Source: a virus
Taxonomy: Duplodnaviria > Caudoviricetes
IMG/VR virus record: IMGVR_UViG_3300021387_000796
Coordinates: 128,001-192,000 of that record
Direction: 5' to 3' (one strand)
Length of the DNA stretch: 64,000 nucleotides
This document shows, in pieces, positions 1 through 64,000 of this stretch; positions within the stretch are counted from its first letter, which is position 1; each line of letters opens with the position of its first letter. A program made the translations under genes and the position numbers. Below the pieces are notes generated by a model. The model worked only from the letters and a program-made list of their open reading frames with translations, made no database searches and was not told the DNA's origin.

Positions 1-1
1 T

Positions 2-220
2 CAAGTTGTTGAAGAAAAATGCGGACAAGGAATTAAATCAAGATACTCAAAAAATCAAAGAATCAATGATGCTGAATTATCTAGTTTGATGAGTGATTTT
101 GCACAGTATAAATTTGAAAAAATTAACACTTTAACAAAAATTAATTATAGATTTTATTATTATGATTTATTTGGTACAGAAATAAATTTATATTCTTTGA
201 ATTTAAACAAAATCAAATAG
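2..220 (+). CDS. 3' end of a hypothetical protein entering from the left edge
   Basis: Frame 2 open from window start (QVVEEKCGQG...LNKIK) to TAG at 218-220. Confidence 0.55.
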   Translation, partial: QVVEEKCGQGIKSRYSKNQRINDAELSSLMSDFAQYKFEKINTLTKINYRFYYYDLFGTEINLYSLNLNKIK

Positions 221-301
221 TCTTTGAAATATCCAAAAATCATCAAATTTTCAACAATAAAAAATTCGGTTGTTCTTTACATAAATTTATTCATAATGCT
301 T

Positions 302-490
302 TTAACTTTTGTTCACTTTTTCCCACCTTGCAACTTCTTCATCCGTGAGCCAATGCATAATACACACGTGTGCTTTACAATCTGAAGATTTATTTTCATC
401 GATAACAGTAACCATTGCAGTAACACCGTTTTTCTTAATTATATCTCCAACTTTCAAATTGACCCAAGAGTTATTCACAGTAGATTCCAT
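302..490 (-). CDS. hypothetical protein, paralog of the C-terminal domain of 4278..4670
   Basis: WVNLKVGDII..AMVTVID..HWLTDEEVARWEKV; GGAGG SD upstream. Confidence 0.75.
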   Translation of the reverse strand: MESTVNNSWVNLKVGDIIKKNGVTAMVTVIDENKSSDCKAHVCIMHWLTDEEVARWEKVNKS

Positions 491-493
491 AAA

Positions 494-703
494 TTAATCC
501 TCCTCTCTATCTGAAAACCGCATTTCAATATCACCGCTTTGATAATATACCTTATTCAAATATCCAAGCCAAAAATCGCCAACTTCTTCCCCTTTCTTCA
601 AATCCCATGGTGATTTGAAATTAATGTTTGCGGTTACTCTTGTATCTGCGTGTCCATAATCAATGAGTTTACCAAGTTCATCATAAAGTTCTTTCACTGT
701 CAT
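494..703 (-). CDS. hypothetical phage protein
   Basis: MTVKEL start, SD in the upstream gene end, tight packing. Confidence 0.75.
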   Translation of the reverse strand: MTVKELYDELGKLIDYGHADTRVTANINFKSPWDLKKGEEVGDFWLGYLNKVYYQSGDIEMRFSDREED

Positions 704-1072
704 TTATTCACTCTCCTTTGGAAGTACGATTTCTTTCCAAGCGATAACATCTTTTGATAAATGTTCATCTTCATACCCTTTGCTTTTTTCAACAAACAAT
801 TTCACATCATCATTTATAAATGCTTTTTTGTAAAAACCTAAAACTATACGTTTTCTAATTTTTGTTTCACCACCAACTTCATAATAACAATTTACATAAA
901 ATACCAGTTGTGTTTCTCCATCACATTTCGGAAGTTCACCCTTTGACGGATAATGCCATTCATTAGCCTTTTTATAGCCAAACTCTGCACCGTCTTTGAA
1001 AGCCTTGATATAATCTTCTTCTTTACTATGAAGATTATTTTTTATCCATCCTTCTGCTTCTTTTTCAAACAT
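704..1072 (-). CDS. modular hypothetical protein (MFEKEAE / AFKDGAEFGY / WHY..ELP / VIAWKEI modules)
   Basis: AGGAG SD; motifs shared with neighbours. Confidence 0.8.
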   Translation of the reverse strand: MFEKEAEGWIKNNLHSKEEDYIKAFKDGAEFGYKKANEWHYPSKGELPKCDGETQLVFYVNCYYEVGGETKIRKRIVLGFYKKAFINDDVKLFVEKSKGYEDEHLSKDVIAWKEIVLPKESE

Positions 1073-1081
1073 AATTTACTC

Positions 1082-1321
1082 CTAAAAATACGAAAACAAC
1101 TGTAGATTTATTCCCCATGTATTCCATAAAATAATCTTAAAACTTGAATATAAAGTAATAAAAATAAATTCTAATATAAAAATCAGCATAGAAACATATA
1201 TGACTTTCGTTACTTTATTTTCAATCGAAGAATGGCATATGAAACCAATTATAATACTTATGAATACCACACAAATATCAATAATGCTTGCGGTATAAAA
1301 TATTTTTTCCCACAACATCAT
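1082..1321 (-). CDS. small membrane protein (2 TM)
   Basis: two hydrophobic stretches. Confidence 0.7.
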   Translation of the reverse strand: MMLWEKIFYTASIIDICVVFISIIIGFICHSSIENKVTKVIYVSMLIFILEFIFITLYSSFKIILWNTWGINLQLFSYF

Positions 1322-1558
1322 TTATTCTTCCTCCACTGAACCACCAGAGCGAGCAAAGAAATCAGTATCTTCATAATCTAGTTCCTTTTTCATTTTGTTT
1401 AATTCATACTCAATCTCACTAATTAAATGTTCTTTAATTGCAACTTCTGTGTCTTCAGATTTCGATTTAATCTCTTTAAGTTTTGCATTAAAGAAATCTA
1501 TAAAGTCATAACCTGCTACATTTCCAACAAGATTGTGTGTTTCCCAACTTACTTCCAT
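1322..1558 (-). CDS. hypothetical protein
   Basis: AGGAGG SD, tight packing. Confidence 0.75.
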   Translation of the reverse strand: MEVSWETHNLVGNVAGYDFIDFFNAKLKEIKSKSEDTEVAIKEHLISEIEYELNKMKKELDYEDTDFFARSGGSVEEE

Positions 1559-1569
1559 ATTTTTCCTCC

Positions 1570-1845
1570 TTATAAAATACAGTCTCTTATTATCCGTTGT
1601 TTCAAAAGCGAGTCATATTCATCATATGTATCCCACTTTATCCAATGTTCTTCTTTTATTATTTTATGATGTCCTTTCCAATCGTATAACTCTCCTTCTA
1701 TCATGACTGCAAAATGTCCAAAGATGTCATCGTAATAAATATCACCTCCGAACCTTTCCTTTAGGATTATCGCAAAGTAGTAACAGTTGCCACTTAACCA
1801 TTCACAGTCAGTTTTGAATCTTTTATTTATAAAGTCTTCAATCAT
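1570..1845 (-). CDS. hypothetical phage protein (GNCYYFA..GHF..LYD motif)
   Basis: Cys/His/Asp arrangement resembling a papain-like fold; SD present. Confidence 0.75.
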   Translation of the reverse strand: MIEDFINKRFKTDCEWLSGNCYYFAIILKERFGGDIYYDDIFGHFAVMIEGELYDWKGHHKIIKEEHWIKWDTYDEYDSLLKQRIIRDCIL

Positions 1846-2074
1846 TATGTTCCTTTTCCAAAGTTTTATAAACCTTGTATCTCAACTTTTCATTCTCAAT
1901 CTGTTTCAAGACTAATTCATATTCCTTTTTCGCTTTATCACATTCCCATTGTGCTTTTTGTTTTTCGATTGTTTTGATTGAAAGATTCGTGCAAACAATA
2001 ACCAACATCAAAACACTACTTAATAGAATTGAACCGATTATTACACCATAAAGAATTTTCTTAGCCTTATCCAT
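1838..2074 (-). CDS. membrane-anchored coiled-coil protein
   Basis: N-terminal TM; directly after the sigma70 promoter at 2111-2140. Confidence 0.75.
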   Translation of the reverse strand: MDKAKKILYGVIIGSILLSSVLMLVIVCTNLSIKTIEKQKAQWECDKAKKEYELVLKQIENEKLRYKVYKTLEKEHND

Positions 2075-2110
2075 CCTTTACTCCAAAAAATAATATCAAT
2101 ACATAATTAA

Positions 2111-2140
2111 ATGATAGCACGACAAGCATCAATCTGTCAA
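2111..2140 (-). promoter_or_regulatory. sigma70-like early promoter
   Basis: TTGACA-N18-TATCAT with extended TG. Confidence 0.6.
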
Positions 2141-2158
2141 GTTAATTCTTATAATTAA

Positions 2159-2374
2159 TTATCGATTTAATTTTATTATCGCCAACACAAAAATAATAAA
2201 CATGAAGATGGTTTCAAATGTGAAAAAATCTTTAATTTTGCCATTTTTATAATCATAAGATATGAAAAAATTTAAAATGAAAAATAAACTCACGCAAAAA
2301 GAAGCCATAATTAAATCTTCTAAATTAAAAACCCAACCTAGCAACAACATTAATGTTGGAATCAGATTCATCAT
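2159..2374 (-). CDS. small membrane protein
   Basis: AGGAG SD before MMNLIP; hydrophobic. Confidence 0.65.
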   Translation of the reverse strand: MMNLIPTLMLLLGWVFNLEDLIMASFCVSLFFILNFFISYDYKNGKIKDFFTFETIFMFIIFVLAIIKLNR

Positions 2375-2467
2375 TCTCTCTCCTTTTTGAAGTTTTATAA
2401 TACATTTCGACATCCAAATAGATAACATCTCTTATTTTATAGTTGTATAATCACATAACTCGTATTT

Positions 2468-2755
2468 TTAATCGCTCCACTTCCAAGATAATCTTATAGC
2501 ATCATTTATATTGATTCCGTGATAAACTAAAACATCTTCCAAATCAGAAGTTAGAGAGTTTGAGCAAGTAAGGTAATCTCGATTTGTATGTTTTCTTAAA
2601 CATTCATTTATAGAATCATTTAATGCTTGTGACAGATTTCCATATCCCATTTTTTCTAATCGCCATTTTATAGAATCTTTTATCCAACTAGAAAATTCTA
2701 CACACATTGGATTTTCAAGAAAATCACCTTCAAATGTTTTTAATGTACTACTCAT
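2468..2755 (-). CDS. hypothetical protein
   Basis: AAGGAG SD supplied by the upstream LPKE codons. Confidence 0.75.
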   Translation of the reverse strand: MSSTLKTFEGDFLENPMCVEFSSWIKDSIKWRLEKMGYGNLSQALNDSINECLRKHTNRDYLTCSNSLTSDLEDVLVYHGININDAIRLSWKWSD

Positions 2756-2760
2756 GATTT

Positions 2761-3162
2761 TTACTCCTTTGGAAGCGCAACATCCTTTAAGAATTGCTCT
2801 GTTTCTTTAACTACTTTCGACTCTCTAACTTGCTCGCCATCTATGACTTCCAAAATATCAATCAGTTTTCTAAGAAGTTCTTTTGCTTTGTTTAACTGTT
2901 CTTTTTCATCTTGTGACATAACAACTAATTGTCGGTTAAGTTCTTGTCTGTCTGAAAGCATTTCTTCAACATTGTTATATAACTTATGAGTTGCAGTACC
3001 TTTCTTACGGAAATTTTCAAGTGTATTTTTTGAATCCTTATAATATTTAGGGTCTATAGGTTTCCATTCATACTTCTTTGTTGCAAGACTAAAGTACAAA
3101 TATAAAAGATACCCTTTTTCAAGACACTTTTTTGCTTCTAGTATAAGTTCTTCTTCAGTCAT
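2761..3162 (-). CDS. modular hypothetical protein (KAKELL..EQFLK module)
   Basis: start MTEEE after GGAGG; shares C-terminal module with 3723 and 5043 ORFs. Confidence 0.8.
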   Translation of the reverse strand: MTEEELILEAKKCLEKGYLLYLYFSLATKKYEWKPIDPKYYKDSKNTLENFRKKGTATHKLYNNVEEMLSDRQELNRQLVVMSQDEKEQLNKAKELLRKLIDILEVIDGEQVRESKVVKETEQFLKDVALPKE

Positions 3163-3356
3163 AGTTTCTCCTCCGCATAACCTTGATAACACTTAAGAAG
3201 TTCTTCCTCAATTTCCTTCTTACTTTTTTCTTTACCTGCTTTAAGTCCAGCAAGAAAGATATTCATAACTTTCTCTTTTCTTTCTTCTTCTCCAATATTC
3301 AAAGTAACAGGATAAATTTTGTAATAATATTCTTCTGCTAATTTTTCATCTGTCAT
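3159..3356 (-). CDS. modular hypothetical protein (AEEY / FLAGLKAG modules)
   Basis: GGAGG SD, ATGA overlap with the next gene. Confidence 0.75.
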   Translation of the reverse strand: MTDEKLAEEYYYKIYPVTLNIGEEERKEKVMNIFLAGLKAGKEKSKKEIEEELLKCYQGYAEEKL

Positions 3357-3561
3357 TTTGACACCTCCATTCTTCTAGCAGTAATTTCATTGTTGCTTCC
3401 GCATTTTGTGCCATTGCTTTATTCAATACCTTTACTAAGGCATTTATTGACGCAGTTCTAGGAACATTTTTACGAGCCAGTAGACGTTGTAAATCTCTTT
3501 TGGCTTTCTTGTTTGCCTTTTCATATATAACTAAATATACATGGTGGTTTGCTCTGTTCAT
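3346..3561 (-). CDS. basic hypothetical protein
   Basis: GGAGG SD, overlapping neighbours. Confidence 0.7.
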   Translation of the reverse strand: MNRANHHVYLVIYEKANKKAKRDLQRLLARKNVPRTASINALVKVLNKAMAQNAEATMKLLLEEWRCQNDR

Positions 3562-3719
3562 TTAACCAACCTCCTCTTTTCAAGACAAGAACAAGGAAAT
3601 GGTTTCCAATCAACAATGGTGACATCATTGGTTATATCACAGATAAAATCTCCACACTCTATATAAGTACAATGTTCACACAAGTCTAAGCACACTAGTT
3701 TTGGTTTTTCTTCTGTCAT
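3558..3719 (-). CDS. 53-aa Cys-rich protein (not in ORF track)
   Basis: MTEEKPKLVCLDLCEHCTYIECGDFICDITNDVTIVDWKPFPCSCLEKRRLVK; AAGGAG SD; ATGA overlap. Confidence 0.7.
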   Translation of the reverse strand: MTEEKPKLVCLDLCEHCTYIECGDFICDITNDVTIVDWKPFPCSCLEKRRLVK

Positions 3720-3722
3720 AAT

Positions 3723-4154
3723 CTACTCCTTCAAAAACTGCTCTGCTTTTTCAACAAAGTCGTTAAGCATTTCTTTTGCTTCTTTGGCAAAGGGTCTAAC
3801 TTGACCTTCAAAGATGAACTCTCGTTTTGTACCCTCTATACCGATTCTCATGATTTCTTTTGCTTCGGTGAGTTTTCCCCATACCTCTGCACATTCCTTG
3901 TTACAAATTTGCTTGGAATACCATTTATTCTTTGCTTTCAATTCTGCGTTTTCATTTACAAGTTCAACAATCTTATTATGCTTCTCAATGTCACCATTAA
4001 GAAGTTTTTCATTATAGGCTTTTAATTCTGCATTTTCTTTTTCAAAGTCTGAAAGTTCTTTACAGATAATCTCAAACCCTTGTTGCAGTGTCGAGTCTTT
4101 AAGTGCCATAGAGATTGCACCCATAACAGATAAACGTGCTTCTTCTTTAGTCAT
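3723..4154 (-). CDS. modular coiled-coil protein (ENAELK x2, LTEAKEI..AEQFLKE)
   Basis: GGGAG SD; repeated modules. Confidence 0.8.
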   Translation of the reverse strand: MTKEEARLSVMGAISMALKDSTLQQGFEIICKELSDFEKENAELKAYNEKLLNGDIEKHNKIVELVNENAELKAKNKWYSKQICNKECAEVWGKLTEAKEIMRIGIEGTKREFIFEGQVRPFAKEAKEMLNDFVEKAEQFLKE

Positions 4155-4277
4155 TTTCTATTATCTCCCTTAAATCACATTTTTATCAAATTCTCAATGT
4201 TCAAATAATCAATCATTATCTATCACAAATCCATGTAATTCTTGCTTTACTCCAAAGTTTTTTATATTGTCTTGTTT

Positions 4278-4670
4278 TCATTTTTCCACCTTTTCCCAAT
4301 CTTCGAGTTCTTCATCTGAATACCACTTATGACCTGCACAAATATGTATGCGATATTCTTTATCAATTTCTGTAATCATGGCAGTGAGGTTACCGTTAGT
4401 GATTATATCACCGATTTTCAAATCAGTCCATTTAAGTTTCTTTTCTTCCTCTGGTTCTGAGATAAGATAGGCGAGATTCCATCTAATATTATCTATAACA
4501 AATCTTTTGACTGCATCATCAGATTCAATATCTTCCAAAACTTCAATATATCCATCTTTATCAACAAGTTGTCTTAAACTAAACATACTATCTGCAACAA
4601 TAACCTTACTTCCAATTTTCAACTCATCCGCATTCAATGCGGTGTAAACTTTACTTTTATCGAATTCCAT
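4278..4670 (-). CDS. two-domain hypothetical protein (FDKSKVYTALNADELKIGS + KWTDLKIGDII..WEKVE)
   Basis: start MEFDK; C-domain paralogous to 302..490. Confidence 0.8.
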   Translation of the reverse strand: MEFDKSKVYTALNADELKIGSKVIVADSMFSLRQLVDKDGYIEVLEDIESDDAVKRFVIDNIRWNLAYLISEPEEEKKLKWTDLKIGDIITNGNLTAMITEIDKEYRIHICAGHKWYSDEELEDWEKVEK

Positions 4671-4675
4671 AATTT

Positions 4676-4882
4676 TCACCCCTCAATCAATTCAATTGGT
4701 TCGTAAGAATAAGATTCTACTGTCCAATCAATATCATCCAAATCAGAATTGTAATTATCAAATTCTGATTCTTCGGTCTTACCTTTACAGTAAGATTTTA
4801 CAGTCTTTTCATCGCAAATCATAACACCATGATTGTATGTATGATTATCAATTGATACTTTAATTAGCCACGCTTTCTTCAT
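4676..4882 (-). CDS. hypothetical protein
   Basis: GGGAG SD. Confidence 0.7.
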   Translation of the reverse strand: MKKAWLIKVSIDNHTYNHGVMICDEKTVKSYCKGKTEESEFDNYNSDLDDIDWTVESYSYEPIELIEG

Positions 4883-5042
4883 AAATTACTCCCTTACATT
4901 CACGATACAGATTTCGAAGTTCCATATATTTTTTATACATTTCGTTTCGTTCATCTTCAGAAGGATGTTTTGCAATCCCATAACTTCCATGAACAATAAA
5001 CTTTAATCTAATCATTTCCCAATACTGTTCTTTGGTCATAAA

Positions 5043-5296
5043 TTAATTCTCCTTTTTTAAAAATTGTTCAGCGTGTTGCAAAATAGTATGTGTATTTTTC
5101 AAAGCGAAGGTATAATCAGAATTCTCATTTTTAAGAGTATCCAACAATTCTTTTATAATTTCCTTCGCTTCATTATAAACAATGCCAGCACCTGCTCTAA
5201 ATCCAATCGCACATGCTTGTTCTTGTATATTTGTACACAAAGAACCTTCTAAACCATACACTTTTTCTGCATATTCTTCTGCTTTTTCTCAAACAT
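5043..5296 (-). pseudogene. frameshifted member of the MFEKEAEEY..AEQFLK family
   Basis: ATG at 5296 with AAGGAG SD; span 254 nt (3n+2); AEEYAEKVYG continues in the -1 frame after GAG AAA AAG. Confidence 0.65.
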
Positions 5297-5300
5297 AATC

Positions 5301-5537
5301 TTACTCCTTACAAGAATTCACAGTATCGCAGAATTCAAAATTTTTATTCATATCTGCATCATAAGAATACACGAAGGGAATAACCACAAGTTTATTTCCT
5401 TTATTTGCTTCTTTCATCGCAATCTGTTCGAGATTATCTAAATAAATTTCACCGTCAACTTGTGATACACAAATAATATCTTTATCAAAATCAATATCAT
5501 GCTTTTGAGCAAATACAATCAATTCATTTAATGTCAT
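5301..5537 (-). CDS. hypothetical protein
   Basis: AAGGAG SD before MTLNE. Confidence 0.7.
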   Translation of the reverse strand: MTLNELIVFAQKHDIDFDKDIICVSQVDGEIYLDNLEQIAMKEANKGNKLVVIPFVYSYDADMNKNFEFCDTVNSCKE

Positions 5538-5809
5538 AAACATTCTCCTTCATTATCACATTCCGCAGAATCGTAACCTTCTTCATATCCAACTTGATGA
5601 ATATTGTAATAAACTTCATCTACAAAAGATTTTACAAAATCTCTGCACTTCTCAGTATCTTTTATATTAAGACTAATATTACAATAAAGATTTCTAACAT
5701 TATCATCGAGCCATTCTTTTATTTCTTTTTCACTTTCTGGATGCAATGTTCCCCATTTAATTTCATATTGTGGAAAATCAGAACAAACAAACTTGTCGTC
5801 TTTAATCAT
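5534..5809 (-). CDS. hypothetical protein
   Basis: GGAGGTG SD before MIKDD. Confidence 0.75.
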   Translation of the reverse strand: MIKDDKFVCSDFPQYEIKWGTLHPESEKEIKEWLDDNVRNLYCNISLNIKDTEKCRDFVKSFVDEVYYNIHQVGYEEGYDSAECDNEGECL

Positions 5810-5827
5810 AATTATCACCTCCATTAA

Positions 5828-6088
5828 TCACACAATAAAATTATAAATTGTTACTTCAAGTCCATACGCTCTTTTCTGTTTGTACGGTTCTCCAAGTACA
5901 CCCATTTTCATAAGACGATTGAATTCGGTCTTTGAAATTCTAGGTGTTAAATTACACCAATCTTTATGAAAAGACTGTGTAATCAATTGGTAACAACATC
6001 CGTTATCCATAATTTTATCTTTTGAAGAACATATAAATTTTTGTCTTGTGTTAGTTGCTCTTACTTCAACAATTTTACTATAATCCAT
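5828..6088 (-). CDS. hypothetical protein
   Basis: AAGGAG SD before MDYSK. Confidence 0.75.
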   Translation of the reverse strand: MDYSKIVEVRATNTRQKFICSSKDKIMDNGCCYQLITQSFHKDWCNLTPRISKTEFNRLMKMGVLGEPYKQKRAYGLEVTIYNFIV

Positions 6089-6119
6089 AATTATCTCCTT
6101 AATCCGCAATAAAATATTC

Positions 6120-6587
6120 TTATCTATATGGTCTTTTTACAATTTCATCTTCATAATCCCATCTAAATTCAAATCTGCAACAATTTTCGCATTTCTCTTT
6201 ATTTACAGATTCATTATTTCTTCGATGAGGATTAAAACAATCATCGGCTTCTTTGCTATAATTCAAACAGTTTACAGTACAAAAATCTTCGCTTTTACAC
6301 TTTTTATATACTGCTTTCTGTTTATCTAATTCTTGTCCTAATGATTGTTCTAATTGACAGATAGAAACTTCTGAACGCAATTCAACTTCTCGTTTTCCGT
6401 TGTAACCACCTTTGAAAAATAATTTTAATAATTTAATTTTTGAAGGTTTTTTATAAACAGGAACCGAGATTGTGAACTTATCTTCTTCTTCCCCACTATA
6501 CATATGACTCAACTCGCTCCAATCGTGTTCCAAATCTTCAATTTTTTGTTCTTGTCTTTCTGCCCAATACTGTTGAGTTTTATTCAT
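6120..6587 (-). CDS. hypothetical protein with Cys-rich C-terminus
   Basis: AAGGAG SD; several Cys pairs. Confidence 0.75.
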   Translation of the reverse strand: MNKTQQYWAERQEQKIEDLEHDWSELSHMYSGEEEDKFTISVPVYKKPSKIKLLKLFFKGGYNGKREVELRSEVSICQLEQSLGQELDKQKAVYKKCKSEDFCTVNCLNYSKEADDCFNPHRRNNESVNKEKCENCCRFEFRWDYEDEIVKRPYR

Positions 6588-6599
6588 TATTTAATCTCC

Positions 6600-6821
6600 T
6601 TAATCTGCAATAAAATATTCCTTATGTTCATGGCATCCGTTTTCATCTTCCCAATGCTTTTCAGTACGATAACAAAGGATTTTATCTTTCAAGCCATGAA
6701 TATAATATTTTTCAATTACTTCATGTTTAGAAGGATATTCAACTGAACATGAAACACCTTCATGACGATAAACATTATTATCAAAATATTCATAATATTT
6801 CTTTGCAGATACCTTTTTCAT
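6600..6821 (-). CDS. hypothetical protein
   Basis: GAGGAG SD before MKKVS, directly after a promoter. Confidence 0.75.
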   Translation of the reverse strand: MKKVSAKKYYEYFDNNVYRHEGVSCSVEYPSKHEVIEKYYIHGLKDKILCYRTEKHWEDENGCHEHKEYFIAD

Positions 6822-6846
6822 AAAGTTATTCTCCTCTATGTTTATA

Positions 6847-6875
6847 AATATATCATAGAAGAGATTGAATGTCAA
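6847..6875 (-). promoter_or_regulatory. sigma70-like early promoter
   Basis: TAATTTTCC-TTGACA-N17-TATATT with TG extension. Confidence 0.75.
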
Positions 6876-6900
6876 GGAAAATTATTAAAAAATGTTAAAT

Positions 6901-6928
6901 AAAAATCCGCTCGAAATGGGAGCGGATT
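6901..6928 (-). terminator. intrinsic terminator after recA
   Basis: AATCCGCTC/GAGCGGATT stem followed by a T run. Confidence 0.75.
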
Positions 6929-6949
6929 AAAATATTGTCTATAGTTTAA

Positions 6950-8104
6950 TTATTCGTTTTCTGAATCTTGTGAAATCACATCATTATCATTTGATGTTAC
7001 TTTCAAATCTTCAAGTTCTGCCTTTTGAGCATTAATTTCGTCTGTTTTATCTTCATCTTGCATTACTGTTTTTTCATCAGCACATCTATAAGCATTCAAA
7101 GTTTCTTCATACAATTTATCTTTGAAATCTTCATGTTCTTTAAGATATTTACAGAACGCATCCTCGCCTTGCCATCTATGGTCTTCAGTACAAGATTCTT
7201 TATTTGGATAATAGAACCAAGCACCACCTTTACTTACAGTTCCTAATTGAACTGAAGAACGAGCCAAATCAGTAATTTTATCGATGCCTTCACCATAACG
7301 ACATACTAGAGTACATTTACGATAAGGAACACCAACTTTATTTTTAGTAACTTTGAATGTGATTTCGTTACTTACTGCAAGACCATCTTCTTCCGTAACT
7401 TTAGTCTGTCTACGCATGGTAACTTGTTGTGAGAATGTAAACTCCCCGCTACGACCGACACTTTTTACCTCAGACGGGCCCATTCCCATAGTATTTATTG
7501 CTGACCTGACTTGTTCTATAACAAGAAGTGTACAATTGTTATCCGCACAAACACCTGCTAACTGTTTATAAGCATTACCTAAAATACGAGCCACCAATGC
7601 CATACTTACAGAAGAAATTTCTTCATCATTCGCCTTGGAAGGTGAAAGTGCCGAGGTAGAATCAAGTACGGCTATACCATAAATGCCACTTGCGATTGAA
7701 TCACGAAGTTTTGTTAATCCTTCTTCTGCACTTTTTGTTTGGTCAATAACAACACGGTCTAAATCTACATGAAGTGCCTTCAAATATGAAATATCCGTAC
7801 TCTGTTCAGCGTCATAAATGTACGCATAAAAACTTGGGTCTTTTCTCTGTTGTTCAGCAATAGTCATATAAGCAAGAGATGATTTTGCCGATGAGAATGT
7901 ACCATTTATTGCACACACACGACCAACTGCAAATCCAGAATTTAATGCAAGGTCGATTCCCATAATACCTGTACTATAGAACTTTACTTTATCAAGATTA
8001 TTGGCGGTTTTTACTGCTCCGCTTTCACCGTATTTTTTACTGAACGATTTGTTTAACTCGGCTATTCGTTTTTTCTTTTCTTCCAAACTAAGAACTTCAC
8101 TCAT
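6950..8104 (-). CDS. recA: RecA/UvsX recombinase
   Basis: STG..GIDLAL, Walker A variant GTFSSAKS, YDAE, Walker B AVLDS, IEQVR, KNKVG.PYR, KGGAWF. Confidence 0.95.
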   Translation of the reverse strand: MSEVLSLEEKKKRIAELNKSFSKKYGESGAVKTANNLDKVKFYSTGIMGIDLALNSGFAVGRVCAINGTFSSAKSSLAYMTIAEQQRKDPSFYAYIYDAEQSTDISYLKALHVDLDRVVIDQTKSAEEGLTKLRDSIASGIYGIAVLDSTSALSPSKANDEEISSVSMALVARILGNAYKQLAGVCADNNCTLLVIEQVRSAINTMGMGPSEVKSVGRSGEFTFSQQVTMRRQTKVTEEDGLAVSNEITFKVTKNKVGVPYRKCTLVCRYGEGIDKITDLARSSVQLGTVSKGGAWFYYPNKESCTEDHRWQGEDAFCKYLKEHEDFKDKLYEETLNAYRCADEKTVMQDEDKTDEINAQKAELEDLKVTSNDNDVISQDSENE

Positions 8105-8199
8105 ATCTCTATATCTCCTTAAAAATAAGTTTTCACAATCATATCTAAATCACAACTAAAATTCAATACTAAAATGAAATTTCTTATTCATTTTCCTTT

Positions 8200-8799
8200 T
8201 TACTTCTCCATTATCTGAATTTTTACATTCGGTTCGCAAGGTAAATCACAACCCATACAAAAATGTTCTCCAAAGATTCTCATAAAATACCACAATTGAA
8301 ATTTACAATAACCTTCTTCATCAGTATCTAAAGTTGGCACATACTTATCATCGAGGTCGTGGTAATAGTTTCTATAAATTTCTTTACCTTTATCTGTAAG
8401 TTTTACCTTGATATATTCATTCAAATTGACATCTCTAAATCTGTCTTTCATTTTCTCAAACTCCATTTTTGCTTTAGATTTTGCAGATAAAAAATTATTC
8501 AATTGTTCTTCGTATTTACGAATTTCATTATTCAAAAAATTTTGATGTCGAATTGTATTTTCATAATCAATCCCTTCAATTTCAATTTTATCTTTACACT
8601 CGTTGTAATAAGGATGATATGTATTCTCAACATAAGGATTTGAATAAAAATGCACATGAATATTATCATCAAGTTTTACAAAATGTACAGATACAACATC
8701 AATATTCAGATAATCATCGTAAAAAGGTTTCTTTAGTTTATAAACTATATATTCATAAATATTTATACCGCTGATGTTCAAAATAGGTTCTACATTCAT
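8200..8799 (-). CDS. hypothetical protein, probably two fused domains
   Basis: AAGGAG SD; C-terminal NLNEYIKVKLT..FQLW..M.IFG phage-type domain. Confidence 0.75.
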   Translation of the reverse strand: MNVEPILNISGINIYEYIVYKLKKPFYDDYLNIDVVSVHFVKLDDNIHVHFYSNPYVENTYHPYYNECKDKIEIEGIDYENTIRHQNFLNNEIRKYEEQLNNFLSAKSKAKMEFEKMKDRFRDVNLNEYIKVKLTDKGKEIYRNYYHDLDDKYVPTLDTDEEGYCKFQLWYFMRIFGEHFCMGCDLPCEPNVKIQIMEK

Positions 8800-8810
8800 A
8801 CCATTTCTCC

Positions 8811-9206
8811 TTAATAAATATCATGTTTTACAATATGGTGTTGATTTTCCACAAACTGTTTCAATTCTTTCACTTTATCTAATACGGAATTTAATTTGTT
8901 ATTTTCAATGATATCTTCTAAATCAGATTTTATTTCTTGCAATATCTTACAACAATAATCTTTCAAAGAATCAATGTTACTTTCCAATTCCACGACTCTA
9001 TCTTCCAATTCGTTATTTTCAATTTCCAAATCAGTAACATAACCATCTACATCTTCATTATAATAACTTAGAGTAGTAATTATTTTATCTTCCACAAAAT
9101 TTACAACCTCATTGAAACATTCAGTCCTTTTCTTGCCAAAATTTTCTTCAATAAAATTGAATAGTTTATTTTCAATTTCTTTTTGTGTAATTTCTATATC
9201 AGCCAT
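8811..9206 (-). CDS. coiled-coil hypothetical protein
   Basis: AGGAG SD, heptad pattern. Confidence 0.75.
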   Translation of the reverse strand: MADIEITQKEIENKLFNFIEENFGKKRTECFNEVVNFVEDKIITTLSYYNEDVDGYVTDLEIENNELEDRVVELESNIDSLKDYCCKILQEIKSDLEDIIENNKLNSVLDKVKELKQFVENQHHIVKHDIY

Positions 9207-9216
9207 TTTTTAACTC

Positions 9217-9393
9217 CTAATATGTGCATTCATAGCAAGAATAACATTTATTCAATTCTTGTTCCGTTGGTTTCTTATTTAATATTTTACAACCACATTT
9301 GCATACATTTTCCCAAGGAAGTGCTATATGTTGTTTGCGGTCTACACCTATAACTAGAATATAATTTGAATAATCCTCTTTATTATCATCCAT
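9217..9393 (-). CDS. small Cys-rich protein
   Basis: GAGG SD before MDDNK; CxCxC and CxxCxxC. Confidence 0.6.
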   Translation of the reverse strand: MDDNKEDYSNYILVIGVDRKQHIALPWENVCKCGCKILNKKPTEQELNKCYSCYECTY

Positions 9394-9403
9394 TTTTAAC
9401 CTC

Positions 9404-9697
9404 TTAAAAATATAAATATTGAAACTCGTAGTGAGTATGCCACAAATCAAATCTCATCAAATATTTCTTTTCATGATTGTCGAGCGTAGTATAAAAAATA
9501 AGACTTCGGCATTCATCCCATAAGAAATCTATGTCAAATTCGATTCGTTGTGTTAAATTTGATTCACTAGTCGATGTCATTTTTGCAACACGACCGATTA
9601 CCGCAGATAGATTATCATAAATATCTTGATACATTCGTTTTTCTTGAGGGTCATTTACTTTAATTATTTTGTATGTAAGTTTATCTAAAATATTCAT
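9404..9697 (-). CDS. hypothetical protein
   Basis: AAGGAG SD. Confidence 0.75.
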   Translation of the reverse strand: MNILDKLTYKIIKVNDPQEKRMYQDIYDNLSAVIGRVAKMTSTSESNLTQRIEFDIDFLWDECRSLIFYTTLDNHEKKYLMRFDLWHTHYEFQYLYF

Positions 9698-9813
9698 ATA
9701 TACTCCTTAGAACAAACTTACAACTTTTTCTTATTGTTGACAATACTAAAACAAAAAAATCCGCCCATTTTTTGAACGGATTTGAAAAATATTATTGTTT
9801 AATCTGCATATTT

Positions 9814-10449
9814 TTAATCTATTGCTGAAAATAAGCATTCATTAATTGCATTTTTAGCAAAATCAAAACATTTAGATGTTACATCTTTTTTATAAATATT
9901 TGTGTGTGATTTTGGATAACGACCATCTTGTAACAGTATGTTTCTTACATGGTCGTAAAGAACTCCATTATCTTCACAAATTTGATTGAACATTGATGAT
10001 GTATTTACAATCGTTGAAAGCATATAGTTATCAAATAATTTTGCTAAACACGCTTCCATTGGTGATACTACATTATAGACTGTAGTACATTTATCTATTG
10101 ATTTTAAGTAATTGAGCAGTATTGGATTATCGGTTAAAACCCTTATATCAGCACCATCATTCTGCGATTCAGTCACATCAAATTCCAACCAATAATTACA
10201 CTTTGGGTGATTTTTGATGAAATTTGGTGTTATAGTTGAACGAATGGTTATATTATCTGTCCATTTACTCGCTGATTTTATAGCATTATCAGTATCTTTC
10301 ATTTCGGTACAAATTAAAGCAAGGTCTAATTTTTCATTTATGCTCATGTTATATTTTGGGTCTTCCACTAATATTTCAGCAGTACCTTTTTCAAGATATA
10401 ATTTAGTTGCTTTGCCGACCGTACCGAATCCATAAATTCCTATTTTCAA
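9814..10449 (-). CDS. UDP-glucose/GDP-mannose dehydrogenase-like protein lacking the C-terminal domain
   Basis: Rossmann GIYGFGTVG, IRSTITP, AKLFDN, D.R, final KCF; TTG start after GGGAG. Confidence 0.7.
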   Translation of the reverse strand: MKIGIYGFGTVGKATKLYLEKGTAEILVEDPKYNMSINEKLDLALICTEMKDTDNAIKSASKWTDNITIRSTITPNFIKNHPKCNYWLEFDVTESQNDGADIRVLTDNPILLNYLKSIDKCTTVYNVVSPMEACLAKLFDNYMLSTIVNTSSMFNQICEDNGVLYDHVRNILLQDGRYPKSHTNIYKKDVTSKCFDFAKNAINECLFSAID

Positions 10450-10462
10450 TTTTATACTCCCT

Positions 10463-10696
10463 TTATTCATCAAAATCACACAAACTTTCAGAGTAATCAT
10501 CGCCACCATAATAATCAGCACAAACATCTTCCGAATTCAGATATTCGTTCAATTCTTCTTCCGTATTAAAATATCGGTCATTTACACGATACTTTGGTTT
10601 GCTCAAAATTTCTTTTGCTGATTCATTGTTCGGATAATCCTTCAAAACTTCTTCTGCAATCTTGTGTGCAAATCCTTTATCTATTGTTCTTCCCAT
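10463..10696 (-). CDS. hypothetical protein
   Basis: AAGGAG SD. Confidence 0.7.
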   Translation of the reverse strand: MGRTIDKGFAHKIAEEVLKDYPNNESAKEILSKPKYRVNDRYFNTEEELNEYLNSEDVCADYYGGDDYSESLCDFDE

Positions 10697-10699
10697 GAT

Positions 10700-11008
10700 T
10701 TACTCCTTAAAACTTCTTGTTTTAGTTTCTTCATTATAAACATAATCTTTTCCAACAAGGCTTGAAAATATTTCACTTGCTGATTTACCTTCGTTCATCA
10801 TGTATTCGATGATATTCTGATTTTCTTTCTTGCAACGAAGATAACCCTCAATGTACAATATTATACCCAAATCATTCATATCCAAATCAGATTTTGCATT
10901 TGGATGAATCATTTGCATCATAGATTCATCTATTCCGTTTTCACCTAAAGATGTACTCATTGCGTTTTTAGCCAAAGCAATTAATTCAAGTTTATCACTA
11001 TCGGTCAT
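10700..11008 (-). CDS. hypothetical protein
   Basis: GGGAG SD. Confidence 0.75.
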   Translation of the reverse strand: MTDSDKLELIALAKNAMSTSLGENGIDESMMQMIHPNAKSDLDMNDLGIILYIEGYLRCKKENQNIIEYMMNEGKSASEIFSSLVGKDYVYNEETKTRSFKE

Positions 11009-11019
11009 AAATTACTCCC

Positions 11020-11544
11020 TTATTTATTCACCCATTCATTGAACTTGTTTTCAATTGTAGGATATTCAAAATCTTCATCAGCAATGATTTTTTCACATAC
11101 TGATTTTATTGTTTCATTATCATAAACACAAATGTTGTAATTCATTACATAAGATTCGCCACAATAATGGGGTCTTTTCAGATAAAAAGTTTCTTCAACC
11201 AAATTACAATTTTCATCATAGAAGTAAAATCTTCCGCTTTCTTTATCACCAAAAACAGAAGAAAGTTCCTTCTGAATATTCTTCACCATATGGTAAGGGA
11301 TTTTTCCACTAAATCCGCCATTCATAGAGAAAAAGATTGGAGCGTTACTGGCTTTTACAATCAACCACTTGTCAACATTTCCAAGTGGAAGTTCTTTAGC
11401 ATGGTCTACTACCCACTTGAGGGTTTTGTTTGAAGAAATAAGTTCATTTCTTTCTTCGAGTGTATATTTTGCAAGAGGTGGATTAACGCATTCTTCCAAC
11501 AAATCTCTTGCTACATTTACTAGTGTTTCTGAATATTTAGACAT
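11020..11544 (-). CDS. hypothetical protein
   Basis: AAGGAG SD, own promoter. Confidence 0.8.
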   Translation of the reverse strand: MSKYSETLVNVARDLLEECVNPPLAKYTLEERNELISSNKTLKWVVDHAKELPLGNVDKWLIVKASNAPIFFSMNGGFSGKIPYHMVKNIQKELSSVFGDKESGRFYFYDENCNLVEETFYLKRPHYCGESYVMNYNICVYDNETIKSVCEKIIADEDFEYPTIENKFNEWVNK

Positions 11545-11566
11545 AAGATAATCTCCTTATGATTAA

Positions 11567-11595
11567 AGAATATCACAGATGATTTATTTTGTCAA
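11567..11595 (-). promoter_or_regulatory. sigma70-like early promoter
   Basis: TAATTTAC-TTGACA-N17-TATTCT with TG extension. Confidence 0.75.
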
Positions 11596-11644
11596 GTAAA
11601 TTATTAAACTTTATAACTACTCCCAAAGGAGTAGTCTGTTTTAT

Positions 11645-12715
11645 TTATGCACGTTTGCGAACATAAAAACGGAAATGGAAGCACTGCCCATGTTTTACAT
11701 TTACAATAACATTTGTATTGAAACCGCCTGCTCCGCTAGTCCACAATTCACATTCGGCTTTATCACCGACAACATACCCTTCGAGGTCGCCTTTAACCCC
11801 AACTTCGATATGCGACATATCGATAATTTTTCCAACAATGCCTTCAACGTCTTTAATCAGTTGGTCATATTTGCGGTCTTTTTCTTTAGCGATATCTTTA
11901 CGCATATTTTCTTCGAACGCTTCCTTTTTAGGAGACCACTTTGACTTGCCCCACTTTTCAATCTGTCTGATAGAAAAGTGTGATTCGTATTCTTCTCCAA
12001 GTTCATGCAAAGCACTACGAATTGCTTTGCTACATTCATCACGATACTTTGCGTTCTGATAGTATTCTTCGTATGTAGAATAAAACTCAGTATAAGGTGA
12101 ATCTTTCCACATTTCTGTAATCTGTTCTTTGTGTTCCCAAGAATTGCAAGTAATCATGTATTCAATAGAACTTTCAATTACAGATTTGTAATAAGATTCG
12201 TGTTCTTTTTCAAAATATTCAAATCTTTTCATCCAATAATCAGTAACTTCTTTTTCCCAATTGTTCAGAAATTCAACGATTACATTTACATCTTTTCCGT
12301 TCACTGAAACACTATGTAATTCAATACTTGCTTTTCGGTCAGCAACTTTCTTTTCTTCTTCTGCAATAGAGTCACGGTATTTCTGACAACGTTGTTCAAG
12401 TTCCTTAATTCCATCTTGTGTATTTACGATTGGATTGCTAGTCCATTTACTATAATCATAGAAAGTTGAAATATCGAAATATAACTGAGCAACTTCACTT
12501 GAATAATACTTTTCAAGTTTTCCATAGAGTGAAAGTTCATCTGTTTTAGCATCCATAGACTTGATAGAAACTTCATAATCTTCATTAGTGAGTTTCTTCC
12601 ACTGTGCTGAAAGTTTTGCTTTCTTATTTTCATATTTGGCAAGAAGAGCAATCTTCTTTGCAAGTTTTTCTTCGTTCTTTACCAAATTGATTTTCATCTT
12701 TTCTACATCTGCCAT
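11645..12715 (-). CDS. conserved phage coiled-coil protein (GAGG.N..QCFH.R C-terminal motif)
   Basis: 356 aa; own promoter and downstream hairpin 11617-11636. Confidence 0.85.
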   Translation of the reverse strand: MADVEKMKINLVKNEEKLAKKIALLAKYENKKAKLSAQWKKLTNEDYEVSIKSMDAKTDELSLYGKLEKYYSSEVAQLYFDISTFYDYSKWTSNPIVNTQDGIKELEQRCQKYRDSIAEEEKKVADRKASIELHSVSVNGKDVNVIVEFLNNWEKEVTDYWMKRFEYFEKEHESYYKSVIESSIEYMITCNSWEHKEQITEMWKDSPYTEFYSTYEEYYQNAKYRDECSKAIRSALHELGEEYESHFSIRQIEKWGKSKWSPKKEAFEENMRKDIAKEKDRKYDQLIKDVEGIVGKIIDMSHIEVGVKGDLEGYVVGDKAECELWTSGAGGFNTNVIVNVKHGQCFHFRFYVRKRA

Positions 12716-12748
12716 AATTATTCCCTTCCTTATCTTTAGGATAATTAA

Positions 12749-12777
12749 ATTATAGCAGATGTGTTTTTATTTGTCAA
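12749..12777 (-). promoter_or_regulatory. consensus sigma70 promoter
   Basis: TTGACA-N17-TATAAT with TGc extension. Confidence 0.85.
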
Positions 12778-12797
12778 GCAAAATTATCAAATATTTA

Positions 12798-13016
12798 TTA
12801 TTTTCCCCATCCCTTGCATTCCTCGTATTCTTCTTCTGTAACTACAGTACATACGACTTTTTCATGCACCCCATTTTCATCAATTTCAACATCATGATAA
12901 TTTTCAAATACCACATATTCTTTTCCGTAAATTGTAACTGTAGAATCTTCGTATAATGGTTTTTCCAAATCAGCAGTAGCAATAATATTATCATTGTATT
13001 CAAATTCTGTTTTCAT
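12798..13016 (-). CDS. acidic hypothetical protein
   Basis: AAGGAG SD. Confidence 0.7.
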   Translation of the reverse strand: MKTEFEYNDNIIATADLEKPLYEDSTVTIYGKEYVVFENYHDVEIDENGVHEKVVCTVVTEEEYEECKGWGK

Positions 13017-13078
13017 TATTTTTTTATCTCCTTATAACATTAACATTATATTTTTTGTTTTGATTTATAATCTATAGG

Positions 13079-13336
13079 TTATTCTTCAATAATACTGCCA
13101 ACATATTCAAGTGATTTATATCCGCAACCGTATTTCTTGTACTTTTCAATCTCATCTTCTCTTATGATAAAAGGATTAGGAATATACAAATATTCATGAT
13201 TTTTCAGTGTCGCTTCTTTTCCATCTTCACCAACATAATTATTGTATTCATCAAATCTTGCAGAACTTACTGTGTGATAATCAGTATCATTATAATAATG
13301 ATTAAATACCACTTTGTACATTTTAATGTGTTTCAT
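13079..13336 (-). CDS. hypothetical protein
   Basis: AAGGAG SD. Confidence 0.75.
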   Translation of the reverse strand: MKHIKMYKVVFNHYYNDTDYHTVSSARFDEYNNYVGEDGKEATLKNHEYLYIPNPFIIREDEIEKYKKYGCGYKSLEYVGSIIEE

Positions 13337-13357
13337 ATATTTATCTCCTTTTAATTT

Positions 13358-13786
13358 TTATTTTTCATCTTCCGCTAAATGAATTGCGATTTCCACACAA
13401 TCATCATACTCTATCATTTTGACCAATCCTTTTTCAATAAGTTCATTCATCATCTTTGTTTTGGAATCTTCTACAAAATCATTAAAATATTTTTCATTTA
13501 ATTTAGTGCTTGAATGATAAGGGTCTAAATTATAAAAAGGAATATACTTTTGAATCCTATATCTTATGATATGTCCATTATTTCTGATTTTCGTTTTTAA
13601 TTCATTTATCAGTGCTTCCTTTTCTTCTATTTCTCTATGTAGTAGTTCTATTGTTTTATTAGAGGTTTCTATCATGGTTGTTGCACGTCCGATTACATCA
13701 TCACGATACTTAATGTCTCTTTTTAATTTACATTCTTTTCTATGTGCTTTCCATAAAAGTTGAACTGCTTTTGATAACTTTTTCAT
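13358..13786 (-). CDS. hypothetical protein
   Basis: AGGAG SD. Confidence 0.75.
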   Translation of the reverse strand: MKKLSKAVQLLWKAHRKECKLKRDIKYRDDVIGRATTMIETSNKTIELLHREIEEKEALINELKTKIRNNGHIIRYRIQKYIPFYNLDPYHSSTKLNEKYFNDFVEDSKTKMMNELIEKGLVKMIEYDDCVEIAIHLAEDEK

Positions 13787-13787
13787 T

Positions 13788-14099
13788 TTATTTTCTCCTT
13801 TTACCTAGCGTGAATTTTGTACCACAATTTGTACAAATACCAACAAAAGAACCTTTTCTTGATTGTTTCAATTCTCCATTACATTTATTACACTTCACTT
13901 GGGTAATCCGCTTTTCCATAAATTCGTCAATTTGTGAGGAATGGTTTTTTCTAGGCTTGCATTTTATTAATCCCAATTGTCTTGCTATTCGTTTATATTC
14001 TTTCCCCACCCAAGCCTCACAATCTCCATCTCCTAACATTTCCCCAAGACGAATAAATTGAGACCATAAGAATTCATTATCATCAAACGTTTTGTCCAT
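13788..14099 (-). CDS. zinc-ribbon protein
   Basis: CNKC..CTNC; AGGAG SD before MDKTF. Confidence 0.75.
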   Translation of the reverse strand: MDKTFDDNEFLWSQFIRLGEMLGDGDCEAWVGKEYKRIARQLGLIKCKPRKNHSSQIDEFMEKRITQVKCNKCNGELKQSRKGSFVGICTNCGTKFTLGKRRK

Positions 14100-14331
14100 A
14101 ATTTGATTCTCCTTTTTCAAACAAAATTTGAACTACTCTGTTTAACTCACTACCGTCAACATCTTTAAGTATATGATATCTTATATTGAATGGACTTTTT
14201 CCAAAAACTCGGTTCGCATAAGTTTCTTCACATCCATCGACACTCATATCAACAGAACATTCAAATTCTAAATCACCATATCCATCTTCTATTATTTTAT
14301 TCAAAGCGTTTCTTATTTCAATGATGTTCAT
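14083..14331 (-). CDS. hypothetical protein
   Basis: TAATG coupling. Confidence 0.7.
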   Translation of the reverse strand: MNIIEIRNALNKIIEDGYGDLEFECSVDMSVDGCEETYANRVFGKSPFNIRYHILKDVDGSELNRVVQILFEKGESNYGQNV

Positions 14332-14726
14332 TATTTTTCCTCTGTAATTTTTTCAAATTCAATTATATCATCAAAATCATATTCGTTAGCATCTTCGAGT
14401 ATCACAAATCGATTATCAGTAAAACTCCATATCAATTGACCTTTCTTTTTAAGTATGGTTGTACAATCATCATAATAATCATCATAATAGGTGAATACAA
14501 CTTCATCACCATTACAACTAGGTGTTCCATTTTTATCTTGAATATAACCACCTTTACAAAGATGAGATTCAATTTGAGGAAGAGAATCAAGAAAGTTCAT
14601 AGCCTTATCGTAATCTTCATTATATTCCTTATATCCATCTTCATGACAAGGTTTGATACAACAATCTTTTGCAAGATTTATTTGTTTCTTTATCCAATCA
14701 ATCAGTTCTTTAGTTTCTTTCTTCAT
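14331..14726 (-). CDS. hypothetical protein with YopX-like C-terminal part
   Basis: GGYIQDKNG....GD.V motif; AGGAGG SD. Confidence 0.7.
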   Translation of the reverse strand: MKKETKELIDWIKKQINLAKDCCIKPCHEDGYKEYNEDYDKAMNFLDSLPQIESHLCKGGYIQDKNGTPSCNGDEVVFTYYDDYYDDCTTILKKKGQLIWSFTDNRFVILEDANEYDFDDIIEFEKITEEK

Positions 14727-15003
14727 TTTCATCCTCCTTAAACAATTCTTTTGCTTTCTCAAGTCTTTTATAATCACCGCTGATATGTATATCCAAGTCA
14801 TCAATACATCTATAAAGTAACTCTTTTCGTTTCTTTTCTTTAAGTTCTTTACTGTTTCTAATTTCTATCATCAATTTGATTGTGTTGTGAAACACCGCAT
14901 TGTCATAAAAGACCTCTTCACAAGAATCTACACCTTCTTTACCGCCCACGATATAACCGATGATTATACCAAATAAAATACATGTTATAGCGATAATCCA
15001 CAT
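14710..15003 (-). CDS. membrane-anchored hypothetical protein
   Basis: N-terminal TM. Confidence 0.7.
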   Translation of the reverse strand: MWIIAITCILFGIIIGYIVGGKEGVDSCEEVFYDNAVFHNTIKLMIEIRNSKELKEKKRKELLYRCIDDLDIHISGDYKRLEKAKELFKEDENEERN

Positions 15004-15025
15004 AATTTCTTTACCCCTTTATCTT

Positions 15026-15065
15026 ATGAACTACCCACCACCTTAAAAGGTGGTGGCTTCTTGTT
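15026..15065. mobile_element. orphan IS200/IS605-type terminal hairpin (remnant)
   Basis: ATGAACTAC-CCACCACCTT-AA-AAGGTGGTGG-CTTCTTG resembles TnpB/IscB element ends; no transposase nearby. Confidence 0.5.
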
Positions 15066-15297
15066 TATCCAACACAATCTTCTGTTTACTGTTGGTCAAA
15101 ATAAACTGTGTATCTTCACCATATTCCATAAAAGTATCGGCATTTTCCACAAATGCTTCCATAAGGGCATTCAAACCTTTCTCATTGTATAATTTGTTGT
15201 ACTTGAGAGCCATAGAATGTTTATAAAGCCAATTCTTCACATCAAGTAATGCTTTTGTGTAACCTTCTTTGCGAATAGATTCTTCATAAAAACCCAT
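15043..15297 (-). CDS. hypothetical protein
   Basis: GAGG SD; stop lies inside the hairpin. Confidence 0.7.
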   Translation of the reverse strand: MGFYEESIRKEGYTKALLDVKNWLYKHSMALKYNKLYNEKGLNALMEAFVENADTFMEYGEDTQFILTNSKQKIVLDKQEATTF

Positions 15298-15306
15298 ATT
15301 TACCTC

Positions 15307-15582
15307 TTATTTTATTTTCGTTTCAATTTTTAATTCATACCAACTTTCTCTAGGGAATTTTATATTCCACTCGTTCATTTCTTTGTCAGAATATTCAGAC
15401 AAAGGTTTCCAATCACTCAAAGGTTCTCTCGTATCACAAAATCCTTGTCCACCACAACAAAACTTTATGTATCTATAATATGCGGTTTTAGGTGTATAAA
15501 ATTCTGATTTCTGTTCAACCTTTGATTCTACATCTTTACCATTATCTATTTCTTCATAAATTTCTTTTAATTTTTCCATCAT
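15307..15582 (-). CDS. hypothetical protein
   Basis: GAGGAG SD. Confidence 0.7.
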   Translation of the reverse strand: MMEKLKEIYEEIDNGKDVESKVEQKSEFYTPKTAYYRYIKFCCGGQGFCDTREPLSDWKPLSEYSDKEMNEWNIKFPRESWYELKIETKIK

Positions 15583-15656
15583 TTTTATAACTCCTCATAT
15601 TTGGCGAATTAAATACTGAATTTTTACTTAATTCGTCATTTTTGACTAATTAGATT

Positions 15657-17192
15657 TTATGCTCCAATAATTTTATTTACCAAATCATCTTTTATCATAT
15701 CTTTAATACGATTATAAATTCCCTTATCTCTAAAATAATTTATCACATAAGTTCTTGTAGATAAATGCTTCTTAGTACAAAGTTTCTTTATAAACTCATC
15801 TTCAAATACCGAAGTTATAAATTCTTTGGTAAGTTTCTTCTGCTGATTAAACTTATTCTTTTGTCTGCGTAATTCACCTACAAGTTCAATGATTGTAAAC
15901 TTAATTTCATCAGATATATTTTCATCATAACCATGATTCTTTTCTGATTCTTCTGTTAAAAAGTTATACATCATGGAAATATCATCCACAAGATATTCGT
16001 GAGTATCTAATGTATTCATGATTCTATCTTTATGTATGTTTACAAGATTACCACCAAAATCATACAGTTTCAGAATACTCAATTCATCAGAATAAAGTTT
16101 CTTATATGCTGAACTTGGAATCTCAAATCCAAATCTCGTTTTTAATGCAAATAAAAATCCTCTATCATGAAACTTGTCTTCAGTTTTCCAAACATTTGAA
16201 GCATACAACAATGATAAAAATTGAATATCATTAAGGTCTGTGAAAATTTTAATAGGTGCTGAATATTTCAGCAAGTTTTCATCAGTGATATACAACAATC
16301 TTTTATAGCCATCAATGAGTTGATACTTGTTAGTTTTACTATCAAAATTTAATGTAATTGGTTGAGATTCCAAGTTCTGTAGATACTCAAGTTCACCCAC
16401 AGAGTTATTCTGATTGATTACTGAATTTACGGCATTATCAAAAAGTTCTCTTGCTTTAGATTCATTAATATGTACAGAAACTTTAATCATATCGTAATCA
16501 TAAAACTTTACCTTATCAGAAATAGAATCATCTTTTATATGAGTATCAAAATAAATAATGGATGTCTGCGAAAATCCACAACCATCATCAAATTTATTTT
16601 TATTTACTTCATATACATTCAAAAAGTCTATATTAATATTTTGATTGACATTCAAAGAAGATGGTAATCCTTCAAATCTGTCAAAATCATTTTTAGTGAT
16701 TTTATATTTATCACCAAACTTTTCTTTCATCCATGAAGTTATGTATTCTTTTGCTGATTTTTCAACATCAGATTTTAATTTACTGCATATATCTTTAAGT
16801 TCTCTTGAAAATTTAAAACTTGCGTTTTTCAAACTTACCGACATATTAGGATGTTTATCATTAAGATAATGGGTCATGATTTCTATCGTAGCAGTAGGTT
16901 CTTCTTTCTGATATTCTGCTAACAAAGCATTAAACTTTTCATCATATATTTTCTGAACGAGGTCTTTACTGTCATCAAGATAAAATTGATATTCATCTTG
17001 TATAAGTTTAATATCATTTCGATTTTCTTCTGTCAAACAAGATTTATATTCCAAATCGATTTTTGATTTTTCGTGAAATCCTTTTAATATATCAAGTGGA
17101 GTAAGATTATTCTGTTTTACAAGAATTTCTCTTAATTCCTTGAGATTCATATCTTTAATTTCATAATCGGCTTTTACTAAATTGCTATACAT
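15657..17192 (-). CDS. ParB/Srx-domain-containing protein
   Basis: QPITL..KYQLIDGYKRL..APIKI..ASN ParB N-domain signature in mid-protein. Confidence 0.65.
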   Translation of the reverse strand: MYSNLVKADYEIKDMNLKELREILVKQNNLTPLDILKGFHEKSKIDLEYKSCLTEENRNDIKLIQDEYQFYLDDSKDLVQKIYDEKFNALLAEYQKEEPTATIEIMTHYLNDKHPNMSVSLKNASFKFSRELKDICSKLKSDVEKSAKEYITSWMKEKFGDKYKITKNDFDRFEGLPSSLNVNQNINIDFLNVYEVNKNKFDDGCGFSQTSIIYFDTHIKDDSISDKVKFYDYDMIKVSVHINESKARELFDNAVNSVINQNNSVGELEYLQNLESQPITLNFDSKTNKYQLIDGYKRLLYITDENLLKYSAPIKIFTDLNDIQFLSLLYASNVWKTEDKFHDRGFLFALKTRFGFEIPSSAYKKLYSDELSILKLYDFGGNLVNIHKDRIMNTLDTHEYLVDDISMMYNFLTEESEKNHGYDENISDEIKFTIIELVGELRRQKNKFNQQKKLTKEFITSVFEDEFIKKLCTKKHLSTRTYVINYFRDKGIYNRIKDMIKDDLVNKIIGA

Positions 17193-17233
17193 ACAACATC
17201 ACCACCATTTATAAAAAAATTATCCTTATGAAA

Positions 17234-17262
17234 ATAATATCATAAGGATAATATATTGTCAA
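17234..17262 (-). promoter_or_regulatory. sigma70-like promoter overlapped by a 12-bp inverted repeat (17220-17251)
   Basis: TTGACA-N17-TATTAT; TTATCCTTATGA..TCATAAGGATAA. Confidence 0.7.
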
Positions 17263-17275
17263 AGAAAATTATAAA

Positions 17276-18610
17276 TTAATTATTTGGTTCTTGTCCTTCT
17301 TCTTTCAATTCAAGGAATACGGGAAATCTCAAAGATTTAATATGCGTTGTAGTATTTTCAGTCTGCTCGAAATACTGTACAGAAATTACTCTACCTATCA
17401 ATTCATCTTTTATGTCGTAAAACCTAATCCTTTCATCTTCACTGTATCCAGAACCAACTTTGGCTTCAATATGCCCAAGAGTAGGATGTTCTATATCACA
17501 AATTAAAGCACCAAGTCTACCTTTATTAGCATTAGTTCCTTCTTCAACTCCACGAATAATTAAATCCATTTCATCAAATGCTTTTACTTTTAGCCAATCA
17601 TTAGTTCTTTTCCAAGAATATTTACTGTCCAAAAATTTTATAACAAGACCTTCCCAATCGTCAGTTCGAACAATTCCTTTCATAAATTCTTCGATTTTAG
17701 AAGGGTCGTTTCCAACATAAATATCTTCTACAAAATTAAGATGTTTATGTTCTGTAGAACTAAGAATATCTCTAAGTTTATTATGTCGTTCTTTGTATGT
17801 AAATGGACAATCTTTTTTATTCCAATCAGAAAGACTCATACAATCAAAAACATTAAATGTTATTCCACGTTTTTCTTTATCTTTAGTGGAAATAAGTTTA
17901 CTTGTCATTTTATATACGTCTTTAGAAGGATATTTCATAAAATCATCAATTGTAAGTTCACCATCAAATACAATGTTATCCGCTTTAAGATTTTTAATAT
18001 CTTCTTCTACTTCAATAAGACCTTCCCAAGTTTTACCTTGTCGAGAAATAATTTTAACATTTCCGTTCTCTTTAACAACAATACCCCTGTTGCCATCGAT
18101 TTTTACGGAGATTCCAAATTCTCGTGTTCCGTCTACAAGGCTAGGTTTATCGTAATATTTTGCACACAAACAACAATCCCATGTAGGTACAAGATTAGGA
18201 ATTGCTTTATTCAAAATTTTAACATCGAATCCTAAAGGAAGATTGCGAGTAACAACTCGATTAAAAAATTCTTTTTCTTCATCATTCTTACAAAGATGAT
18301 TTCTATACCATTGCATTGTACGAATATCATCGTCTGTACCTGTTTTATGAAGTTCGAGATATTTAAATACATTAAAGATTGTAGTGGTTTCATCTAAAGT
18401 ATTACTTTTATAATTCTCAAACATATCATCAGCAAGAGCCTTATTAATCTTCTTGTCCGAAAGTCCACTTACAATCGAGGAGTCAAAGACCCAGCGAAGA
18501 AAGTTCTTGAAATCTTCATCAGTAATTGAAGCAAGAAATTCTTTCTTTTCATTTGTACTCGAAATCGATTTAATTTTGTTACACGATTCCATGATTTGTG
18601 TAAAATTCAT
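17276..18610 (-). CDS. lig: ATP-dependent DNA ligase
   Basis: KIDGNR, SRQGK, FDGEL, FNVFD, EGLVIK, WLKVK, VGSG, SLRFPVF. Confidence 0.95.
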   Translation of the reverse strand: MNFTQIMESCNKIKSISSTNEKKEFLASITDEDFKNFLRWVFDSSIVSGLSDKKINKALADDMFENYKSNTLDETTTIFNVFKYLELHKTGTDDDIRTMQWYRNHLCKNDEEKEFFNRVVTRNLPLGFDVKILNKAIPNLVPTWDCCLCAKYYDKPSLVDGTREFGISVKIDGNRGIVVKENGNVKIISRQGKTWEGLIEVEEDIKNLKADNIVFDGELTIDDFMKYPSKDVYKMTSKLISTKDKEKRGITFNVFDCMSLSDWNKKDCPFTYKERHNKLRDILSSTEHKHLNFVEDIYVGNDPSKIEEFMKGIVRTDDWEGLVIKFLDSKYSWKRTNDWLKVKAFDEMDLIIRGVEEGTNANKGRLGALICDIEHPTLGHIEAKVGSGYSEDERIRFYDIKDELIGRVISVQYFEQTENTTTHIKSLRFPVFLELKEEGQEPNN

Positions 18611-18639
18611 ATTATTCCTCCATATAATTTATAAATAAC

Positions 18640-18882
18640 TTAATCCTCTTTGATTTCTTCATCACTGCAAAAATCATCATCTTCCATAGGGTAAAAATGA
18701 TAATCATGCCCATTATCTGTGAAATATTTTATATAATTAGAAATCTCATCATATTTACTAAATCTGTCTACCGTGCTGAAACCATCCCAATCACAACCGT
18801 CTGAATCGTCTTTTATTTTTACGACAATTTCTTTATTGTGGTCTAGTAAATCTAAAATTTTAATAGCCTTTGCGAATGTCAT
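18640..18882 (-). CDS. hypothetical protein
   Basis: AGGAG SD. Confidence 0.7.
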   Translation of the reverse strand: MTFAKAIKILDLLDHNKEIVVKIKDDSDGCDWDGFSTVDRFSKYDEISNYIKYFTDNGHDYHFYPMEDDDFCSDEEIKED

Positions 18883-18883
18883 A

Positions 18884-19240
18884 TCATTTCTCCTTTTTTA
18901 CAATAGCACTAACTTTACATTCATCATTATTAATATTAAACGTAATATCGCTCATTTTACATTTATATTTTTTAGCCAAGATTTTTCTTAAATCATTCTC
19001 GTTTACATCTATAAATTCCAATTCTTTCACATATTCATCAAAAATTTCATTTGTAGATTTTTCAAATTCTCCAACAAATGACAAATCTCTATCTAATAAA
19101 TTAATCGACCAAGTACCTAAAAAATTAGATTTAATTGAGATTATATCATCGGTATTGAAGTAATAATCATTTTTATAAGTACCATGTTCTTTATCTATTT
19201 TGAACATAAAGGGTTTGATTACTTTACATTGTATGTACAT
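18884..19240 (-). CDS. hypothetical protein
   Basis: GGAG SD. Confidence 0.7.
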   Translation of the reverse strand: MYIQCKVIKPFMFKIDKEHGTYKNDYYFNTDDIISIKSNFLGTWSINLLDRDLSFVGEFEKSTNEIFDEYVKELEFIDVNENDLRKILAKKYKCKMSDITFNINNDECKVSAIVKKEK

Positions 19241-19292
19241 ATTTTATCTCCATATTATTCGTTCATATTTTAAAGTATGTTTGATATTATTT

Positions 19293-19796
19293 TTATCTGA
19301 AAATTGAAAAATCTATCTTAAACTTCCAATTTTTCTTTGATGAAAAGAAATCTTCGGCATCGTTCATCATTGTAATACCACGCTCAGCGTCTAAGAGTTT
19401 ATAAGGTGAATCACCTTCATTCTTTTGCCAATAATAGAAATCTACACTATCAGCATTAGATTCGCCAACAATAAATGATTCTTGGTCATATCCATTATAT
19501 CCAAATATCTCTTCCGCAATATCTATATCAAGATTTGGAAGAATGTATGAGTTTTCTTTATTACCATACGAACCGACAATTTTGATAAATGGTATATGAA
19601 GTTCATTCATTTCCGATTCAAATTCATCACAACGAATTTTATTTTCTTTTGAACTCAATCTTTGACCCATTGGATTTTCAGGTGTTCCTATAACAAATTG
19701 CTTTATTCTAGGGTCTTTACCTAAAAGAATTGTTTTCAAACGAGTCATTGTATTTTCTGTTAAACTTTCATTCAAATATAATATTTCTGATTTCAT
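19293..19796 (-). CDS. probable SAM lyase (T3 SAMase / DUF3293-like)
   Basis: TPENP..S..EN..R, V.G.Y...E.SY, Y.QES.I pattern; start MKSEIL after GAGG. Confidence 0.55.
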   Translation of the reverse strand: MKSEILYLNESLTENTMTRLKTILLGKDPRIKQFVIGTPENPMGQRLSSKENKIRCDEFESEMNELHIPFIKIVGSYGNKENSYILPNLDIDIAEEIFGYNGYDQESFIVGESNADSVDFYYWQKNEGDSPYKLLDAERGITMMNDAEDFFSSKKNWKFKIDFSIFR

Positions 19797-19820
19797 AATT
19801 TTTACCTCAAATAAAAATAG

Positions 19821-19852
19821 TTGTGGTGGAATTAAAAAAAACTCCACCACAA
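19821..19852 (-). terminator. hairpin/terminator
   Basis: TTGTGGTGGA/TCCACCACAA. Confidence 0.6.
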
Positions 19853-19857
19853 ATTAC

Positions 19858-20040
19858 CTATTTATTTTGAGAATTATACTTTTTTATAATTTCCGCAAAA
19901 TCAAGGTCAGTTCCATACATTTCATTATACACTTTTGCTAATATTGAAAATGGAGAGTTCACTTCAAACTCTTTACCATTTACAGAAACAACCGCACTAG
20001 CGATTTTGCTTTTAACAAGTTTAATATTAACATCTTTCAT
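19858..20040 (-). CDS. hypothetical protein
   Basis: AGGAGG SD; promoter 20062-20090 (TTGACA-N17-TATTAT). Confidence 0.75.
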   Translation of the reverse strand: MKDVNIKLVKSKIASAVVSVNGKEFEVNSPFSILAKVYNEMYGTDLDFAEIIKKYNSQNK

Positions 20041-20203
20041 GGCAGACCTCCTCTACGAAAAATAATATCACAGTCATGTATATTTGTCAAGTAAAATTAT
20101 AATTTAATCTTTAAATTTATTATATTTTTGTTCTGTTCCAATCCAACCGATAAATACACCTAGAAAGAACATAACCATTATAATCAAAACAATACCCATA
20201 ATT

Positions 20204-20620
20204 TTAATCCTTCAAACTTTTCAAAGTAATTGCCTTCGATTCTGTTACGCTCTTATACTTGTTGATTAAGTCACCACGACCACAAAGTTTGATAGCCTTT
20301 TCAGTAACAGTAAATCCTTTACGACATTCTTCATCTGTAAGTTCATCTACAATTTTACTATCCAAACTTGATGATTTCTTGATAGAAAGTTCAAGTGATT
20401 TTCCGAACTCTTTATTTTCCCACAATGTAGGATTTTCGACTTTATTTTTCAATTCTTCATCACAAACTTTAATGAATGCTTCCGCTTTTTCTTTGATAAT
20501 AGAAACAAGAATTCTTTTTCTTGCACATTCTTCATTTGATTCAAATTCCGTAAAATTAACCCATTTGTCATTATCGATTAGTTCTTCAAACAACTTCAAC
20601 ATTTCTTCTTTCATACACAT
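20204..20620 (-). CDS. hypothetical phage protein
   Basis: AAGGAG SD. Confidence 0.75.
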   Translation of the reverse strand: MCMKEEMLKLFEELIDNDKWVNFTEFESNEECARKRILVSIIKEKAEAFIKVCDEELKNKVENPTLWENKEFGKSLELSIKKSSSLDSKIVDELTDEECRKGFTVTEKAIKLCGRGDLINKYKSVTESKAITLKSLKD

Positions 20621-20626
20621 ATCTCC

Positions 20627-20974
20627 TTATTTATTGTTCATCTCTTTAATCAAATCAATTAAAGCATTAGTTCCATCTTCATCGCATTCTTGATTTGCCT
20701 TTTTATCGCTGAATTTAATTAATTCAGTAATGTATTTATCTACTTCTTCTCTACTTCCACAACCTAAATCCATAAATTCTTTCACTTGTCGCTCATAGAT
20801 TTCTTGATATGGATTAGGTTTATATTTGTTCTTGTAGAAGGTCTTCACTGCATACATCATTGATTCAATCATTCCATCAAATTCAGTTTTATTGTCATCG
20901 TTTTGATGTACCCAATCGGAAATTCCATTTGGGATAGAAACACTAACTCCACTTATATCTATTGTCATTTTCAC
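20627..20974 (-). CDS. hypothetical protein
   Basis: overlap-coupled to the RNA ligase. Confidence 0.7.
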   Translation of the reverse strand: MKMTIDISGVSVSIPNGISDWVHQNDDNKTEFDGMIESMMYAVKTFYKNKYKPNPYQEIYERQVKEFMDLGCGSREEVDKYITELIKFSDKKANQECDEDGTNALIDLIKEMNNK

Positions 20975-21633
20975 TCCTTATAATCCTTGATTCCATCTAC
21001 AAAATCTTTTACCTTGATTTTGCAGATTACACGACTACCATTATTGTCATACAATTCTATTGGTGAACGCAAAACAAAGCCTTCAAGTTTATAATCTGAA
21101 TTAAGCCAACTCTGTGGACGTGTTTTTACATATTCGATTGCTTTTTTAATTGTCATCATCTCTTCATGAGGATAAATCAAATCAAGTTTCTTTGCAATCT
21201 CAATTACTGATTCACGATTATAAAAAGTTCCATTTTCATTCTGAATGTCGTACATAATGAAGTTTCCATCGGCATACCCATAATGAACATTATAATCTTT
21301 TGAAATTCCTTCACCATAAATTGTAACTGCTTTATCACCAAAGATTTCTTCAATTACAGACTCAAATTCAGAAGTTCCGAACGTCTTATTCAAATATTCC
21401 AAATAACGTGGAGCGAACTGTGATTTATCAGTATGTCCTACAAATGAAATACGTTCTCCATTCCACACAATACCCACTGATGTACCATCAACCTTTTCAG
21501 AAGCATACATCTTGATATTGTTATCATAAAACATCTGAATCCAAGGTTTTGCAAAAATGCTAGTGTCTACCAATCTGTCTTTTGGTGTAGCACGTCCAAA
21601 CGGTGCTGAAATTTTTGGAAAGTTATGAGCCAT
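20971..21633 (-). CDS. RNA ligase (Rnl2-like nucleotidyltransferase domain)
   Basis: SEKVDGTS, IYGEG, FIMYDI, EGFVLR, CKIK. Confidence 0.85.
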   Translation of the reverse strand: MAHNFPKISAPFGRATPKDRLVDTSIFAKPWIQMFYDNNIKMYASEKVDGTSVGIVWNGERISFVGHTDKSQFAPRYLEYLNKTFGTSEFESVIEEIFGDKAVTIYGEGISKDYNVHYGYADGNFIMYDIQNENGTFYNRESVIEIAKKLDLIYPHEEMMTIKKAIEYVKTRPQSWLNSDYKLEGFVLRSPIELYDNNGSRVICKIKVKDFVDGIKDYKE

Positions 21634-21634
21634 A

Positions 21635-22729
21635 TTATTTATCCTCCTTGTTATTCTTTTCATATTCTATACATTCGTCTCGCCACATGTCAATCATTCT
21701 TATGATTTCATCAACTGTATAATATCGTTCCGATAAGTCTATTATTTTATTCAAACAATCACCTAGTAAAGTGTAGTTGTGCCATATAACCCACTTTTCG
21801 AAGAAGAACTTTCTCTGTAGATTTCGGAATACTTTCTTTAATCCCCACATAAAGTTTACTTTCTTCCATTCCTTTCCACGAAGTCTTTGATTACACTTGA
21901 AAACCCATTTCAAATTCTTGATTGGAATTGTCGGAACAAGTTCTATCCCTTTGTAAGAAAGTTTGAAAGTGAACTGTGGGTCTTTATATTCCTTCTTGTA
22001 TTTACCAAAGTTTATCTCTTCATCAAAGAATGATACATAAAACTCCAATTCATTTTCTTCATCACAGATTTCTTTACAAATCCATTCCAATTCTTCACGA
22101 CAATCTTCAATAGATGTGTGTGACCATCGGCAATTTGTGAGTAATCCTACTTTGCCATTCTTTGGATTTACAAACGAAGTGCAACCACCTATATAAGATG
22201 TTGAAAACAATGAAACATCAAAAATGTTTATATCGAGAATGTATGGTTTTGCTCCCCACCAAGATTCCCATTTACTATATCGTTTATGCCAATCTTCTGA
22301 ACTTTCTTCCGCTTTATATTTTGGTCTTCCACACACATCATCAATAATTTTATTCAGCAGACGATTGTTTCCTTGTTCACCAACGATAGAAGTTTCACAT
22401 CGCATGATAATTTCGTTTCGTAAATTTTTATCTTTGATGTAAAATGGTTTTCCGTCTTTTCCACTTATTGCTACGGATGCCCATTTATCAGAAGGAATAA
22501 ATTGAAAGAGTTCGTCAATCATAGAATAATTTCCGTCTGACCTAGGATGAAGATGAATGTAATTTTCATCATGTAAATCCATATCTTTGATATCCGAATA
22601 AAATATTTTATCAATTTTCACCTTGCATAACGCTTCCTTAAAACAATTCATGGTCTGTTGAGAATTTATGAAATGAATTTGTTTATCGTTGATTGATTCA
22701 ACTGCATCATTATAACATACAAAGTTCAT
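21635..22729 (-). CDS. hypothetical protein
   Basis: 364-aa ORF, AGGAG SD. Confidence 0.8.
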   Translation of the reverse strand: MNFVCYNDAVESINDKQIHFINSQQTMNCFKEALCKVKIDKIFYSDIKDMDLHDENYIHLHPRSDGNYSMIDELFQFIPSDKWASVAISGKDGKPFYIKDKNLRNEIIMRCETSIVGEQGNNRLLNKIIDDVCGRPKYKAEESSEDWHKRYSKWESWWGAKPYILDINIFDVSLFSTSYIGGCTSFVNPKNGKVGLLTNCRWSHTSIEDCREELEWICKEICDEENELEFYVSFFDEEINFGKYKKEYKDPQFTFKLSYKGIELVPTIPIKNLKWVFKCNQRLRGKEWKKVNFMWGLKKVFRNLQRKFFFEKWVIWHNYTLLGDCLNKIIDLSERYYTVDEIIRMIDMWRDECIEYEKNNKEDK

Positions 22730-22737
22730 ATTTACTC

Positions 22738-23616
22738 CTATTTATCTCCACCTTCAATTCCAAAGTGATAAGCGATTTTATTAGAATCATCGCCAAACAA
22801 CTGATTAAACATATCTCGCATAGATTTCTTTTCTGATTCATAATTCCCAAACTTTTCGTGCAACCAATCATCAAACTTGAATACATTAAAAATTGGTCTA
22901 TTCATAATCATACTCATCTGTATATCTGCAAGATTTCGAACAACTTTATGAGGAACACCTTTATCTGTGAGTGCATTAGCCATATCAGACCATGAATAAA
23001 GTTTTTCAATATTTTTCTGATAAGTTCCACTCTTATGAAAAAGTTCATTGTTTTCTATTGTGATTTGATAATCGTTATTTGAAGCAATCGGCATAAACAA
23101 CATCATGTTCAAAACATCATCATTCAGAATATCGTTACTGTAAACTTCAATCATAATATTCTTTGTTATGTCTTCTTTATTTACATAAAGTTTGGTTTCA
23201 AGATTTTTATTATCATTGAAAAATTCATTCACTACATGAATAATCGGAACAGAAAGTACAAAATCAAAATCCTTAAAATAAACTTTGTTGCTCAAAGCAT
23301 CTTTATATGAAAGTTCTTTATCAAACAAAGTTTCATTTGCAAGGTAAACTTCTGACCTAAATAATTTACAATCTACTTCAATTAAATTGTCTTTAGAATA
23401 AAGGACTTTTCTGTAATTAAAAGTATGATAATCAAAATCTTTATAAGCATTCTTTTTGAGATATTCTACATCTTTTGATTCATCAAATAGTTCTTTTGAG
23501 ATGACCATAAAACGACCATCTGTAAAAACACATTCTTTTAATTCTTTATTGTGATAAACTTTTGCATAAGTTTCGTGTTTAGAATTACAATACATGTAAT
23601 TTTTGAAATTCTTCAT
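22738..23616 (-). CDS. hypothetical protein
   Basis: AAGGAG SD; promoter 23634-23662 (TTGACA-N17-TATATT). Confidence 0.8.
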   Translation of the reverse strand: MKNFKNYMYCNSKHETYAKVYHNKELKECVFTDGRFMVISKELFDESKDVEYLKKNAYKDFDYHTFNYRKVLYSKDNLIEVDCKLFRSEVYLANETLFDKELSYKDALSNKVYFKDFDFVLSVPIIHVVNEFFNDNKNLETKLYVNKEDITKNIMIEVYSNDILNDDVLNMMLFMPIASNNDYQITIENNELFHKSGTYQKNIEKLYSWSDMANALTDKGVPHKVVRNLADIQMSMIMNRPIFNVFKFDDWLHEKFGNYESEKKSMRDMFNQLFGDDSNKIAYHFGIEGGDK

Positions 23617-23671
23617 ATATACTCCTTATGAAAAATATATCACAGAGAAATTAAATTGTCAAGAATTTTTG

Positions 23672-23830
23672 TTATTTTTCTTGCACTTCTACGAAAGAAA
23701 TTTTCGGCATGGAATAGATGAAAGTTTCTGATTGAGTCGTGACTTTATATGTTTTGGAATTTATATCTCGACTGATTATATCTTGGATTTTGATTTCTTG
23801 TTTATCTGTGAAATGAATAATTATGCTCAA
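23672..23830 (-). CDS. small hypothetical protein
   Basis: TTG start after AGGAG; late-type CAACTATCT motif at 23863-23871. Confidence 0.5.
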   Translation of the reverse strand: MSIIIHFTDKQEIKIQDIISRDINSKTYKVTTQSETFIYSMPKISFVEVQEK

Positions 23831-23872
23831 CTTTCTATCTCCTATTAAAATGGGATATGGGAAAGATAGTTG

Positions 23873-24150
23873 AAAAAAAAAATGCCACCACAAAAGGTAG
23901 CACTCGCTCGATACGGTGAAGTCGTTTAAGGACGCTCGATAGCACACATCCGCTCCGATGAGGAATTTCCTACATCTTGGTCTTAGTCGTTAGACTGCCA
24001 AATAATCTTTCTTCATTTGTTCTTATCGCACATATCTCCCTTCACGCTGAAATATGCTTGGTCAAGAAGCACCATGTCGTTTTTCCGAGATACGATAACT
24101 CACAAACTCATTTGGGTTAGGACGGTAGAGTTTGTTATTTCCAACCATCA
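23873..24150 (-). ncRNA. candidate structured ncRNA (~275 nt) with its own late-type promoter and terminator
   Basis: TAACTATTT at 24154-24162; stems ACAAACTC/GAGTTTGT, TTATCG-TATCTC/GAGATA-CGATAA, GATG-AGGAA/TTCCT-CATC; terminator GTGCTACC/GGTGGCAT plus T run. Confidence 0.6.
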
Positions 24151-24161
24151 AATAAATAGTT

Positions 24162-24236
24162 AAAAAAAAAGAAAACCCTCGAAAATTAATGACTTTCGTG
24201 GGAGGTCGAGTGTGTCATTAACATCAAGGGTTTTCT
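24162..24236 (-). terminator. long terminator-like hairpin with CCTCCCA loop
   Basis: AGAAAACCCT/AGGGTTTTCT and TTAATGAC/GTCATTAA stems, T9 tail. Confidence 0.7.
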
Positions 24237-24239
24237 AAG

Positions 24240-24312
24240 ATTCTCGAAAGGCGATTCGAACGTCTACGGAGGGAGTCAAATTCCCTAATGCTACCATTAC
24301 ATCATTCGAGAA
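24240..24312 (-). tRNA. tRNA-Gln(UUG)
   Basis: acceptor TTCTCGA/TCGAGAA, AGGGA-ATTTGAC-TCCCT, TTCGAAT T-loop; no encoded CCA. Confidence 0.85.
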
Positions 24313-24317
24313 TGTAA

Positions 24318-24382
24318 GGAACTCAACATTTGAAATCATCGAGGGTGGGAGGGGAAATCGATAAATTCAAATGTTTCGTTCC
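24318..24382 (-). ncRNA. hairpin with C-rich CCCCTCCCACCC loop
   Basis: AACATTTGAA/TTCAAATGTT and ATCGA/TCGAT stems. Confidence 0.55.
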
Positions 24383-24404
24383 AATAATAGTTCTATATTT
24401 AATA

Positions 24405-24752
24405 CGAATCAGCCACCACGCTTTTTCGCAAAGAACCCAAAAATAATTATAGTGGAAATGCTTTGGTTTTACAATCCTCATAAGGAAACACCAAAGGCTT
24501 ACATTTCACTACTAGAAGGTTTCCATCTTGTTCACCGTAAATATATTTTCGGTAGGATAGATTGGGTTGCCTACAAACTCTAAAAATTCCCACGCAACGT
24601 TCTCGTTTTAGGTGGCTGAACACTTGCGATTTCTTAACGATAACCACCGAGAAAGGTGACGGCATCACAACACTTTACCCCTTTATACGCCACTTATGGA
24701 CTAGCGTTTCCTTTCTCTTAGTCTCTCCCAACGAATTATTATTTCGCTGATA
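24405..24752 (-). ncRNA. candidate large structured ncRNA (~350 nt)
   Basis: nested stems TCAGCCACC/GGTGGCTGA, AACCCAA/TTGGGTT, TAGTGAAATG/CATTTCCACTA, CTTTGGT/ACCAAAG, GAGAAAGG/CCTTTCTC; GC-richer; no credible ORF. Confidence 0.6.
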
Positions 24753-24756
24753 GTAG

Positions 24757-24839
24757 TAGGAGCGAAGGGAGTTGAACCCTTATCCACCAATTACTCGAAT
24801 TATAACGGACGGTTTATAAGACCGCTGAGATACGCTCCT
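24757..24839 (-). tRNA. D-arm-less tRNA-like RNA, anticodon UAU (Ile)
   Basis: AGGAGCG/CGCTCCT acceptor, GCGGT-CTTATAA-ACCGT arm, AAGGG-TTCAACT-CCCTT T arm, only 7 nt where the D arm should be. Confidence 0.7.
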
Positions 24840-24848
24840 ATATAAAAA

Positions 24849-24922
24849 TGATGCTAGGAAGAATCGAACTTCCGACTTTCTGCTTAGAAGGCAGATATTC
24901 TATCCAACTGAATTATAGCACC
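24849..24922 (-). tRNA. tRNA-Arg(UCU)
   Basis: GGTGCTA/TAGCATC, TCTGC-CTTCTAA-GCAGA, GGAAG-TTCGATT-CTTCC. Confidence 0.93.
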
Positions 24923-24929
24923 TAAATAG

Positions 24930-25017
24930 TACCGAAGATGGGATTTGAACCCATACGTCTTTTTTCAAAAACTACGAATTTTAAGTCCGTTGCGTATTCC
25001 GATTTCGCCACTTCGGC
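24930..25017 (-). tRNA. tRNA-Leu(UAA)
   Basis: GCCGAAG/CTTCGGT, ACGGA-CTTAAAA-TTCGT, long variable arm, ATGGG-TTCAAAT-CCCAT. Confidence 0.93.
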
Positions 25018-25039
25018 TTGTTTTTTTTTATCTTGATAA

Positions 25040-25068
25040 ACTATATCATAAAAAATAAAATTTGTCAA
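25040..25068 (-). promoter_or_regulatory. sigma70-like promoter of the tRNA-Leu/Arg/Ile-like/ncRNA/Gln transcript
   Basis: TTGACA-N17-TATAGT with TG extension. Confidence 0.8.
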
Positions 25069-25186
25069 GAAAACTTTCGCTTTTCAATCAAGGAACTTTG
25101 TCTTTAACCCAAACAGACTTGATTTACTCGACTTGCGGATTTGTTTTAATAATGTTCAAACAATACCACCCAAAAACACTCTTGTA

Positions 25187-25257
25187 TGGAGCATAGATTG
25201 ATTGAAAATCTACCTACTGATTAATCGTCAGTTGTTCTACCGTTGAACTAATGCTCC
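25187..25257 (-). tRNA. aberrant tRNA (Asn-like, loop CGAUUAA, anticodon AUU)
   Basis: GGAGCAT/ATGCTCC, GTTC/GAAC D stem, ACTGA/TCAGT, AGATT-TTCAATC-AATCT; G33 and U53-A61 are non-canonical. Confidence 0.7.
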
Positions 25258-25290
25258 AAAAAATTGTGGGTTATACTCATTTTTCACTAC

Positions 25291-25348
25291 AAGGTCTAGT
25301 TCTAATGATAGATTCGGATAAATGCGAAGAAGGTCTAGTTCTAATGAT
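25291..25348. repeat. 19-bp direct repeat, 2 copies, 20-nt spacer
   Basis: AAGGTCTAGTTCTAATGAT at 25291-25309 and 25330-25348. Confidence 0.85.
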
Positions 25349-25460
25349 TGAACTAGAAAAAGGCAAAATTTCTTCGCAAACCAAATCATATCAATCCCAC
25401 TTCCAACCTTTTCTTGATGATTTCCGTGTGGGGAAACCACTCATCAAGCGTGTTTCGTAT

Positions 25461-25541
25461 TCGGCAAAGAGAGACTTGAACTCTCAATCCTTTCGGAACT
25501 AGATTTTGAGTCTAGCGTGTTTGCCATTCCACCATTTGCCG
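25461..25541 (-). tRNA. tRNA-Leu(CAA)
   Basis: CGGCAAA/TTTGCCG, CTAGA-CTCAAAA-TCTAG, variable arm, GAGAG-TTCAAGT-CTCTC. Confidence 0.9.
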
Positions 25542-25611
25542 AAGACTTGTTTTTGTTCAACGAACTCCGCAAGTCAATAATCACATCAATCGAATAACAT
25601 TTAATAATCAA

Positions 25612-25640
25612 ATATTATCATAAAACAAATAAAATGTCAA
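25612..25640 (-). promoter_or_regulatory. sigma70-like promoter at the head of the RNA island
   Basis: TTGACA-N17-TAATAT with TG extension. Confidence 0.7.
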
Positions 25641-26941
25641 TCATTTTCTTCTTTTTCTTCAAATTTTTGACAATAAATTTGTAAACTTAACACATTAATT
25701 GCATCTATAAAAAAACTAGGAACTAATAAAAATATCAATTGTATTATATTAGCACTAATTCCCATTATTGCTCCAATTAAATCACATAATGATTTTGCCC
25801 TATCAGTCTTATTCTCAACTTTTTCTACAGAAACTCCGCTTTCCGCATAGTCCATCAATTTGGAATTAATTTCTTTATTGCGATTATTTAATTCTTCAAT
25901 TCTAATATTATTATCAGAAATTTTCTGTTGAGCAGTTGCAGTGATGCGACCTTCAATAATAACATTTTGTTTTTTCTCATTATCCCAAGCAAGAACATAT
26001 TGTGTCTGTTGAAATTTAATATCTTCATTCAATAATTCAATCTGCTTTTTGTTTTCGTTCAATTCATCTTTAAGCAAATCAAATGAAAGTTTCTTTCCCT
26101 CATTCACATTATAAGTTTTTTCTATAACATAATGACTGTCTTTATATTTTGTATAGTTTACATCGATTGAACTCAACATACTAAATCCAATAGTGCAAAT
26201 TGTTGTAAATCCAAATATAAATGCACTCAACTTGTGATTATTTCTCCACGCCTTGCGAGTCATTTGCGACCCTACTAAACCAAATGTGAGCATAGCGGTA
26301 GAAATAGCATAAGCAACAAATTTAGTCTGTAATCGCTGAAGATAGGTTCCTGTAAAATAAATGGAAAGAATGGAACAAACAATCATCAAAGCAATCATCA
26401 GTTTTGGATATACGAATTCAAACAAATTGAATTCATTCTTTTCTTTTTCAACCTTTGGTTTTTCTTCGACCTTTTTAGTTTCAACCACACTTTCTACTTT
26501 CTTTGGTTCGATGACTGTTTCAATTTTTGGTACAACAGTCTTTTCAACTTCCTTAGATTCTGCAACTTTTTCTACAGTCTTAGGTTTAAGAATTTCTTTG
26601 GTCTTTTCCGCCGACTGAATAGGATTTTTCACACGCTTAATTGGCGTAGGTTTAGAAACGACCGTTGGTTTTGTAGTCTGTGTTGAACTTGATGTGGAGG
26701 TAAATTCCTTCTCTTTCTTTACATTTAATGCTTTCTTCACAAGTCTTTCGCTCTGTTTAGAAAGTGTATAATCATAACCACCATTAGTGTTCTTCTTAGC
26801 ATTGTAAGTTTCAGAAGTCATAGACTTAAACTCATCGTAAGGAATCAATACTCCATCAGAAGTAAGGATTTCACCGTTCTTTGAATTTGGGAGATAGAAA
26901 TAAGTTACTCCTAAATTTTCATTCTTCCACTGTTTAATCAT
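25637..26941 (-). CDS. multi-pass membrane protein with low-complexity linker and coiled coil
   Basis: T/K/E/P-rich linker, three TMs, coiled coil, C-terminal TM; promoter 26963-26991. Confidence 0.8.
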   Translation of the reverse strand: MIKQWKNENLGVTYFYLPNSKNGEILTSDGVLIPYDEFKSMTSETYNAKKNTNGGYDYTLSKQSERLVKKALNVKKEKEFTSTSSSTQTTKPTVVSKPTPIKRVKNPIQSAEKTKEILKPKTVEKVAESKEVEKTVVPKIETVIEPKKVESVVETKKVEEKPKVEKEKNEFNLFEFVYPKLMIALMIVCSILSIYFTGTYLQRLQTKFVAYAISTAMLTFGLVGSQMTRKAWRNNHKLSAFIFGFTTICTIGFSMLSSIDVNYTKYKDSHYVIEKTYNVNEGKKLSFDLLKDELNENKKQIELLNEDIKFQQTQYVLAWDNEKKQNVIIEGRITATAQQKISDNNIRIEELNNRNKEINSKLMDYAESGVSVEKVENKTDRAKSLCDLIGAIMGISANIIQLIFLLVPSFFIDAINVLSLQIYCQKFEEKEEND

Positions 26942-27038
26942 TTTTTATTTAACCTCATTATTAGTATAGCATATATAGTTTGATGTGTCAAGAAAAATTA
27001 TTAAAAAAATTAACTATTTGTTTCATATGGAGAAAAAT

Positions 27039-27446
27039 ATGACTAGACAAGAACAGAAGTATCTTAAAGAATGTAAAGAAAAACAATTTATTGAATCAAT
27101 TAAAGGTCAGAAAATTGACGGAAAAACTAAAGCCGAATTTCGTAAGACTGATACTTGGAAAAACTTTAGAAAATATATTCACGATAAATACAAGGTGGAT
27201 TATCTGACAAAAAGAAAACTTACTAAAACATGGAATTTACACCATGAACGATTTGACTCAAAGTTGTATTCTGATTTAGATGAAGAATTCTTTTTGCCAC
27301 TGAATAATCAGCAACATGATGTACTCCATGTGATTATCTCCGAAACAATTAAAGACCCTACTTATTTAGATAGACTTTGTGAATTAGTACATAAACACAT
27401 AGAACTCAATGATGGAAAAGATGTAAAAGATTTCCTTAAAGATTAA
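27039..27446 (+). CDS. HNH-family endonuclease
   Basis: WKNFR, WNLHH, LNNQQHDVLH; GGAG SD; late motif at 27011. Confidence 0.7.
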   Translation: MTRQEQKYLKECKEKQFIESIKGQKIDGKTKAEFRKTDTWKNFRKYIHDKYKVDYLTKRKLTKTWNLHHERFDSKLYSDLDEEFFLPLNNQQHDVLHVIISETIKDPTYLDRLCELVHKHIELNDGKDVKDFLKD

Positions 27447-27973
27447 ATATATCTTCACTATAATTTTTAAGACTATCCATGATTATCTGTTTCGGCAAAA
27501 AGTTCCAACAGTAATATGAACTTGAAAAAGTAATTTTGTTGTCTACTTTTCCATTGTTTATAAACTTCATTCGTTCTTCAAACATTAGTAATTGTAAATC
27601 TTTATCTTTAAATATTTGCTTAGGTGCTGAATCATTCAACCACGTGTTGCTCATAATTAATGCAAATGGCTTATTAAAACTTAAAGCACGTTTAAATATA
27701 CCTCGCTTGTTTGTAAAAGGCGGATTGCTGATGATACAATCCCAATGTTCAGTAGGTTCATAAGTATAAAAATCCTTTCCTTCTAAAATATGACTATGAA
27801 TAACTTTATTTTTTCTCGAAATAAGTTTTACAAAATTACTTTCTTCCGTATCGAATGGACACCAAACCACCCAATCTTTTGGAATGTATTTTAATATAGG
27901 ATAGACCCCCCCCCATCGGAGTATAGCATTCATCATTAGAACCTTTAGAATATAAAATTGATTTCGAATTCAT
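27436..27973 (-). pseudogene. amino (N6-A/N4-C) methyltransferase frameshifted at a G9 tract (27906-27914)
   Basis: MNSKSILYSKGSNDECYTP from ATG 27973, then VWCPFD, GKDF, IISNPPF in another frame; span 538 nt = 3n+1. Confidence 0.8.
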
Positions 27974-28539
27974 TATCTCTTTTCTCCAAAGAAGCACTTT
28001 CCACATACACATTCATATTTTACATCACCAACTTCAATCTGACTTTTCTTTGTACCCATGTAATATGAATAGTTTCCAAGCATAGAACCACACTTTGTAC
28101 ACACACCGTTCAGTTTTTCAATTTCATCACATAAAGGAAGAATCTGAATTGCTTCATCAAACATATGAGCATCAGAATCAGCAATAAGTCCTGCATAATA
28201 TACATCAGTATTTGTTTTACAAATCAACAAAGTTTCCAAGAAATTACGATTGTTTTTAATCATAAAAAATTCATCAATAAAAATAACATCGTATTTTTCT
28301 TTTATGATATCATTAATTGTGGTGTCGTTGAATTCTTTAATATAAATACATTCAATCTTCTTTTCATTAATAGCCTTGATTACTTTGGAATCATTTCTTG
28401 AATGTGTAATATATCCTCTATCATCTATATAAGGTCTGATGAATAAAATCTTCTTCTTTGCATAAGTACACTTAATTAAATCTCGAATTAAACTTTCGGA
28501 TTTTCCTGAATACATTGAGCCACAAAATAATTTAATCAT
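27973..28539 (-). CDS. tdk: thymidine kinase
   Basis: GSMYSGKS, IDEF, AGL..D, CTKC..C..C zinc site. Confidence 0.93.
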   Translation of the reverse strand: MIKLFCGSMYSGKSESLIRDLIKCTYAKKKILFIRPYIDDRGYITHSRNDSKVIKAINEKKIECIYIKEFNDTTINDIIKEKYDVIFIDEFFMIKNNRNFLETLLICKTNTDVYYAGLIADSDAHMFDEAIQILPLCDEIEKLNGVCTKCGSMLGNYSYYMGTKKSQIEVGDVKYECVCGKCFFGEKR

Positions 28540-29023
28540 TCTTTTTATTCTCCTTTAATTTTCTAAAATATTCACGATTTTCCAAGATTCTTTTGTGAAA
28601 AACAATATTCTCTTTTTCACAGATTATTTGATTCAATAAAAGTTCGGTGTTATGTCTGTACATATCTTTTTGTTCTAACTCATCTGTGAAAAAGTTATCA
28701 GACTCTTTAATCTTATAAAATTTACCATTCTTAAAATGATACAAACCCCAACCTAGCGGAACTTCATTTTCTTTTATGAAATCACCATTACAAACAAAAT
28801 AACGCTTTTCTCCAAACCACGCTTCCGTAGTACGAGAATATTTCTTTCTGTCAGCCAAGAAATCTGACCTACTCATTTTGATTTCATACAAAGTGCTTTT
28901 ACCGCTCGAATTAAAATCCAACACATCTGGTTTTTCAGGTATCCCTACCATTGATACCTCAAACAACGCTACAGATGAAACAAATCTTTCGGCAGTCTTT
29001 TTACAAAGTTCAAAATGCGTCAT
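28532..29023 (-). CDS. PD-(D/E)XK nuclease, MmcB-like
   Basis: EKPDV..YEIKMSRSDFLAD..RYFV..EVP.GWGL. Confidence 0.75.
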   Translation of the reverse strand: MTHFELCKKTAERFVSSVALFEVSMVGIPEKPDVLDFNSSGKSTLYEIKMSRSDFLADRKKYSRTTEAWFGEKRYFVCNGDFIKENEVPLGWGLYHFKNGKFYKIKESDNFFTDELEQKDMYRHNTELLLNQIICEKENIVFHKRILENREYFRKLKENKKND

Positions 29024-29026
29024 ATA

Positions 29027-29407
29027 TTAATCCTTTATAAATAACTTTTTCTTTCCCTCAATAATCATGGAAGAGAGAATGTTTGTAAACAACTTGCACA
29101 AATAATTAAAATCATTCTTCAAAGTTTCAACATTGTTTCTATTAATTGATGTAAACTTACCTTTCTGATTAGCGTTAATTGTCATATAATATGAACCAAC
29201 TTCTTGTGGTAATTTTCCTATAAAATTTTCATATTCGCTTTCATTCCAAACAACAATCGACTGATTTAAAATATAAAGGATATTTGCACACTGTTTCAAA
29301 TTTATGTAGTTCTTTTTTGTTTCCATGTCAATCATAAACTTCAACAGAGCGATTGTATTTGGTGCGACTACTTCTAAAGTAGAATCTTTATTATAAAACA
29401 ATTTCAT
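29027..29407 (-). CDS. hypothetical protein
   Basis: AGGAG SD. Confidence 0.75.
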   Translation of the reverse strand: MKLFYNKDSTLEVVAPNTIALLKFMIDMETKKNYINLKQCANILYILNQSIVVWNESEYENFIGKLPQEVGSYYMTINANQKGKFTSINRNNVETLKNDFNYLCKLFTNILSSMIIEGKKKLFIKD

Positions 29408-29412
29408 ATATA

Positions 29413-30024
29413 TTATCTCCTACATTTTACAAAATCGAAATAAATTTCATTAAATTTGTCAAAATATTTATTTGCTGAAATTGTCCAAAAATCATTTGAA
29501 GAATAATCTCCGTTTTTTATTTTTTTCAAATTTCCAACACCAACATTATACGATTTGATTAAATCGTCACTATTTTGAATTACAGAATATCTATCCCAAC
29601 ACATGCGGATGTATCCTAAAGATGTCATAATATTTATATCATATTTGTTTTTATCATTCAAGTCTTCAAAAGAAATTTTTTTATCATACCAATCATTAAA
29701 ATCTTTTAATGCCACTTTCGTTAGTTGCCCCATACCAACTGCATTTTTACTCGAAGTGCATTCATAACTAAATCCGCTTTCTATCGCAAAAAAAGATAAC
29801 GCAAATGCCAAATCAATATCATAATGCTTTGCCCAATAAGAAACCGTGGCATGAATTTCAATATAATTAACTTTTCCTTTACCATATTTTTTATGGTATT
29901 TGTTCATAGTATGAATTAATTCGTGACGATTATATTCTATTTTCTTAGAATTTCGATTCAGCAAGTTGGCAAATAAATTAAATGTCACAGTAAAAAATAC
30001 AATTAATAAAAATAACTTTTTCAT
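29413..30024 (-). CDS. secreted lytic transglycosylase (SLT domain)
   Basis: signal peptide; AIESGF, AVGMGQL, SYNVG. Confidence 0.88.
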   Translation of the reverse strand: MKKLFLLIVFFTVTFNLFANLLNRNSKKIEYNRHELIHTMNKYHKKYGKGKVNYIEIHATVSYWAKHYDIDLAFALSFFAIESGFSYECTSSKNAVGMGQLTKVALKDFNDWYDKKISFEDLNDKNKYDINIMTSLGYIRMCWDRYSVIQNSDDLIKSYNVGVGNLKKIKNGDYSSNDFWTISANKYFDKFNEIYFDFVKCRR

Positions 30025-30106
30025 AAATAAATAGTACAACATTCTATATAATTTGTCAAGTAAAATTATTAAAATTTATAACTATTTAATAAAATGGAGG
30101 ATTTAT

Positions 30107-30502
30107 ATGAAAAAAATAATTATTTATGTTTGTATTTTAATAATATCTGTAACCATTAGTTTCTTTGTTGGAAAATTTGATTCTAAAAAAGATATTTCTC
30201 AATTACAAAACGAATTAATGATTGCCACTGATAAATTAACTAATGTTGAAAAAAGAAACGAAGAATTAATTCAATTAAATGAAGAACAAAAAGTTACAAT
30301 AGATGAACTAAATTTAGAAAATCAAAATTCCGCAAAACATATTAAATCGATTAAAGAAATAAACTCCTCCACTAAAGAAAAATTAAACAATCTTGAATCT
30401 TCCACGGATTCAACAATGAATTCTATAAATAAACTAAAAGAAAATAATAAAATATTGAGAGAATACTTTAATTTTGTGTCATCTATAACAAAGGAGGAAT
30501 AA
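30107..30502 (+). CDS. membrane-anchored coiled-coil protein (spanin-like)
   Basis: N-terminal TM plus coiled coil; late motif at 30079. Confidence 0.6.
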   Translation: MKKIIIYVCILIISVTISFFVGKFDSKKDISQLQNELMIATDKLTNVEKRNEELIQLNEEQKVTIDELNLENQNSAKHIKSIKEINSSTKEKLNNLESSTDSTMNSINKLKENNKILREYFNFVSSITKEE

Positions 30503-30503
30503 T

Positions 30504-31049
30504 ATGAAAAAGTTTTTAATATTTGCAACAATCATTCTTTTATCAACAAAAGTTTACTGTGATGATTTTGTCAATCAAAAGTTGAACGAACAAGATGAAT
30601 TAATTGATGATATTGAATTACAAATTACAAACATGACCAATCTAATATCTTTGCTTAAATTAGATAATCTTGATATTAGTGAACATGCTGATGAATTAGA
30701 AAAAAGTAATAAAAATATGGCAAATGAAATTTCTTCTTTAAAAAACATAAACAATGAACTTCATGTCGCATTAACATCTAATAAAGAAGACACTCATGAA
30801 GTAATAAATATATTAGGTGATATGAACGAAGAGATTTCAAAAATAAGCAAACAAAAAGAATTAGCCGATAAATTTATTCGACTTGTTATACCCACAACGA
30901 CAATTCCTTTAATTGCGAGTGGAGCATATTTGTATTTTGCTACTGATGAAAAAAACTTGGGTAAACTAATGATGATGTGTGGTGGTGGATTATTAATTGG
31001 TGGGGAATTAGTTTGGAATGGTGGAAAGTTTATATTTAAGATTTGGTAG
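30504..31049 (+). CDS. exported coiled-coil membrane protein (spanin-like?)
   Basis: signal peptide ending KVYC, coiled coil, two C-terminal hydrophobic segments, terminal Trp. Confidence 0.55.
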   Translation: MKKFLIFATIILLSTKVYCDDFVNQKLNEQDELIDDIELQITNMTNLISLLKLDNLDISEHADELEKSNKNMANEISSLKNINNELHVALTSNKEDTHEVINILGDMNEEISKISKQKELADKFIRLVIPTTTIPLIASGAYLYFATDEKNLGKLMMMCGGGLLIGGELVWNGGKFIFKIW

Positions 31050-31056
31050 GTAATTT

Positions 31057-31719
31057 ATGGATTTAGATGAAAAAGGAATATACAAATACAATCAGAGAAA
31101 AAGAGAAATATCCCCTAATTATGTATGTTTTCCAAATAACATGGCTCAAGCGTGGGAAATTTTAAATCAATCGGAAAACTGTTGGAATAATGTATTAAAT
31201 TATCATACTGAATTTAAAAGTGTTGCTGATAAACTGACTTATTTTTTAAGATTTGAACCAATGATGCAAGAAATATACAAGTTTTACTTTCCTACGGAAT
31301 ATAAAAAATGGATGGAAGATAAAACTAAAGACCAATACCTATATTCTAATAATTCGTATCCTCCAAATGAGATTTTTAAAATCGTTTGTATAGGATTTAA
31401 TTTGTTTTTATCTATGAATAAAGGTGATGATTTTAAGGCGGTTTGTTATACAAAATCTATGAATTTGAATGAGATTAAAAAAGAAATTGATAATGGAAAA
31501 CCTGTGGTGACTTCGTTCAAATTAGGAAATATAGGTGGACACCTAATGACTGTAAAGGGATATGATAGGAGCAATTTATATGTTTATGACACTTATGGAT
31601 GCTCCTACTTGGAAAAATTTAAGAGTAAAAACAATGCAAAGATTTTGAGTTATAAAGAGTTCAATGAGTTGGCAAAACCTACTGATTCAGAGAGCAAGTT
31701 TTGCATATGTTTCTATTGA
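31057..31719 (+). CDS. papain-like (C39-type) peptidase, possible endolysin
   Basis: YNQR..CFP, GKPVV..GGH....GYD...YD.YG. Confidence 0.7.
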   Translation: MDLDEKGIYKYNQRKREISPNYVCFPNNMAQAWEILNQSENCWNNVLNYHTEFKSVADKLTYFLRFEPMMQEIYKFYFPTEYKKWMEDKTKDQYLYSNNSYPPNEIFKIVCIGFNLFLSMNKGDDFKAVCYTKSMNLNEIKKEIDNGKPVVTSFKLGNIGGHLMTVKGYDRSNLYVYDTYGCSYLEKFKSKNNAKILSYKEFNELAKPTDSESKFCICFY

Positions 31720-31749
31720 TAACTATTTTCTTATATAGGAGAATAATTT

Positions 31750-32505
31750 ATGGCAACCTACCTTGAAAATTTTTCCGTATCGGATTCATTTTTAGAACGT
31801 GTAAAAGAAAGTATAGGCTATCCTTTAGTTGACGCTGATACATTAAGTGAAATTTTTGACGACAATTGGATTAGAGAAAATATTTGCGCAAGAGAAGCAG
31901 AACAATTCTTCAACTTTTTTCCTTTGGTAGTAAACGTACCTATAAATGTAAGCGGAACTGCGGAAGTTTCAGTTGATGCCCCGTCTAACTGTCTCGGTAT
32001 AGTGCATTCAGCATTTGTTGAAAGTGGTGGTGGCAACAATAATCTGATGAGCGGAAATCCGTTTTTTACTTCTAGTATCGTAAGCGTATCTTCAAGTATT
32101 GCAAGGAATTACGGCACTGCCTTCGATTATAATTCATACTACTATTCATCTAGTCAACAAAACTTTTTCAATAAAGCATTGCAAAATTCTAACAAGAGTT
32201 TCTATGCTTATTATGACGAAGTACATGACCGTATAGTGGCTAAGAGTACCTTAGTGGGCACTATTAGTGTAGATTGCGGATGCTATGCTGAATCTGTAGA
32301 CATGATTCCTAGAAGATTAAGGGTAAAATATCTTGAGTTGTGTCAGACCGCTTTAGGGGTTAAATTTGCTTCAATTTTGAAAATGCAGAATAGTGACTTA
32401 CCACTTTCAATCGATACAGACGCAATTTATGAGAACAACTCTGATGCTCATGAAAAATTAGTCGAGTGGTGTCAAGCCAATAGCACTTATTGTATTATGC
32501 GTTAA
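31750..32505 (+). CDS. virion neck/head-tail protein (T4 gp13-like, tentative)
   Basis: late motif at 31720; IGYP.V N-terminus; context. Confidence 0.5.
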   Translation: MATYLENFSVSDSFLERVKESIGYPLVDADTLSEIFDDNWIRENICAREAEQFFNFFPLVVNVPINVSGTAEVSVDAPSNCLGIVHSAFVESGGGNNNLMSGNPFFTSSIVSVSSSIARNYGTAFDYNSYYYSSSQQNFFNKALQNSNKSFYAYYDEVHDRIVAKSTLVGTISVDCGCYAESVDMIPRRLRVKYLELCQTALGVKFASILKMQNSDLPLSIDTDAIYENNSDAHEKLVEWCQANSTYCIMR

Positions 32506-32523
32506 ATTATATGAGGAAATAAT

Positions 32524-33327
32524 ATGTTCGAACTCAAGTTGACCACTGCGAAGGTAATCTCAATCGATGATGCAAGCAAAGAAGGAAAAATTCAAATTTC
32601 TATAGAATCCGTATCAGAAGGTTGGAAAAAAGACTTACTTCCTTGGGCAATTCCTTTAATCTCTAACGTTGCTGACGGTACTATGGAAATGCATTTACCC
32701 AAAGTAAATTCACAAGTTTGGGTATTAGTTGATAAATACTATAAACGTTTTTATTATATATCAAACCGATACTTCTATAATCTCTTTGATTTTTCTAAAG
32801 TAAGTGGTTTATTGAACAAATGTAACAAGATTGATACAGAATATAAAAATATAGATTTCAAATATTATTTAGACGGCACATTACTTTTTCATAACAATTC
32901 CGATGGCTCAAGTGGAATCATAACTAATCAAGGCACACTTGTATACATTGATAAAGATGGAAATTTGATTAAAGAAATTGAAAATAACGAAAATACAACA
33001 ATTAAAGGTGATAAAAATGAAATTATAAAAGGTAAAGAAAATATTGAAATCAACGGTCAATCATCGACAACATACAAAAATAAATGTGCGGTTAATTGTG
33101 AATCATCTTATGAATGCACATCACAAGGCTCTATTACATTAAAATCAAAAACCTCATCTTTAGTGGAAATAGGAAACGCCGTTACAACACTAGGTGCTAT
33201 ACTCACGGAACTTTGTCAAGATTTGGCATCATTAACAACACAAGGAACTTCAAAAACACAAACATCACCAATATTAACATCTCAAATGACAATGTTATTG
33301 CCAAAAATTAAAGCAACTTTAAAATAA
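32524..33327 (+). CDS. baseplate spike (gp5/GpV-like)
   Basis: AKV..IDD..KEGKIQ..LPWA.P..P..NSQVWV OB-fold; I.GD..E.I.G beta-helix repeats. Confidence 0.8.
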   Translation: MFELKLTTAKVISIDDASKEGKIQISIESVSEGWKKDLLPWAIPLISNVADGTMEMHLPKVNSQVWVLVDKYYKRFYYISNRYFYNLFDFSKVSGLLNKCNKIDTEYKNIDFKYYLDGTLLFHNNSDGSSGIITNQGTLVYIDKDGNLIKEIENNENTTIKGDKNEIIKGKENIEINGQSSTTYKNKCAVNCESSYECTSQGSITLKSKTSSLVEIGNAVTTLGAILTELCQDLASLTTQGTSKTQTSPILTSQMTMLLPKIKATLK

Positions 33328-33328
33328 C

Positions 33329-33868
33329 TCACCATTCATTTGAATTTTTCAATTGTTCAACCAACGCAACAAAATCATTATCGTTTAACAATTGATAAGA
33401 TGTAATAGGTGCTACAACAAAATTGTGATGATATACACCACTAGAAGCATTTCCTTTAGATATGCTATCTGTAATTTGTAGTTTTAATATTTGGAATGTA
33501 TCATCAAAGTTTCGAAGTTTTAATAATATTACTGAATCTTTACGAATGTTATATTTTTTAATGTCTTCGTTTTTGAAATAAGCAGTAATTGGTAAAATGT
33601 CATACATATGTAGTACATTACTTTGCGTTTGAGACGATGAATTAGAATCCATAGTTGAAGTCGGAATATCATCGTCAGGAAAATCCATAAGTACATTAAC
33701 AAATCCGCTCAAATTTACACTTTGATATGTATTTTGATATTTATCGAACTCTACTTCTATAACGGCACACCTACATCTTGTTCCACTAATACCAATAAAG
33801 TTATCTTCCATTTTTCGATTAAATTTCCATAATTTTCTAGCAAGACAATCTTGTACCGTTCTAGCCAT
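33329..33868 (-). CDS. probable virion (head-closure-like) protein
   Basis: in a late operon; beta-rich; no firm motif. Confidence 0.5.
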   Translation of the reverse strand: MARTVQDCLARKLWKFNRKMEDNFIGISGTRCRCAVIEVEFDKYQNTYQSVNLSGFVNVLMDFPDDDIPTSTMDSNSSSQTQSNVLHMYDILPITAYFKNEDIKKYNIRKDSVILLKLRNFDDTFQILKLQITDSISKGNASSGVYHHNFVVAPITSYQLLNDNDFVALVEQLKNSNEW

Positions 33869-33881
33869 TTCGTTTCACCTA

Positions 33882-34019
33882 CTAGTCTAACATTCTTGTA
33901 ACATATGTGTTTTTTGAAGTTTCTACAATTTGTATTTTCTTTTCAGTTAAAGATTTTTTTTCATTTTCAAATTCTTCAACGCTCATAGTTTTACCATTTA
34001 ATGTAATCTGTTCTTTCAT
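33882..34019 (-). CDS. 45-aa hypothetical protein (not in ORF track)
   Basis: MKEQITLNGKTMSVEEFENEKKSLTEKKIQIVETSKNTYVTRMLD; GGAG SD. Confidence 0.65.
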   Translation of the reverse strand: MKEQITLNGKTMSVEEFENEKKSLTEKKIQIVETSKNTYVTRMLD

Positions 34020-34050
34020 TTCTACATTCTCCATATTATTCCTCCATTAA

Positions 34051-34971
34051 TTACATGTATAAAGTGTGCTGATTAATGACAGTAGTTCCTTTCTTTTCAC
34101 CCACTTGTGGTGAAAAACCCATATAATTATTATTGTAAATATTTGTAATATTGTTTCCCATAATACCAAAACTTGGAGTAATGGATTGAGTATATTTAAA
34201 TTCTGCAATAACTAATCCATTCGAAGGATAATTTGGAGCATGTGCCAAACCAGAGGTTGCTTCGTCACCCATAATATATCGTACCGAGCCATCATTCATC
34301 AATACGGCAATATCGATTCTAACTTTTCCAGAAGTTATACTAAGATTAATTTTATGATAATCTGTATCAGTTTCTGTCAATATGATTGTTTCTTCATTAT
34401 TTTTTTCCACCAACACACCATTTATTATGGCTTTACCTTTTCCAACAACAAAGCCGAATTCACTCGTTCGATTTTCAATTGGTGTAACATTAAAACTTGG
34501 TAAACTTGAATTATAAGAAGAATAATAATAGTCGTTATATTTTGAAGATGGACACCACGTTTTTCTAGTATAATCAAATTCTGTGCTTAAAGTGCCACCT
34601 TGGAAAACGGCTCGTCCTAAAATAATCGGATGATTCATCGAACTAATATCACTCAATGATTTTGTTTCAAAACTTACATAATTATTTACGGATTGACTCC
34701 AATTAAAACTTGCTACAACGAAAGGTTTTTGGCTATCCACCGCCATCACAAATGATTCTCTAGTTTCAACATGAACAATTATATTACCATCACCAATCAA
34801 CAATTGCATTTCATCAACTTGTATTGTAGAATCGCCTGATTTTGTTAAAAGACCACCTGAAATAACACCCTCAGGTAACACTCCGCACAATAATTTATTA
34901 AAACCTTCAGCAGTACCTTCTTGTTGATATCTGAATGTAATTAATTGGTCTCCTGTATTAACACTTGCCAT
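34051..34971 (-). CDS. baseplate/tail-fibre-associated structural protein
   Basis: late motif at 35004; G.AIING..RIDI..G..AP pattern. Confidence 0.6.
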   Translation of the reverse strand: MASVNTGDQLITFRYQQEGTAEGFNKLLCGVLPEGVISGGLLTKSGDSTIQVDEMQLLIGDGNIIVHVETRESFVMAVDSQKPFVVASFNWSQSVNNYVSFETKSLSDISSMNHPIILGRAVFQGGTLSTEFDYTRKTWCPSSKYNDYYYSSYNSSLPSFNVTPIENRTSEFGFVVGKGKAIINGVLVEKNNEETIILTETDTDYHKINLSITSGKVRIDIAVLMNDGSVRYIMGDEATSGLAHAPNYPSNGLVIAEFKYTQSITPSFGIMGNNITNIYNNNYMGFSPQVGEKKGTTVINQHTLYM

Positions 34972-35059
34972 ATAAATCTCCAAATAAAAAATATTTTCTT
35001 ATTAAATAGTTATATTTTTTTATATCACAAATTAAAATTAAAAGCAACTATATTCTTAA

Positions 35060-35296
35060 ATGGATTTTGGTATTAAAAAAATAATAAAGAAAAAATGTTT
35101 CAAAAATGGAAAAATTTTAATGGTTGAATTAGAAGGCAAAAATTTATTCTCCATTCTAGTTTTCAATAAAGAGAATCAATTATTAGAATCCTTCTGTCGT
35201 TGTTGTTTTGATGATTCATTAAAAAAAGATATTCTAAGTATCATGAGAAAAAAATATAAAGAAAAAATAAATCAATATTTTTATAATTTCACTTGA
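35060..35296 (+). CDS. hypothetical protein
   Basis: ATG shortly after CAACTAT motif. Confidence 0.5.
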   Translation: MDFGIKKIIKKKCFKNGKILMVELEGKNLFSILVFNKENQLLESFCRCCFDDSLKKDILSIMRKKYKEKINQYFYNFT

Positions 35297-35355
35297 CATA
35301 TTAATGATGAAATGATATATTTAAACAAAACTAAATCAAAAGGAGAAATAAAGAA

Positions 35356-35574
35356 ATGCCTAAGTGTGTTTTAAATGATTGGGATGAAGAAATCGAACTC
35401 GATGAAGAATTGGAGGAACAGTTTGGTACTGAAATTTCATCTGTTGCTTCAAAGCACATCAAAAACCCATCTAAAAATCGTAAAGAAATAAAATTCAAAA
35501 AAGATGGATTTTACGATAGAAATCACAAGGAATCAAAATTTAAAAACAACAGTTCTTATGAAAGAAATCGTTAA
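35356..35574 (+). CDS. hypothetical protein (acidic N-terminus, basic C-terminus)
   Basis: promoter 35293-35321 TTGACA-N17-TATATT; AGGAG SD. Confidence 0.75.
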   Translation: MPKCVLNDWDEEIELDEELEEQFGTEISSVASKHIKNPSKNRKEIKFKKDGFYDRNHKESKFKNNSSYERNR

Positions 35575-35644
35575 ATGAATAATAAATGGGAAGTAAAGCA
35601 CTTCCCTTTTATTATTTCAAATAAATTAATATATGGAGAAAAAT

Positions 35645-36307
35645 ATGGACAAAGAAAATGTTGAAAAAATTGAAGAGTTGTTGGATGACTCACTTGAAAC
35701 TTTGGCTGATAAAAAGCGATTCGCTAAAACTATGAACACAATCATCAAAGATTGTGCAAAGAAAAATAATGTTGACCCAAAGGTAATCAAAGCAGTTAAG
35801 AATTACAAGCATTACCGAGGTGTTAATTGGGCAAATAACAACCCTCTCGAAAAGGATAAAGATGTTAAGGAAAAGGACAAGGTAGCACCTATTTTCATTA
35901 AGTTGCTCGAAGTTGTAGAAAATCTTCGTGCAATTGGCGATAAAGAATTCCTTGAGCCTTATCTTAACGCTATTGCTGAAAAGGGTATTCGAATTGATAT
36001 TGATTTTGCCGATACTGATAAGAATGTTGGTGAAATTATGGAAGTGATTGATTCAGCATCCAAATTGCAGACGAATGTTGATACGCTCGCAGAAGAACTC
36101 AAAGAAGAAAAATCAACTACCGCAGAAGAACTCAACTTTACACCAAAGTCTTCATTCTGTAATGTCCTTGGTATTCTTGAGAAGATTAATGAGGGTAAAA
36201 ATCAGAATGATAAAATTCAATCTAATTTTACAAATCTCGTAATGCTTAACAATGCGTTTACTTATTTAAGTAGCAAAAACGAAGAATGTGAGGAAAGCGA
36301 AGAATAA
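35645..36307 (+). CDS. helical protein, possibly T4 DsbA/GapR-like DNA-binding
   Basis: IIKDCAKKNNVDPKVIK pattern; GGAG SD. Confidence 0.5.
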   Translation: MDKENVEKIEELLDDSLETLADKKRFAKTMNTIIKDCAKKNNVDPKVIKAVKNYKHYRGVNWANNNPLEKDKDVKEKDKVAPIFIKLLEVVENLRAIGDKEFLEPYLNAIAEKGIRIDIDFADTDKNVGEIMEVIDSASKLQTNVDTLAEELKEEKSTTAEELNFTPKSSFCNVLGILEKINEGKNQNDKIQSNFTNLVMLNNAFTYLSSKNEECEESEE

Positions 36308-36318
36308 CATTCAATAAA

Positions 36319-36344
36319 AAGACCTAGAACTTAATCTAGGTCTT
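36319..36344. terminator. bidirectional terminator
   Basis: AAGACCTAGA/TCTAGGTCTT between convergent genes. Confidence 0.8.
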
Positions 36345-36350
36345 AATTGT

Positions 36351-38303
36351 TTATTTCTTTTCTTTTTCCATTTCTTCTTGTATTCGTTTTGCTTTTTGTG
36401 TTTGAATTTCTTCTTTCAAGAAATAAAGCGGTGTGTATTTATAATGAGCCTTTAATCTATAAGTATTATTGTAATAATAGCGGTTTCCAATCTGTCCTTC
36501 GGTCATACCATGTTCTTTTTTATAACGGAAGTATTCTTCGTTAATTTTATTTTTAGATTCTTCAATTTTTTCCATAATCTGTCTGCTTTCAAAGAGATTA
36601 GGTTTTTTACCAAACATATTATCTTTTGGTTTTTCATTTTCTTCGTTATTATCTTGATTCTGTTCTTCTTCAGCACTTCCGTATATTTCATTAATCCATT
36701 TATCAATAACATCTTTTTCAACAGGAAGATATTGAGTAAGTACAGATTTAACAATATTTGGTTTAAGAGAATCGCCCCGTTCCAATCCAGCACAGGTACT
36801 AATAGTATCAATGATGTCTTTCGCTAAAGAAAAAATATCACTTATCTGTGAAACTTTATCAGAAGTGTAATCTTCGACTGGATTTTCTATACTAAGTTCA
36901 AACTCTGATTTATCACCGTCAAACTCTTCTGTCAAAAGTAAATGCATACGGAATGTTTCATCAAGTTCTTCCAAGAAAGCACGTCTTAATGCATCAACTC
37001 GTCTTTGGAAAATTTTGTTCAAGTAGTACAGTTTTTCAGCACTATCTCCTCCCAAACCATCTCCTTCTTCAGGACACAAATAAGTCATAGGTATGCCTGT
37101 AGCCATACACATTGAATATTTCTTTTCTTCAAGGTCTCCTAAAGCGTCAAGGTCAATTGAAGGGTCTAACAAATCATAATCAACAAGACCATCACATGAA
37201 TAAATCTTACTTCCTACAGAAAGACCATCTTGATTCTGTGTTTGTGGTGTAATTCCTTCAAGGAAGTTTTTGGCTTCAGATATTCGCATTTGCCTTGTAA
37301 AAGGGTCACTATTTTCATCACATTTAATAGAATAATGTTCACGAGGGAACGATTGACTTCTAAGCATATCTATTAAAAGTTGTGTTGTCTTGTATGACTT
37401 GAATGTTGGGATTGCTGATAAAAACATAGGCTTACCAAACGGGAAGAAATCTTTATCTGTAGTAAACAATCTACAATGAGAAATACACCAAGGTGGAACA
37501 CCTTTAACATTCTTCACATCTTGAGAATCGCCATTTTCTTCTTCTGCCCATAATTTTAATGTATAACCAAAAAGATATGATTTATATAACGCACTGATGT
37601 CTTCTACATTTTTTTGCGATACAATATCAACAATTTGTTGTAATGATGGATATGTGTTGGCTAAGTTTAAAGCCATTTGAAACCATTGACGTTTTTCTTC
37701 CACCATACCCACATTAAATTCAATTCTGTCTGCAACAAGAAATGGGTCAATTGGTGTAATTGTTGTTATACCACCTTTACCTTCCATATCAATCCCATTT
37801 AACCAAAAAGCATCTCCATACATTACAAGATTTGTAAAAATATCACGAATTACATTTTCAGTAAATCCAACATCCTCAAACCATTTGTAAAAATATTTTT
37901 CAAGTTTAGAATCTTTTGCTTTAATTTGAACGAGATTTTTTCCATAATCGGATGTATAGGCTTCACTCGTATAGATTTTTACGGCAGTTTCAAGAATAGG
38001 TTCTGTGGTGCAAGCAGATTTCATATCTTTATATCTAAGAAAACGAAAAGCATTATCCATGTATGGTGCAGTAGACATATTACTAACCAAATACTGATAA
38101 GCACTCTCCATAGCAGAAGGCATATCTATCGGTTTAACTTTTGGTAATTCTTTACCATTCTTATCTCGAACATGTTCTGTAGGAATAAGATTTCCTTTAT
38201 CACTTACCCCTACATTAAAAAAATTTAAAAGTTTGTTGGTATTTTGACCATAAAGTTTATTTGATTTTTTTATGTTAATTAAGTCTACTTTCGAATTTCC
38301 CAT
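36351..38303 (-). CDS. portal protein (T4 gp20-like)
   Basis: RY.DM..P.LE.AV.IY..EA, YGDAF, ISHCRL, PFGKP, ATGIP..YL, F.R.V..LR. Confidence 0.85.
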   Translation of the reverse strand: MGNSKVDLINIKKSNKLYGQNTNKLLNFFNVGVSDKGNLIPTEHVRDKNGKELPKVKPIDMPSAMESAYQYLVSNMSTAPYMDNAFRFLRYKDMKSACTTEPILETAVKIYTSEAYTSDYGKNLVQIKAKDSKLEKYFYKWFEDVGFTENVIRDIFTNLVMYGDAFWLNGIDMEGKGGITTITPIDPFLVADRIEFNVGMVEEKRQWFQMALNLANTYPSLQQIVDIVSQKNVEDISALYKSYLFGYTLKLWAEEENGDSQDVKNVKGVPPWCISHCRLFTTDKDFFPFGKPMFLSAIPTFKSYKTTQLLIDMLRSQSFPREHYSIKCDENSDPFTRQMRISEAKNFLEGITPQTQNQDGLSVGSKIYSCDGLVDYDLLDPSIDLDALGDLEEKKYSMCMATGIPMTYLCPEEGDGLGGDSAEKLYYLNKIFQRRVDALRRAFLEELDETFRMHLLLTEEFDGDKSEFELSIENPVEDYTSDKVSQISDIFSLAKDIIDTISTCAGLERGDSLKPNIVKSVLTQYLPVEKDVIDKWINEIYGSAEEEQNQDNNEENEKPKDNMFGKKPNLFESRQIMEKIEESKNKINEEYFRYKKEHGMTEGQIGNRYYYNNTYRLKAHYKYTPLYFLKEEIQTQKAKRIQEEMEKEKK

Positions 38304-38435
38304 TTTACAAATTTCTCCTATCAATCATATTTTTAGATAGTTATAAAAACTTAACTATTTATTTAATACGGAAAAGGAAGAATCGCCAAATTCTTCCTAA
38401 TCCTAAACATAATTCACAATAAAGGAGTGTAAATT

Positions 38436-39287
38436 ATGCCTAGAGAAAAGTTTACAGAAAATTTAATTTATTTGCAATTCTTTAGTTTTGAAGTTTTGGA
38501 TTACTTCGATTCAATTTGTACAGATGAAAATTATGAATGGATTGAAAAATACTTTGATGTTTTAATGAAAGAAGAAAATAAAACTGCTGAAAAGTTTAAC
38601 GAACATCATGTAAGACCTGCATTTACATTTAGGGATAAACATCATAAAAATAGAAAAGAAACAAAATTATTGGCAAACGAAGTGAGTGGTAATATAATCA
38701 AATTGTCTATACAAAATCATATCAAAGCACATAATTATTTAAGATTCATATTCAAAAATACAATTTATGAAGGATATGCTAGAAGTGCGATATATATTAT
38801 ATGTAAAAAAAGAAATGTTGAAAATTTTACAGAAAGTGAAATAGAAGAAATTGCTAAAATAATTGAAGATTGCACTAAAGAAAATAAAACTAAAGAAGAA
38901 AGAAAACAATATGATAAACAATGGTATCTTAAAAATAGAGATAAAGTATTAGAACAATGTAAAGTATACACTGAAGCAAATAAAGAAAAACGAAGTGCTG
39001 AATATAAAAAATGGTATAGAGAAAATAAAGAACGACACAAAGAGTGGCAAAAAGAATGGGATGAAAATCACAAAGAAGAACGAAAAGAATATCAACGTGA
39101 ATGGCGAAAAAATAATGCAGATGAACGCAGAAAAAACGAGAATGAAAAAAATGCTAGAATATGCATAGACCCTACAGATGGAACTAAATGTTTATATGGT
39201 ACATTGCGAAGTAGAAAAGTGAGAAATAAAGAAAAATATAAAGATGTTATACCTTCTCAATGTATAATCAAAGAAGACCAACGATAA
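38436..39287 (+). CDS. HNH homing-endonuclease-like protein
   Basis: EHHVRP..NIIKLS..NH.KAH; K/E/R/W/Y helical repeats; freestanding beside portal. Confidence 0.7.
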   Translation: MPREKFTENLIYLQFFSFEVLDYFDSICTDENYEWIEKYFDVLMKEENKTAEKFNEHHVRPAFTFRDKHHKNRKETKLLANEVSGNIIKLSIQNHIKAHNYLRFIFKNTIYEGYARSAIYIICKKRNVENFTESEIEEIAKIIEDCTKENKTKEERKQYDKQWYLKNRDKVLEQCKVYTEANKEKRSAEYKKWYRENKERHKEWQKEWDENHKEERKEYQREWRKNNADERRKNENEKNARICIDPTDGTKCLYGTLRSRKVRNKEKYKDVIPSQCIIKEDQR

Positions 39288-39292
39288 AACAT

Positions 39293-39318
39293 AAACCCTA
39301 GAACTTTTCTAGGGTTTT
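39293..39318. terminator. bidirectional terminator
   Basis: AAACCCTAGAA/TTCTAGGGTTT. Confidence 0.8.
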
Positions 39319-39331
39319 ATTATAACTCACT

Positions 39332-40669
39332 TTAATCAATCAACCCTTGGTCTTTCATATTTTTCTTAATCGACATAGCCATCAAATTTTCAAAAAACCC
39401 TAAATTTCTACACAATCCTGAAAGGTGTTTACATACTAAAGCACCTGCTCGGTATTTATCCCATTTTTTTGGATAAATGTTGTTCGGAATTAAACTAGCA
39501 TCTTCTTGAGTAGCGAAGTATGAAATCCCGCTCCAGACGAAAGAAACGCAATTGCATGAATATTTTACATCTTCACTTAAATCCAAAATTGCACTTAATG
39601 TATTTTTATCAAACTCATTCTTTTCTATAACTCCTAATTCTTCGATTAAATCCCAAAAATCATTTATACGAAGACACATCATATACTCTCCGCTATTGTT
39701 TGTTTTCATAGCACTAGCATTTACTATGTCAGCGATTGGTGCGTCTATCAATTCTTTATACACATGGTCTACATCTTCATAAGGAGTAACTACTGTTTGA
39801 AACAAAAAGTCGGCTGAACCATCATCATTTAATTGTGATGTTATGAACTTTATGTTTCTGTTTGGTGTACCAACTAAATCTTTTCTTATATTATAAAATT
39901 TATTTACATGAGCATTTTTAGAATATACATCTCTTGAACGAATTTGTTGTAAAGACAACTTCTCTTCAATCTTTCCTTCTCCCTTATACAACCCCTCAAC
40001 TTTATTCATAAAATCATTCAACACTTTCTTCTGCTCACCATTCAACTCTATTGTCTGAATGATATCATCTTTAACACCTTTTACATCATCCAATTCATAA
40101 ATTGGTTTTGTACCATCCTTCAAGTTTTTCTTCAAATCTTTCAAAACTTCCAAGTCGGTCAGAACAAAATCCTCGTCAGTGTGAGTATAAACAAAATCTA
40201 TAACATCTTGTATGGTCATGTCTTTGCTCTCCGTCAATGAATCTCTATTTGTATCTTGAATATCTCGCATAGTATGAAACGAAATTATGTTTTTATTAAT
40301 AGGATTCCATTTAATGTATAATAATTTTTCTCTTGATTTAAAACTTTCCCAATTTCCAACAGTAGCGTTTGGAAAATATAAAATATATAAAAGATTATCT
40401 TCTCTATCTCTGTCAACAAGAATATCTGCATATTTTGCTAAGTTCAATGTATATAAACTTTCATCCAATAAATTAAATATGTCGAACCTTGTTATATGAA
40501 ACTTGTTCATAAAATCAGAAGTTTGGTCTTTCTTTCCTTTACTTCTTTCCACTATTTTATAATCATCAAAATTTTGATACAAGTCTATTATTGCGTTTTT
40601 TAACAGACTTTTTTGTTCAGCGGAATTTTTATCTTTAAATTTTACTTCAAACGTTTCATAAAGTTGCAT
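39332..40669 (-). CDS. fusion: MqsR-like N-domain + SWIM zinc-finger C-domain
   Basis: LYIKW..IISFH; CNCVSF..VCKHL. Confidence 0.6.
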   Translation of the reverse strand: MQLYETFEVKFKDKNSAEQKSLLKNAIIDLYQNFDDYKIVERSKGKKDQTSDFMNKFHITRFDIFNLLDESLYTLNLAKYADILVDRDREDNLLYILYFPNATVGNWESFKSREKLLYIKWNPINKNIISFHTMRDIQDTNRDSLTESKDMTIQDVIDFVYTHTDEDFVLTDLEVLKDLKKNLKDGTKPIYELDDVKGVKDDIIQTIELNGEQKKVLNDFMNKVEGLYKGEGKIEEKLSLQQIRSRDVYSKNAHVNKFYNIRKDLVGTPNRNIKFITSQLNDDGSADFLFQTVVTPYEDVDHVYKELIDAPIADIVNASAMKTNNSGEYMMCLRINDFWDLIEELGVIEKNEFDKNTLSAILDLSEDVKYSCNCVSFVWSGISYFATQEDASLIPNNIYPKKWDKYRAGALVCKHLSGLCRNLGFFENLMAMSIKKNMKDQGLID

Positions 40670-40680
40670 GAAATAAATAG

Positions 40681-40998
40681 TTATTTTGCAAACAAATCTT
40701 CTTTTTTGAGCAAATCACCCAAAGTATATCCTTCTTCATAATCCATACTTAAATCATTCATATTCACAAAAGTCAATCCCTTTGCTTTCTTTGGATATAA
40801 TCTGAAATAATCTTCCTTGCCAAAATCAACATCATTTGTCTTTGTATAAAAGAGTGAATAAAACAAATACTGTGGAAGTGAGAGCATGTCAACTATAGCA
40901 ACAATTTCACCGTTTTTGTTCACAAAACATTCTTGAGATTCATCACGGTAATCCAAAAAATCAAAGTATCTTCGTCTGATTGTCTTAAAAATATTCAT
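40681..40998 (-). CDS. hypothetical protein
   Basis: promoter 41017-41045; GAGG SD. Confidence 0.75.
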   Translation of the reverse strand: MNIFKTIRRRYFDFLDYRDESQECFVNKNGEIVAIVDMLSLPQYLFYSLFYTKTNDVDFGKEDYFRLYPKKAKGLTFVNMNDLSMDYEEGYTLGDLLKKEDLFAK

Positions 40999-41103
40999 AT
41001 ATTTACCTCATTAATAAATATACACCAAAATACATTTATTGTCAAGTAAAATTATTACAATTTATATGATTATTTCATTTTCATTTAATAACTATTTATC
41101 ATT

Positions 41104-41511
41104 ATGGAAACATTTGCAAATAATAACAACAACCATGTAATTTTCTATGATTATCCGTTCTATAAAAAAGTCAATAAGAACGGTTCTATTGCAGACATGA
41201 CAAATTCAGATGCATTGGCACAAGCCGTAAAAATATGGTTAGTTTCAAAAAGAAACGAAAAAATTCGTTCAGTGGGTGGAGGTATCATGTATCAATATCT
41301 CGGTAAAATGATGGACGAAAATCGTGCAACTGATATAAGAAATCGTATAATTCAAGGATTAAGTGAAGAATTTGAACCCCCATTGACACCTGTTCAAGTA
41401 GATGTAATTCCTAATTATGAAAAAGAACGTTGGGAAATAGGAATTGTCGCATATAACGCTGATTTGGCAGTCGGTGTGAATACCAAAGTAGTCATAATAA
41501 ATTCCATTTAA
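41104..41511 (+). CDS. baseplate wedge protein (gp25-like)
   Basis: DALAQAVK.WL....E....GG..Y.YL..I...L...FEP. Confidence 0.8.
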   Translation: METFANNNNNHVIFYDYPFYKKVNKNGSIADMTNSDALAQAVKIWLVSKRNEKIRSVGGGIMYQYLGKMMDENRATDIRNRIIQGLSEEFEPPLTPVQVDVIPNYEKERWEIGIVAYNADLAVGVNTKVVIINSI

Positions 41512-41589
41512 AAATTTTCAAAAATGTATTGCTTTTATTTTCAATCTTAATTATTCTTACGGTAAAAGAAATTATATGAGGAGAATAAT

Positions 41590-42687
41590 ATGCAAATTTC
41601 TACAAAACCTTTTTCTGAAAATCTAAAATCCATTGCAAATGTGATTGCAGATTTTGTTTACATTGATTGTACAGATGAATCAAATTATGCTTTTTATGTG
41701 TCCACCGATACACAAGCGATGAAGATTCCTCTTGAAATCACAAACGTAACAGATGACGAAAAACAGATTTATGTTATTAACAAAATCGAGTTTACTCATC
41801 TTGTATCTTATGCAAAAGAATTTATCACTCTTAATGCTGATTACAGTTATACTGCAAATAATGGTCAGATTAAAGGTAAATTTGAAAAGAACGAAGGATA
41901 TGCCGAAGAACTTGAATCAAGAAAGGTTCTTTTCGATAACGAAGATGAATACGAAGAGTTTATGGAAGTAACTCCTTCGATTATGAATGCTATTACTAGC
42001 GGTGGTATTTTTGTAGCACCTGATTCTATTAAACCTTCCGAAAGATTCCTTGATATTCAGCATTCAAAAGTTTTCTCTTATTCTAATTATAAGATTTATA
42101 TGGATGACATAGATATGACTGAAGATAAAGAAGGACTTCTTTCCAATGAAGTTTTGAAATCAATTCAGTCTTTGGGAATCGGTGCAATCGTAAAAAGTAA
42201 TCATGATTCATACCTTTGTACAAATGCTCAGAGAAGTATTTTTGAATATTTCTCTACTCCAAATGATGTTGATTTTCACCCTCTATTTTCAGAAAAATTT
42301 CAGAAAAAACTCGAAGAATCAAAATCATTCAACAAAATTTCATTTAATATTGAAGAACTTCGTGCAAAACTTGATTATCTTTCATTCTATGCAAACAAAA
42401 ATCCTAACAAAATGTGTTACTTGAATATTAAGAATGATGGGAAATTCTTTATTTCTACTGATGAAAATACATTTGTTGAAGTATCAGCCGAAGTCACAAA
42501 GACGGAAGAATTCGATGAAATGTCAGTACCTATTGATTGTTCTGCAATGCAGTTGATTCTTTCAAAAGTTGGTAAAGATGCTGAAATTTGGAATATGTAC
42601 ATTTCAAACGACCCTTACAATAAACTCATAATTACAACTTTTGGCGATTCAAACGAAACTGTAATTCTTGCCAAATTGAATAAATAA
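41590..42687 (+). CDS. probable DNA polymerase sliding clamp (beta-clamp-like)
   Basis: 365 aa, acidic, alternating beta/alpha pattern, next to the 5'-3' exonuclease. Confidence 0.5.
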   Translation: MQISTKPFSENLKSIANVIADFVYIDCTDESNYAFYVSTDTQAMKIPLEITNVTDDEKQIYVINKIEFTHLVSYAKEFITLNADYSYTANNGQIKGKFEKNEGYAEELESRKVLFDNEDEYEEFMEVTPSIMNAITSGGIFVAPDSIKPSERFLDIQHSKVFSYSNYKIYMDDIDMTEDKEGLLSNEVLKSIQSLGIGAIVKSNHDSYLCTNAQRSIFEYFSTPNDVDFHPLFSEKFQKKLEESKSFNKISFNIEELRAKLDYLSFYANKNPNKMCYLNIKNDGKFFISTDENTFVEVSAEVTKTEEFDEMSVPIDCSAMQLILSKVGKDAEIWNMYISNDPYNKLIITTFGDSNETVILAKLNK

Positions 42688-42704
42688 AATATCATAATAA
42701 AATT

Positions 42705-42735
42705 AAACCCACTCTTTTGAGTGGGTCTTTTTTTT
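42705..42735. terminator. terminator
   Basis: ACCCACTC/GAGTGGGT plus T run. Confidence 0.8.
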
Positions 42736-42937
42736 AATTTGTTCCGTGTGCATACAAACGACTGTAATAATCTTCATGTGAATGATTATCTATTTTATAA
42801 TTTCTATGCAACCAATCAAAATTTTTTCCATAATAATTTTTCCAAGTTCCATCATCGTTTTCCACCATAATTGGACAACCATGAAAATACGACCATTCTA
42901 TAAATCTTCTTGTAAATGCGTCAGGTTTTTTACTCAT
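42734..42937 (-). CDS. hypothetical protein
   Basis: AGGAGG SD. Confidence 0.7.
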   Translation of the reverse strand: MSKKPDAFTRRFIEWSYFHGCPIMVENDDGTWKNYYGKNFDWLHRNYKIDNHSHEDYYSRLYAHGTN

Positions 42938-42956
42938 TCTTTTTCCTCCTTTTATT

Positions 42957-43937
42957 TTATGCTCTTTCTACTGTTTCACCTTCCAACATGCTCAATAAAT
43001 CAGAACCCTTGTTTTCATTTTTCACTCGTTTATCAAAACGACCAACAATGTTTAGAGTGTTGTAGATGATTAAAAGTTTATTTGGTTTATAAGCACATTC
43101 TACTTTCCAATTCTCAAGGTCGAAGTTATCAATATCAAGATTCGATACCAACTGCCAATTCATCATCATTCTTTCTGCACAATTCTTAATTTTAATTCTC
43201 CAACCTGCATCTAAATAAGTAATTTTATTATTTAAAGCGTCTGAAATAAAACGAGAAACATCAGTATAACGATTAATACAATCCAAAAAATATTGTTTAG
43301 GATAATTTGATAAAGTTGGAAGAATACAATCCGATTGGTCACCATATAATGTTTTCCAAAAACATACATTTGAATATGTAGGTTTAAATCCAAACTTTTC
43401 TTCAAATGATTTTACAGTAAGAATTTCATTGTTTCTAGTATATTGATTAACCGTTACATCTCTTTCGACATCATTCAAAAGACAACGACTCCAATCCATA
43501 TCTGTAGAAAACATAAGAACTTTATCATGTTCGTTGATATAATTGTCAATTAGCGGGGCAACAAAATCATCTGCTTCGATATTTTGAACACGATATATTA
43601 CTGAATTGTCTCTGTAATATTTTGCAATCAGTTCTATCATGTTAATTCCTGTATAGAACCAATCGGGTTGAATCTCTCTGTTTTTCTTGTATTCTTTATC
43701 CAATAACTTGCGGTTTTTTAATATAGATGTTTTAGCATTATCAAATAAATACCACACTCTACAATTTTCAACACTTCCGTATTTTTTAATGTATCCGTCA
43801 GTAAGTTCAAAAAATTTGCATATAGCATTTATAGGTACTTTTTTATCACCAACATCAACGAGAGATTCATTTTTAGTCGCTACTCGATACCATAAGTTGT
43901 ATACATCAAAGAAAATATTATTATAAATAATACTCAT
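42957..43937 (-). CDS. 5'-3' exonuclease / T4 RNase H (FEN family)
   Basis: FFD..NL, YKKNR, IEADD, STDMD, LYGDQSD. Confidence 0.9.
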   Translation of the reverse strand: MSIIYNNIFFDVYNLWYRVATKNESLVDVGDKKVPINAICKFFELTDGYIKKYGSVENCRVWYLFDNAKTSILKNRKLLDKEYKKNREIQPDWFYTGINMIELIAKYYRDNSVIYRVQNIEADDFVAPLIDNYINEHDKVLMFSTDMDWSRCLLNDVERDVTVNQYTRNNEILTVKSFEEKFGFKPTYSNVCFWKTLYGDQSDCILPTLSNYPKQYFLDCINRYTDVSRFISDALNNKITYLDAGWRIKIKNCAERMMMNWQLVSNLDIDNFDLENWKVECAYKPNKLLIIYNTLNIVGRFDKRVKNENKGSDLLSMLEGETVERA

Positions 43938-44084
43938 TTCATTCCTCCATATTTTTCATCCATATTCATTTTAATTATTTTATTTATTCAACACAAGTAT
44001 CAATTTTCTTCCATTTTCACTTTTTAAAAGTGCTAGATATAAATAAACCATTTCCTTGCTTTCAAACCAATTAATCTTCATATA

Positions 44085-44630
44085 CTACCTCTCCGCAAAA
44101 TTAAGTTTGTATAAAAGATTAAGATGAGTTATAGCATCCGAATCTCGTCCGTTATATTTAAGGTCTTCAAGCAATGCGATTAATGGGATTTTACATTTAA
44201 ACTTGTACATACAGTCATCATCAATTGAAAGCAAATCCAATTCATTATATGAATCATGAACACGCATTATTTTGTAAACTTTTTTATATACAATCTGTGT
44301 AGTATTTAATGCTTCTTCCAAAGATTTGCCTTGATTTAATATCTTTCTTACTTCATCAGCATTAGGCACTTGTGTTGTTTTTTCATAAATAATCGGATAA
44401 TGTTTTTCCAACTTTTTCTTTAAATCACTAATTATCTTTTTCTTGTCTTTTTTTACATCAACAGTAATTTCTATATCCTCTTCGCCATAATGAACATAAA
44501 TTTTTCCCAAATCCCTAACCACTTGAATTGTGGGTTTTAACGGACATTTACTGCAAAAATTAGATAAACTTTTAACCAAACCTTCGAGATACGAGTTGTA
44601 ATTTGTATACTCTACATTTTTAATATTCAT
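44085..44630 (-). CDS. hypothetical protein
   Basis: GAGG SD; late motif at 44663. Confidence 0.75.
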   Translation of the reverse strand: MNIKNVEYTNYNSYLEGLVKSLSNFCSKCPLKPTIQVVRDLGKIYVHYGEEDIEITVDVKKDKKKIISDLKKKLEKHYPIIYEKTTQVPNADEVRKILNQGKSLEEALNTTQIVYKKVYKIMRVHDSYNELDLLSIDDDCMYKFKCKIPLIALLEDLKYNGRDSDAITHLNLLYKLNFAER

Positions 44631-44731
44631 TTTATTCCTCCATATAATTTATCATATATTACAAATAGTTATAAAAATTTATTGATTAAAAAATCGTAAT
44701 TTGTTAAAATCTAATCATATGGAGGAATTAT

Positions 44732-45328
44732 ATGGTTGATTTTAGTTTTCTTGAAGATGATTCGGAAAAAATCGAATTTATAAATGGTATCGGTAATTTA
44801 ATTCAAAATGGAGAAATCAGTGCTGAATCCTTAAACGAATGCCTTGCAAATTACTTCTCAATTACAAGATATATTCTTACTTTATATGAATCTGTTTCTT
44901 TAGAAGATGACATGCTCAAACTTGAATACAAAACATGGTATGCTGAAAAATTTTTAGAAAGCAAAACTAATTTAAATAAAGATATTACTGCTAAAACAAA
45001 AATGGCTTCTACAACCGAAATTGAACAGAATTTAATTGTTACTAATAAATCGGAATATGTGAATTGGCAACAAAGACTTATCATTTCAGAAAAAAGAAAA
45101 TCGTTTTATCTTCGAATATTGGAAAGTTGGAAGGCTAATAGTCAGCAGATTATTCAATTAGCACAAAACGCAAGAACCGAGATTTTCTCTCTCAAAACAC
45201 AAGATAAAGCGAATGAAGACATTACGAAAGAAAAATTAATTCGTCATGTAAAAGACGAAGATTATTCAGATGATAAATTGGAAAATGTTACACCTACAGT
45301 AAAAAAAGTAAAGAAAATTGTGAATTAA
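44732..45328 (+). CDS. UvsY-like recombination mediator (tentative)
   Basis: all-helical, YKTWYAEK..STTEIE pattern; genome encodes RecA/UvsX. Confidence 0.45.
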   Translation: MVDFSFLEDDSEKIEFINGIGNLIQNGEISAESLNECLANYFSITRYILTLYESVSLEDDMLKLEYKTWYAEKFLESKTNLNKDITAKTKMASTTEIEQNLIVTNKSEYVNWQQRLIISEKRKSFYLRILESWKANSQQIIQLAQNARTEIFSLKTQDKANEDITKEKLIRHVKDEDYSDDKLENVTPTVKKVKKIVN

Positions 45329-45458
45329 AAAAAATAAGCGACTACAATAATATTTATAATTACACCTTAAAGGGTGTAATTTGTACAATTTTTAATATAT
45401 TTATACCCTAAAGGGTGTTATTAAAATAATTCGAAAAATTCAATATAATATTTAAATA

Positions 45459-45487
45459 AAAAGACCTAGAAATCAATCTAGGTCTTT
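45459..45487. terminator. bidirectional terminator
   Basis: AAAGACCTAGA/TCTAGGTCTTT. Confidence 0.8.
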
Positions 45488-45506
45488 CTCTCCGATGTTT
45501 AAGAAA

Positions 45507-45758
45507 TTAGAACATCGCTACGATTGCTTTTTCTGATACAAAGAATTCATCTTCTGTATCACCATAAGGAATCATCTCATAACGATTGATAATTACTTTC
45601 TTTCCTACTTCAAAATTCTTATTTTTACATTCTGTAGAAAATGCAAGAATCGTTCCTTCCTTTGGTTTATCCTTATTTTCTCCAAAATAAACACCTTCTG
45701 TTTTTTTATCCTCTACTTTAACGAGAACATATTCATTCATTGGTACAACTTTATCCAT
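45507..45758 (-). CDS. groES: co-chaperonin GroES
   Basis: PMNEYVLVK..KT.G..KPKEG.ILA..VG.KV..E..IVA. Confidence 0.9.
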   Translation of the reverse strand: MDKVVPMNEYVLVKVEDKKTEGVYFGENKDKPKEGTILAFSTECKNKNFEVGKKVIINRYEMIPYGDTEDEFFVSEKAIVAMF

Positions 45759-45772
45759 ATTATATCTCCTAT

Positions 45773-47392
45773 TTAGTTTACGCCATTAACTTTATTTTCG
45801 TCTTCATTTACAGTAGTAATGACAACATTTGTATTAAGATACAGTCCAATAAACGATGATGCGTTTTTCAATGCAGATGTTTCGACAAGTGTAGGGTCTA
45901 CAACTTTATCAAAGAGATTTTCATCCCATTCCATTGTTGCAAAATTATAACCACTCTTCTCACCGTCAGACTGCGTAAGTGTCTTTTCAACAATTACATC
46001 ATCGGAAACACCGCTATTCTTTGCTAACTGACGAATAGGTGCTTCGAGAGCGTCTTTTACAATGTTGAATCCGCAAATCTGTGAATCAGTGAGTTCCTTT
46101 GGAGGTTCAAGTTCTGATGATACTTTGAGTAGAGTTACACCACCACCGAGAACAATACCCTCTTTAACAGAAGCCTTTACCGAACAGATTGTATCTTCAA
46201 TGCGGTCTTTAAGTTCCTTCATTTCAACATCATTATCGGCATAAACACGAAGTACACAAATTCCACCACTCAAAGATGCGATTCGTTTTTTCATGTTTTC
46301 CTTTTTCTTCTCTACGGTTTCAACTGACATTTCTGATTTGATGTGTTCGATTCTTTCATCAAGTGAAGATTTTTCACATTTTCCACCGACAATAAGAGTA
46401 TTGTCTTTCGATACTACTACCTTTTCGGCACTACCCAAATCTGACATTTCCATTTTAGAAAATGATTTACCAAGTGATTCCGAGATGAATGAACCGCCTG
46501 TAAGAACGGCGATATCAGTGAGAATTTCCTTTCTCATTTCACCGAACTCTGGACCTTTCACCGCACATACTTGAAGTGTTTTATTTACTGCATTAAACAC
46601 AAGAGCAGGCATTGTCTGTCCACCATAACCGTTTGCGATAATAAGAAGTGAACGACCTTCGTTGGCAATCTGATTTAGAATTTTTCCAAGAATATTGAGA
46701 TTGTTGATTTCTTCATCAGTTATGAGGATGTAAGGATTCTTAAATTCACAAGTCATTCTATCAGTATTATTTACAAAATACTGACTTTCATAACCATTGT
46801 TGAACTGCATTCCTTCTACAAACTCAAGATAAGTTTCTGTTTTTGGAGAATCTTCTACTGTAAGAATTCCATCTTCACCAATCTGAGAATATGCTTCTGA
46901 AACAAGTTTACCAATTTTTTCATCGTTGTTTGAAGCGATTGTAGCAATATTCAAAATATCTGTTGTGTTACGAATTTCTTTTGATTTTGATTTAATTTTT
47001 TCAATTGCAAGTTTTGTAGCACAATCAATTCCTTTTTTCAAATCGGATACTTTCACGCCACTAGCAATATATTTTCGACCATTTTCAAGCATGGAACGAC
47101 CAAGAACAGAAGCCGTAGTTGTACCATCCCCTACTTTAGCACTTTCACTTGCAATATTTTTTACAAGATTTCCACCAATATTTTGATACTGATTTTTAAG
47201 TTTTCCAACCGCTTTTCCGATAGAAACTCCGTCTTTAGTTACAGTATAAGAATTTCCACTAAATCCCTCGATTAATGCAGTTTTTCCGTTAGGACCTAAC
47301 GAACTAGCAATGGCATCTGCTACAATTTTAGCACCTTTATAAATTTCATCTTGTGCTTCTTTACCGAATTTTACTTCGTTATAAATTGACAT
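45773..47392 (-). CDS. groEL: chaperonin GroEL
   Basis: SLGPNG, TKDGVS, GDGTTT, EGMQF, K.PEFG, GGG; no GGM tail. Confidence 0.97.
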   Translation of the reverse strand: MSIYNEVKFGKEAQDEIYKGAKIVADAIASSLGPNGKTALIEGFSGNSYTVTKDGVSIGKAVGKLKNQYQNIGGNLVKNIASESAKVGDGTTTASVLGRSMLENGRKYIASGVKVSDLKKGIDCATKLAIEKIKSKSKEIRNTTDILNIATIASNNDEKIGKLVSEAYSQIGEDGILTVEDSPKTETYLEFVEGMQFNNGYESQYFVNNTDRMTCEFKNPYILITDEEINNLNILGKILNQIANEGRSLLIIANGYGGQTMPALVFNAVNKTLQVCAVKGPEFGEMRKEILTDIAVLTGGSFISESLGKSFSKMEMSDLGSAEKVVVSKDNTLIVGGKCEKSSLDERIEHIKSEMSVETVEKKKENMKKRIASLSGGICVLRVYADNDVEMKELKDRIEDTICSVKASVKEGIVLGGGVTLLKVSSELEPPKELTDSQICGFNIVKDALEAPIRQLAKNSGVSDDVIVEKTLTQSDGEKSGYNFATMEWDENLFDKVVDPTLVETSALKNASSFIGLYLNTNVVITTVNEDENKVNGVN

Positions 47393-47534
47393 ATATTTCC
47401 TCCATTTATATTTGATACATATAATTTAATTGATATTTGACAATAATTCAATGCTATCATGTCACAAAAAATATACACTTTTTGTGACATGAATTTGTAA
47501 CTAAAATTATATATTTTTAGTTACAAGTGTTGAA

Positions 47535-47993
47535 TCATTTAATTGAAAGTTTCTTTGGTTTTTCTTCAGGTTTGATTGTAAACTTTAACTTCAAAAGACC
47601 ATTTTCGAATGACACTGTAGGTTCAGCATCATATTTGTCTGTAACATCGATTGTTGCTATTGAAACGTCTTTGTCTTTAGGGAATTTGATTCCTTTGTGT
47701 GTATAAGCGAATTTATCTTTTTCTTCTGAAGCCTTTACTGTAATTTCAATCTGCTTTCCTGTCTTGGTCAATTCAATTGAATCTTTTGAAACACCAGCCA
47801 AAGCAAAATCAAAATACAGATTCTTATCTTCATCGACATACTGACTATAAGGAACATCTGCTTTACTAAAAGAATTAATTTCCTTTACGCCATTCACATC
47901 AGATGAAACGACATAAGAAAAATCCGAATCCTTGAGAGTATTAACGATTTCGTCAAATACTCCGTCCAAATCAAAAATAGAAGTGTACATCAT
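47535..47993 (-). CDS. small heat-shock protein (Hsp20/alpha-crystallin)
   Basis: FALAGVSKDSI, HKGI, FENGLL. Confidence 0.9.
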   Translation of the reverse strand: MMYTSIFDLDGVFDEIVNTLKDSDFSYVVSSDVNGVKEINSFSKADVPYSQYVDEDKNLYFDFALAGVSKDSIELTKTGKQIEITVKASEEKDKFAYTHKGIKFPKDKDVSIATIDVTDKYDAEPTVSFENGLLKLKFTIKPEEKPKKLSIK

Positions 47994-48095
47994 TACAACT
48001 TCCTCCATATAATATTTTTAAGGCACTCATACGAGCAACCTTTAAATTTCTCATATATTCAATATAAATAGTTATTTTTTAATTTTCAATACTCA

Positions 48096-48104
48096 TAACT
48101 ATTT
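48096..48104 (+). promoter_or_regulatory. phage late-promoter motif TAACTATTT (representative of about 17 copies)
   Basis: same motif oriented toward virion genes at 27011, 30079, 31720, 38352, 41089 (+) and 24154, 35004, 38335, 40675, 44663, 48066, 57949, 60533, 62968 (-). Confidence 0.75.
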
Positions 48105-48138
48105 AATTTGAAAGTTTTAATTTTTGAGGAATTCATAT

Positions 48139-49899
48139 ATGGCAAAGAAAATAGAATTTGATTTTGAAGCGATAAAAGTTAGAATCTTAGAGTATTTATC
48201 ATCTCAATCTGAATGGGCGTCTTTTTTGAATTATGGTGTCATAGATAATCTTATTTCAGCCATTGCTAACGAAATGGCATACCAAATTCAATACTCAGAG
48301 TACAACAGTATGGAAAATTTTTGGAATATGGCAAGAAATCGTTCATCCCTTCTTCAAATGTCACCAATGCACGGTTATATAATACCTAGAAAACAAGCAT
48401 CTGAAGGTGTTGTAAGAATATCTACATCTGAAACTTTTGACTCAAGTTATTCGACAAATATACCAATTCCCCAATTTTTTCAATTTTCTGGTTCAGACAT
48501 ATATGTATGTGCAAAACAAAATGTTATTTTAAATGCCAATGAAAACTACTTGGATGTTAATTGTGTACAAGGTGAGGCAAAAGAATTATCATTTTTGGCG
48601 GAAGGAATTAAATTCGAAGAAAAAACAATCTACGATGACTCTATAGATAATTCATTTTTCGTTCTTACTGTAAATGATGAACCTTGGAAAAATGTAAGCA
48701 GTTTGTTTTTGTATAATTCTGAAGATTCCGTATTTCAAATAAGAACTCTTCCTAATATGACAGGCATAACTTTAAGATTTGGAAACGGTATTTTTGGAAA
48801 AAAATTAAATAAAAACGATGTTGTTAAATTTAAATATATTTCAACAAAAGGTTCTCAAGGAAATATATTTTCTTCCAACATAATCGATACTGTTGAAAAT
48901 CAAGCGTTCGACTCTAACGGAAATGAAGTAAAATTGTATTGTTCAAATATATCTACATTTATCGGAGGAAAAGATTATCCTTCTTTGGAAGAAATTCGAG
49001 AATTATCTCCTAAAGTTTATCAAACCGGCGACCGTGCTTCATCTAAACAAGACTACATTAGTATTTTAAAACAAAACAACAAATTGAGTAAAATATCAGT
49101 TTGGGGTGCTTACGAAACATTAAAAGATAGAAACGAAGACCCTTGGGGTTTTATAGAAACTGAGGAAAATGTTGTACATTTAGCATTATTAATTGGTTCA
49201 GAATACGAATCGTTTGATGATTTACCTGAAGAAGAAGCGTATATTTTGAAAAATGAAATTGTTACAAAATTATATGAATTATGCGACCCTACCGATTTAA
49301 TAAATTTCGAAAGTACATATAAAATCCCAATGATTTTTCATGTTAAAGGAACGATGACATCTTCTGCATACACAACCGCTGAAGTAGAAAATAACATCAA
49401 ATCTAATTTGTCATCAGAATATGGAATTGAAAATATGGATTTTGGCGAAAGCGTTTATGAATCTGATTACGTTAGATTGATTGACGAAACAGATGGCATT
49501 AAAAATCACATATCTTACATTGAATTATATAAAGATAATATAACATTTACTTCTGGATATTATTGTGATTTTGAACTTCCGATTTTTCCAATTAATTATG
49601 AAAAAGTATCGGTTTATATAAAAGATAAAACTATAGAAAATTCTGATTATAGTTTAATGGCGACTTGCGATGCCAATGGAAATTTGATTGGTGCTGATGA
49701 TACCTCATATATAATGACAAACTCAACTTTGGATTTAAATAATGGAAAAGGTAAAATCTATGTTACTAATGGTTTGGATTTACCTTATGATAACTATTTA
49801 ATTAAAATTAGTTATCAATATGACGGACAAAACATTTATAATAATAGTAGAAAAAATATTCTTTATTACGAAAACACTGTCGTTGAGTTGACATATTAA
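48139..49899 (+). CDS. baseplate wedge subunit (T4 gp6/baseplate J-like)
   Basis: FDFEAIK, A.NRSS, FGNGIFG, GGKD.PS.EEIR..SP, RA....DY. Confidence 0.9.
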   Translation: MAKKIEFDFEAIKVRILEYLSSQSEWASFLNYGVIDNLISAIANEMAYQIQYSEYNSMENFWNMARNRSSLLQMSPMHGYIIPRKQASEGVVRISTSETFDSSYSTNIPIPQFFQFSGSDIYVCAKQNVILNANENYLDVNCVQGEAKELSFLAEGIKFEEKTIYDDSIDNSFFVLTVNDEPWKNVSSLFLYNSEDSVFQIRTLPNMTGITLRFGNGIFGKKLNKNDVVKFKYISTKGSQGNIFSSNIIDTVENQAFDSNGNEVKLYCSNISTFIGGKDYPSLEEIRELSPKVYQTGDRASSKQDYISILKQNNKLSKISVWGAYETLKDRNEDPWGFIETEENVVHLALLIGSEYESFDDLPEEEAYILKNEIVTKLYELCDPTDLINFESTYKIPMIFHVKGTMTSSAYTTAEVENNIKSNLSSEYGIENMDFGESVYESDYVRLIDETDGIKNHISYIELYKDNITFTSGYYCDFELPIFPINYEKVSVYIKDKTIENSDYSLMATCDANGNLIGADDTSYIMTNSTLDLNNGKGKIYVTNGLDLPYDNYLIKISYQYDGQNIYNNSRKNILYYENTVVELTY

Positions 49900-49912
49900 A
49901 AGAGGATGAACT

Positions 49913-52900
49913 ATGTCGCAAGAATCCATAAACAAATCATTACAAAACACACTACTATCACCATTAACGCATGATTCGTTTTGGTCTCAATTTTTAAATT
50001 CAATCTCATACGAAATGAAGAACATGAATGATTCATATTCTTCAATTAAAAACAATTGGGACATCTACGACAACGATAAAAATAATCTTATAAGAATTTC
50101 TGAATCTTTCGGATATACACCAAATTTAACAATTAACAATACTGTTAATATGGCAAAAAGAGAAATTGAATCTATTCCTTACAGAATTAGAGAAAAAACA
50201 ACATATAATGGGTATTCTTTAATTTTTCAACAAAACGATTCTCTTGGCGAAACATTCAATTATTATTGGAATGGAGAAAAATTAGTCAAAGCCATTGATT
50301 ATGAATCAACATCCGCTTTTTTGTTTAATTCCAATCATTATTCTCCTTTTTTTAAAATAATACCAAATAAAAATTATTCGGCTAGTATTAATTCCGACAC
50401 GATGGTTTTGGATTATTTAGAGAATGGTGAGAAAAAAATAGACGAAGCCACAGGATTAAGAATCTTTTCTTTAGATTTAGTTATCGGTTCATCTGTTTGG
50501 AAATTGGACACACCTTATGTACAAATTCCGACAAAACATTTAGGCATTGAATATTTTCCACAACACTATTATTGTACTTATTTTACAAGTTTGGGTATAA
50601 CAGACGAATCTGTTTTAACATATGAATGTCAAATTCAATTTTTAGAAAATTACATTCCAAATTCGATGAAAATTAACATTAATGGCATTACTCTCGATAC
50701 AACTACAGAAACAATTGATAATAAAGAATATTTTATAAACGAAGATGGTGTTTTGGAATCTAATTCCTATTTTGACATAACAAATAATTTGGTTCATCTT
50801 GAATTTACAGATATTCCTTCGAATTATGAAATATCGGTGTCATATAATATAAACTTGTTAATAAATTCTGATTATTTCTATTATCTTGAACAAGGTATGG
50901 AATACAACAGAAGATGTCCTATAATACCTCACACAGGTGTCTTTTTATCTGCCGATATTGCTCCATCAAGAGGTTCTGATTTTTATTATCCTAATGAAGG
51001 AAATTATACAATACCTGACTTAAAACTTAAAGCAATTACTTCATCTTCGTATAATAGAAAAATAATATTAACAACTCTTTCTAAATTAGATAACGCATTT
51101 GACTCAGAAGGAAGTCCTAGTGGTGAAGAAAATTACAAATTAGATTCTACAATTAAATGGTTTTTAGATTCTGATTCATCACAGACAACTTCTTTAATTA
51201 ACGATATCAAATATATCGCTTGTGGCAACAAAGCATTAAACATAATAAACGAAGCATACAATCAAATATTCAATCAAGGATATATCTTGTTTTATTATAA
51301 TTTGAATTCTGATGATTACAGTCATGAAATCACAGACTTATCTTCAAACAATATTGATTGTGATGTAGTTGGAAGTGATATAAAAATTGATAGTATAATA
51401 AGTAAATCTTTAAATTTTAATGGGGAAACTTATGCTTATTCTCAATCCTCATTAAACATCGATACTTCGTTAAAATACACTATGGGTTTTTGGTTCAAAG
51501 CAAATAACGAAGGACAAAATATAGGTACAATTTTTGATTCGTTCGTCAACATATCATATGATTATGAAAATAAAAAAATTAGCATAGGTTCTTGGCTTTT
51601 CGATTGCTCCGAAAACGATTATCATTTTGTATGTTTGTTATTTAAACAAGACAAAATTTTAATTTATTTGGACAATCAATTTTTAGGTGAATTTGAATTT
51701 ATAATAAATGTTACTTCTAGTAAAATTTATTTGGGTGTAGATTCGTCAATAGGTAATTATTTTTATGGTGAATTAGATAACATTTGGTTAATGAACAAAG
51801 AACTAACTACTGATGAAATTTCATACATATACGAAAATAAAATTTCACTAATATCTCATATGGGAAACAGATTGTCATATTATGAATTATATGACGATGA
51901 AAAATACGAAGATGATAATTATAACATTATTCAATCTTACATAAAATCTATGGATATTTCAAATGAAATAACTATGCTTGATAACACATCTGAGAGCATT
52001 CATACATACTCGTATAAAACAAGATTTTATCCAATATCTCCTTCATATTTCAGTATGAGTTATACTGATTCTTTAGCAAATACAGTCACAATACAATCAA
52101 ATAAAAATGGTGATTTTTACAACAAAGATACTGGTAAAATTATAACAGGTAACATAGATTTTGAAAATGGAGTTTGGAACTTAGCAAAAAATACAATAAA
52201 ATCAGTATCTCAAAAACCTATCGTTGTAATATCAGAATCACCATATACAGAACTTCACGAAACTTTATATAAAGTGGATGACCATATCAATAAGGTTTCC
52301 AATTATTATGAAACCTATAATATTGAAACTGAAGAACACAGTGCTGAAATTATTGCTGATGATTATAATCTGCTAAATTTAGAATCAAAAACATTAATCG
52401 ATACTGCTGACGATGATACATCAAAAATAAAATTATATTCGTCAAACGAGGGTGAAAGTTTTTCAATATATCTATCAAGTGGTAAGTTATCAGACCCAAT
52501 CAAAGTATTTAATGTTGTTTCCGATGAAACCGAAACACCACTGTTTACAAAAGACAACGGTTCATCATTATATTCTAATCTTAAAGATTTGCAAGATGGT
52601 CATAATCAATTAAAATCGTACGTTGATTTAGGTGAAGCGAGTTCAACACCATTGTTTTCTAAAGATGAAATTAATGACGAAGAGATAACTTTATATCTCG
52701 ATGTTCAATGTTCGGAAAACAAACAAGTTAGAAAATATGAAGTCATAACAAACGACTCTAAAGTTATCGGATACACATTAGGAAATGATACTTCAATAGT
52801 TTACACCGACTTAAAATTCACATCTATTATTCCTAATGTCTCAGGTAAAAAAGATGCAAGTTTTAATCTCATGCAGTTATACATCAAATCAATTCAAAAC

Positions 52901-53392
52901 GAATTAAAGGTATCACCAAATAAAACTGTATATGAATACAAAAATTCATATTCTATAAACTATATTAACTCATTTGAAGAACACATCGCTGATGAATCTA
53001 TTTCTATAGTAAAAAATTCAATTAATTTTACTTATTGGGTTGGTGATACTTTAGAAAAAACAATTGCCAAAGTCAACGAAGATGGTGTAGTAACTGGAAT
53101 AAACATCCTCAGCGGTAATTTTGATTACACCACAAACATATTAACTGTTCATTTTATCAATGAAATAAAGAGTGATGTTGTTGCTTCATATGAATATTAT
53201 GATTCATTGGATATTGATTACACAAAACCAATTATCATGAATTATAAAACAAAAAATTCAATCAAAATTAATGAGATTGGATTGGAAGATGAAAATCACG
53301 AACTTATGGCTTATATGACTTTTCCTGATGTGGAATTCAATACAATATATGACAACTTGTCTGCGTTATTTGCTATTTCAAAATCATCTTAG
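49913..53392 (+). CDS. large baseplate/tail protein with LamG-like domain
   Basis: gpI-like N-terminus (FGY..R.KTT.GY); SLNFNG..FWFK..F.GELDNI; C-terminal INEIGL.D..LMAY.TFP. Confidence 0.8.
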   Translation: MSQESINKSLQNTLLSPLTHDSFWSQFLNSISYEMKNMNDSYSSIKNNWDIYDNDKNNLIRISESFGYTPNLTINNTVNMAKREIESIPYRIREKTTYNGYSLIFQQNDSLGETFNYYWNGEKLVKAIDYESTSAFLFNSNHYSPFFKIIPNKNYSASINSDTMVLDYLENGEKKIDEATGLRIFSLDLVIGSSVWKLDTPYVQIPTKHLGIEYFPQHYYCTYFTSLGITDESVLTYECQIQFLENYIPNSMKININGITLDTTTETIDNKEYFINEDGVLESNSYFDITNNLVHLEFTDIPSNYEISVSYNINLLINSDYFYYLEQGMEYNRRCPIIPHTGVFLSADIAPSRGSDFYYPNEGNYTIPDLKLKAITSSSYNRKIILTTLSKLDNAFDSEGSPSGEENYKLDSTIKWFLDSDSSQTTSLINDIKYIACGNKALNIINEAYNQIFNQGYILFYYNLNSDDYSHEITDLSSNNIDCDVVGSDIKIDSIISKSLNFNGETYAYSQSSLNIDTSLKYTMGFWFKANNEGQNIGTIFDSFVNISYDYENKKISIGSWLFDCSENDYHFVCLLFKQDKILIYLDNQFLGEFEFIINVTSSKIYLGVDSSIGNYFYGELDNIWLMNKELTTDEISYIYENKISLISHMGNRLSYYELYDDEKYEDDNYNIIQSYIKSMDISNEITMLDNTSESIHTYSYKTRFYPISPSYFSMSYTDSLANTVTIQSNKNGDFYNKDTGKIITGNIDFENGVWNLAKNTIKSVSQKPIVVISESPYTELHETLYKVDDHINKVSNYYETYNIETEEHSAEIIADDYNLLNLESKTLIDTADDDTSKIKLYSSNEGESFSIYLSSGKLSDPIKVFNVVSDETETPLFTKDNGSSLYSNLKDLQDGHNQLKSYVDLGEASSTPLFSKDEINDEEITLYLDVQCSENKQVRKYEVITNDSKVIGYTLGNDTSIVYTDLKFTSIIPNVSGKKDASFNLMQLYIKSIQNELKVSPNKTVYEYKNSYSINYINSFEEHIADESISIVKNSINFTYWVGDTLEKTIAKVNEDGVVTGINILSGNFDYTTNILTVHFINEIKSDVVASYEYYDSLDIDYTKPIIMNYKTKNSIKINEIGLEDENHELMAYMTFPDVEFNTIYDNLSALFAISKSS

Positions 53393-54582
53393 GAAAAAAG
53401 TAAATGATTATTTCGATATTCCTCTGTAAGAACGACATTTTGTTTTGAACAAACTAGCATGGTTCTAGCATTTTTAGAATCCCATATGTGATAACTAGAT
53501 TCAATTAAATATTTTCCACTATTTCTCAAAGATTTGGAACTTGAAGAATTGGATTTCACGTTCGGCATATTTATCGTGATGGTTTTTCCACAAACTAAAT
53601 TTTTGTTCAAATGTGTATTTATTGTTATTTTATCAGGCAAAATAACATTTTTATGTAAATTTACAGTATAACCTTTATTATTATTTTTTGTATCATCATA
53701 TTTTACATCATCATCGTATAACCCTATTAATTCTGTCGTGTCGTTTGAACTTCCAATTATAGGATATTTTCCTTTAGAAAAGGTATATTTTAACAAATTG
53801 TCTTCTTTATTAACAATGTTTCCACTTTTATCATAATTATAATATTTACAATTAAAATAAGGTTTTATTTTACTTAATTCTAATTGAGAAAAATTAACTG
53901 AATAAAAAATATCATCGCCTGCTATAATTTCTATACCATCTGTACCATAACTCAGTTCTTTTATTGATGTAGAATTAAACATAGAATAAAAACTTTTAAA
54001 GTGAAATTCGTTATTAGAATCGATAAATGCAAAATACGGCGTATTTTGTGCCGAATTTGAAAAAGCAAACGGTAAAAGATAATCCACGATAAATTCAGAA
54101 TCATTAACAAACGGCTGATACCAAGTTCCACTATTCAGTGTATCTTCAATGTCGATTCTGTTGAATTGATATTGAGATACAATTTTTGACACAATATCTG
54201 ATATATTAGATTGATACGCTTTAGATTTTTTCGACTGTTTCATAAAATAATCATGAATTAATTCTATTTCAAAATCACCACCTATTCCATTGGATGATGT
54301 TTTTTGTTGTGGAACTGCGTCTTTAGCAACAACAAATTTACATTTTTTGACACTATCATCCGAAGCACCAAATGTTATCTCCAACTCAGTACCATCCACA
54401 AAAGCAAGATATTCGTTTGATATACCACTATAATCGGAAATTACCATTTTAACTTTTGGATAAAACTGATATATCGAATCAAATTCTATTACAGAAAAAG
54501 ACATTGGTGATAATTCACTTTCGTTTCCATTTATTTTAAGAGAAATCGTTGCTCTTTGAAATGCGGACATAGTTTCTGCCAT
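53389..54582 (-). CDS. baseplate hub (gp27/late control D-like)
   Basis: KSKAY..ISDIV, SGKYLI..SYH. Confidence 0.7.
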   Translation of the reverse strand: MAETMSAFQRATISLKINGNESELSPMSFSVIEFDSIYQFYPKVKMVISDYSGISNEYLAFVDGTELEITFGASDDSVKKCKFVVAKDAVPQQKTSSNGIGGDFEIELIHDYFMKQSKKSKAYQSNISDIVSKIVSQYQFNRIDIEDTLNSGTWYQPFVNDSEFIVDYLLPFAFSNSAQNTPYFAFIDSNNEFHFKSFYSMFNSTSIKELSYGTDGIEIIAGDDIFYSVNFSQLELSKIKPYFNCKYYNYDKSGNIVNKEDNLLKYTFSKGKYPIIGSSNDTTELIGLYDDDVKYDDTKNNNKGYTVNLHKNVILPDKITINTHLNKNLVCGKTITINMPNVKSNSSSSKSLRNSGKYLIESSYHIWDSKNARTMLVCSKQNVVLTEEYRNNHLLFS

Positions 54583-54593
54583 ATATATTCCCT

Positions 54594-54923
54594 CTAATCT
54601 GTTTTGATATTTTCAATATACCAATTATCGATATCGTTTTTTCCATAAAATTTTATAACTTTTCCAAAATTATCTTCATCGCTTATATCGGTGATATCAT
54701 TCAGCCACAAAGTCAAATAATCATAAAGGTCAAAACTCTCATAATAATCATAACACAAATCAAAAAATCGATACAAGTTGTTTTGTGTCAAAGTATAATC
54801 TGTTGGTCGTTCTTTTATACGAAGTTGATTCAATGGAAATGTTGCTAAATCAGGATAAAAATCTCCGTTTTTATCCGTCACAACAGATTTTTCCATTAAT
54901 TGATATTTATTTTTATGTGCCAT
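54594..54923 (-). CDS. baseplate wedge protein (gp53/LysM-like)
   Basis: RF..CYDYY...DLY.YL.WLN.I pattern; operon position. Confidence 0.6.
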   Translation of the reverse strand: MAHKNKYQLMEKSVVTDKNGDFYPDLATFPLNQLRIKERPTDYTLTQNNLYRFFDLCYDYYESFDLYDYLTLWLNDITDISDEDNFGKVIKFYGKNDIDNWYIENIKTD

Positions 54924-54926
54924 ATT

Positions 54927-55655
54927 TTAACCTCTATTTCTTTTAAAAATATTTTCTATCATATCGGTTGTGGCTATCTCCATAGTGCTTATTTCTAAAC
55001 CAACCGATGCCCTCACAGGATAATATCCCCCTTCTGTTTCAGAATATGACATTTCGGATGAAAAAGAAGGTTCTACATTTTTAATAATTACACCATTCAA
55101 ATTAACATACCCAATTTCCATGTTGTATACACCTTTGGACGCTTTATTAAAATGTGCCAACGCTTTACTAACAACGTCATTCGTTTGTCCGTTAGATACT
55201 GCATTCCAAATCGCTTGAATATTAGGTCCAGGTGGTATCAACGTTTTCAATTTCAAATTACTTAATGCAGTTTCTCCCATTTGAGATTCCGAGCCGTTTT
55301 TTCCTTTCGTAGGTAAACAAATACTCATTAAAGATATTATTGGGTCAATAACATCTTTATACGAATCAGTATCCATTTCGATACTAACTGAAATCGACAT
55401 ATCTATTGGGTCTGTACTTTGCCAAATCTGAACACCTTGCAACGCAAACTGACCACTAGGAAGACCAAAAGAACTAGATAACAAACTCATGAAATTATTA
55501 GGAGATGCCTCCCATAATTCGCCATATTTAGAACTTACTTTTATCGACAAATCATCTTCTAGAATAAAAGGCACTGAGTTTGTTATACTCTTACCACTTG
55601 CGTCTTTTATTTTTACAATTTTATAATAAGGAATTTCTCTTTCAAGATTAAACAT
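54927..55655 (-). CDS. tail tube initiator / baseplate-tube junction protein
   Basis: W.STDP, I.NVEP.FS..G.YP.RA.V.L pattern. Confidence 0.6.
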   Translation of the reverse strand: MFNLEREIPYYKIVKIKDASGKSITNSVPFILEDDLSIKVSSKYGELWEASPNNFMSLLSSSFGLPSGQFALQGVQIWQSTDPIDMSISVSIEMDTDSYKDVIDPIISLMSICLPTKGKNGSESQMGETALSNLKLKTLIPPGPNIQAIWNAVSNGQTNDVVSKALAHFNKASKGVYNMEIGYVNLNGVIIKNVEPSFSSEMSYSETEGGYYPVRASVGLEISTMEIATTDMIENIFKRNRG

Positions 55656-57919
55656 TAAATTAATCCTCCGCTCATAATCATATCCAAATCATTTCTCGTT
55701 TGAGGTGGTAAATTAACTTGTACATCTTTTGCAAGAATTTTAGATAAAACATCAATGATTGTTGTTAATTTTTTTTCTAATGTTTTATCATTTCCCAAAC
55801 CATTCAAAGACGAATTTAAATTCTTAGTAGTATCGTTTCTAACTTTTTCCATAGACAACGGAACATCTTTTAATGCTACTAAAGTATCTTTAGGATTTGT
55901 TTTGATAATAGAACCATCTGTGCGAATAATTGCATCATTTACGTCAGTAACAGAATAATTCATTCCGTTTGAAAATGCATTATATTTATCTGTTTTTTTA
56001 ATTTTATTAAAATCTGTATTTATTCGATTGTCCGTTAAAAACGCATAATCTGAATCCAAAATACCAGATTTAACCAATTGTTTAAATTCTTCTGAATTTA
56101 CACCGTCCGTAAACCCTAGTTTTTTTAAAGTACGTTGTAAAGAATCTATATTTTCTGGGTTTTCTTTATAACTTCGATATCTTGTAGATATTTGCATCAA
56201 ATATTCCAAATTTGATGCAAGAACTTCAGGATTTCTATAAATGTTAGCCAAGCCAATATCATCGAATGTACCATGCAGTTTTTTAAAAAGTTCTTTATAC
56301 TGATTTACATTTCCTTTATGTATACCTTTTAAACCTGACTGAACTTGTAACAAAGAAACTAATTCATCTTCACTAAGACTATCAAGATTTCCTTTTAACC
56401 AATTTTCAACTGTTCCTTTTAATGCGCTATGTCCGTTACTTAAATTATTTCCTAATTTGACAAAATCTTCTTCACTTAATGTATCTGCCAATTTATACAT
56501 TATGTTTTTTTGTGTTTGGTTAAAATTTTTATTTTTATCTACACTTTTTAATAATTCTTTTTTTCTAATTTCATTTAGGCTTGTTTTTCCAGTGACCCAA
56601 TTTTTAAAGTCTTGTAAACCTTGTGCCCAAAATTCACCACCAAAAAATCCAAGAATACCGCCTAGCAATCCACCAACTAAAATTCCTGTAATACCAAATG
56701 GCGCACCAAGCATGGCGTATTTTATAGCACCTTGTACCGCACCACTAGCACCACTGCTTGTGCTACCAACAATTGAGCCAATCATGCTTGCCCATTTTTC
56801 AGTTCCCCATTCGTCTCCTTTATTCCAACCACCAATAGCATCTTTGATGACAAGTCCTAATCCCGCTACAGTGGCTAACGAACTGAATGAAGTTACCGCT
56901 TTATTTAAAGTGCTTAATGTTCCTCCAAATTCTTTAAATTTATCAGAAATACTACTCAAATCATTTTTACCTTTAGTTTTTCCAAATAATTCGTCTAGTT
57001 TGTGTCCAATATATAAAGAACCAATACCATAAGCACCACTTTTAAGTACATCTGAAGCAGTTGGATTCTTCTTTGTAAACTTCATGAAAATTCTTTTAGC
57101 ACCACCACCGATAAGTTTAAATACTGCACCAAATCCACCAAAAAATTCTTTCATCGGAGCGATAAATAAATTCAAAGGACCTAATATACCTTGTAAACTT
57201 TCTTTGTTTCTATCAAAAGTGTCTTTTATTCCGTCAGCGATTCCCCCAAGAACTTTATGATTTTCTTTAAAATCTTCCTTCCAAGAGTCTTTCATTTCTT
57301 TAGCATAAGTATCGTTAAGATTAAGTAATGCTTTTTTATATTCTTTTTTATTTTCAAAATTAGTTCCATAAACTTCTAAGGCATCAGATTTTAATTTTTC
57401 AAGTTGATTATAATATTCATTGCTCGTATTTGCTAAATTATTTCCTTTAGAAAATTTATTACTCATAAATTTAATTTCATTTCTTTTGGTTTCGTTTTTA
57501 AAAGATTGTTTTATGAACTCTTTCTCTATATTCAAAAGATTTTGTTTACTTTCGTTTTTTGCTAATTTCATTTCTTTATTAGCAACTCGAACATGAGTTT
57601 TAAATTGTTTGGAAGATTCTCCGAACTCATTAGCCAAGGCGTTTAATTCCTTATTAAGTTTTTCATTAACATTTTTTTCTTTTTCTAAAGATTTTATTGA
57701 TGTTTCTGTCGCTCTCTTAATAGCGTCCTCAAAACCAACTAATGTACCGTATGTTTTTTTAATATATCTTTCATATTTTTTAGTAATCGTATTTATATTT
57801 GCTATAGTTTGAGGGTCAACATAACTCGTACTATCAGAACGCTCTCTGTGTAATCCGTTTATATTTTGAGATGAAGGTGTGTTACCATTTGAATTCGAAC
57901 TATTTCCTCTATTAACCAT
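55655..57919 (-). CDS. tape measure protein
   Basis: long helical protein with Gly/Ala-rich hydrophobic middle; C-terminal DAII..DG..I..NP.D; late motif at 57949. Confidence 0.75.
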   Translation of the reverse strand: MVNRGNSSNSNGNTPSSQNINGLHRERSDSTSYVDPQTIANINTITKKYERYIKKTYGTLVGFEDAIKRATETSIKSLEKEKNVNEKLNKELNALANEFGESSKQFKTHVRVANKEMKLAKNESKQNLLNIEKEFIKQSFKNETKRNEIKFMSNKFSKGNNLANTSNEYYNQLEKLKSDALEVYGTNFENKKEYKKALLNLNDTYAKEMKDSWKEDFKENHKVLGGIADGIKDTFDRNKESLQGILGPLNLFIAPMKEFFGGFGAVFKLIGGGAKRIFMKFTKKNPTASDVLKSGAYGIGSLYIGHKLDELFGKTKGKNDLSSISDKFKEFGGTLSTLNKAVTSFSSLATVAGLGLVIKDAIGGWNKGDEWGTEKWASMIGSIVGSTSSGASGAVQGAIKYAMLGAPFGITGILVGGLLGGILGFFGGEFWAQGLQDFKNWVTGKTSLNEIRKKELLKSVDKNKNFNQTQKNIMYKLADTLSEEDFVKLGNNLSNGHSALKGTVENWLKGNLDSLSEDELVSLLQVQSGLKGIHKGNVNQYKELFKKLHGTFDDIGLANIYRNPEVLASNLEYLMQISTRYRSYKENPENIDSLQRTLKKLGFTDGVNSEEFKQLVKSGILDSDYAFLTDNRINTDFNKIKKTDKYNAFSNGMNYSVTDVNDAIIRTDGSIIKTNPKDTLVALKDVPLSMEKVRNDTTKNLNSSLNGLGNDKTLEKKLTTIIDVLSKILAKDVQVNLPPQTRNDLDMIMSGGLI

Positions 57920-58076
57920 ACAAATCCTCTACTAAAAAAATTCATTTAAAATAGTTAGAAAAAAAAATAATATATAAAATTTATAAAAATTTTAATAAAT
58001 TTTACTTGACAAAATACATAATTTATACTATTATATAACTGTAAGAAAAATAACTTCTATAAGGAGGAAGTCAAAT

Positions 58077-58700
58077 ATGAAAAAAATTATACTTATTATT
58101 GGGATTTTGACATTGTTTGTTTCTTGTGATATGCCAAACAACGATAGTTCGAATACAGATGTTTCAAATCAGACAGATACCACATCTGAAACAACAAACA
58201 AAGAAGATGAAACACCTTCTCCAATCGAAGATGATAGTTCTGAATCTGAAAAAGAAACTGAAGAAGATAATACATCTGAAAATGAAGAAACTGAAGAAGA
58301 TACCACATCTGAAACACCTTCTTCAACCGAAAATGATAGTTCTGAATCTGAAGAAACAAATTATTCAAACGAATTTATTGTATCGTCTGATGTTACATGG
58401 GAAGAAGTATACGGTGATTATATTTCATATGTTCATTATAACAACAACGATGATGACACACAACGAATCACATACGATGTATGGCGTGGTGAGTCAGATG
58501 AATTTCTTTTTTTGGAAATTGAAGGTCTTACAGTTAATCCTAATACATCAAGTTGGGAGATTATGACTGATTTAAGCATTTATTTTATGGAAAACGATGA
58601 ATTAAAGTTTATCAGTAGTAACTCTTCAATTTTGATAGAAAATGTATACATAAATAAAGAAAACAAAGAAGTTCACATCTATCTTATTGACAAAAATTAA
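58077..58700 (+). CDS. acidic lipoprotein (moron; possible superinfection exclusion)
   Basis: MKKIILIIGILTLFVS-C lipobox; D/E/S/T repeats; promoter 58006-58034; terminator 58704-58732. Confidence 0.8.
   Translation: MKKIILIIGILTLFVSCDMPNNDSSNTDVSNQTDTTSETTNKEDETPSPIEDDSSESEKETEEDNTSENEETEEDTTSETPSSTENDSSESEETNYSNEFIVSSDVTWEEVYGDYISYVHYNNNDDDTQRITYDVWRGESDEFLFLEIEGLTVNPNTSSWEIMTDLSIYFMENDELKFISSNSSILIENVYINKENKEVHIYLIDKN
58176..58352 (+). repeat. in-frame imperfect repeats in the lipoprotein stalk
   Basis: GAAACACCTTCT.CAA.CGAA.ATGATAGTTCTGAATCTGAA twice; GATA..ACATCTGAA three times. Confidence 0.8.
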
Positions 58701-58738
58701 ACAAAAACCCTTCGATTTTCGAAGGGTTTTTTGTAAAA

Positions 58739-58963
58739 TTATTTTCTTCTAAATAACGGACAACCTGCTTTCAGCAAGGCAGTATCATAATCAACTTTAT
58801 TTTTCATATCTTTTTCATAATCTTTTATAAACCAATTATAAAAACTCATAATCCGTTCCATACTCATATTCATAAGTTCGTTATAACTACCAAATCCAAA
58901 CTTAATCAAATTCGACAACACATCGGTCAGAGTCTTCATGTCTATCAACGTGTATGAAATCAT
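58739..58963 (-). CDS. gp51-like / tail chaperone C-terminal ORF
   Basis: SYNELMNMSMER motif; overlaps the upstream ORF in the +1 frame. Confidence 0.65.
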   Translation of the reverse strand: MISYTLIDMKTLTDVLSNLIKFGFGSYNELMNMSMERIMSFYNWFIKDYEKDMKNKVDYDTALLKAGCPLFRRK

Positions 58964-60029
58964 CGAATTGAAACCCTACCCTCCTGTGTACTTTCTTTTT
59001 TAAGGAAGGTATGTACACATCAATGTCATCTTTAATACCGAATGGATATTTATTTACAACATCATTATATTTTTTCCAAATATCATAAGACACATTATTG
59101 CTATAAATTTCCCACTGTTCATTAAGAGATTCAAGTTTCTTTCCGTTATATTCTACGATAGTCTGTGCTTGAATAATTTTGGCTACCATTTTACCATATT
59201 CCATTATGAATTCAAAATATTCTGCAACTTTATCTTCATTTTTATCCAAATAATCATCTAACATTTCATCTTGCTTTTCTTCGTTATTAATCGAATGAAT
59301 TTTATTTAATGATGAACGAATATCTGCATACTTAATAAATTCATCTTTGAAATAATTTTTACAATAAGTCTCGGCACGAAGCATATCTTTCAATACGGTA
59401 AATTTAAATGTTACAGATTCATTAGTGGTCTTATCTCGAATTACAAAAGGAACTTTAATTTTTCCTTCCAAATCTTTATCATCATAATCTTTTCCAAGAT
59501 AAGCGTAAACCATAGAAGTGATTGGAATATCAACTTCTTCCAAATTTTCATCAGCGTTCAATAATTTCTCATCTTCAATTGTATCATCAATATAAACTTT
59601 CTTGGTAATCTTCTTTGAAATAAAACTACCATGTAATCTATAAAGAATAAACAAGACATCTTGAATAGGAAGTTTACCAACATCAAAGTTTTCATAATTT
59701 AATCTTGTTAAGACTTTAGTAATTGCCTTTACTTTATTATCATCATCAACATTTAAATCCAAAGCGTCCGATGCCGAATAACAACGGAAATGTAATTTAG
59801 ATGGAATTCCTTCAATTCTTCCATTAGATACAAGATTAATTTCGATATAATTTGATGGAATATCATTTTTTAATTCTTTTTCTGTTTCTTCTACCAAATC
59901 TTCTTTAATAATAGAATCTTCATTTTTAAGGCTTTCTTTCATTTGCTCTTCTAATGATTTCTTTGATGTTACAATATTTTCTTTATCAGCCATTTCAATT
60001 TCTTCATCGGTCATAAGTGGACTAGACAT
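58902..60029 (-). CDS. baseplate hub assembly / tail assembly chaperone (gp26-like)
   Basis: L.SNG, L...D..FILY.L motif; upstream of the tape measure gene. Confidence 0.65.
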   Translation of the reverse strand: MSSPLMTDEEIEMADKENIVTSKKSLEEQMKESLKNEDSIIKEDLVEETEKELKNDIPSNYIEINLVSNGRIEGIPSKLHFRCYSASDALDLNVDDDNKVKAITKVLTRLNYENFDVGKLPIQDVLFILYRLHGSFISKKITKKVYIDDTIEDEKLLNADENLEEVDIPITSMVYAYLGKDYDDKDLEGKIKVPFVIRDKTTNESVTFKFTVLKDMLRAETYCKNYFKDEFIKYADIRSSLNKIHSINNEEKQDEMLDDYLDKNEDKVAEYFEFIMEYGKMVAKIIQAQTIVEYNGKKLESLNEQWEIYSNNVSYDIWKKYNDVVNKYPFGIKDDIDVYIPSLKKKVHRRVGFQFDDFIHVDRHEDSDRCVVEFD

Positions 60030-60105
60030 ATAATTTCCTCCATATTAATTGCATATAGATAAATAGTATCAGTCTTCCAATTCTTTTTCAAGTCCAAATA
60101 TAAAC

Positions 60106-60134
60106 AAAAAAGACCTAACTTATGTTAGGTCTTT
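60106..60134 (-). terminator. terminator
   Basis: AAAGACCTAAC/GTTAGGTCTTT plus T run. Confidence 0.75.
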
Positions 60135-60138
60135 AATT

Positions 60139-60501
60139 CTAATCTTCTTTAAATAATTCTTTTATTTCGTTTAAAAAATTTTTATATAATGATTTACAAA
60201 TTGATATGATTTCTAATCCATTATTAATGTTTTCAAGTTCCTCATCATCATATATGCATTTTGGAAATCTAATTTCATATTCCAATTCATTAGTTTTATC
60301 ACACCCAATCACAGTTTCATGTTTTTCATCAAAAGGATAAATACTCACATATGGTAAATTTACATAAATTTCTCTTGAATGAATAGAAGATTCACCATCT
60401 ATAAAATCACCATATTTACTAAATTCTTTTGTATACTTAATATAAATTTTTTTCATATCATTAAAAATACTTTTAAAATAATCGTAATCACAAACAAACA
60501 T
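60139..60501 (-). CDS. hypothetical protein
   Basis: GAGGTG SD; late motif at 60533. Confidence 0.7.
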   Translation of the reverse strand: MFVCDYDYFKSIFNDMKKIYIKYTKEFSKYGDFIDGESSIHSREIYVNLPYVSIYPFDEKHETVIGCDKTNELEYEIRFPKCIYDDEELENINNGLEIISICKSLYKNFLNEIKELFKED

Positions 60502-60538
60502 ATTTTTACACCTCTTAAATTAATATAATATTAAATAG

Positions 60539-62008
60539 TTAATCTTCTAATTGTTTTTCAAGTCTGCTTATAGTGTCATCTTGTTCACTTTCCGTTTCAG
60601 TTGATTCTGTGTTGAAGTTACCACTATTTGGGATTTCATCATCTTTAGGAATATAGTCAATCAAATCTTTATGGTCTGAATCTATATAATAATAAATTGT
60701 TTGCCCTAAATTTTCTTGCCACGAATTTTTAATAACTGTGAGTTCAAGAATAGGGTCTACCAAATCACGAATCAACTGTGAACATGGATTTTTATTTACC
60801 AAATACTTTGGATTATGTAATGAAAGTATTGCTCGACTTCTTTCTTCTAGTGAACCTGATTCCTTAATTACTTCAGTAGACAGTCTAAACTCATTCAAAT
60901 CTTCTATTTTTTCAATTTTTACAGTATGAGATTTTCGTTTTGCTTGAACTGTAGCAAAAAACAAAACATTATCGGTTAAAGCAAACTCATTCAATTCGTT
61001 AATACCTTGAGTGATAGCATCTGCTCTTGATGTTCCATTTTTATTCATATCTCTAATCATGAGCAAAAGGTCTATACTACAAAACAAAGTTTCATCTTTC
61101 TTTAATCTAAAATCCTTACGACATTTTCGACAGAAAGATTTAATGTCAGCAATAGATACCGAATTACTAGGATAAAAATCAAACATTTTTCGTTTATCAT
61201 CTTTACGAGAATAAACACTTTCAAGTTCATCAAGTTTTGCTAAAATACCATCCCAATCAGTATAATCATCTTCATCTTTATCATATCCTCTAAGAGTATT
61301 ATAATCTTCATTAATCATTGTACTTACAAGAGTATCCATATATGTAGCGTGAGTTAATTCAGTATTTATAGCACATGTAGGAAGTCTTTTCGTAATTCTA
61401 TTACGAAGTATCTTAATTGTGAGTGTTGATTTCATAGAACCACTCATACCCAAAAGAAGAACAATGCCTGCGTCAAATCCACCGATGAGTTTATCCAAAT
61501 TATAATCACCTGTAGTATTCTTGTTGCCACTAGCACGTTTTTTAATTTCTTCTTTATATTCTTGAATCAATTTAGGAAAAGAACTTGTATCTTCATTTTT
61601 AGATTTCTTCTGTTCGAGTTCATCAATTCTTGAACGAATCTTATCCAACTTTTCAAAATCACTGACATTCTCTGACAAATCACTCAAAGTATCAGATTTA
61701 AATTCATGAATTAAAGCCTTTGTTTCAAGTTTAGATACATAAGAATCAAATTCTTTTACATCATAATCCGTAGACTGAACCGCAATAACAAGTTCAGATG
61801 TTAAAAACTGATTATCGAGGGTGAGGATATTTTCAGCAATTACTTTCTTTCCTTCGTTCTTGAGATGAAGTAAGTCAAAATAAAATTCTTGAGCCTGACT
61901 GCTTATAAAACAATCTATTTCTTTTTCATCAAGTAATTCTGTATGGTCAAATAGGCAGTGAAGTATTTGTTTTTCGAGAACCGCTACCCGCAAATTTTCT
62001 TCATTCAT
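60539..62008 (-). CDS. DnaB/gp41-like replicative helicase
   Basis: TG..LDKLIGG, Walker A variant GMSGSMKS, NTE, SIDLL, TVQ.KR, ESGSLE, IKN. Confidence 0.85.
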   Translation of the reverse strand: MNEENLRVAVLEKQILHCLFDHTELLDEKEIDCFISSQAQEFYFDLLHLKNEGKKVIAENILTLDNQFLTSELVIAVQSTDYDVKEFDSYVSKLETKALIHEFKSDTLSDLSENVSDFEKLDKIRSRIDELEQKKSKNEDTSSFPKLIQEYKEEIKKRASGNKNTTGDYNLDKLIGGFDAGIVLLLGMSGSMKSTLTIKILRNRITKRLPTCAINTELTHATYMDTLVSTMINEDYNTLRGYDKDEDDYTDWDGILAKLDELESVYSRKDDKRKMFDFYPSNSVSIADIKSFCRKCRKDFRLKKDETLFCSIDLLLMIRDMNKNGTSRADAITQGINELNEFALTDNVLFFATVQAKRKSHTVKIEKIEDLNEFRLSTEVIKESGSLEERSRAILSLHNPKYLVNKNPCSQLIRDLVDPILELTVIKNSWQENLGQTIYYYIDSDHKDLIDYIPKDDEIPNSGNFNTESTETESEQDDTISRLEKQLED

Positions 62009-62087
62009 TTAATTTACATTTCCTTCAATCATTTTTTATTATTTTATATTGAAATAGAAGAAAATACAACACTTTTTGAAATTTTTT

Positions 62088-62474
62088 CTAAGAATTTTTA
62101 TTCATAATTTCATTCAACTTGCCACCGATATCTTTCATCAAATCTTGAATACATTCAACATCCGTTACTTTAGTATCACAGTTAGGATTCTTCACATCAA
62201 TCAACTGTCCGATATTTTTCACCAAAGTAGGAGAAGGAATAAATTCGGTTTTAAGGTCGGCAATTCTTCCTTTATCAGTAATTTTATCACCCAAATATTC
62301 GATTTTTAATTCACCGAAATAAGGAATTTTTGTAGATTCATTCTCTGAAAAATTCATGAGTGTCAGCAACATAAGTGATTTAAGAAACGAATTTACATCA
62401 CTCACGTTCAAATCGCCATTTGCTAAATTTCTTAATTCTTCAACTATAAGTTTTTCATCTTGAGATAACTTCAT
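62088..62474 (-). CDS. HU/IHF-like DNA-binding protein (tentative)
   Basis: IPYFGELKI..F.PSPTL pattern. Confidence 0.5.
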   Translation of the reverse strand: MKLSQDEKLIVEELRNLANGDLNVSDVNSFLKSLMLLTLMNFSENESTKIPYFGELKIEYLGDKITDKGRIADLKTEFIPSPTLVKNIGQLIDVKNPNCDTKVTDVECIQDLMKDIGGKLNEIMNKNS

Positions 62475-62545
62475 AAAAAATAAAATCCTCCGTTAAATTA
62501 TATATAGAAGATTTTAGTGTAGTAATTTCAACGTTTCAATACCAC

Positions 62546-62935
62546 TTATTTCGAGAAATCAATTCTAGGACAAACAGAAATATAATGTTTGCCCATATAA
62601 TTCGAAACTGTAATCACAAAACTTTCGGAAACATAAGACGAATCTATGGGATTATTCATAAAGTTTTCAACCGCTTCTTTAATCATCTGAGTTATAAAAT
62701 CCCTAATCTGATTTGTTGAAAATACAGTCTTTCCGTCAGAATGTGAGCAAAGTTTTGATACGAAATGAAGTTTATCAAAGTTTAATTTTTCAAGATAAAA
62801 ATTTGTAATATCTGTAACTTTATCCTTTGATTTCTTAAACTTCTGCATGACTTCTTCAAGAGAATAAAGTGAAATTTGATGTTTTTTAGTATAAATATAT
62901 TCTTTACAAACTTTTGTCTTGGAAATTGAAAGCAT
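62546..62935 (-). CDS. hypothetical protein
   Basis: AGGAG SD. Confidence 0.7.
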   Translation of the reverse strand: MLSISKTKVCKEYIYTKKHQISLYSLEEVMQKFKKSKDKVTDITNFYLEKLNFDKLHFVSKLCSHSDGKTVFSTNQIRDFITQMIKEAVENFMNNPIDSSYVSESFVITVSNYMGKHYISVCPRIDFSK

Positions 62936-63004
62936 TGTGTTCTCCTAAAAATAAAAAATCCTAACTTAGATAGTTAGGATTTTAAGCATTATTAAATTTA
63001 ATTT

Positions 63005-63976
63005 CTATTCATCATCTTCCTCAGACTCAAAATATCCTTCTTCCACACACCAATCATAAAAATACGATTCATCGATATGTTCTTTAAGATAATCATTGAT
63101 GTCATAATCTTGAATGGAAACTAAATTTCCATAACCGTTATAAGCAAAATACTCATCATTAGGATTAAATGAATCATTCTTAAATCCATATCTTCCGCCA
63201 TAGAAAGCACGAGTAATTGCTTCGAGTGGGTCGTTAGCATAACTTGTCAACTCATTAAACTCGTCCATAGAATAAGGTTCTGAATCTGGGTCTTTTTCAC
63301 TCAAATACTCAAAACCATAATCCTCAATCATTTCATCAAAATCCCAATCTTTCGGTGGGTCAAATCTTTCTTCCAATCTTTTACTCATAATTTTCTCCTT
63401 AGATTCAAATATATCATTTCCACCAAAACCAAAGTTTAATTCCATTTTATTTGGTTCTGTGTCAGAATAAAAAATCTGTTCAATATCGTCCATCCAACCA
63501 TCAATAACATCATTTGCTTTTTTATTAAAAAGTCCATTCTTTTTAAGATATGCAATTGTTTCAAAGAAATCTTTTTCCAAATATTCTTTATTGAATTTCT
63601 TCCAAGATTTTTTATATGTTTCCCAAGCATCTGAAATTTTATTAATTTTTGTGATATTTTCATCAGCCATTTTATTATCATCAATATCGAGGTTTGACAA
63701 CGCAATATCACAAGCATCATCTACTGATAATCCATTTATTAATTTTTTCATCTTTTTATTTTCTCCATTATATAAATCATCCAACTCTCCATCATAAGTA
63801 ACGTTAGTTGGAAGTTGTTGTGCCATTCCAAGACCTGTCTGCATGGATTCGTCAATATCGTCAATTACATTATTCATGAAATAAAAAACATCATAAAGTG
63901 AGTCGTGAAGATAACTCCAACAACGTTTATCACCAAAGTAGTTACTTCCAAGCAAGTCTTCACAATATTTATCCAA
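63005..63976 (-). CDS. acidic hypothetical protein, probably 5'-truncated by the window edge; internal start at 63388
   Basis: frame open to the window end; C-terminal FNPNDEYF.YNGYGNLVS phage domain. Confidence 0.75.
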   Translation of the reverse strand: MDKYCEDLLGSNYFGDKRCWSYLHDSLYDVFYFMNNVIDDIDESMQTGLGMAQQLPTNVTYDGELDDLYNGENKKMKKLINGLSVDDACDIALSNLDIDDNKMADENITKINKISDAWETYKKSWKKFNKEYLEKDFFETIAYLKKNGLFNKKANDVIDGWMDDIEQIFYSDTEPNKMELNFGFGGNDIFESKEKIMSKRLEERFDPPKDWDFDEMIEDYGFEYLSEKDPDSEPYSMDEFNELTSYANDPLEAITRAFYGGRYGFKNDSFNPNDEYFAYNGYGNLVSIQDYDINDYLKEHIDESYFYDWCVEEGYFESEEDDE

Positions 63977-64000
63977 ATCTCTGAAACTTAGAAAGTTATT

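What the first reader, a model, noticed from the sequence alone, without database searches (positions are those of the whole stretch)
704..5296. Array of mini-genes assembled from shuffled peptide modules
Seen: neighbouring ORFs share short modules in different combinations. N-caps are MFEKEAE/MFEKxAEEY (1072, 5296) and MT(D/E/K)E(E/K) (3162, 3356, 3719, 4154). Middle modules are AFKDGAEFGY / GFRAGA / FLAGLKAG, and ENAELK occurs twice in 3723..4154. The tail AKE(I/L)..EQFLK occurs in 2761, 3723 and 5043, and LPKE ends both 704 and 2761 with the same DNA (CTCCTTTGGAAG). The intervening cores are unrelated, and terminal ..KE codons (AAGGAG) supply the SD of the next gene. Inference: the conserved caps may act as microhomology joints for recombinational swapping of cores, making a combinatorial library of early host-takeover or anti-defence proteins.
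Basis: partly seen in the sequence, partly recalled or inferred. Interest (0 to 1): 0.7.

Follow-up and report, generated by a model that had tools for sequence, protein, structure and literature searches.

The report
Mix-and-match mini-protein family in gut phages
A block of tiny genes in a 218-kb gut or rumen phage belongs to a large, unnamed family of phage mini-proteins built from a few interchangeable parts, whose near-constant ends are the places where related phages have swapped the variable middles.

Summary
Function is untested.

Five genes (704-1072, 2761-3162, 3159-3356, 3723-4154, 5043-5296, all minus strand) carry real, recurrent protein modules:
- N: a two-helix hairpin, MFEKEAEEY ... 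F.DGAEFGYNKA.
- C: a small beta-barrel, NEWHY.KDGDLPK ... VIAWKEIVLPKE.
- T: a C-terminal helix-loop-helix, QLTKAKEII ... AEQFLKE.
- CC: a coiled coil, ELEKENAELK.
- X: the N-terminal 44 residues of gene 3723.

A profile search found 537 clusters (50% identity) of the N+C type. No Pfam, PHROGs or NCBIfam model matches.

The two variable segments, V1 and V2, reassort:
- 0 of 36 protein pairs that share V1 also share V2.
- 0 of 31 pairs that share V2 also share V1.

DNA alignments of relatives place the breakpoints at the start codon/N-cap, the central motif and the C-cap.

Other gut-metagenome contigs carry variants of this stretch:
- An in-frame 207-nt core deletion flanked by a 9-bp repeat.
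- Loss of the whole array.

Some points are weaker:
- The shared LPKE 12-mer alone is not significant.
- Gene 5043 is frameshifted here.
- The MTxEE caps are enriched, but common descent is not proven.

This is a new, striking variant of known phage mosaicism.

The parts
704..1072 (-). Gene 704, 122 aa. It is a canonical N+C member of the family. The N-cap lies at 1046-1072, V1 at 1004-1045, the central motif AFKDGAEFGYKKANEWHY at 950-1003, the variable barrel core V2 at about 749-949, and the C-cap VIAWKEIVLPKE at 713-748.
   Evidence: It matches the family profile at E 1.3e-33. The AlphaFold2 model has pLDDT 88.4. Its V1 is shared with P0126, and by eye with P0074 and P0080. Its V2 is shared with P0034, and by eye with P0025, P0033, P0044, P0055, P0086, P0132 and P0147. 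Contigs of other phages match only 704-742 and 950-1003.
2761..3162 (-). Gene 2761, 133 aa. It has an MTEEEL cap, its own core, and a T tail (KEQLNKAKELL...ETEQFLK, about 2785-2904). The last seven codons, DVALPKE (2764-2784), may be a remnant of a C-cap.
   Evidence: The T-tail profile gives E 3e-4, rank 3 of 4096 ORFs. blastp against L021 1013-1495 gives 9e-5 and against P0011 1e-3. A contig of run X4 lacks 2937-3143 in frame, and the deletion is flanked by TAAGTTCTT. The 12-mer shared with gene 704 is not significant alone.
3159..3356 (-). Gene 3159, 65 aa. It is an N-type module with the alternative cap MTDEKLAEEY and the centre variant FLAGLKAGK, followed by a short K/E-rich remnant that resembles the first T helix.
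   Evidence: It is 68% identical over 50 residues to P0115 residues 62-111, which begin MFEKEAEEYYYK and continue into a full T tail. L009 286-552 gives 2e-5. A contig of run X1 at depth 151 joins 3339-3266 to 979-950. The family profile A5 did not detect it at E <= 1.
3558..3719 (-). Gene 3558, 53 aa, Cys-rich. It shares only the MTEEK start. Membership is not shown.
   Evidence: It has no hit to any collected family protein at E <= 0.05 and no family match.
3723..4154 (-). Gene 3723, 143 aa. It consists of module X (residues 1-44, 4023-4154), two ENAELK coiled-coil repeats (4020-4037 and 3936-3953), and a T tail (about 3726-3878).
   Evidence: Module X recurs in several relatives: in L001/L002 at 88% nt over 4020-4169, in L013 4458-4856 at 7e-12, and in P0172 and P0174 at 9e-11 and 3e-8. 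Each time it sits beside different partners. The CC+T part aligns to L008 4479-4823 at 2e-5. The T-tail profile gives only E 0.1, rank 4.
5043..5296 (-). Gene 5043, N+T architecture. In this genome it is broken by a one-base-short A-run (five A at 5283-5287). The intact form is 84 aa.
   Evidence: The sequence is. The intact protein P0001 matches the window's reading frame at 100% identity over 99% of the query, and four further colinear orthologs are 84-89% identical. The probable source run X1 keeps five A, while X5 and X4 carry a one-base insertion that restores MFEKK/MFEKE.
6847..6928 (-). A terminator-like hairpin (6904-6928) followed by a sigma-70-like promoter (6847-6875, 11 of 12 with TG). 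It lies after the recA/uvsX-like gene and is the likely start of the mini-gene operon.
   Evidence: The stretch 6843-6954 is 83% identical in L001/L002, although what follows it there differs.

Best explanation
The flagged stretch is part of a tightly packed accessory operon downstream of the recA/uvsX-like gene of a 218-kb, 29% G+C phage from animal gut or rumen samples. At least five of its mini-genes belong to one large, uncatalogued, mosaic superfamily of phage mini-proteins built from a small set of interchangeable modules:
- N: a two-helix hairpin.
- C: an SH3-like, DUF551-like beta-barrel.
- T: a C-terminal helix-loop-helix.
- CC: a short coiled coil.
- X: the N-terminal module of gene 3723.

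Each module has nearly invariant ends and a hypervariable interior.

Shown:
- The interiors (V1, V2) and whole modules occur in many combinations across related phages.
- The DNA breakpoints lie in the invariant pieces: the start codon/N-cap, the central GAEFGYNKANEWH motif, and the C-cap/stop.
- Natural populations carry deletions, replacements and gene fusions of these units.

Inferred:
- The invariant pieces are kept mainly because they form the structural framework of the modules.
- Their 27-75 nt of near-identical DNA also serves as the substrate for short-homology recombination. Shorter repeats of about 9 bp serve the same role within a genome. Recombination would occur between tandem paralogs and between co-infecting phages, plausibly through the phage's own RecA/UvsX-type recombinase.
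- Because neighbouring genes abut, with the next gene's ribosome-binding site inside the last codons, single changes turn neighbours into fusions and back.
- The products are most likely small binding or adaptor proteins made early in infection, diversified in a phage-host or phage-phage conflict. I put this function at roughly one chance in three.
For: Modules recur outside the window in other contexts:
- Of the 11 relatives of gene 5043 at E <= 0.01 (13 candidates scored), 5 are colinear.
- The other 6 carry only its N part or only its T tail, joined to other sequence. Among them are P0006 and P0010, which have a gene-704-type C domain ending WKEIVLP.

Family size: 537 clusters at E <= 1e-3, of which 169 at <= 1e-10.

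Reassortment among the 114 proteins where both segments could be extracted:
- 21 V1 clusters gave 36 pairs, of which 0 share V2.
- 21 V2 clusters gave 31 pairs, of which 0 share V1.
- Median identity is 77% within V1 clusters and 67% within V2 clusters.

Breakpoints at nucleotide resolution:
- L004 and L005 are alike from the ATG through V1 and the centre (67 of 90 and 80 of 90 columns in the two blocks). They are unrelated upstream and after NEWH.
- L007 7951-8373 and L009 1058-1423 share the 27-nt N-cap and then about 90% identity from the centre to the C-cap. V1 and both flanks are unrelated.

Other support:
- Codon choice in the caps is more alike than codon usage predicts: 347 of 396 against 280 expected, 416 of 608 against 359, and 56 of 95 against 46.
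- Population variants include the in-frame 207-nt deletion with a 9-bp repeat, 2283->5334 with 39 letters between, and 2755->4200 with 20 letters between.
- Fusions: in L001/L002 the stop codon is lost and a T-tail gene runs into the ortholog of gene 2468. The 12 longer proteins I read, of 14 found, are concatenations of the same modules.
- Tandem arrays occur in L003, L007 and L009 and in genome-bin contigs.
- Fold: the model has pLDDT 88.4. Twenty of the top 50 BFVD matches are DUF551 proteins.
- A sigma-70-like promoter follows the recA-like gene.
Against: - The library holds one representative per 50%-identity cluster. Colinear pairs are therefore collapsed, and the 0-of-36 and 0-of-31 counts overstate how often recombinants occur.
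- The codon-identity test uses non-independent pairs.
- Only two pairs of genes were aligned at DNA level for breakpoints.
- Within this genome the paralogous caps differ at synonymous sites and share at most 13-28 nt of imperfect DNA. Recent exchange inside this genome is not shown.
- Most 'joints' are contigs of other phages laid at 88% likeness. The tool warns that such joints often come from other organisms. They show shared caps, not events in this phage.
- No data bear on expression, on binding partners or on the recombinase used.
- The DUF551 link rests on weak structural scores (best E 4.6e-3). No sequence model matches.
Confidence: 0.7

Rival explanations
1. Chance resemblance. The 'modules' are only K/E-rich helices and ribosome-binding-site-constrained endings that look alike in an A+T-rich genome.
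For: The shared LPKE 12-mer is within chance: about 0.13 such pairs are expected in the block. The ..KE endings follow from AAGGAG ribosome-binding sites inside the upstream gene. Gene 3558 shares nothing beyond its first five residues. In all-vs-all blastp of the 23 block proteins, only one pair, 302 against 4278, was strongly significant.
Against: Independent profiles recover genes 704, 5043 and 2761 at E 1e-33 to 3e-4. EQFL at three neighbouring C-termini has an expectation of 0.021. The same modules recur at 50-90% identity in hundreds of proteins from other phages.
Confidence: 0.03
2. Framework plus fast-evolving loops, without exchange. This would be one colinear family whose framework is frozen by structure, while the interiors diverged beyond recognition by point mutation and small indels under diversifying selection.
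For: The caps are conserved at the protein level and differ at synonymous sites among the window's paralogs. The model places the caps in regular helices and strands. Colinear orthologs of gene 5043 exist (P0001-P0005).
Against: V1 segments with a median 77% identity sit beside V2 segments with no detectable similarity, and the reverse also holds. In DNA alignments identity drops from about 90-97% to background exactly at the caps, and the flanks are unrelated. Modules also sit beside entirely different module types: N+T, CC+C, X+CC+C.
Confidence: 0.07
3. Expression-cassette boundaries. The conserved 5' and 3' ends would be kept mainly as nucleic-acid signals (ribosome-binding site, start region, translational coupling to the next gene). 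They would let unrelated mini-genes be gained, lost and reordered as whole units, and the proteins would share no common function.
For: At 14 of 22 junctions the next ribosome-binding site lies inside the upstream gene. A 27-nt direct repeat (26 of 27), made of the last codons, the stop and the ribosome-binding site, flanks gene 6120. Whole-gene indels exist in other samples. Synonymous identity is highest in the N-cap, at 88% against 71% expected.
Against: The best-conserved piece is internal: GAEFGYNKANEWHY.KDGDLP, in the middle of the gene. It is a breakpoint too. The N-cap and centre are predicted as a helical hairpin in a confident model. In fused proteins the caps are kept far from any start or stop.
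Confidence: 0.1
4. Programmed diversification by a dedicated enzyme, such as a diversity-generating retroelement or a site-specific shufflon.
For: The design is hypervariable segments between invariant motifs, in tandem arrays.
Against: The genome has no reverse transcriptase at E <= 0.01. The variable segments differ in length and are unrelated, not point-mutated at adenines. The array shows no long inverted repeats, the best being 30 nt at 70%. I did not search for invertases.
Confidence: 0.03

Closest known systems
gp38 adhesins of T2/T6-type phages, with glycine-rich motifs (GRMs) separating hypervariable segments (Trojet et al. 2011, PMC3157838; abstract read)
   Same: Highly conserved short motifs form the structural core and delimit several independently exchangeable hypervariable segments. 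That modular design is the closest match to MFEKEAEEY | V1 | GAEFGYNKANEWHY | V2 | VIAWKEIVLP.
   Different: There is no sequence or fold relation. gp38 is a virion adhesin at the tail-fibre tip with a known role in host range. The present proteins are 65-145-aa products of an accessory operon, with helical and SH3-like modules and unknown function.
PeSL cassettes (promoter-early stem-loops) in hyperplastic regions of T4-type phages (Arbiol et al. 2010, PMC2839356; abstract read. Comeau et al. 2014, PMC4122927; search listing only)
   Same: Short conserved repeats in a region of small non-essential genes mediate gain, loss and replacement of ORFans by recombination. A terminator-plus-promoter unit heads the array here and is conserved in relatives with different downstream genes.
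   Different: PeSLs are intergenic regulatory elements that move whole genes. Here most junctions have gaps of 12 nt or less (18 of 22), only 2 terminator-like sites lie in 8.2 kb against 1.9 expected, and the recombining stretches are coding and lie inside genes, so new proteins are made.
Lambda Ea22 and its Stx-phage variants in the exo-xis region, and the portable DUF551 domain (PMC10834534; passages read)
   Same: These are early, non-essential, mosaic proteins with an N-terminal part, a coiled coil and interchangeable C-terminal domains. One variant carries DUF551. Family members such as P0033 and P0055 are coiled coil plus C module, and the C module's model resembles predicted DUF551 structures.
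   Different: No Pfam DUF551 or Ea22 model matches any of the 150 members scanned or the genome. Ea22 variants swap whole C-terminal domains. The near-invariant caps around two hypervariable segments are not described there.

Membership tests
Pfam DUF551 (PF04448) | Match to the Pfam profile above its curated cut-off | tested here: not met
   0 of 150 family members match at E <= 0.01. 0 of 8 match at E <= 1. Gene 704 has no match at E <= 0.1. The six-frame search of the whole genome finds nothing at E <= 1, while the control genomes respond.
Pfam DUF551 (PF04448) | Same fold as DUF551 proteins | tested here: inconclusive
   20 of the top 50 BFVD Foldseek matches of the gene-704 model are named DUF551 proteins, but the scores are weak (best E 4.6e-3, TM 0.3-0.57). 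Against solved structures only generic SH3-like, Tudor, Sm and WYL barrels appear, with Z <= 5.4. The Atlas lists a DUF551 cluster at rank 21 with score 0.89, which is a lead only.
Lambda Ea22 / Ead_Ea22 family | Ea22-type N-terminal and coiled-coil signature (InterPro IPR025153, as named in PMC10834534) | tested here: not met
   No Ea22-type Pfam family appears among the 10 families hit by any of the 150 members or by the window's 24 proteins. InterPro itself was not available.
PeSL-type modular shuffling (T4 hyperplastic regions) | Repeated intergenic promoter-plus-stem-loop cassettes flanking the exchanged genes | tested here: not met
   One terminator-plus-promoter unit lies at 6847-6928, and two further promoter-like sites at 2111-2140 and 4160-4189. 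There are 2 terminator-like sites in 8.2 kb against 1.9 expected, and 37 promoter-like sites against 42.8 expected. 18 of 22 gene junctions have gaps of 12 nt or less.
gp38-type GRM/HVS design | Conserved motifs that separate independently exchanged hypervariable segments | tested here: met
   This is a likeness of design only. Homology to gp38 was not tested, and nothing suggests it.
Diversity-generating retroelement target | Reverse transcriptase and a template repeat near the variable gene | tested here: not met
   No RVT_1 match in the genome at E <= 0.01. The variable segments are unrelated in sequence and length.

The most novel reading that the evidence does not exclude
The invariant caps would be selected at the DNA level as recombination linkers. 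The family would then be a built-in combinatorial generator. The phage's own RecA/UvsX-type recombinase would reshuffle V1, V2 and whole modules between tandem copies and co-infecting relatives, so that each phage population carries a library of small binders against variable host defence or rival-phage targets. This would be a cytoplasmic counterpart of the gp38 adhesin design, working inside 100-residue proteins.
Probability: 0.2. Interest if true: 0.85.

Novelty: new variant of a known kind. Interest (0 to 1): 0.62.

Why it matters
Most genes of large phages are small ORFans of unknown origin. This family shows, with breakpoints visible at nucleotide level, one way such genes are made. A handful of modules with frozen ends and free interiors are recombined at three fixed junctions, fused by loss of a stop codon and split again.

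The family is large: 537 clusters at 50% identity. It is absent from Pfam, PHROGs and NCBIfam, and it is confined so far to gut and rumen phage sequences.

It offers a compact natural system for two questions. One is how short-homology recombination creates new proteins. The other is what a conserved scaffold with two swappable inserts binds. If the products prove to be counter-defence or exclusion factors, the variable inserts would point to their targets.

Tried and rejected
- Phage GenBank collection: megablast of 1-8200 and tblastn of genes 3723 and 704 found nothing.
- The search for related loci with gene 3723 alone: 22 pattern matches, none confirmed.
- Alignments A2 and A5 were too divergent for pattern scans. 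I used the narrower A3 and A6 instead.
- First structure prediction with 6 sequences: pLDDT 47, discarded.
- Foldseek against solved structures: no match at E <= 0.001, only weak ribosomal protein bL19-like rows.
- NCBIfam, Pfam and PHROGs: no credible family for any module.
- Gene 3558 as a stand-alone version of the Cys-rich stretch seen in P0161, P0171 and P0174: no similarity at E <= 0.05, idea dropped.
- Gene 2761's ending KDVALPKE as a deleted C-cap (KDVIAWKEIVLPKE in gene 704): plausible by eye, but the 12-mer is within chance, so it is kept only as a suggestion.
- Host assignment: the 12 genome-bin loci carry labels from Treponema (4), Eubacteriales (2), Bacteroidales (2), Lachnospiraceae, Christensenellaceae, Ruminococcus and Enterousia. 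Binning of phage contigs is unreliable, so I draw no host from it.
- Literature: searches for DUF551 with phage, DUF551/mosaic/exo-xis and intragenic mosaicism/domain shuffling/accessory genes returned no paper on this family. No supplementary files were opened.

Full report
**Setting.**
- The window is bases 128,001-192,000 of a single 218,066-bp virus record with 29.4% G+C.
- Bases 300-6900 hold about 23 small genes on the minus strand, downstream of a recA/uvsX-like gene at 6950-8104 (Pfam RecA 3e-41, PHROG UvsX-like 8e-53).
- A terminator-like hairpin (6904-6928) and a sigma-70-like promoter (6847-6875, 11 of 12 with TG) follow the recA-like gene.
- Further promoter-like sites lie at 2111-2140 and 4160-4189.
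- Gene junctions are tight. At 14 of 22 junctions the next gene's ribosome-binding site lies inside the last codons of the upstream gene. Five of those genes end ..KE with AAGGAG.
- Apart from a YunG-like protein (gene 1570-1845) and two PHROGs of unknown function, no family model matches the small proteins.

**The observation.**
- The ATG at 5296 has a strong ribosome-binding site but opens only a 15-codon frame.
- The body of the gene lies in the -1 frame behind a run of five A.
- An intact 84-residue form, P0001, matches the window's reading frame at 100% identity over 99% of the query. Four further colinear orthologs are 84-89% identical.
- Contigs of two other runs carry a one-base insertion that restores MFEKK or MFEKE. 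The probable source run keeps five A.

The similarities exceed chance.
- EQFL occurs genome-wide only at the C-termini of genes 2761, 3723 and 5043, against 0.021 expected in that position.
- A T-tail profile built without window sequences ranks these three genes 1st, 3rd and 4th of 4096 ORFs, at E 1.6e-15, 3e-4 and 0.1. Second place goes to another N+T gene outside the window, at genome position 118,330-118,566.
- MT[DEK]E[EK] starts are enriched in the block: 4 of 22 genes against 2 of 303 elsewhere, p = 2.2e-4.
- The LPKE 12-mer alone is within chance.

**What the modules are.** A search with gene 5043 gave 11 relatives at E <= 0.01 among 13 candidates. Five are colinear. Six keep only one half at 50-85% identity beside unrelated sequence:
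- P0006 has the N part plus a gene-704-type domain ending VIAWKEIVLPKEE.
- P0010 has part of the N part behind a Cys-rich N-terminus, plus the same type of domain, ending WKEIVLPIELRK.
- P0007 has the N part plus another C-terminus.
- P0008, P0009 and P0011 have other N-termini plus the T tail.

Seven viral-contig loci carry N-type genes, several in tandem. A profile of six N+C proteins found 537 clusters at E <= 1e-3 and 169 at <= 1e-10, in a library of one representative per 50%-identity cluster.

The 150 best hits share a striking plan:
- MFEKEAEEY.
- A variable V1 of about 10-50 residues.
- F.DGAEFGYNKA, then NEWHY.KDGDLPK.
- A variable V2 of about 30-70 residues.
- VIAWKEIVLP(K/E)..E.

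In several members an insertion splits GAEFGYNKA from NEWHY. The plan is therefore two modules, N and C.

Further recurrent pieces:
- The T tail, (Q)LTKAKEII..LL ... AEQFL.
- The coiled coil ELEKENAELK, often followed by CLK.LAK.G.IKF.
- Module X of gene 3723, which also appears in L001/L002, L013, P0172 and P0174.

The window's genes read as follows:

| Gene | Composition |
|---|---|
| 704 | N+C |
| 5043 | N+T, frameshifted |
| 3159 | N with the alternative cap and a shortened tail (68% identical over 50 residues to part of P0115) |
| 2761 | capped core + T |
| 3723 | X + two CC repeats + T |

Gene 3558 shares only its first five residues and is not shown to belong.

**Fold.**
- With 150 sequences, AlphaFold2 gives gene 704 a pLDDT of 88.4. 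It predicts two helices (2-12, 18-36) and a five-stranded beta domain (56-114).
- Twenty of the top 50 BFVD matches are named DUF551 proteins, with weak scores.
- Solved structures give only generic SH3-like barrels, with Z <= 5.4.
- No DUF551 profile match exists for 150 members or in the genome.
- I therefore call the C module DUF551-like in fold, not a member.

**Exchange.** I cut V1 and V2 out of 114 proteins and clustered each.
- The 21 V1 clusters with two or more members gave 36 pairs, of which 0 share V2.
- The 21 V2 clusters gave 31 pairs, of which 0 share V1.
- Chains link many proteins. For example, P0015 and P0039 share V1, P0039 and P0068 share V2, P0068 and P0052 share V1, and P0052 and P0153 share V2.
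- The library collapses colinear pairs, so these counts show that exchange happens, not how often.

At DNA level:
- L004 and L005 are near-identical from the ATG through V1 and the centre. They are unrelated upstream and after NEWH.
- L007 7951-8373 and L009 1058-1423 share the 27-nt N-cap, differ completely in V1, are about 90% alike from the centre to the C-cap, and differ again downstream.
- Codon choice in the caps, including minor codons such as GAG, GGC, AAC and AAG, is more alike than codon usage predicts. The pairs are not independent.
- Inside this genome, by contrast, the paralogous caps differ at synonymous sites and share only short imperfect repeats. The caps are kept as protein, and recent exchange within this genome is not shown.

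**Population and relatives.**
- In L001/L002 (RecA 88% identical), the promoter unit is followed by a fragment of gene 5828. Next comes one ORF with module X, its own middle and a T tail. That ORF runs without a stop into the ortholog of gene 2468. Genes 3558, 3346, 3159 and 2761 are absent.
- A contig of run X4 lacks 2937-3143 in frame, leaving MTEEEL joined to the tail half of gene 2761. The 9-bp repeat TAAGTTCTT bounds the deletion.
- Other contigs replace 2284-5333 by 39 letters and 2756-4199 by 20 letters.
- Many contigs of other, more abundant phages in the same samples match only 704-742 and 950-1003, or join caps of different window genes. I read these as further family members, as the tool's warning suggests.
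- The 12 longer proteins I read, of 14 found, are concatenations of the same modules. One carries an HTH_28 domain.
- There is no reverse transcriptase in the genome.

**Interpretation.**
- Shown: a large mosaic family, reassortment of V1, V2 and whole modules, breakpoints at the conserved motifs, and cap- or repeat-bounded indels and fusions in nature.
- Inferred: short-homology recombination as the mechanism, with the adjacent recA/uvsX-like gene as the likely enzyme, and early expression.
- Guessed: a role as small binders in phage-host conflict.

**Closest known.**
- The nearest design is the gp38 adhesin, with conserved glycine-rich motifs between hypervariable segments (abstract).
- The nearest process is PeSL-mediated shuffling in T4-type phages (abstract).
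- The nearest protein type is the mosaic Ea22/DUF551 proteins of lambdoid phages (passages).
- I found no paper on this family.
I did not test it.

**Verdict.** The recombination reading is largely right. Function is open. It is a new and unusually clean variant of phage mosaicism.

Noticed in passing
window 5281-5296 (minus strand): Gene 5043 is frameshifted at a run of five A. Relatives have six A (MFEKK) or an inserted G (MFEKE). The site reads G-AAA-AAG, so a -1 ribosomal slip is conceivable. A plain inactivating mutation is the simpler reading.
   Followed up: partly
window 302-490 and 4278-4670 (minus strand): Gene 302 (62 aa) is a paralog of the C-terminal 50 residues of gene 4278: 46% identity over 54 columns, E 7e-15.
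   Followed up: partly
window 6093-6119 and 6594-6620: A 27-nt direct repeat (26 of 27) flanks gene 6120-6587. It is made of the last codons of gene 6600, its stop and the next ribosome-binding site. This looks like the scar of a whole-gene cassette insertion or duplication.
   Followed up: no
L001 12248-12907 (same in L002): The stop codon of a T-tail gene is lost (AAGGAGTAA in the window, AAGGAGCAA here). The gene therefore runs in frame into the ortholog of gene 2468, giving a 219-aa two-part protein in two separate viral contigs.
   Followed up: partly
genome positions 118330-118566 and 104772-105092 (plus strand, outside the window): There are further family members in the other arm of the genome. 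One is a 78-aa N+T protein (T-tail profile E 1.7e-7). The other is a 106-aa protein with an MTREERANDYAEHN start and an ELKNENDELK coiled coil.
   Followed up: no
window 2284-5333: Contigs of runs X4 and X5 join 2283 to 5334 with 39 other letters between. Some related phages therefore lack the whole stretch from gene 2468 to gene 5043.
   Followed up: partly
L013 (a 2.06-Mb chromosome labelled Treponema sp. in the genome collection): An N+C gene (3998-4321) lies beside a gene with module X and a T tail (4458-4856) inside a bacterial chromosome record. This may be a prophage and a lead to a host.
   Followed up: no
window 1570-1845 (minus strand): This is a phage YunG-like protein (Pfam PF24591, E 6.7e-10; PHROG 4814). 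A homolog lies near the mini-gene array in L008 (6277-6558).
   Followed up: no

Follow-up and report, generated by a model that had tools for sequence, protein, structure and literature searches.

The window analyzed here, a stretch of 64,000 nucleotides from a 218-kb gut phage genome, carries a tRNA island on its minus strand between positions 25640 and 23873 (~1.75 kb) that contains no credible open reading frame (ORF). The island comprises four canonical and two aberrant tRNAs, two sigma70-like promoters, one phage-motif promoter and two terminators, and all elements listed by an earlier sequence-only reading, including its three promoters (two sigma70-like, one late-type) and two terminators, could be located, all on the minus strand, to which the feature coordinates below refer. 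The promoters sit only at the two heads of the island, and the terminators only after tRNA-Gln and after the RNA denoted S4b. Promoter P1 (25612–25640; TTGACA-17-TAATAT, TG-extended) overlaps the stop codon of the upstream 434-aa gene and is conserved in L008, L018, L019, L023 and L024, which belong to our comparison set of ~40 metagenomic relatives (L-numbers) from ruminant and pig gut. Promoter P2 (25040–25068; TTGACA-17-TATAGT, TG-extended, 11/12 positions) is conserved in L007, L018, L019 and L023. These two sigma70-type promoters give rise to the precursors tRNA-Leu(CAA)–S1–variant tRNA-Asn–S2 and tRNA-Leu(UAA)–tRNA-Arg(UCU)–IleX–S3a–S3b–S3c–tRNA-Gln(UUG)–T1, respectively, and a phage promoter-like motif, TAACTATTT (24154–24162), which precedes S4b, gives rise to a separate S4b RNA ending at terminator T2. 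This motif has ~70 copies genome-wide, most of them 15–40 nt upstream of an SD-ATG.

The first precursor opens with a 5′ leader (25543–25611) containing a local hairpin (GACUUG/CAAGUC). In addition, the leader segment GACUUGCGGA at 25577–25568 pairs with 25138–25129 in spacer S2, such that the resulting long-range helix brackets tRNA-Leu, S1 and tRNA-Asn; compensatory changes are seen in L024 for this helix and in L008 for the local hairpin. Terminator T1 (24162–24235), which is also the 3′ trailer of tRNA-Gln, consists of a hairpin of more than 20 bp (24235–24171) with the apex CCUCCCA, followed by U9, and T2 (23905–23880, followed by a U run) closes S4b.

The four canonical tRNAs, each identified by both ARAGORN and Rfam, are tRNA-Leu(CAA) (25460–25542, 60.6 bits), with its long variable arm, tRNA-Leu(UAA) (24929–25017), tRNA-Arg(UCU) (24849–24922, 69.7 bits), and tRNA-Gln(UUG) (24239–24312, 47.1 bits), the window's allele of which is very divergent among relatives. 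With six matches to RF00005 above 29 bits on a single strand (ARAGORN calls five), the island is a phage tRNA cluster, and its six tRNAs are the only tRNA matches across the entire 218-kb genome. The suggestion that the four normal tRNAs read the frequent codons UUA, UUG, AGA and CAA agrees with codon counts from the phage's own genome, where TTA and TTG make up 34% and 29% of Leu codons, AGA 55% of Arg codons, and CAA 73% of Gln codons; AAT makes up 79% of Asn codons and ATA 27% of Ile codons. The island tRNAs would thus supply the A/U-ending codons that the phage prefers.

The two structurally abnormal tRNAs that had been proposed are also present, as a tRNA-Asn with an altered loop and as an Ile-UAU-like RNA that lacks a D-arm. 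The tRNA-Asn variant (25186–25258, 55.6 bits) has all of its stems intact and the anticodon loop CGAUUAA, which places G at position 33 and A at position 34 (anticodon AUU). The same loop occurs in L017, L018, L022 and L023, and the canonical GUU loop in L012 and L021, with L018 and L021 carrying both kinds of tRNA-Asn; the altered loop is retained in five diverged relatives. The second, IleX (24757–24839; anticodon UAU, 36.3 bits in Rfam), retains the acceptor, anticodon and T arms, but a 7-nt connector replaces the D-arm; it also has an extra arm of ~25 nt and the discriminator A73. In the Rfam match, the extra region spans 24 nt and the D-arm region has 4 nt where the tRNA model has 15, and IleX therefore falls outside the canonical cloverleaf; neither IleX nor S3a was called by ARAGORN in mitochondrial mode. 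All 22 pairs of IleX are 100% paired in five distinct sequences, and each of its four helices shows one double compensatory change, all of these changes stemming from one diverged lineage. At the position of IleX, relatives have either a canonical tRNA-Ile(UAU) (L007, L017 and L021) or a tRNA(CAU) (L022 and L043).

Across the ~40 relatives, the island is a mosaic in which three modules recur, S3a, S3b and S4b. S3a (24650–24731), which is preceded by a conserved linker (24756–24732), is a three-way-junction RNA with 90–100% identity in at least 14 relatives and one covarying pair. S3b (24588–24648) pairs stem A (GGUGG/CCACC) and a covarying stem B in the order A5′-B5′-A3′-B3′, with covariation for both helices, and is thus an H-type pseudoknot. 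Its 15 pairs are paired in 94% of cells and six of them show double changes, which none of 500 shuffles matched (slid controls gave 33–50% paired); helix A is 98.6% paired with one covarying pair, and helix B 91% paired with five. The unpaired segment UUAAGAAAUC of S3b is invariant among relatives. S4b (23873–24150, core 24103–23906) is a multi-stem RNA of ~270 nt that ends in T2, with 68 consensus pairs holding in nearly all cells, six of them with double changes. Many S4b pairs are G-U, which would be mismatches on the opposite strand, and the fold therefore fits the transcribed strand only.

Median identity is 93.9% in S3a and 93.5% in the core of S4b, whereas the next gene reaches 90.5% and the small ORF 80.3%, such that the three modules (~93–94%) are conserved at the level of the tRNAs and above the flanking genes (80–90%). 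Relative to shuffled sequence, folding gave z = −4.9 for S4, −3.4 for S1 and −3.0 for S3, with a weak value of −1.8 for S2. The sequence-only reading had described two large multi-stem RNAs; folded RNAs are indeed found there, but they are modular, S3 in particular consisting of S3a, S3b and S3c.

Our RNA evidence consists of contigs assembled from metatranscriptome libraries, and such libraries can include DNA; only the covered parts of the island are interpreted. A 309-nt contig that extends from S3a through S3b into the beginning of S3c has a depth of 91, ~18-fold that of neighboring pieces, with the island's other pieces in that run at ~5, and in a second run the S3a/S3b region again stands out, at a depth of 12.4 compared to 4–5. 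The 309-nt contig runs into sequencing adapter at 24739, suggesting that the molecule had a discrete end there. S4b is covered by exactly matching contigs (23903–24143 and 23953–24109) from two runs of two studies; in run X15 its depth equals that of neighboring coding pieces. Spacers that were unconserved, devoid of covariation and absent as RNA had been named as the outcome that would speak against the sequence-only reading, and the conservation, covariation and RNA-library contigs of S3a, S3b and S4b show none of the three.

The remaining modules, S1, S2, S3c and T1, are optional among relatives. S1 (25259–25459) begins with a covarying hairpin, followed by a further hairpin with a 17-nt direct repeat (25348 and 25309), and is full length only in L018 and L024, with a short form in L012, L021 and L023. 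We considered a type III antitoxin RNA (ToxI/CptI-like) for S1 and rejected it, as there are only two copies of the 17-nt word, no adjacent toxin gene and no Rfam match. S2 (25069–25185) contains a covarying hairpin (AUCAAG.../...CUUGAU) in addition to the 3′ arm of the long-range helix. S3c (24313–24587), a module of 275 nt, is complete only in the window, L007, L012 and L023, with its hairpin part remaining in L018; this hairpin (24382–24318) carries the apical loop UUUCCCCUCCCACCC.

The two anti-SD hairpins of the sequence-only reading correspond to C-rich apices at 24352 and 24205. These are the two occurrences of CCTCCCAC in the 218-kb genome, where 0.55 would be expected; each is on the transcribed strand and lies at the apex of a hairpin, and the genome's only two copies of the C-rich loop CCUCCCAC likewise both lie on island hairpin apices. 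The loop persists while the stems change, that of T1 being kept in at least 13 relatives on at least four different stems, and the motif is thus conserved in an exposed loop independently of the stem that presents it. In Firmicute small RNAs of the RsaE/RoxS type, which carry UCCC motifs, C-rich loops act by base pairing. The island motifs resemble these in being exposed in hairpin loops and complementary to the Shine-Dalgarno sequence, and by this analogy the CCUCCCAC loops most likely base-pair with G-rich, Shine-Dalgarno-like sequences. Unlike them, however, the island has no Rfam match to such RNAs, and no target outlier is found in the phage genome, where the best translation start region reached −13.2 kcal mol–1; start regions pair with the C-rich loops better than background only because they carry SDs.

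The Rfam search proposed with the sequence-only reading matched only tRNAs. The ROOL and GOLLD models in particular gave no match at E ≤ 10 in window positions 23500–25900 or in the contiguous form of the locus from L036, and neither ARAGORN nor Rfam found a tmRNA or mini-tmRNA. The sole candidate frame for a tmRNA-like tag (...KKDYLAV) was rejected, as it has an internal stop in most relatives. A DNA search of the phage record collection returned generic tRNA similarity only, with no match for the flanking proteins, and protein-based and DNA-pattern scans of IMG/VR found no relatives. Exact patterns from S4b and S3a were not found in bacterial and archaeal genomes, and this search therefore points neither to a host nor to an origin of the RNAs in one. 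Taken together, the island is a genuine tRNA operon whose “spacers” are conserved folded RNAs outside any catalogued family.

Their general kind is not new, the closest precedents being T4 RNA C/D and the tRNA-linked GOLLD and ROOL RNAs. The tRNA region of T4 yields two small RNAs of unknown role (RNA C/RNA D; species 1 and 2) (PMC3014915), and the island RNAs, which we liken to these by location and description rather than by sequence, are also phage-encoded, situated in a tRNA region and without a known role. They are, however, larger, include a covariation-supported pseudoknot, and persist without tRNA genes in some relatives. GOLLD (RF01998) and ROOL (RF03087) are, like the island RNAs, large structured RNAs of (pro)phages that are often found near tRNAs, the latter also in cow rumen data with a mean length of 581 nt (PMC5737381). 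The tRNA-less relatives described below contain a unit of 580 nt in gut metagenomes, an equality of length that we treat as coincidence until shown otherwise, and neither model matches the island, as noted above. By analogy only, T1, as a tRNA trailer with a conserved loop, also recalls the 3′ETS(leuZ)-type small RNAs, regulatory RNAs freed from E. coli tRNA precursors by processing of the trailer (mentioned in PMC7154689). The earlier proposal of an “undescribed translation-takeover system” is not supported, since the search for targets of the C-rich loops singled out no phage mRNA; nor is the general kind of RNA new, being already known from T4 and from GOLLD/ROOL.

In nine relatives (L029, L030, L035, L036, L037, L039, L042, L044 and L045), the locus is reduced to a promoter, S3a, S3b, S4b and a terminator in one unit of 580 nt. 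ARAGORN found no tRNA gene in the four of these that were searched, and none of the nine matches any tRNA block of the window. (Global folding of the contiguous 580-nt RNA yielded no sufficiently reliable structure.) As S3a, S3b and S4b survive where all tRNA genes have been lost, they probably have, as far as such comparison can tell, a function of their own that is separate from the tRNAs. The idea of a tRNA-borne delivery cassette for these RNAs is thereby reversed: because the unit is retained without tRNAs, it is the RNAs that form the constant core, with the tRNAs as its variable cargo. Relatives with zero to eight tRNA genes that keep the same three modules constitute a clean natural experiment, which separates RNA function from tRNA processing and marks S3a, S3b and S4b as worth testing.

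The reading that we favor, and hold to be somewhat on the probable side, is that a polycistronic tRNA operon has here been grafted onto a non-coding RNA locus that is conserved in a lineage of gut jumbo phages, with the core RNAs acting as such. Host RNase P and RNase Z would excise the tRNAs, an RNase III-type enzyme would probably cleave the leader/S2 long-range helix, and cleavage would free the folded spacers as discrete RNAs, among which S3a, S3b and S4b would form the constant core of the locus and act in their own right. Co-transcription of the spacers with the tRNAs and their release by tRNA processing, as the sequence-only reading had envisaged, fit a layout with promoters at the heads and terminators after tRNA-Gln and S4b.

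An alternative to which we give a minor chance is that the spacers act only in cis, as processing guides, exonuclease blocks and terminators for tRNA maturation, and are functionless once released. They do sit between tRNAs, T1 is both a terminator and a tRNA-Gln trailer, the leader/S2 helix resembles an RNase III processing stem, and S1, S2 and S3c are optional. However, S3a, S3b and S4b persist in unchanged order in relatives that have no tRNA to process, the unpaired UUAAGAAAUC and the C-rich loops are invariant while stems vary, and S4b has its own promoter motif and terminator. A bolder version of RNA function, whose prospects we rate slightly lower again, is that the core is an undescribed composite RNA of ~0.6 kb (S3a-S3b-S4b), contiguous without tRNAs and split by tRNA insertions here, which together with the C-rich loops and the two non-canonical tRNAs would make up an RNA-based system for redirecting host translation or overcoming immunity that targets tRNAs, with IleX as the first D-arm-less tRNA working in bacterial translation.

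It is distinctly unlikely, in our judgment, that S3a-S3b-S4b is instead a long 5′ leader of the riboswitch or attenuator type, governing read-through into the downstream operon. This operon, on the same strand, encodes a small ORF, a 292-aa protein, a 364-aa protein and an RNA ligase, with the island always directly upstream, and the closing long-range helix of S4b stops 3 nt short of T2, as is usual where an expression platform follows an aptamer. Against this, there are conserved promoter-like sites beyond T2 (at 23872 the TAACTATCT motif, at 23662 TTGACA-17-TATATT), and the operon is intact where S4b is missing (L007 and L017) or where this site lacks the island altogether (L014 and L025). 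Moreover, Rfam gave no riboswitch or T-box family match in the window or in the contiguous form from L036, and no convincing antiterminator pairing was found. As for the operon proteins, the 292-aa and 364-aa proteins match no Pfam family at threshold and only two PHROGs families of unknown function, the AlphaFold model of the 364-aa protein is too poor for a structure search (mean pLDDT 41.7), and a protein atlas search of the flanking proteins gave no lead; genes inserted in relatives likewise gave no informative family. From a search of representative proteins, it emerged only that the 292-aa protein ends in a widespread small domain of unknown function, formed by its last 80 residues.

That the spacers are functionless leftovers, from tRNA genes in decay and from recombination within a hypervariable array, is very improbable: while the array is a mosaic, L008 carries a chimeric pseudo-tRNA (Glu-like 5′ half, Asn 3′ half), L042 an interrupted Leu-CAA-like gene, and S3a itself a loosely tRNA-like outline (closing stem, arm with a CAU-containing loop, short third arm), the spacers are conserved at tRNA level and above their coding neighbors, S3b, S4b and IleX covary, the fold is specific to the transcribed strand, and RNA contigs cover the modules. 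Hidden small protein-coding genes are barely credible, since none of the ORFs on either strand (44–91 aa) has a family match, the longest on the sense strand (73 aa, 24668–24447), despite an SD-like AAGGGG ahead of it, is interrupted by a stop in L012 and, in other relatives, by indels whose lengths are not multiples of three, and the tiny ORFs within S4b lose their start codons or gain stops among relatives, in agreement with the sequence-only reading that the 1.75 kb holds no credible ORF. A small conserved ORF (23830–23675) lies just beyond the left border that this reading had set.

Within the favored reading of a tRNA operon on a conserved RNA locus, the G33/A34 tRNA-Asn and the D-arm-less Ile-UAU RNA would be selected variants. 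IleX resembles the D-arm-less tRNAs of metazoan mitochondria in keeping its acceptor, anticodon and T arms with a 7-nt connector for the D-arm; it differs in being phage-encoded and in its extra arm of ~25 nt, by which a four-helix junction is kept. All known bacterial tRNAs are stated to have the canonical cloverleaf fold (PMC11551756). The locus thus provides a covariation-backed, D-arm-less tRNA-like RNA from a bacterial virus, and a tRNA-Asn changed at positions 33 and 34 alongside a normal copy in some relatives, both of which are relevant to the view, now current, that phage tRNAs are shaped to withstand the tRNA nucleases of the host. Colicin E5, for example, cleaves tRNAs of the class with a queuosine-modified wobble base, tRNA-Asn included. 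By analogy, the most plausible reading of the altered tRNA shapes is that they may escape host nucleases that target tRNAs. Changes in the anticodon loop let phage tRNAs escape such nucleases (PMC10264068), and it is precisely at positions 33 and 34 that the loop of the island tRNA-Asn departs from the canonical one, although, unlike in those tRNAs, G33 also abolishes the near-universal U33. A further likeness is the RNA ligase gene near the island, in the conserved operon just downstream.

Four of the island's tRNA genes (Leu-CAA, Leu-UAA, Arg-UCU and Gln-UUG; island 25640–23873, all features on the minus strand) were detected by both ARAGORN and Rfam, as was a tRNA-Asn gene (25258–25186) with the anticodon loop CGAUUAA (G33, A34). 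The sixth match, the tRNA-like RNA IleX (24839–24757, minus strand, anticodon UAU), was found by Rfam alone, and has only 4 nt where a D-arm would stand, along with a long extra region. The entire 218-kb virus record (29% G+C, estimated completeness 92%), of which the window is bases 128001–192000, yields no tRNA match beyond these six, and the codons that all six decode are frequent in this genome. Each of the two tRNA groups is headed by a strong TG-extended sigma70-like promoter, tRNA-Gln is followed by a long hairpin and U9 (terminator T1), and a second terminator (T2) ends the island. No island ORF has a family match, the longest sense-strand ORF is disrupted in relatives, and Rfam at E ≤ 10 returned tRNAs and nothing else for the island. 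The ARAGORN, Rfam, signal and ORF checks thus confirm the layout of tRNAs, promoters and terminators, without credible ORFs, described in the sequence-only reading. The last unit, the spacer module S4b, is preceded by the motif TAACTATTT, which we consider a genuine phage promoter-like signal because it (as TAACTATTT or TAACTAT[TC]T) occurs in ~70 copies genome-wide, mostly 15–40 nt 5' of an SD-ATG; window examples of TAACTAT[TC]T lie at 19823, 23872, 24162, 27011 and 30079. Often preceded by a T run or a TGTCAAG...AAAATTAT element, TAACTAT[TC]T is probably the promoter signal for a phage-directed transcription class.

DNA near-identical to the window is found in sheep, bovine and goat gut metagenomes, and relatives are also present in pig gut assemblies. 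The 292-aa protein encoded by the next gene downstream has 142 homologues (79–95% identity) in metagenome assemblies, and the contigs carrying these, together with a pattern scan of metagenome contigs, provided ~40 loci for comparison. Three spacer modules stand out. S3a (24731–24650, minus strand) is a three-way junction with 90–100% identity in at least 14 loci and one covarying pair. S3b (24648–24588, minus strand) consists of two helices that interleave in the order of a pseudoknot, with an invariant UUAAGAAAUC between them; across 12 distinct sequences, 94% of cells are paired and 6 of 15 pairs show double-sided changes, with a score reached by none of 500 shuffles, and with slid partners pairing at 33–50%. 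S4b (24150–23873, minus strand) has its own promoter motif and its own terminator, and its consensus fold comprises 68 pairs with few cells broken and double changes in 6; many of these pairs are G-U, and hence mismatched on the opposite strand, such that the constraint acts on RNA. Measured against the window, median identity stands at 93.9% in S3a, 93.5% in the S4b core and 94.7% in tRNA-Arg, compared with 90.5% and 80.3% in two coding neighbors, the next gene and a small ORF, respectively. Compensatory changes are also found in hairpins of the spacer modules S1 and S2 and of the leader, and in a long-range helix that, with leader and S2 arms, encloses Leu-CAA, S1 and Asn.

The island also occurs with no tRNA gene at all. 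Six loci (L029, L030, L035, L036, L037 and L039) have zero matches to the window's tRNA blocks, with the tRNA-negative ARAGORN result covering those loci on which it was run, and L042, L044 and L045 are likewise tRNA-less apart from a degenerate Leu-like remnant. These islands form a single 580-nt unit with the order sigma70-like promoter, linker, S3a, one or two hairpins, S3b, 70-nt tail, S4b core and terminator; in the window this unit is interrupted by the S3c module, tRNA-Gln, T1 and a new promoter. Since the unit is kept in tRNA-less relatives, it is the RNAs that stay constant at this locus and the tRNAs that vary. Conservation, covariation and this persistence without tRNAs support the earlier proposal that the interleaved RNAs are functional. 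The contiguous 580-nt form has zero Rfam family matches, ROOL and GOLLD included.

Among relatives the island is a mosaic with zero to eight tRNA genes each, and tRNA content therefore turns over quickly; these tRNAs include Lys-UUU, Glu-UUC/CUC, Asp-GUC, Pro-UGG, Asn-GUU, Met/Ile-CAU and canonical Ile-UAU, and some relatives have a protein gene inserted in the island. The inserted genes are unrelated (367 aa and 467 aa, in L012/L013 and L007), and the flanks of L007, L014, L017, L042 and L043 contain IS605/TnpB (OrfB_IS605, Cas12f1-like_TNB) and Y1 transposase genes close to the island. tRNA-Gln alleles diverge extremely within the phage lineage, and in five relatives tRNA-Gln(UUG) measures 91–93 nt and has a long variable arm, an unusual feature among Gln tRNAs (L012:2430–2522, L013:2456–2547, L018:1441–1532, L023:4152–4243 and L043:1359–1450). 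At L008:2874–2950 (likewise in L009 and L010), a chimeric pseudo-tRNA joins a 5' half that is tRNA-Glu-like and has UUC in its anticodon loop to an Asn 3' half, and its acceptor stem pairing is lost. The remnant at L042:3640–3790 (likewise in L044 and L045) is a Leu-CAA-like gene split mid-gene by ~70 nt, and S4b in these three loci has a 35-nt deletion.

IleX retains four helices, those of the acceptor, the anticodon, the extra arm and the T arm, with 22 of 22 pairs forming in 5 distinct sequences and one double change in each helix. Its position in relatives is occupied by canonical tRNA-Ile(UAU) or tRNA(CAU), and it would fit a working or once-working AUA reader. The Asn CGAUUAA loop is retained in five diverged relatives, a canonical UGUUAA-type loop is present in L012 and L021, and L018 and L021 have both kinds. 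This distribution is consistent with the published idea that phage tRNAs evade host tRNA nucleases through altered anticodon loops (PMC10264068). Three genes downstream lies a conserved RNA ligase gene.

Among assembled contigs from metatranscriptome libraries, which possibly include DNA, one bovine run yielded a 309-nt contig over 24739–24523 at a depth of 91, compared to ~5 for other island pieces; another run on that sample gave 12.4 against 4–5. The contig carries a 35-nt insert matching an L021-type relative, and its end at 24739 runs into sequencing adapter, which points to molecules ending there. We take this as a moderate hint that S3a/S3b exist as RNAs. For S4b the hint is weak: self-contained contigs from two studies cover it exactly, one from the sample holding the window's DNA, and in run X15 S4b and the coding pieces have equal depth.

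RNAs from phage tRNA regions are already known as a general kind: T4 produces RNA C and RNA D, of unknown roles, from its tRNA region (PMC3014915), GOLLD and ROOL are located close to tRNAs in phages (PMC5737381), and tRNA-precursor trailers are capable of regulatory action (PMC7154689). The spacer RNAs match no family catalogued in Rfam.

The translation takeover hypothesized in the sequence-only reading draws solely on the C-rich loops. CCTCCCAC has 2 copies in 218 kb, compared to 0.55 expected, both on hairpin apices in the island. Relatives keep the loop (consensus UUCCCCUCCCACCC) on at least four unrelated stems in the post-tRNA-Gln terminator and also on the S3c hairpin; selection therefore acts on the sequence of the loop as such. 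The loop is complementary to GGAGG-type Shine–Dalgarno sequences, and GGAG is found upstream of 47% of the long ORFs in the genome; among phage start regions, none stands out as its target.

The small ORF (23675–23830, minus strand; 51 aa, TTG start after AGGAG) is situated between T2 and the 292-aa gene's promoter; nearly all relatives have it at ~80% nucleotide identity, and it has no family match. In relatives, the island is immediately followed by the operon that lies at 20971–23616 (minus strand) in the window and encodes the 292-aa protein, a 364-aa protein and the RNA ligase (PF09414), with the 364-aa gene absent in L014 and L025. The C-terminal 80 residues of the 292-aa protein make up a small domain, stand-alone 80–90-aa versions of which occur in many metagenomes. 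Finally, the G9 tract noted earlier in a DNA methyltransferase gene (27436–27973) has a counterpart in our C-run scan as a nine-C run on the plus strand near 27903–27914, and at the corresponding place L036 and L037 have a 260-aa N6_N4_Mtase gene that is intact.

Follow-up and report, generated by a model that had tools for sequence, protein, structure and literature searches.

A conserved non-coding RNA between two tRNA genes of a phage, with an apparently modular architecture

The tRNA cluster of phage T4 contains small, stable, non-tRNA RNAs, known as species 1 and 2 (rnaC and rnaD), which are released when tRNA-processing enzymes cut the common precursor and whose function is still unknown, and HDV-like 'theta' ribozymes sit directly 3' of phage tRNAs. 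Two larger RNAs share this setting. ROOL occurs in rumen metagenomes and phages beside tRNA genes, with which it is probably co-transcribed (PMC5737381), and folds into a multi-helix structure with pseudoknots (Rfam RF03087; Weinberg et al. 2017, PMC5737381). GOLLD is a large RNA of phages and prophages that often adjoins tRNAs (PMC5737381).

This study analyzed a 64,000-nucleotide stretch of phage DNA (hereafter the window) that lies in a 218-kb IMG/VR virus record with a completeness of 92% (CheckV) and an AT-rich composition (GC approximately 30%). The record carries genes for a T4-type baseplate wedge protein, GroEL, a DnaB-type helicase, and an ATP-dependent DNA ligase, and an RNA ligase gene is located 3 kb away from the structured RNA region. 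By using Rfam and ARAGORN, we identified tRNA-Leu(CAA) (25460-25542), an odd tRNA-Asn(AUU) (25186-25258), tRNA-Leu(UAA) (24929-25017), tRNA-Arg(UCU) (24849-24922), an atypical tRNA with the anticodon UAU (24757-24839; Rfam tRNA, 36.3 bits), and tRNA-Gln(UUG) (24239-24312), all six on the minus strand. A sigma-70-like minus-strand promoter (TTGACA, 17 nt, and TATAGT, with TG; consensus matches 11/12) was found at 25068-25040, and its position suggests that it heads the transcription unit from tRNA-Leu(UAA) to tRNA-Gln. The operon is closed 3' of tRNA-Gln by a long terminator-like hairpin with the loop CCUCCCAC and a subsequent U run (24162-24235, minus strand), which was read directly from the sequence; a consensus terminator scan overlooked this hairpin because its stem is too long. 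Because the promoter and the terminator-like hairpin bracket the unit, the 444-nt gap between tRNA genes at 24313-24756 is internal to the minus-strand tRNA operon. Together with strong SD sites and the GC content of 30%, promoters of the sigma-70 type suggest a host among the rumen Firmicutes.

The transcribed strand of the gap is the minus strand, because the flanking tRNA genes lie on it and the conserved helices hold G-U pairs, whose plus-strand counterparts would be A-C. Folding of the minus strand gave a minimum free energy of -121.4 kcal/mol (z = -3.0), compared with z = -1.7 for the plus strand. A comparison of the longest stop-free stretches among relatives revealed no open reading frame common to the lineages in strand and frame; the longest such stretch in the relative L051 was 25 aa, and the indels in alignments A3 and A4 were not in multiples of three. 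The region is thus non-coding, and the gap contains a real, conserved RNA between two tRNA genes.

We compared this RNA with the 4227 covariance models of Rfam 15 by using the gathering score on the window, E<=10 on positions 24000-25700, and E<=1 on five relatives. Only tRNAs reached the gathering score in the window, and the matches in the gap at E<=10 on 24000-25700 were at chance level, the best being MIR1886 (19 bits) and permuted tmRNA (12.4 bits; E=8.3). The ROOL model (RF03087) matched neither at the gathering score nor at E<=10, and not at E<=1 in the five relatives; GOLLD (RF01998) had no match in the window at E<=10 or in the relatives tested, and self-cleaving ribozymes, RNase P, group I/II introns, and riboswitches had no Rfam 15 match in the window or relatives. 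Neither ARAGORN nor Rfam called a tRNA or tmRNA inside 24313-24756, and a sensitive BLAST search against 50,697 phage records matched the tRNAs alone. The region resembles ROOL in its rumen habitat, phage origin, tRNA linkage, and multi-helix structure with a pseudoknot, but its conserved unit is 140 nt (module B) or 244 nt (modules A and B) and contains one three-way junction and a single pseudoknot. It resembles GOLLD as a phage RNA adjoining tRNAs, but no common motifs were seen, and GOLLD, at about 800 nt, is far longer. Location near tRNAs in a phage is the property that all three share and is not sufficient alone for membership. Because the model matches, size, and architecture all differed, we placed the region outside ROOL and GOLLD; an earlier sequence-only reading of positions 24405-24752 had likewise been unable to assign it to either, and the covariance-model check bears this out. 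The region most likely represents a new structured non-coding RNA family within the tRNA-linked phage RNAs, the general kind of which is already known.

A search with the DNA ligase yielded 10 loci, and the RNA was present only in G001, a 160-kb IMG/VR contig that aligns with the minus-strand gap over positions 10-191 of the latter (73% identity). The site is syntenic, with homologs of the 434-aa and the 364/292-aa neighbours on its two sides. The 364-aa neighbour had 45 homologs in a large protein collection, and their contigs, together with one metagenome pattern scan, provided 11 further loci (given here with L numbers). Searching IMG/VR with the 434-aa and 292-aa neighbour proteins yielded no related loci. 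Two IMG/VR pattern scans recovered G001 only, plus two chance matches in coding DNA; an IMG/VR pattern scan for a divergent B type recovered nothing; and a GTDB scan with one genome per species revealed no member and three chance matches. The loci P0022, P0030, P0032, and P0039 had no tRNA island beside the gene. The family is therefore represented by about 12 related loci from ruminant and human gut metagenomes (sheep gut, bovine gut, and human gut, including a Hadza sample) and is small, with about 7 lineages, all of one phage group. Between the window and G001, modules A and B were 73% identical over 187 nt and the most conserved segments of the flanking genes 65-77%, their proteins being only 51-54% identical; the rest of the tRNA island was unalignable.

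The comparison of these loci shows that the region is a mosaic of independently occurring modules rather than one 350-nt RNA. Module B was present in all 13 loci (11 distinct sequences). Module A was found, always 5' of B, in the window, L046, L042, L031, L038, L026, and G001 and was missing from L029, L040, L037, and L051; in the window, L026, L031, and L038, its start follows the discriminator base of the tRNA ahead of it at a spacing of 0-1 nt. Module C (24386-24514) was limited to the window, L046, L031, and L040. In L038, module B ran directly into tRNA-Gln with no C, and L042, otherwise near-identical to the window, carried an intact tRNA-Asn(GUU) in the slot of the second half of C. In L031 and L038, A and B were separated by a short insert (core GAGGAAGUUCCUC), which in L040 lay 5' of B, and a different hairpin of about 40 nt occupied the A-B junction of L026 and stood ahead of B in L029 and L051.

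Module B, the core of approximately 140 nt (24515-24653, minus strand), was matched by covariance model R2 at 80-151 bits in all 13 loci. In the predicted structure, the helix B0 (24649-24653 with 24600-24604) lies directly outside B1 (GGUGGUU/AGCCACC; 24642-24648 with 24611-24617), which was kept in all 11 distinct sequences and encloses a large, conserved loop of 24-30 nt bearing UAAGAAAUC. B2 (GGGA/UCCU in the window; 24588-24591 with 24554-24557) and B3 (GUAGG/CCUUC in the window; 24570-24574 with 24515-24519) cross to form an H-type pseudoknot, with a variable hairpin or insertion between B2b and B3b and with the 3' strand of B3 placed after a conserved GGAAA. The conserved single-stranded motifs were UAAGAAAUC, UUUAGAGUU, and GGAAA.

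Model R2 was built from 11 sequences, and its 13 matches were realigned into alignment A4. In A4, which the covariance model had fitted to B0, B1, and B3 and in which kinship among the sequences inflates the shuffle statistics, 82% of the cells were paired (70% in shuffled alignments), 14/22 pairs were changed on both sides (reached by 0/500 shuffles), and the covariation score was 0.41, compared with 0.19 for shuffled alignments (0/500) and <=0.14 when partners were slid by 1-3 columns. Only 65% of the B0 cells paired, as B0 was misregistered in four rows. B3 appeared as GUCAGU/ACUGUC in L029, GUCUGU/ACAGUC in L037, GCGAG/CUCGC in G001, GCAAG/CUUGC in L043, and GACGGU/ACCGUC in L051, with a recurrent U-U mismatch at its second position; B2 appeared as UGGAU/AUCCA in L026, UACAU/AUGUA in L029, and CGGU/ACCG in G001. 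In the window group, B3 has the U-U mismatch and is rivalled by a perfect local hairpin, GUAGG/CCUAC, and a local alternative helix, GUUGC/GCAAC, had some comparative support, weaker than that of the modelled helices. These comparative data point to module B as the conserved functional unit of the region. We also considered 16S rRNA mimicry by AGAGUUUG of module B, which we take to resemble the 5' end of 16S rRNA, and rejected it; the match spans only 8 nt, and L026 and L051 lack it.

The crossing of B2 and B3 is reminiscent of theta ribozymes: the order is P1a-P2a-P1b-P2b, a variable hairpin occupies the P4 position, the first B2 pair is G-U in 6/11 sequences, and module A begins 0-1 nt past a tRNA 3' end. 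An HDV-like fold calls for a nested double pseudoknot with a P3/L3 hairpin and P1.1, and for cleavage at the 5' end of P1. In contrast to these ribozymes, no P3/L3 hairpin was seen between B3a and B2b on inspection by eye, B does not adjoin the tRNA 3' end, and the HDV families of Rfam had no match. On this comparison, module B would not be filed as an HDV-like ribozyme.

Module A (24649-24756, minus strand; 108 nt) was present in 5 lineages, and covariance model R1 matched it at 103-240 bits. RNAalifold, applied to six sequences, predicted a hairpin P1 (24728-24750) and a three-way junction closed by the helix GAGAAAGG (24710-24717)/CCUUUCUC (24649-24656), with compensatory changes in 10/28 predicted pairs. 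One inner hairpin has the invariant loop GUCCAUAAG; the second, GUGA/UCAC, exhibited one compensatory and two one-sided changes (by eye, alignment A5). The single-stranded stretches AGACU, AUAAAG, GGGUNAANUGUUG, and GCCGUC were near-invariant. These features suggest that module A is an accessory 5' domain of the family.

The first part of module C, a long imperfect hairpin (24447-24514, minus strand) found only in the window, L046, L031, and L040, exhibited only one-sided changes, was missing in L038, and was replaced in L042. The second part is a 51-nt segment (24389-24439, minus strand) that bears GGUGGCUGA (24409-24417), the 3' strand of the long-range helix discussed below. The tRNA-Asn(GUU) of L042 and this segment have the first 9 nt and the last 5 nt in common, and the alignment score of the segment to the tRNA, 25, was not significant (22.8 +/- 3.4 when shuffled). 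The position and shared ends offer a lead that the segment is possibly a decayed tRNA-Asn. Module C thus appears to be lineage-specific filler consisting of the long hairpin and this possible relic.

Hairpin D (24318-24382, minus strand; loop CCCCUCCCACCC) lies just beyond positions 24405-24752. Its loop was identical and its stems different in G001, L043, L029, L031, L040, L042, and L046, and it stood before or after tRNA-Gln, varying by phage. Near-identical, anti-Shine-Dalgarno-like C-rich loops CCCCUCCCACCC occurred at 24318-24382 and 24171-24235 of the window, at L029:5870-5925, and at L012:1810-1885 (G001), with stems wholly different among the phages; the second copy in the window, 24171-24235, also serves as the operon terminator. 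Two further pairings were rejected: that of the D loop (UCCCAC) with B2a (GUGGGA), possible in the window and not in G001, and a terminal helix CUACUA/UAGUAG around A and B, possible in the window and absent in L038 and L042.

The tRNA islands of these phages exhibited several further features. The UAU-anticodon tRNA was kept in L026, L029, L042, L046, and L051, and ARAGORN called its L038 homolog tRNA-Ile(tat); module A lay directly 3' of this tRNA in four lineages. A tRNA-like gene was found directly 3' of module B at L012:1725-1808 (G001) and L037:15044-15126, with normal acceptor and T arms and an anticodon stem that encloses an 18-20-nt loop with the common motifs UAAAGCC and GGAAAG; ARAGORN missed both copies, and the L037 copy has an Rfam score of 36 bits. 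Another non-coding unit, module X, bears the motif GAAUAAGUCAAGUU and is placed upstream of A in G001 (L012:1403-1490) and of B in L040 (5686-5790); it resembles a degenerate tRNA with the acceptor-like stem GAGAAC/GUUCUC. TnpB (IS605 OrfB/Cas12f-like) genes were inserted beside or near the islands at L029:6392-7729, L040:1090-2424 and 10421-11749, and L051:1273-2595, with none at the tRNA/RNA island of the window, and genes for an HNH endonuclease (L038:6714-7136) and a GIY-YIG endonuclease (L040:6307-6849) lay in or beside the island. The endonuclease gene insertions fit an island that is a hot spot for mobile elements and rearrangement. Past the operon terminator, a separate non-coding stretch of approximately 275 nt was strongly conserved in L026 (about 6570-6860), L029, and L031, and a 241-nt sheep-gut metatranscriptome contig matched positions 23903-24143 of the window, within this stretch, at 100% identity.

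We compared contigs of four RNA runs with the window; such contigs show ends, strand, and level unreliably and may include DNA carry-over. In the bovine rumen metatranscriptome X16, a 309-nt contig of depth 91 covered 24523-24739, that is, A and B of a close relative, and contained a 35-nt insert typical of L038 at 24649/24650; a contig from the spacer (25010-25394) had a depth of 5. The 309-nt contig ran into the Illumina read-1 adapter on its high-coordinate side, the 5' end of a minus-strand RNA, as a short minus-strand RNA fragment would give if the library was stranded. A second run of the same sample provided a contig of depth 12 (24649-24818) bridging the atypical tRNA into module A, and a third study, X20, provided a contig over B and part of C. 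Stretches that no contig covered are uninformative, and the 17-30% of the sequence words of A and B that occur in RNA runs of four further bovine studies are not counted as evidence. Modules A and B are thus present in RNA libraries, which is not proof of a stable RNA.

We consider it fairly probable that the region consists of three adjacent modules with B as the core, of which A-B would be freed by tRNA punctuation and may act in trans. The operon would be transcribed from the promoter at 25068-25040; in line with tRNA maturation in general, an RNase Z-type cut after the upstream CCA-less tRNA and an RNase P cut before the next tRNA would free A-B (A-B-C-D in the window) as a discrete, stable RNA. 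A-B might then act during infection as a protein-binding or regulatory RNA, probably with a link to tRNA or translation, a role in which we place low confidence. T4 rnaC and rnaD are the closest analogue for the making of such an RNA, as an analogy only; they are not known to have the pseudoknot architecture of module B, and the region has no sequence similarity to cultured phages outside the tRNAs.

The sequence-only reading had instead described one RNA of approximately 350 nt, enclosed by a 9-bp long-range helix, in which AGCCACC toggles between an upstream GGUGGUU and a downstream GGUGGCU as a conformational switch. All the pairings that it named do exist on the minus strand: TCAGCCACC (24409-24417) and GGTGGCTGA (24611-24619) are perfect reverse complements of each other; AGCCACC (24611-24617) can pair with GGUGGUU, the minus strand of AACCACC (24642-24648); and the closing pair of its second domain, GAGAAAGG (24649-24656) with CCTTTCTC (24710-24717), belongs to a conserved unit with compensatory changes. 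The long helix is part of the minus-strand minimum-free-energy fold, and forcing the local helix gave -119.2 kcal/mol, a difference of 2.2 kcal/mol, so the two folds are near iso-energetic in the window. When the downstream 200 nt were shuffled 200 times, the perfect 9 bp of the window and L031 were reached by 0/200 shuffles, and in L042 the change of AGCCACC to AUCCACC is mirrored by GGUGGA in the downstream element. However, the helix shrank to 7 bp in L046 after an uncompensated G>A (11/200 shuffles) and to 6 bp in L040 after two uncompensated changes (58/200), neither significant against the shuffles. The 6-bp partner in L042 (25/200) is the anticodon stem of a real, intact tRNA-Asn, bound to pair within the tRNA, and the 8 bp in G001 (1/200) involve the ribosome-binding region of the next gene and were not kept in L043. 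No helix above chance was present in L038, L026, L029, L037, L051, and L043, and the partner strand was absent in seven of the 12 loci (L038, G001, L043, L026, L029, L037, and L051), with L038 passing from B straight to tRNA-Gln. B1, which had been regarded as an alternative, was kept with compensatory changes in 11/11 distinct sequences and covaried in all lineages. Because the long helix is lineage-specific and B1 is kept throughout, any such switch would be confined to a few closely related phages rather than extend to the family. The 9-bp helix thus appears to join the 3' strand of B1 to lineage-specific filler and not to be a family feature, and a single switching RNA is, in our assessment, very unlikely.

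Two other explanations were weighed. The gap might have no RNA function and consist of tRNA-operon spacer and decayed tRNA genes, the stems being relics or chance. Degenerate pieces resembling tRNAs abound in the islands (module X of G001 and L040, and sequences after B in G001 and L037), the slot of module C holds a tRNA-Asn in L042, and modules were gained and lost among the phages. This explanation conflicts with the invariant single-stranded motifs and many compensatory pairs of A and B, their conservation, which equals that of neighbouring coding DNA, and the retention of B in every lineage amid heavy rearrangement; the depth of A and B also exceeds that of the adjacent spacer in the metatranscriptome. 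We regard it as distinctly unlikely for the gap as a whole, and it stays likely for module C only. Alternatively, B might be a cis-acting precursor element that serves as a guide or timer for the maturation or stability of tRNA-Gln or the entire polycistron. Module B lies upstream of tRNA-Gln(UUG) in 11/13 loci (9/11 distinct sequences), at a distance of 6-20 nt in L038, L026, and L029, and four lineages have the start of A at the 3' end of the tRNA before it. However, B and tRNA-Gln stand about 200 nt apart, with C and D between them, in the window, L031, L040, and L046, a tRNA-Asn intervenes in L042, G001 and L043 are without tRNA-Gln after B, and a pseudoknot with invariant loops exceeds the usual need of a processing spacer. 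A cis-acting role therefore seems unlikely, and because B is kept 200 nt or a tRNA away from tRNA-Gln, or without it, we favoured a trans-acting RNA over cis-processing.

Within the reading of A-B as a freed, possibly trans-acting RNA, a different pair of competing helices deserves attention. Module A directly abuts B in the window, L046, L042, G001, and L043, and where it does so, its closing helix ends in five bases, UUCUC, that double as the 5' strand of B0 (UUCUC/GAGAA). The insert of L031 and L038 provides a separate strand, GUUCCUC, able to pair with GAGAAC, which would allow both helices in these two phages, and B0 is clear in two phages with B only (7 bp in L029 and 6 bp in L037). We infer that the A closing helix and B0 are a better candidate for mutually exclusive pairing than the AGCCACC switch, and their competition is plausible in the window; the rivalry over five nucleotides could couple the folding of A and B. 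More tentatively, and with some doubt on our part, B with or without A might be a new class of functional phage RNA, a small ribozyme or an RNP scaffold, that is released by tRNA punctuation, manipulates host tRNA or translation, and uses the A/B0 rivalry as a folding switch.

These findings carry a general lesson, namely that a thermodynamically convincing long-range helix can link a conserved module to lineage-specific filler. The non-tRNA content of the tRNA arrays of large phages has mostly been ignored. Module B, at 140 nt, is compact enough to be studied directly by structural and biochemical methods, and if the RNA is stable and functional, it would be a third example of a tRNA-linked phage RNA beside ROOL and GOLLD.

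Follow-up and report, generated by a model that had tools for sequence, protein, structure and literature searches.

A putative phage tRNA-Ile(UAU) gene in which the D-stem strands flank the anticodon arm

What kind of RNA is encoded on the minus strand at positions 24757..24839 of the window, the 64,000-nt stretch of phage DNA analysed here, where 83 nt form the acceptor, anticodon and T arms of a tRNA but no D hairpin? Bacterial cytoplasmic tRNAs are, to our knowledge, taught as four-armed cloverleaves, and the exceptions known to us, mitochondrial truncations and 8/4 or 9/3 variants, keep the order of the parts. An earlier note on this DNA had described the RNA as a D-arm-less tRNA with a UAU anticodon that obtains its D-loop GG from the 3' side, and had taken it for either an AUA decoder or a decoy. 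We propose that the gene probably specifies an elongator tRNA for isoleucine that decodes AUA and follows a plan other than the cloverleaf.

In the numbering used here, nt 1 of the RNA corresponds to window position 24839 and nt 83 to 24757. The acceptor stem consists of seven perfect base pairs between AGGAGCG (nt 1-7; 24833..24839) and CGCUCCU (nt 76-82; 24758-24764), the latter followed by the discriminator A83 at position 24757, so that the 3' strand and discriminator together occupy 24757..24764. The T arm AAGGG-UUCAACU-CCCUU (nt 59-75; 24765..24781) has a 5-bp stem and a UUCRANY loop. The anticodon arm (24809..24825) combines the 5-bp stem GCGGU/ACCGU (nt 15-19 with 27-31) with the 7-nt loop CUUAUAA (nt 20-26), which provides U33, a purine at position 37 and the anticodon UAU (24816-24818). 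All these elements are those of a cloverleaf, whereas the D hairpin (10-13 paired with 22-25, between positions 9 and 26) is absent, and UAUCUCA (nt 8-14) is the sole sequence separating the acceptor and anticodon stems. The perfect acceptor stem, T arm, anticodon loop, spacer and 27-nt 'variable' region listed in the earlier note are thus all present, on the minus strand.

The missing arm appears to be distributed over both sides of the anticodon arm. Within the spacer, U8 and A9 (in UAU, nt 8-10; 24830..24832) would correspond to the canonical positions of these numbers, and CUC (nt 11-13; 24827..24829) covaries with GAG (nt 44-46), which together with C43 occupies 24794..24797; we refer to this pairing as helix H. 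CUC is proposed to be the equivalent of the D-stem strand 23-25 and GAG that of strand 10-12, while U10 opposite U47 is proposed to form a non-Watson-Crick layer like 22:13. At the other end of the helix, A14 (24826) faces C43, a mismatch resembling 26:44. The 'variable' region (nt 32-58) includes CGAG-UAAUUGG and opens with the linker CCGUUAUAAUU (nt 32-42; 24798..24808), which is interpreted as bulging out where the anticodon stem meets helix H and which varies in length among the relatives (2 to about 15 nt). It ends with the D-loop-like junction strand UAAUUGG-UGGAU (nt 47-58; 24782..24793), where A48 and A49 would stand for A14 and R15, G52 and G53 for G18 and G19, and U54 (24786) for position 20, the base after GG that tracks the anticodon in relatives. 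Since the D-stem strands are split and no D hairpin is formed, with the D-stem-like helix enclosing the anticodon arm, the RNA is a three-way junction instead of the four-way junction of a cloverleaf.

In the proposed fold, CUC would pair with GAG across the whole anticodon arm, and helix H would be stacked end-on on the anticodon stem to give one continuous helix from which the linker is bulged out. The strand UAAUUGG-U would leave the 3' side of helix H as the D loop sequence (A14, R15, G18, G19 and position 20) and would run as the junction strand to the T stem, with GG free to dock on the T loop at the elbow of an L-shaped molecule. In canonical numbering, the order of the parts would be [1-9][22-43][linker][10-21][about 45-48][49-76], the segment comprising the 5' D-strand plus D loop (10-21) being transposed behind the anticodon arm.

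Helix H had been suggested in the earlier note, and in the homologues collected here its covariation holds without exception. Among 110 unique sequences obtained by anchor-based extraction, the helix is paired in 100%, and its two variable pairs are never unpaired; after shuffling, the mean was 56% and the highest value 66%, with 0/5000 shuffles at the observed level. At least 14 variants occur in this set: CUC/GAG, CAC/GUG, CGC/GCG, CUU/AAG, CAG/CUG, CAU/AUG, CGG/CCG, CCC/GGG, CCG/CGG, CGU/ACG, CGA/UCG, CCA/UGG, CUG/CAG and CCU/AGG; ACC/GGU is found in the phage Jay2Jay, which is outside the set. In the MAFFT alignment, pair 12:47 is represented by UA (44), AU (12) and GC (10), and pair 13:46 by CG (53), GC (6), UA (6) and GU (1), both with 0 unpaired cells. 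Even within the 83-nt subtype to which the window gene belongs, helix H changes to CAG/UUG in L183 and to CGUC/GACG in L182, accompanied by compensatory changes in the anticodon and T stems. The remaining helices behave similarly: in the acceptor stem 7/7 pairs covary with 99.4% of cells paired, in the T stem 4/5 pairs covary with 98.8% of cells paired, and the anticodon stem covaries across the family (e.g., G29:C41 is replaced by U:A in L082 and L135). RNAalifold predicted only the three classic helices and not helix H. A conserved single 'hinge' mismatch, traded between pair 14:45 and the first anticodon-stem pair, was considered and rejected, as no association was found (Fisher p = 1.0).

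Generic tRNA models recognize this layout poorly. ARAGORN did not call the window gene, and the Rfam tRNA model (RF00005; gathering score 29) assigned it 36.3 bits by skipping the D arm, aligning 15 model positions to 4 bases; among 17 other family members tested, only 10 passed the RF00005 threshold, at 30-39 bits. The covariance model built from the relatives (R1) gives a sharp separation, with 80.5 bits for the window gene and 53-100 bits for the family versus at most 35 bits for ordinary tRNAs.

About 150 unique relatives were gathered from IMG/VR contigs and phage genomes, carrying the anticodons UCU or CCU (Arg) and UAU, GAU or CAU (Ile), and the layout, including the D-loop-like motif behind the 3' strand of helix H, is kept in hundreds of phage sequences. 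Membership was defined by U8-A9-U-C and a 3-4 nt strand pairing across the anticodon arm with 3-4 nt before U-A-A-N-U-G-G; the window gene has UAUC-UC(A) and (C)GAG-UAAUUGG, as well as the features of the Ile subclass (anticodon NAU, U after GG, A73) in its UAU, U54 and A83. Part of the invariance of UAUC and GUAANUGG is imposed by the search patterns; with the 5' half left free in the pattern, UAUC occurs in all but one member, the divergent second gene of L157, which has UAUG. The CAU anticodon was found on the rewired body in 21 unique genes, and GAU is carried by the cultured phages Kehishuvirus 'tikkala' and Streptomyces phage Jay2Jay; among cultured phages only GAU forms of the Ile subclass were met, and none with UAU. 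Among the collected relatives, position 35 of the rewired genes was never G or U. Other carriers of the 83-nt subtype are 84-92% identical to the window gene over about 85 nt and have unrelated flanks, the sharing being limited to the gene alone. Judged from these sequences, the split D-arm layout is common to many phages, and no description of it was found in the openly available full-text literature. Pattern matches in Streptococcus and other cellular sequences were rejected, 57/80 loci being not tRNA-like.

Many carriers have the sister Arg form. Rewired tRNA-Arg(UCU) genes were identified in Felix O1, wV8, phi92, PBECO4, rV5-like and many other phages; in GenBank they are labelled 'tRNA', 'tRNA-OTHER' or not at all, and the literature has no name for them. 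They are about 80% identical to the window gene and share with it UAUC, helix H, G-UAANUGG, the T arm and an anticodon loop identical save for position 35, whereas they differ in the anticodon (UCU instead of UAU), the base after GG (A instead of U), the discriminator (G, A or U, always A in the Ile form), the linker (7 nt instead of 11) and the T loop (UUCGANY instead of UUCAANU). Felix O1 over-uses AGA, and tRNAscan-SE found no tRNA-Arg(UCU) in its genome (PMC3185647). The rewired UCU gene, missed in that study, lies inside the Felix O1 tRNA cluster and would fill this known gap. In the Sf14 paper, an Arg_TCT gene is reported at the syntenic position with no remark on its structure (PMC12482277), and it may be another rewired gene.

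The two subclasses differ at positions that would correspond to synthetase determinants. Bacterial Arg determinants are A20, C35 and A/G73, and those for Ile are A73, U20, A35, U36, A37 and A38, position 20 being a known determinant for both bacterial ArgRS (A) and IleRS (U) (PMC9976931, Table 1). Among the UCU genes, A follows GG in 60/60 and the discriminator is G, A or U; among the UAU genes, U follows GG in 48/49 and the discriminator is A73 in 49/49. These patterns match the bacterial Arg and Ile determinants (PMC9976931). Of the UAU genes 18/49, and of the Arg genes 16/32, encode CCA immediately behind N73; the window gene does not, its nt 83 being followed by CUA. The window gene lacks the E. 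coli minor Ile determinants C4:G69 and C29:G41.

The 218-kb phage has six tRNA genes in total, all in one cluster behind consensus promoters. A promoter-like site, TTGACA-17-TATAGT with a TG extension (25040..25068, minus strand), has 11/12 matches to the consensus and lies upstream of tRNA-Leu(UAA). Judged from this consensus match, it is the probable promoter of a unit comprising Leu(UAA), Arg(UCU), the rewired Ile(UAU) gene, a structured spacer and Gln(UUG). The Arg(UCU) gene of this operon is an ordinary cloverleaf (24849..24922, minus strand; 69.7 bits), which precedes the rewired gene by 9 nt on this strand. The codons that correspond to the six tRNAs are the A/U-rich ones favoured by the phage: AUA makes up 21.3 per 1000 codons and 27% of Ile codons, AGA 56% of Arg, UUA plus UUG 63% of Leu, and CAA 73% of Gln. 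Neither a second tRNA-Ile or CAU tRNA nor TilS was found in the 218-kb phage; a weak PP-loop match considered as a TilS candidate proved to be a PAPS-reductase/DUF3440 protein. GroEL, the most suitable marker protein, shares no more than 41% identity with its counterpart in any cultured phage and is uninformative on host or lineage.

We suggest that the RNA would be transcribed in the phage's sole tRNA operon, excised by RNase P and 3' nucleases, and completed with CCA by the host enzyme. It would then be charged by the host IleRS through A73, A35, U36, A37, A38 and the U at the position-20 equivalent, supplying AUA decoding to an AT-rich phage lacking both TilS and any further tRNA-Ile. The bacterial and phage tRNA-Ile forms used for comparison were GAU, the lysidine-CAU tRNA-Ile2 and the rare UAU of Mycoplasma mobile. 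The last is the closest precedent for the anticodon, a genomic UAU on an Ile body, and the window UAU would likewise read AUA lysidine-free; it differs in being a normal cloverleaf that works with an adapted (Arg865-type) IleRS and an AUG-rejecting ribosome in an organism with no tilS (PMC3575796). In E. coli, a tRNA-Ile with a UAU anticodon is a poor substrate of IleRS and misreads AUG on the ribosome (PMC3575796), so the function of the window tRNA would depend on the enzyme and ribosome of its own host.

A more far-reaching version of this proposal would make the RNA a natural cloverleaf-free tRNA of bacterial translation, in which segment 10-21 has moved while the L shape is kept, IleRS (ArgRS for the sister form) charges it, AUA is read lysidine-free, and the rewiring itself is an adaptation, e.g., an escape from host tRNA-cleaving defences or unwanted modification that stays readable by two class Ia synthetases using position 20. 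Taken as a whole, it is a tentative idea to which we give rather low credence.

Among the alternatives to a translational tRNA, the RNA could be a mimic serving as a decoy or sponge, with host defence nucleases that cleave tRNA, enzymes that modify tRNA or a synthetase as its target, or as a processing signal of the operon. An odd core would be easier for a binding protein to tolerate than for the ribosome, other uncatalogued structured RNAs occur in the same operon, and UAU is poorly handled by an E. coli-type IleRS (PMC3575796). A decoy, however, has no need for A73 in 49/49 genes, for an isotype-matched position-20 base, for CCA encoded in about 40% of genes, or for a GAU/CAU/UAU plus UCU/CCU series that obeys the rules of two synthetases; moreover, the acceptor stem evolves by compensatory change as in real tRNAs, and Felix O1 has no other AGA tRNA. 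We therefore regard a mimic as unlikely. Of the two roles offered in the earlier note, the AUA decoder is thus the better supported, if circumstantially, by the discriminator, the U20 equivalent (48/49), the encoded CCA (18/49), the GAU/CAU/UAU series, the frequent AUA and the lack of another tRNA-Ile or TilS.

The RNA could also be a working tRNA of other or dual identity, being charged with isoleucine but reading AUG along with AUA, mischarged by MetRS or ArgRS, or used for deliberate recoding. Unmodified UAU does read AUG plus AUA on E. coli ribosomes (PMC3575796), and the window subtype is as near to Arg genes (maximum identity 0.83) as to other Ile genes (maximum 0.82), values so alike that pairwise comparison does not decide the direction of the Arg-to-Ile switch. 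On the other side, both main Arg determinants are altered (A20 to U, C35 to A), and the signatures of the body are common to the unambiguous GAU genes, which leaves such an identity improbable, a shade below the mimic.

A different secondary structure is conceivable as well, namely a tRNA that is D-armless in the strict sense, in which the variable arm forms a long hairpin (CCGUUAU with GUAA-UGG) and CUC and GAG are left unpaired. Folding energies of the window RNA lean towards it, as the MFE fold uses this hairpin (-22.0 kcal/mol) and the fold with helix H (-18.5) lies above even that without it (-20.0), and the conserved Arg-clade segments CGUUA and UAA.UG could pair. The comparative data point the other way: no compensatory change supports the hairpin in 66 sequences, where pair 41:50, when variable, shows 7 mismatches; its 5' strand is absent from L096, in which CGAG-UAAGUGGA is retained; and the change of U35 to G in the closest relatives of the window gene breaks the U35:A49 pair. 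The hairpin would also bury G18 and G19, and it is incompatible with the covarying helix H. It is thus a very remote prospect. A tRNA pseudogene left without a D arm by decay, as the absence of an ARAGORN call and the marginal Rfam score might suggest and as the earlier note had envisaged if homologues had a normal D arm, can, as far as sequences tell, be dismissed with near certainty, since the homologues keep the rewired layout with no normal D arm, four helices show compensatory changes, and the gene is an island of conservation within unrelated flanks.

Against canonical class I tRNA-Ile (RF00005), the proposed rewired tRNA-Ile(UAU) is alike in the 7-bp acceptor, 5-bp T stem, UUCRANY loop, 5-bp anticodon stem, 7-nt anticodon loop with U33, A37 and A38, location in a tRNA operon, and the presence of U8, A9, an A14/R15-like AA, G18G19, U at position 20 and A73, whereas the D-stem strands flank the anticodon arm and the D loop has become an open junction strand. 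D-armless mitochondrial tRNAs of nematodes, mites and others have a short unpaired connector and no G18G19, and they need adapted mitochondrial factors. The window RNA resembles them in having no D hairpin in a cloverleaf drawing and in giving trouble to gene finders, whereas it is full-sized (83 nt) and keeps the D stem, the D-loop motif and its T-loop partner. The likeness to these tRNAs drawn in the earlier note accordingly fails, as both the D stem and the GG motif persist in a re-threaded form; 'D-arm-less' is correct as to the missing hairpin and otherwise a misnomer, since a D-stem equivalent exists. Circularly permuted tRNA genes of Cyanidioschyzon merolae also have their segments in a non-standard order, whereas their transcript is circularised and re-cut to a normal cloverleaf tRNA; the phage family has no sign of such re-joining, and the mature RNA itself would hold the rearranged order. 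Allo-tRNAs are likewise non-standard tRNAs from bacteria or phages, discovered by mining metagenomes; some have unusual anticodons, and the group has 8/4 or 9/3 acceptor/T stems, a retained D arm and a long variable arm (Mukai et al., PMC5389517). Membership in this group was rejected, the phage family being strictly 7/5, backed by covariation and devoid of a variable-arm hairpin. A class II tRNA was rejected as well, the candidate variable-arm hairpin having no compensatory changes, being broken in relatives and being absent in L096.

If the RNA is charged and decodes, an altered strand order can still yield the L shape, this order is tolerated by RNase P, the CCA-adding enzyme, two synthetases, EF-Tu and the ribosome, and phages have spread the design widely. 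The 'missing' AGA and AUA tRNAs of well-studied phages such as Felix O1 would then be explained, and the family would provide tRNA engineers with a natural, orthogonal-looking scaffold. Given the ARAGORN misses and marginal Infernal scores, phage annotation pipelines would need correcting. The Arg form is carried by laboratory phages of E. coli and Salmonella, the Ile(GAU) form by phages of Streptomyces and Bacteroides that are in culture.

The element, an 83-base sequence on the minus strand within a tRNA gene cluster (window 24757–24839; RNA nucleotide 1 at 24839), reads AGGAGCG UAU CUCA GCGGU CUUAUAA ACCGU CCGUUAUAAUU CGAG UAAUUGG UGGAU AAGGG UUCAACU CCCUU CGCUCCU A. Its arms are all perfect, including a 7-bp acceptor stem, a 5-bp anticodon arm with the loop CUUAUAA, and a 5-bp T arm with the loop UUCAACU. 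Only seven bases lie between the acceptor and anticodon stems, and GAGUAAUUGG is present in the 27-nt 'variable' region; the description in an earlier note on this sequence is thus confirmed in every detail. The element was not called by ARAGORN, whereas the Rfam tRNA model accepts it at 36.3 bits (threshold 29), skipping the D arm; in function it would resemble a tRNA-Ile. Among genes of this layout, hereafter rewired genes, ARAGORN missed all ten that were run and the Rfam model caught 10 out of 17 with marginal scores of 30–39 bits; that such genes escape gene finders is therefore only partly true.

A blastn search against phage genomes returned about 150 records with about 79% identity over 70 nt, among them Felix O1 and Vequintavirinae, which share the layout of the element and carry the anticodon UCU. 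Pattern scans of IMG/VR and GTDB genomes were filtered with a covariance model built from the three undisputed helices only, which scored rewired members at 53–100 bits and ordinary tRNAs at no more than 35 bits. The first scans yielded 67 unique family members, mostly with UCU, one with CCU and a few with UAU anticodons. In total, 49 unique UAU genes, which include some of the first 67, and 21 unique CAU genes were identified, and about 22 unique members reside on cellular or MAG contigs. The pattern scans found no rewired gene in which anticodon position 35 was G or U, suggesting that, within their reach, the scaffold is limited to Arg (NCU) and Ile (NAU) anticodons. Public records contain the Arg form in 256 phage genomes; among the 60 matches listed, most are unannotated or covered by a spurious CDS, and a few are labeled 'tRNA' or 'tRNA-OTHER'.

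Rewired GAU genes were found in two cultured phage groups, namely the crAss-like Kehishuvirus 'tikkala' (OQ198717; L355:1196–1272) and Streptomyces phage Jay2Jay (KM652554; L356:1195–1271) with its relatives, in both cases as an unannotated tRNA-Ile(GAU); the Jay2Jay gene directly follows a 'nucleotidyltransferase' CDS. The CAU genes, located at IMG/VR loci L365–L397 (e.g., L370:3502–3578), have a common 77-nt Ile-type body with U after GG and A73, and are probably lysidine-dependent tRNA-Ile2 versions, in which case TilS could act on the rewired scaffold. One phage contig, L157, carries two rewired genes 270 nt apart (12999–13077 and 13348–13426), a CCU gene and a divergent UCU gene, the latter differing in its linker and reading UAUG instead of UAUC. 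Rewired tRNA-Arg(UCU) genes with 2-nt linkers are located on chromosomal contigs of the cultured Hyphomicrobiales isolates Devosia elaeis (L300), Gellertiella hungarica (L331) and Aquamicrobium zhengzhouense (L351). On other phage contigs, group I introns (L096:7116–7338 and L367:981–1183; 93.6 and 65.3 bits) and a partial tmRNA (L196:1–200; 51.3 bits) were observed near rewired genes.

The earlier note had also proposed that CUC (nucleotides 11–13) pairs with GAG (44–46), and this pairing across the anticodon arm, referred to below as helix H, is supported by covariation without exception in 110 unique homologues. The first scans required CUC and GAG, and rescans used patterns that left both free. 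The combinations recovered include CUC/GAG, CAC/GUG, CGC/GCG, CUU/AAG, CAG/CUG, CAU/AUG, CGG/CCG, CCC/GGG, CCG/CGG, CGU/ACG, CGA/UCG, CCA/UGG, CUG/CAG and CCU/AGG; outside this set, Jay2Jay has ACC/GGU, where the otherwise invariant C:G pair is replaced by A:U. When 66 sequences were aligned with MAFFT without structural information, pair 12:47 was UA in 44, AU in 12 and GC in 10 sequences, and pair 13:46 was CG in 53, GC in 6, UA in 6 and GU in 1, with none unpaired at either position. With anchor-based extraction, both pairs are formed in 110 of 110 unique sequences, while shuffled partners paired in 56% on average and in at most 66%, and 100% was reached in none of 5000 shuffles. A fourth pair, 14:45, is present in about a quarter of members, the rest having A·C or C·A in most cases.

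The alternative fold is a hairpin within the variable region, which appears in the minimum free energy (MFE) structure of the element RNA. Nearest-neighbor energies favor it, since the RNA with helix H is 1.5 kcal/mol worse than without it and 3.5 kcal/mol worse than the MFE fold, and RNAalifold alone returned the three classic helices and no helix H; the case for helix H therefore lies in covariation and not in energy. The hairpin shows no compensatory change and seven breaks at one pair, a U-to-G change disrupts it in the closest relatives of the element, and it is impossible in L096, a family locus that lacks its 5' strand. Hence, we rejected the variable-arm hairpin.

In normal tRNA, the D and anticodon stems stack as one helix. 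Helix H would surround the anticodon arm, its 5' strand, directly preceded by the invariant U8-A9, continuing directly into the anticodon stem, so that the two could likewise stack as one helix with the linker bulged. The segment after its 3' strand, U-A-A-N-U-G-G-N, would correspond to the D-loop signature of A14, R15, two variable bases, G18, G19 and position 20. Mapped on canonical positions, the parts would follow the order 1–9, 22–43, linker, 10–21, about 45–48 and 49–76, an arrangement that three backbone reconnections (9 to 22, 44 to 10 and 21 to 45) would produce from a cloverleaf. The A14·C43 mismatch of the element (RNA numbering) would occupy the place of the canonical 26·44 pair, and the secondary structure would be a three-way junction with the D loop as an open junction strand.

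The element thus has no D hairpin, which is a defining feature of the cloverleaf, but differs from mitochondrial-type D-armless tRNAs because both the D stem and GG are kept. With no variable-arm helix, it does not belong to the class II tRNAs, nor is it an allo-tRNA, as its family is of the 7/5 type and allo-tRNAs are 8/4 or 9/3 (PMC5389517). We found no description of the rewired layout in the searchable full-text literature; the Sf14 paper lists 'Arg_TCT' at the syntenic position without remark on its structure (PMC12482277). Through its Arg and Ile(GAU) relatives, the rewired tRNA could be tested in laboratory phages that are already available.

The base after GG is A in all 60 UCU genes and U in 48 of the 49 UAU genes, and the discriminator is A in every UAU gene and G, A or U in UCU genes. 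Bacterial identity elements are A20, C35, U/G36 and A/G73 for Arg, and A73, U20 (as D20), A35, U36, A37 and A38 for Ile (PMC9976931). The change from C35 to A35 thus coincides with exactly the two body changes needed by the two synthetases, which supports the assignment of the base after GG to position 20. A 77-nt body is common to the genes with GAU, an unambiguous Ile anticodon, the lysidine-type CAU genes and many UAU genes. CCA is encoded right after the discriminator in 18 of 49 UAU and 16 of 32 Arg genes, compared with a chance of about 1 in 64. Neither the identity signatures nor the CCA encoded in the genes fit well with a non-translational role of the rewired RNAs as decoys. The most likely function of the element is that of a phage-supplied tRNA-Ile(UAU) for AUA with a rewired, non-cloverleaf core. 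UAU tRNA-Ile is charged poorly by E. coli IleRS, and on E. coli ribosomes an unmodified UAU anticodon reads AUG besides AUA (Taniguchi et al., PMC3575796). For the Arg form, Felix O1 over-uses AGA and its authors found no tRNA for this codon (PMC3185647); a rewired UCU gene is located within its tRNA cluster.

The 83-nt form of the element is shared by four further sequences (L082, L135, L180 and L183); a 'Ca. Fimenecus' MAG contig (L319) carries an exact copy of L082, and L182 is a relative 82 nt long. Within this subtype, the anticodon stem has compensatory G:C to U:A changes, and compensatory changes also occur in the T stem and in helix H, which reads CAG/UUG in L183 and CGUC/GACG in L182. 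The gene alone is common to these loci, at 84–92% identity to the element, and no DNA or protein similarity was found between their flanks and the window. The subtype is equally close to Arg genes and to other Ile genes, and the switch of identity may have run either way.

The viral record (218,066 bp, 29% G+C, estimated completeness 92%) carries just six tRNA genes, which together form one minus-strand cluster: Leu(CAA), an odd 'Asn(AUU)', Leu(UAA), Arg(UCU), the element and Gln(UUG). The ordinary tRNA-Arg(UCU) ends 9 nt before the start of the element, and two near-consensus sigma-70 promoters lie ahead of the cluster and of its second half. Neither a second rewired gene nor another tRNA-Ile was found in the window. 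Of the Ile codons in 221 long ORFs, 27% are AUA, which is used at 21.3 per 1000. The remaining tRNAs fit favored codons: AGA serves for 56% of Arg, UUA and UUG together for 63% of Leu, CAA for 73% of Gln and AAU for 79% of Asn. No TilS was found in the phage, the sole, weak PP-loop match being a 443-aa PAPS-reductase/DUF3440 protein (L272:1411–2742, corresponding to G000:C1 about 33827–35158, outside the window).

The tRNA called Asn(AUU) by ARAGORN (window 25186–25258, minus strand; Rfam 55.6 bits, discriminator A) has the loop CGAUUAA, i.e., G33 and A34; both this anticodon and G33 are unusual, position 33 being universally U. AAU is the commonest Asn codon of the phage, at 59 per 1000. The tRNA operon also contains long non-coding spacers (window 24405–24752 and 25260–25460, minus strand). 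Elsewhere, the window encodes a full-length GroEL-type chaperonin (45776–47392, minus strand; phrog_5725, 419 bits) with at most 41% identity to any GroEL of cultured phage records.
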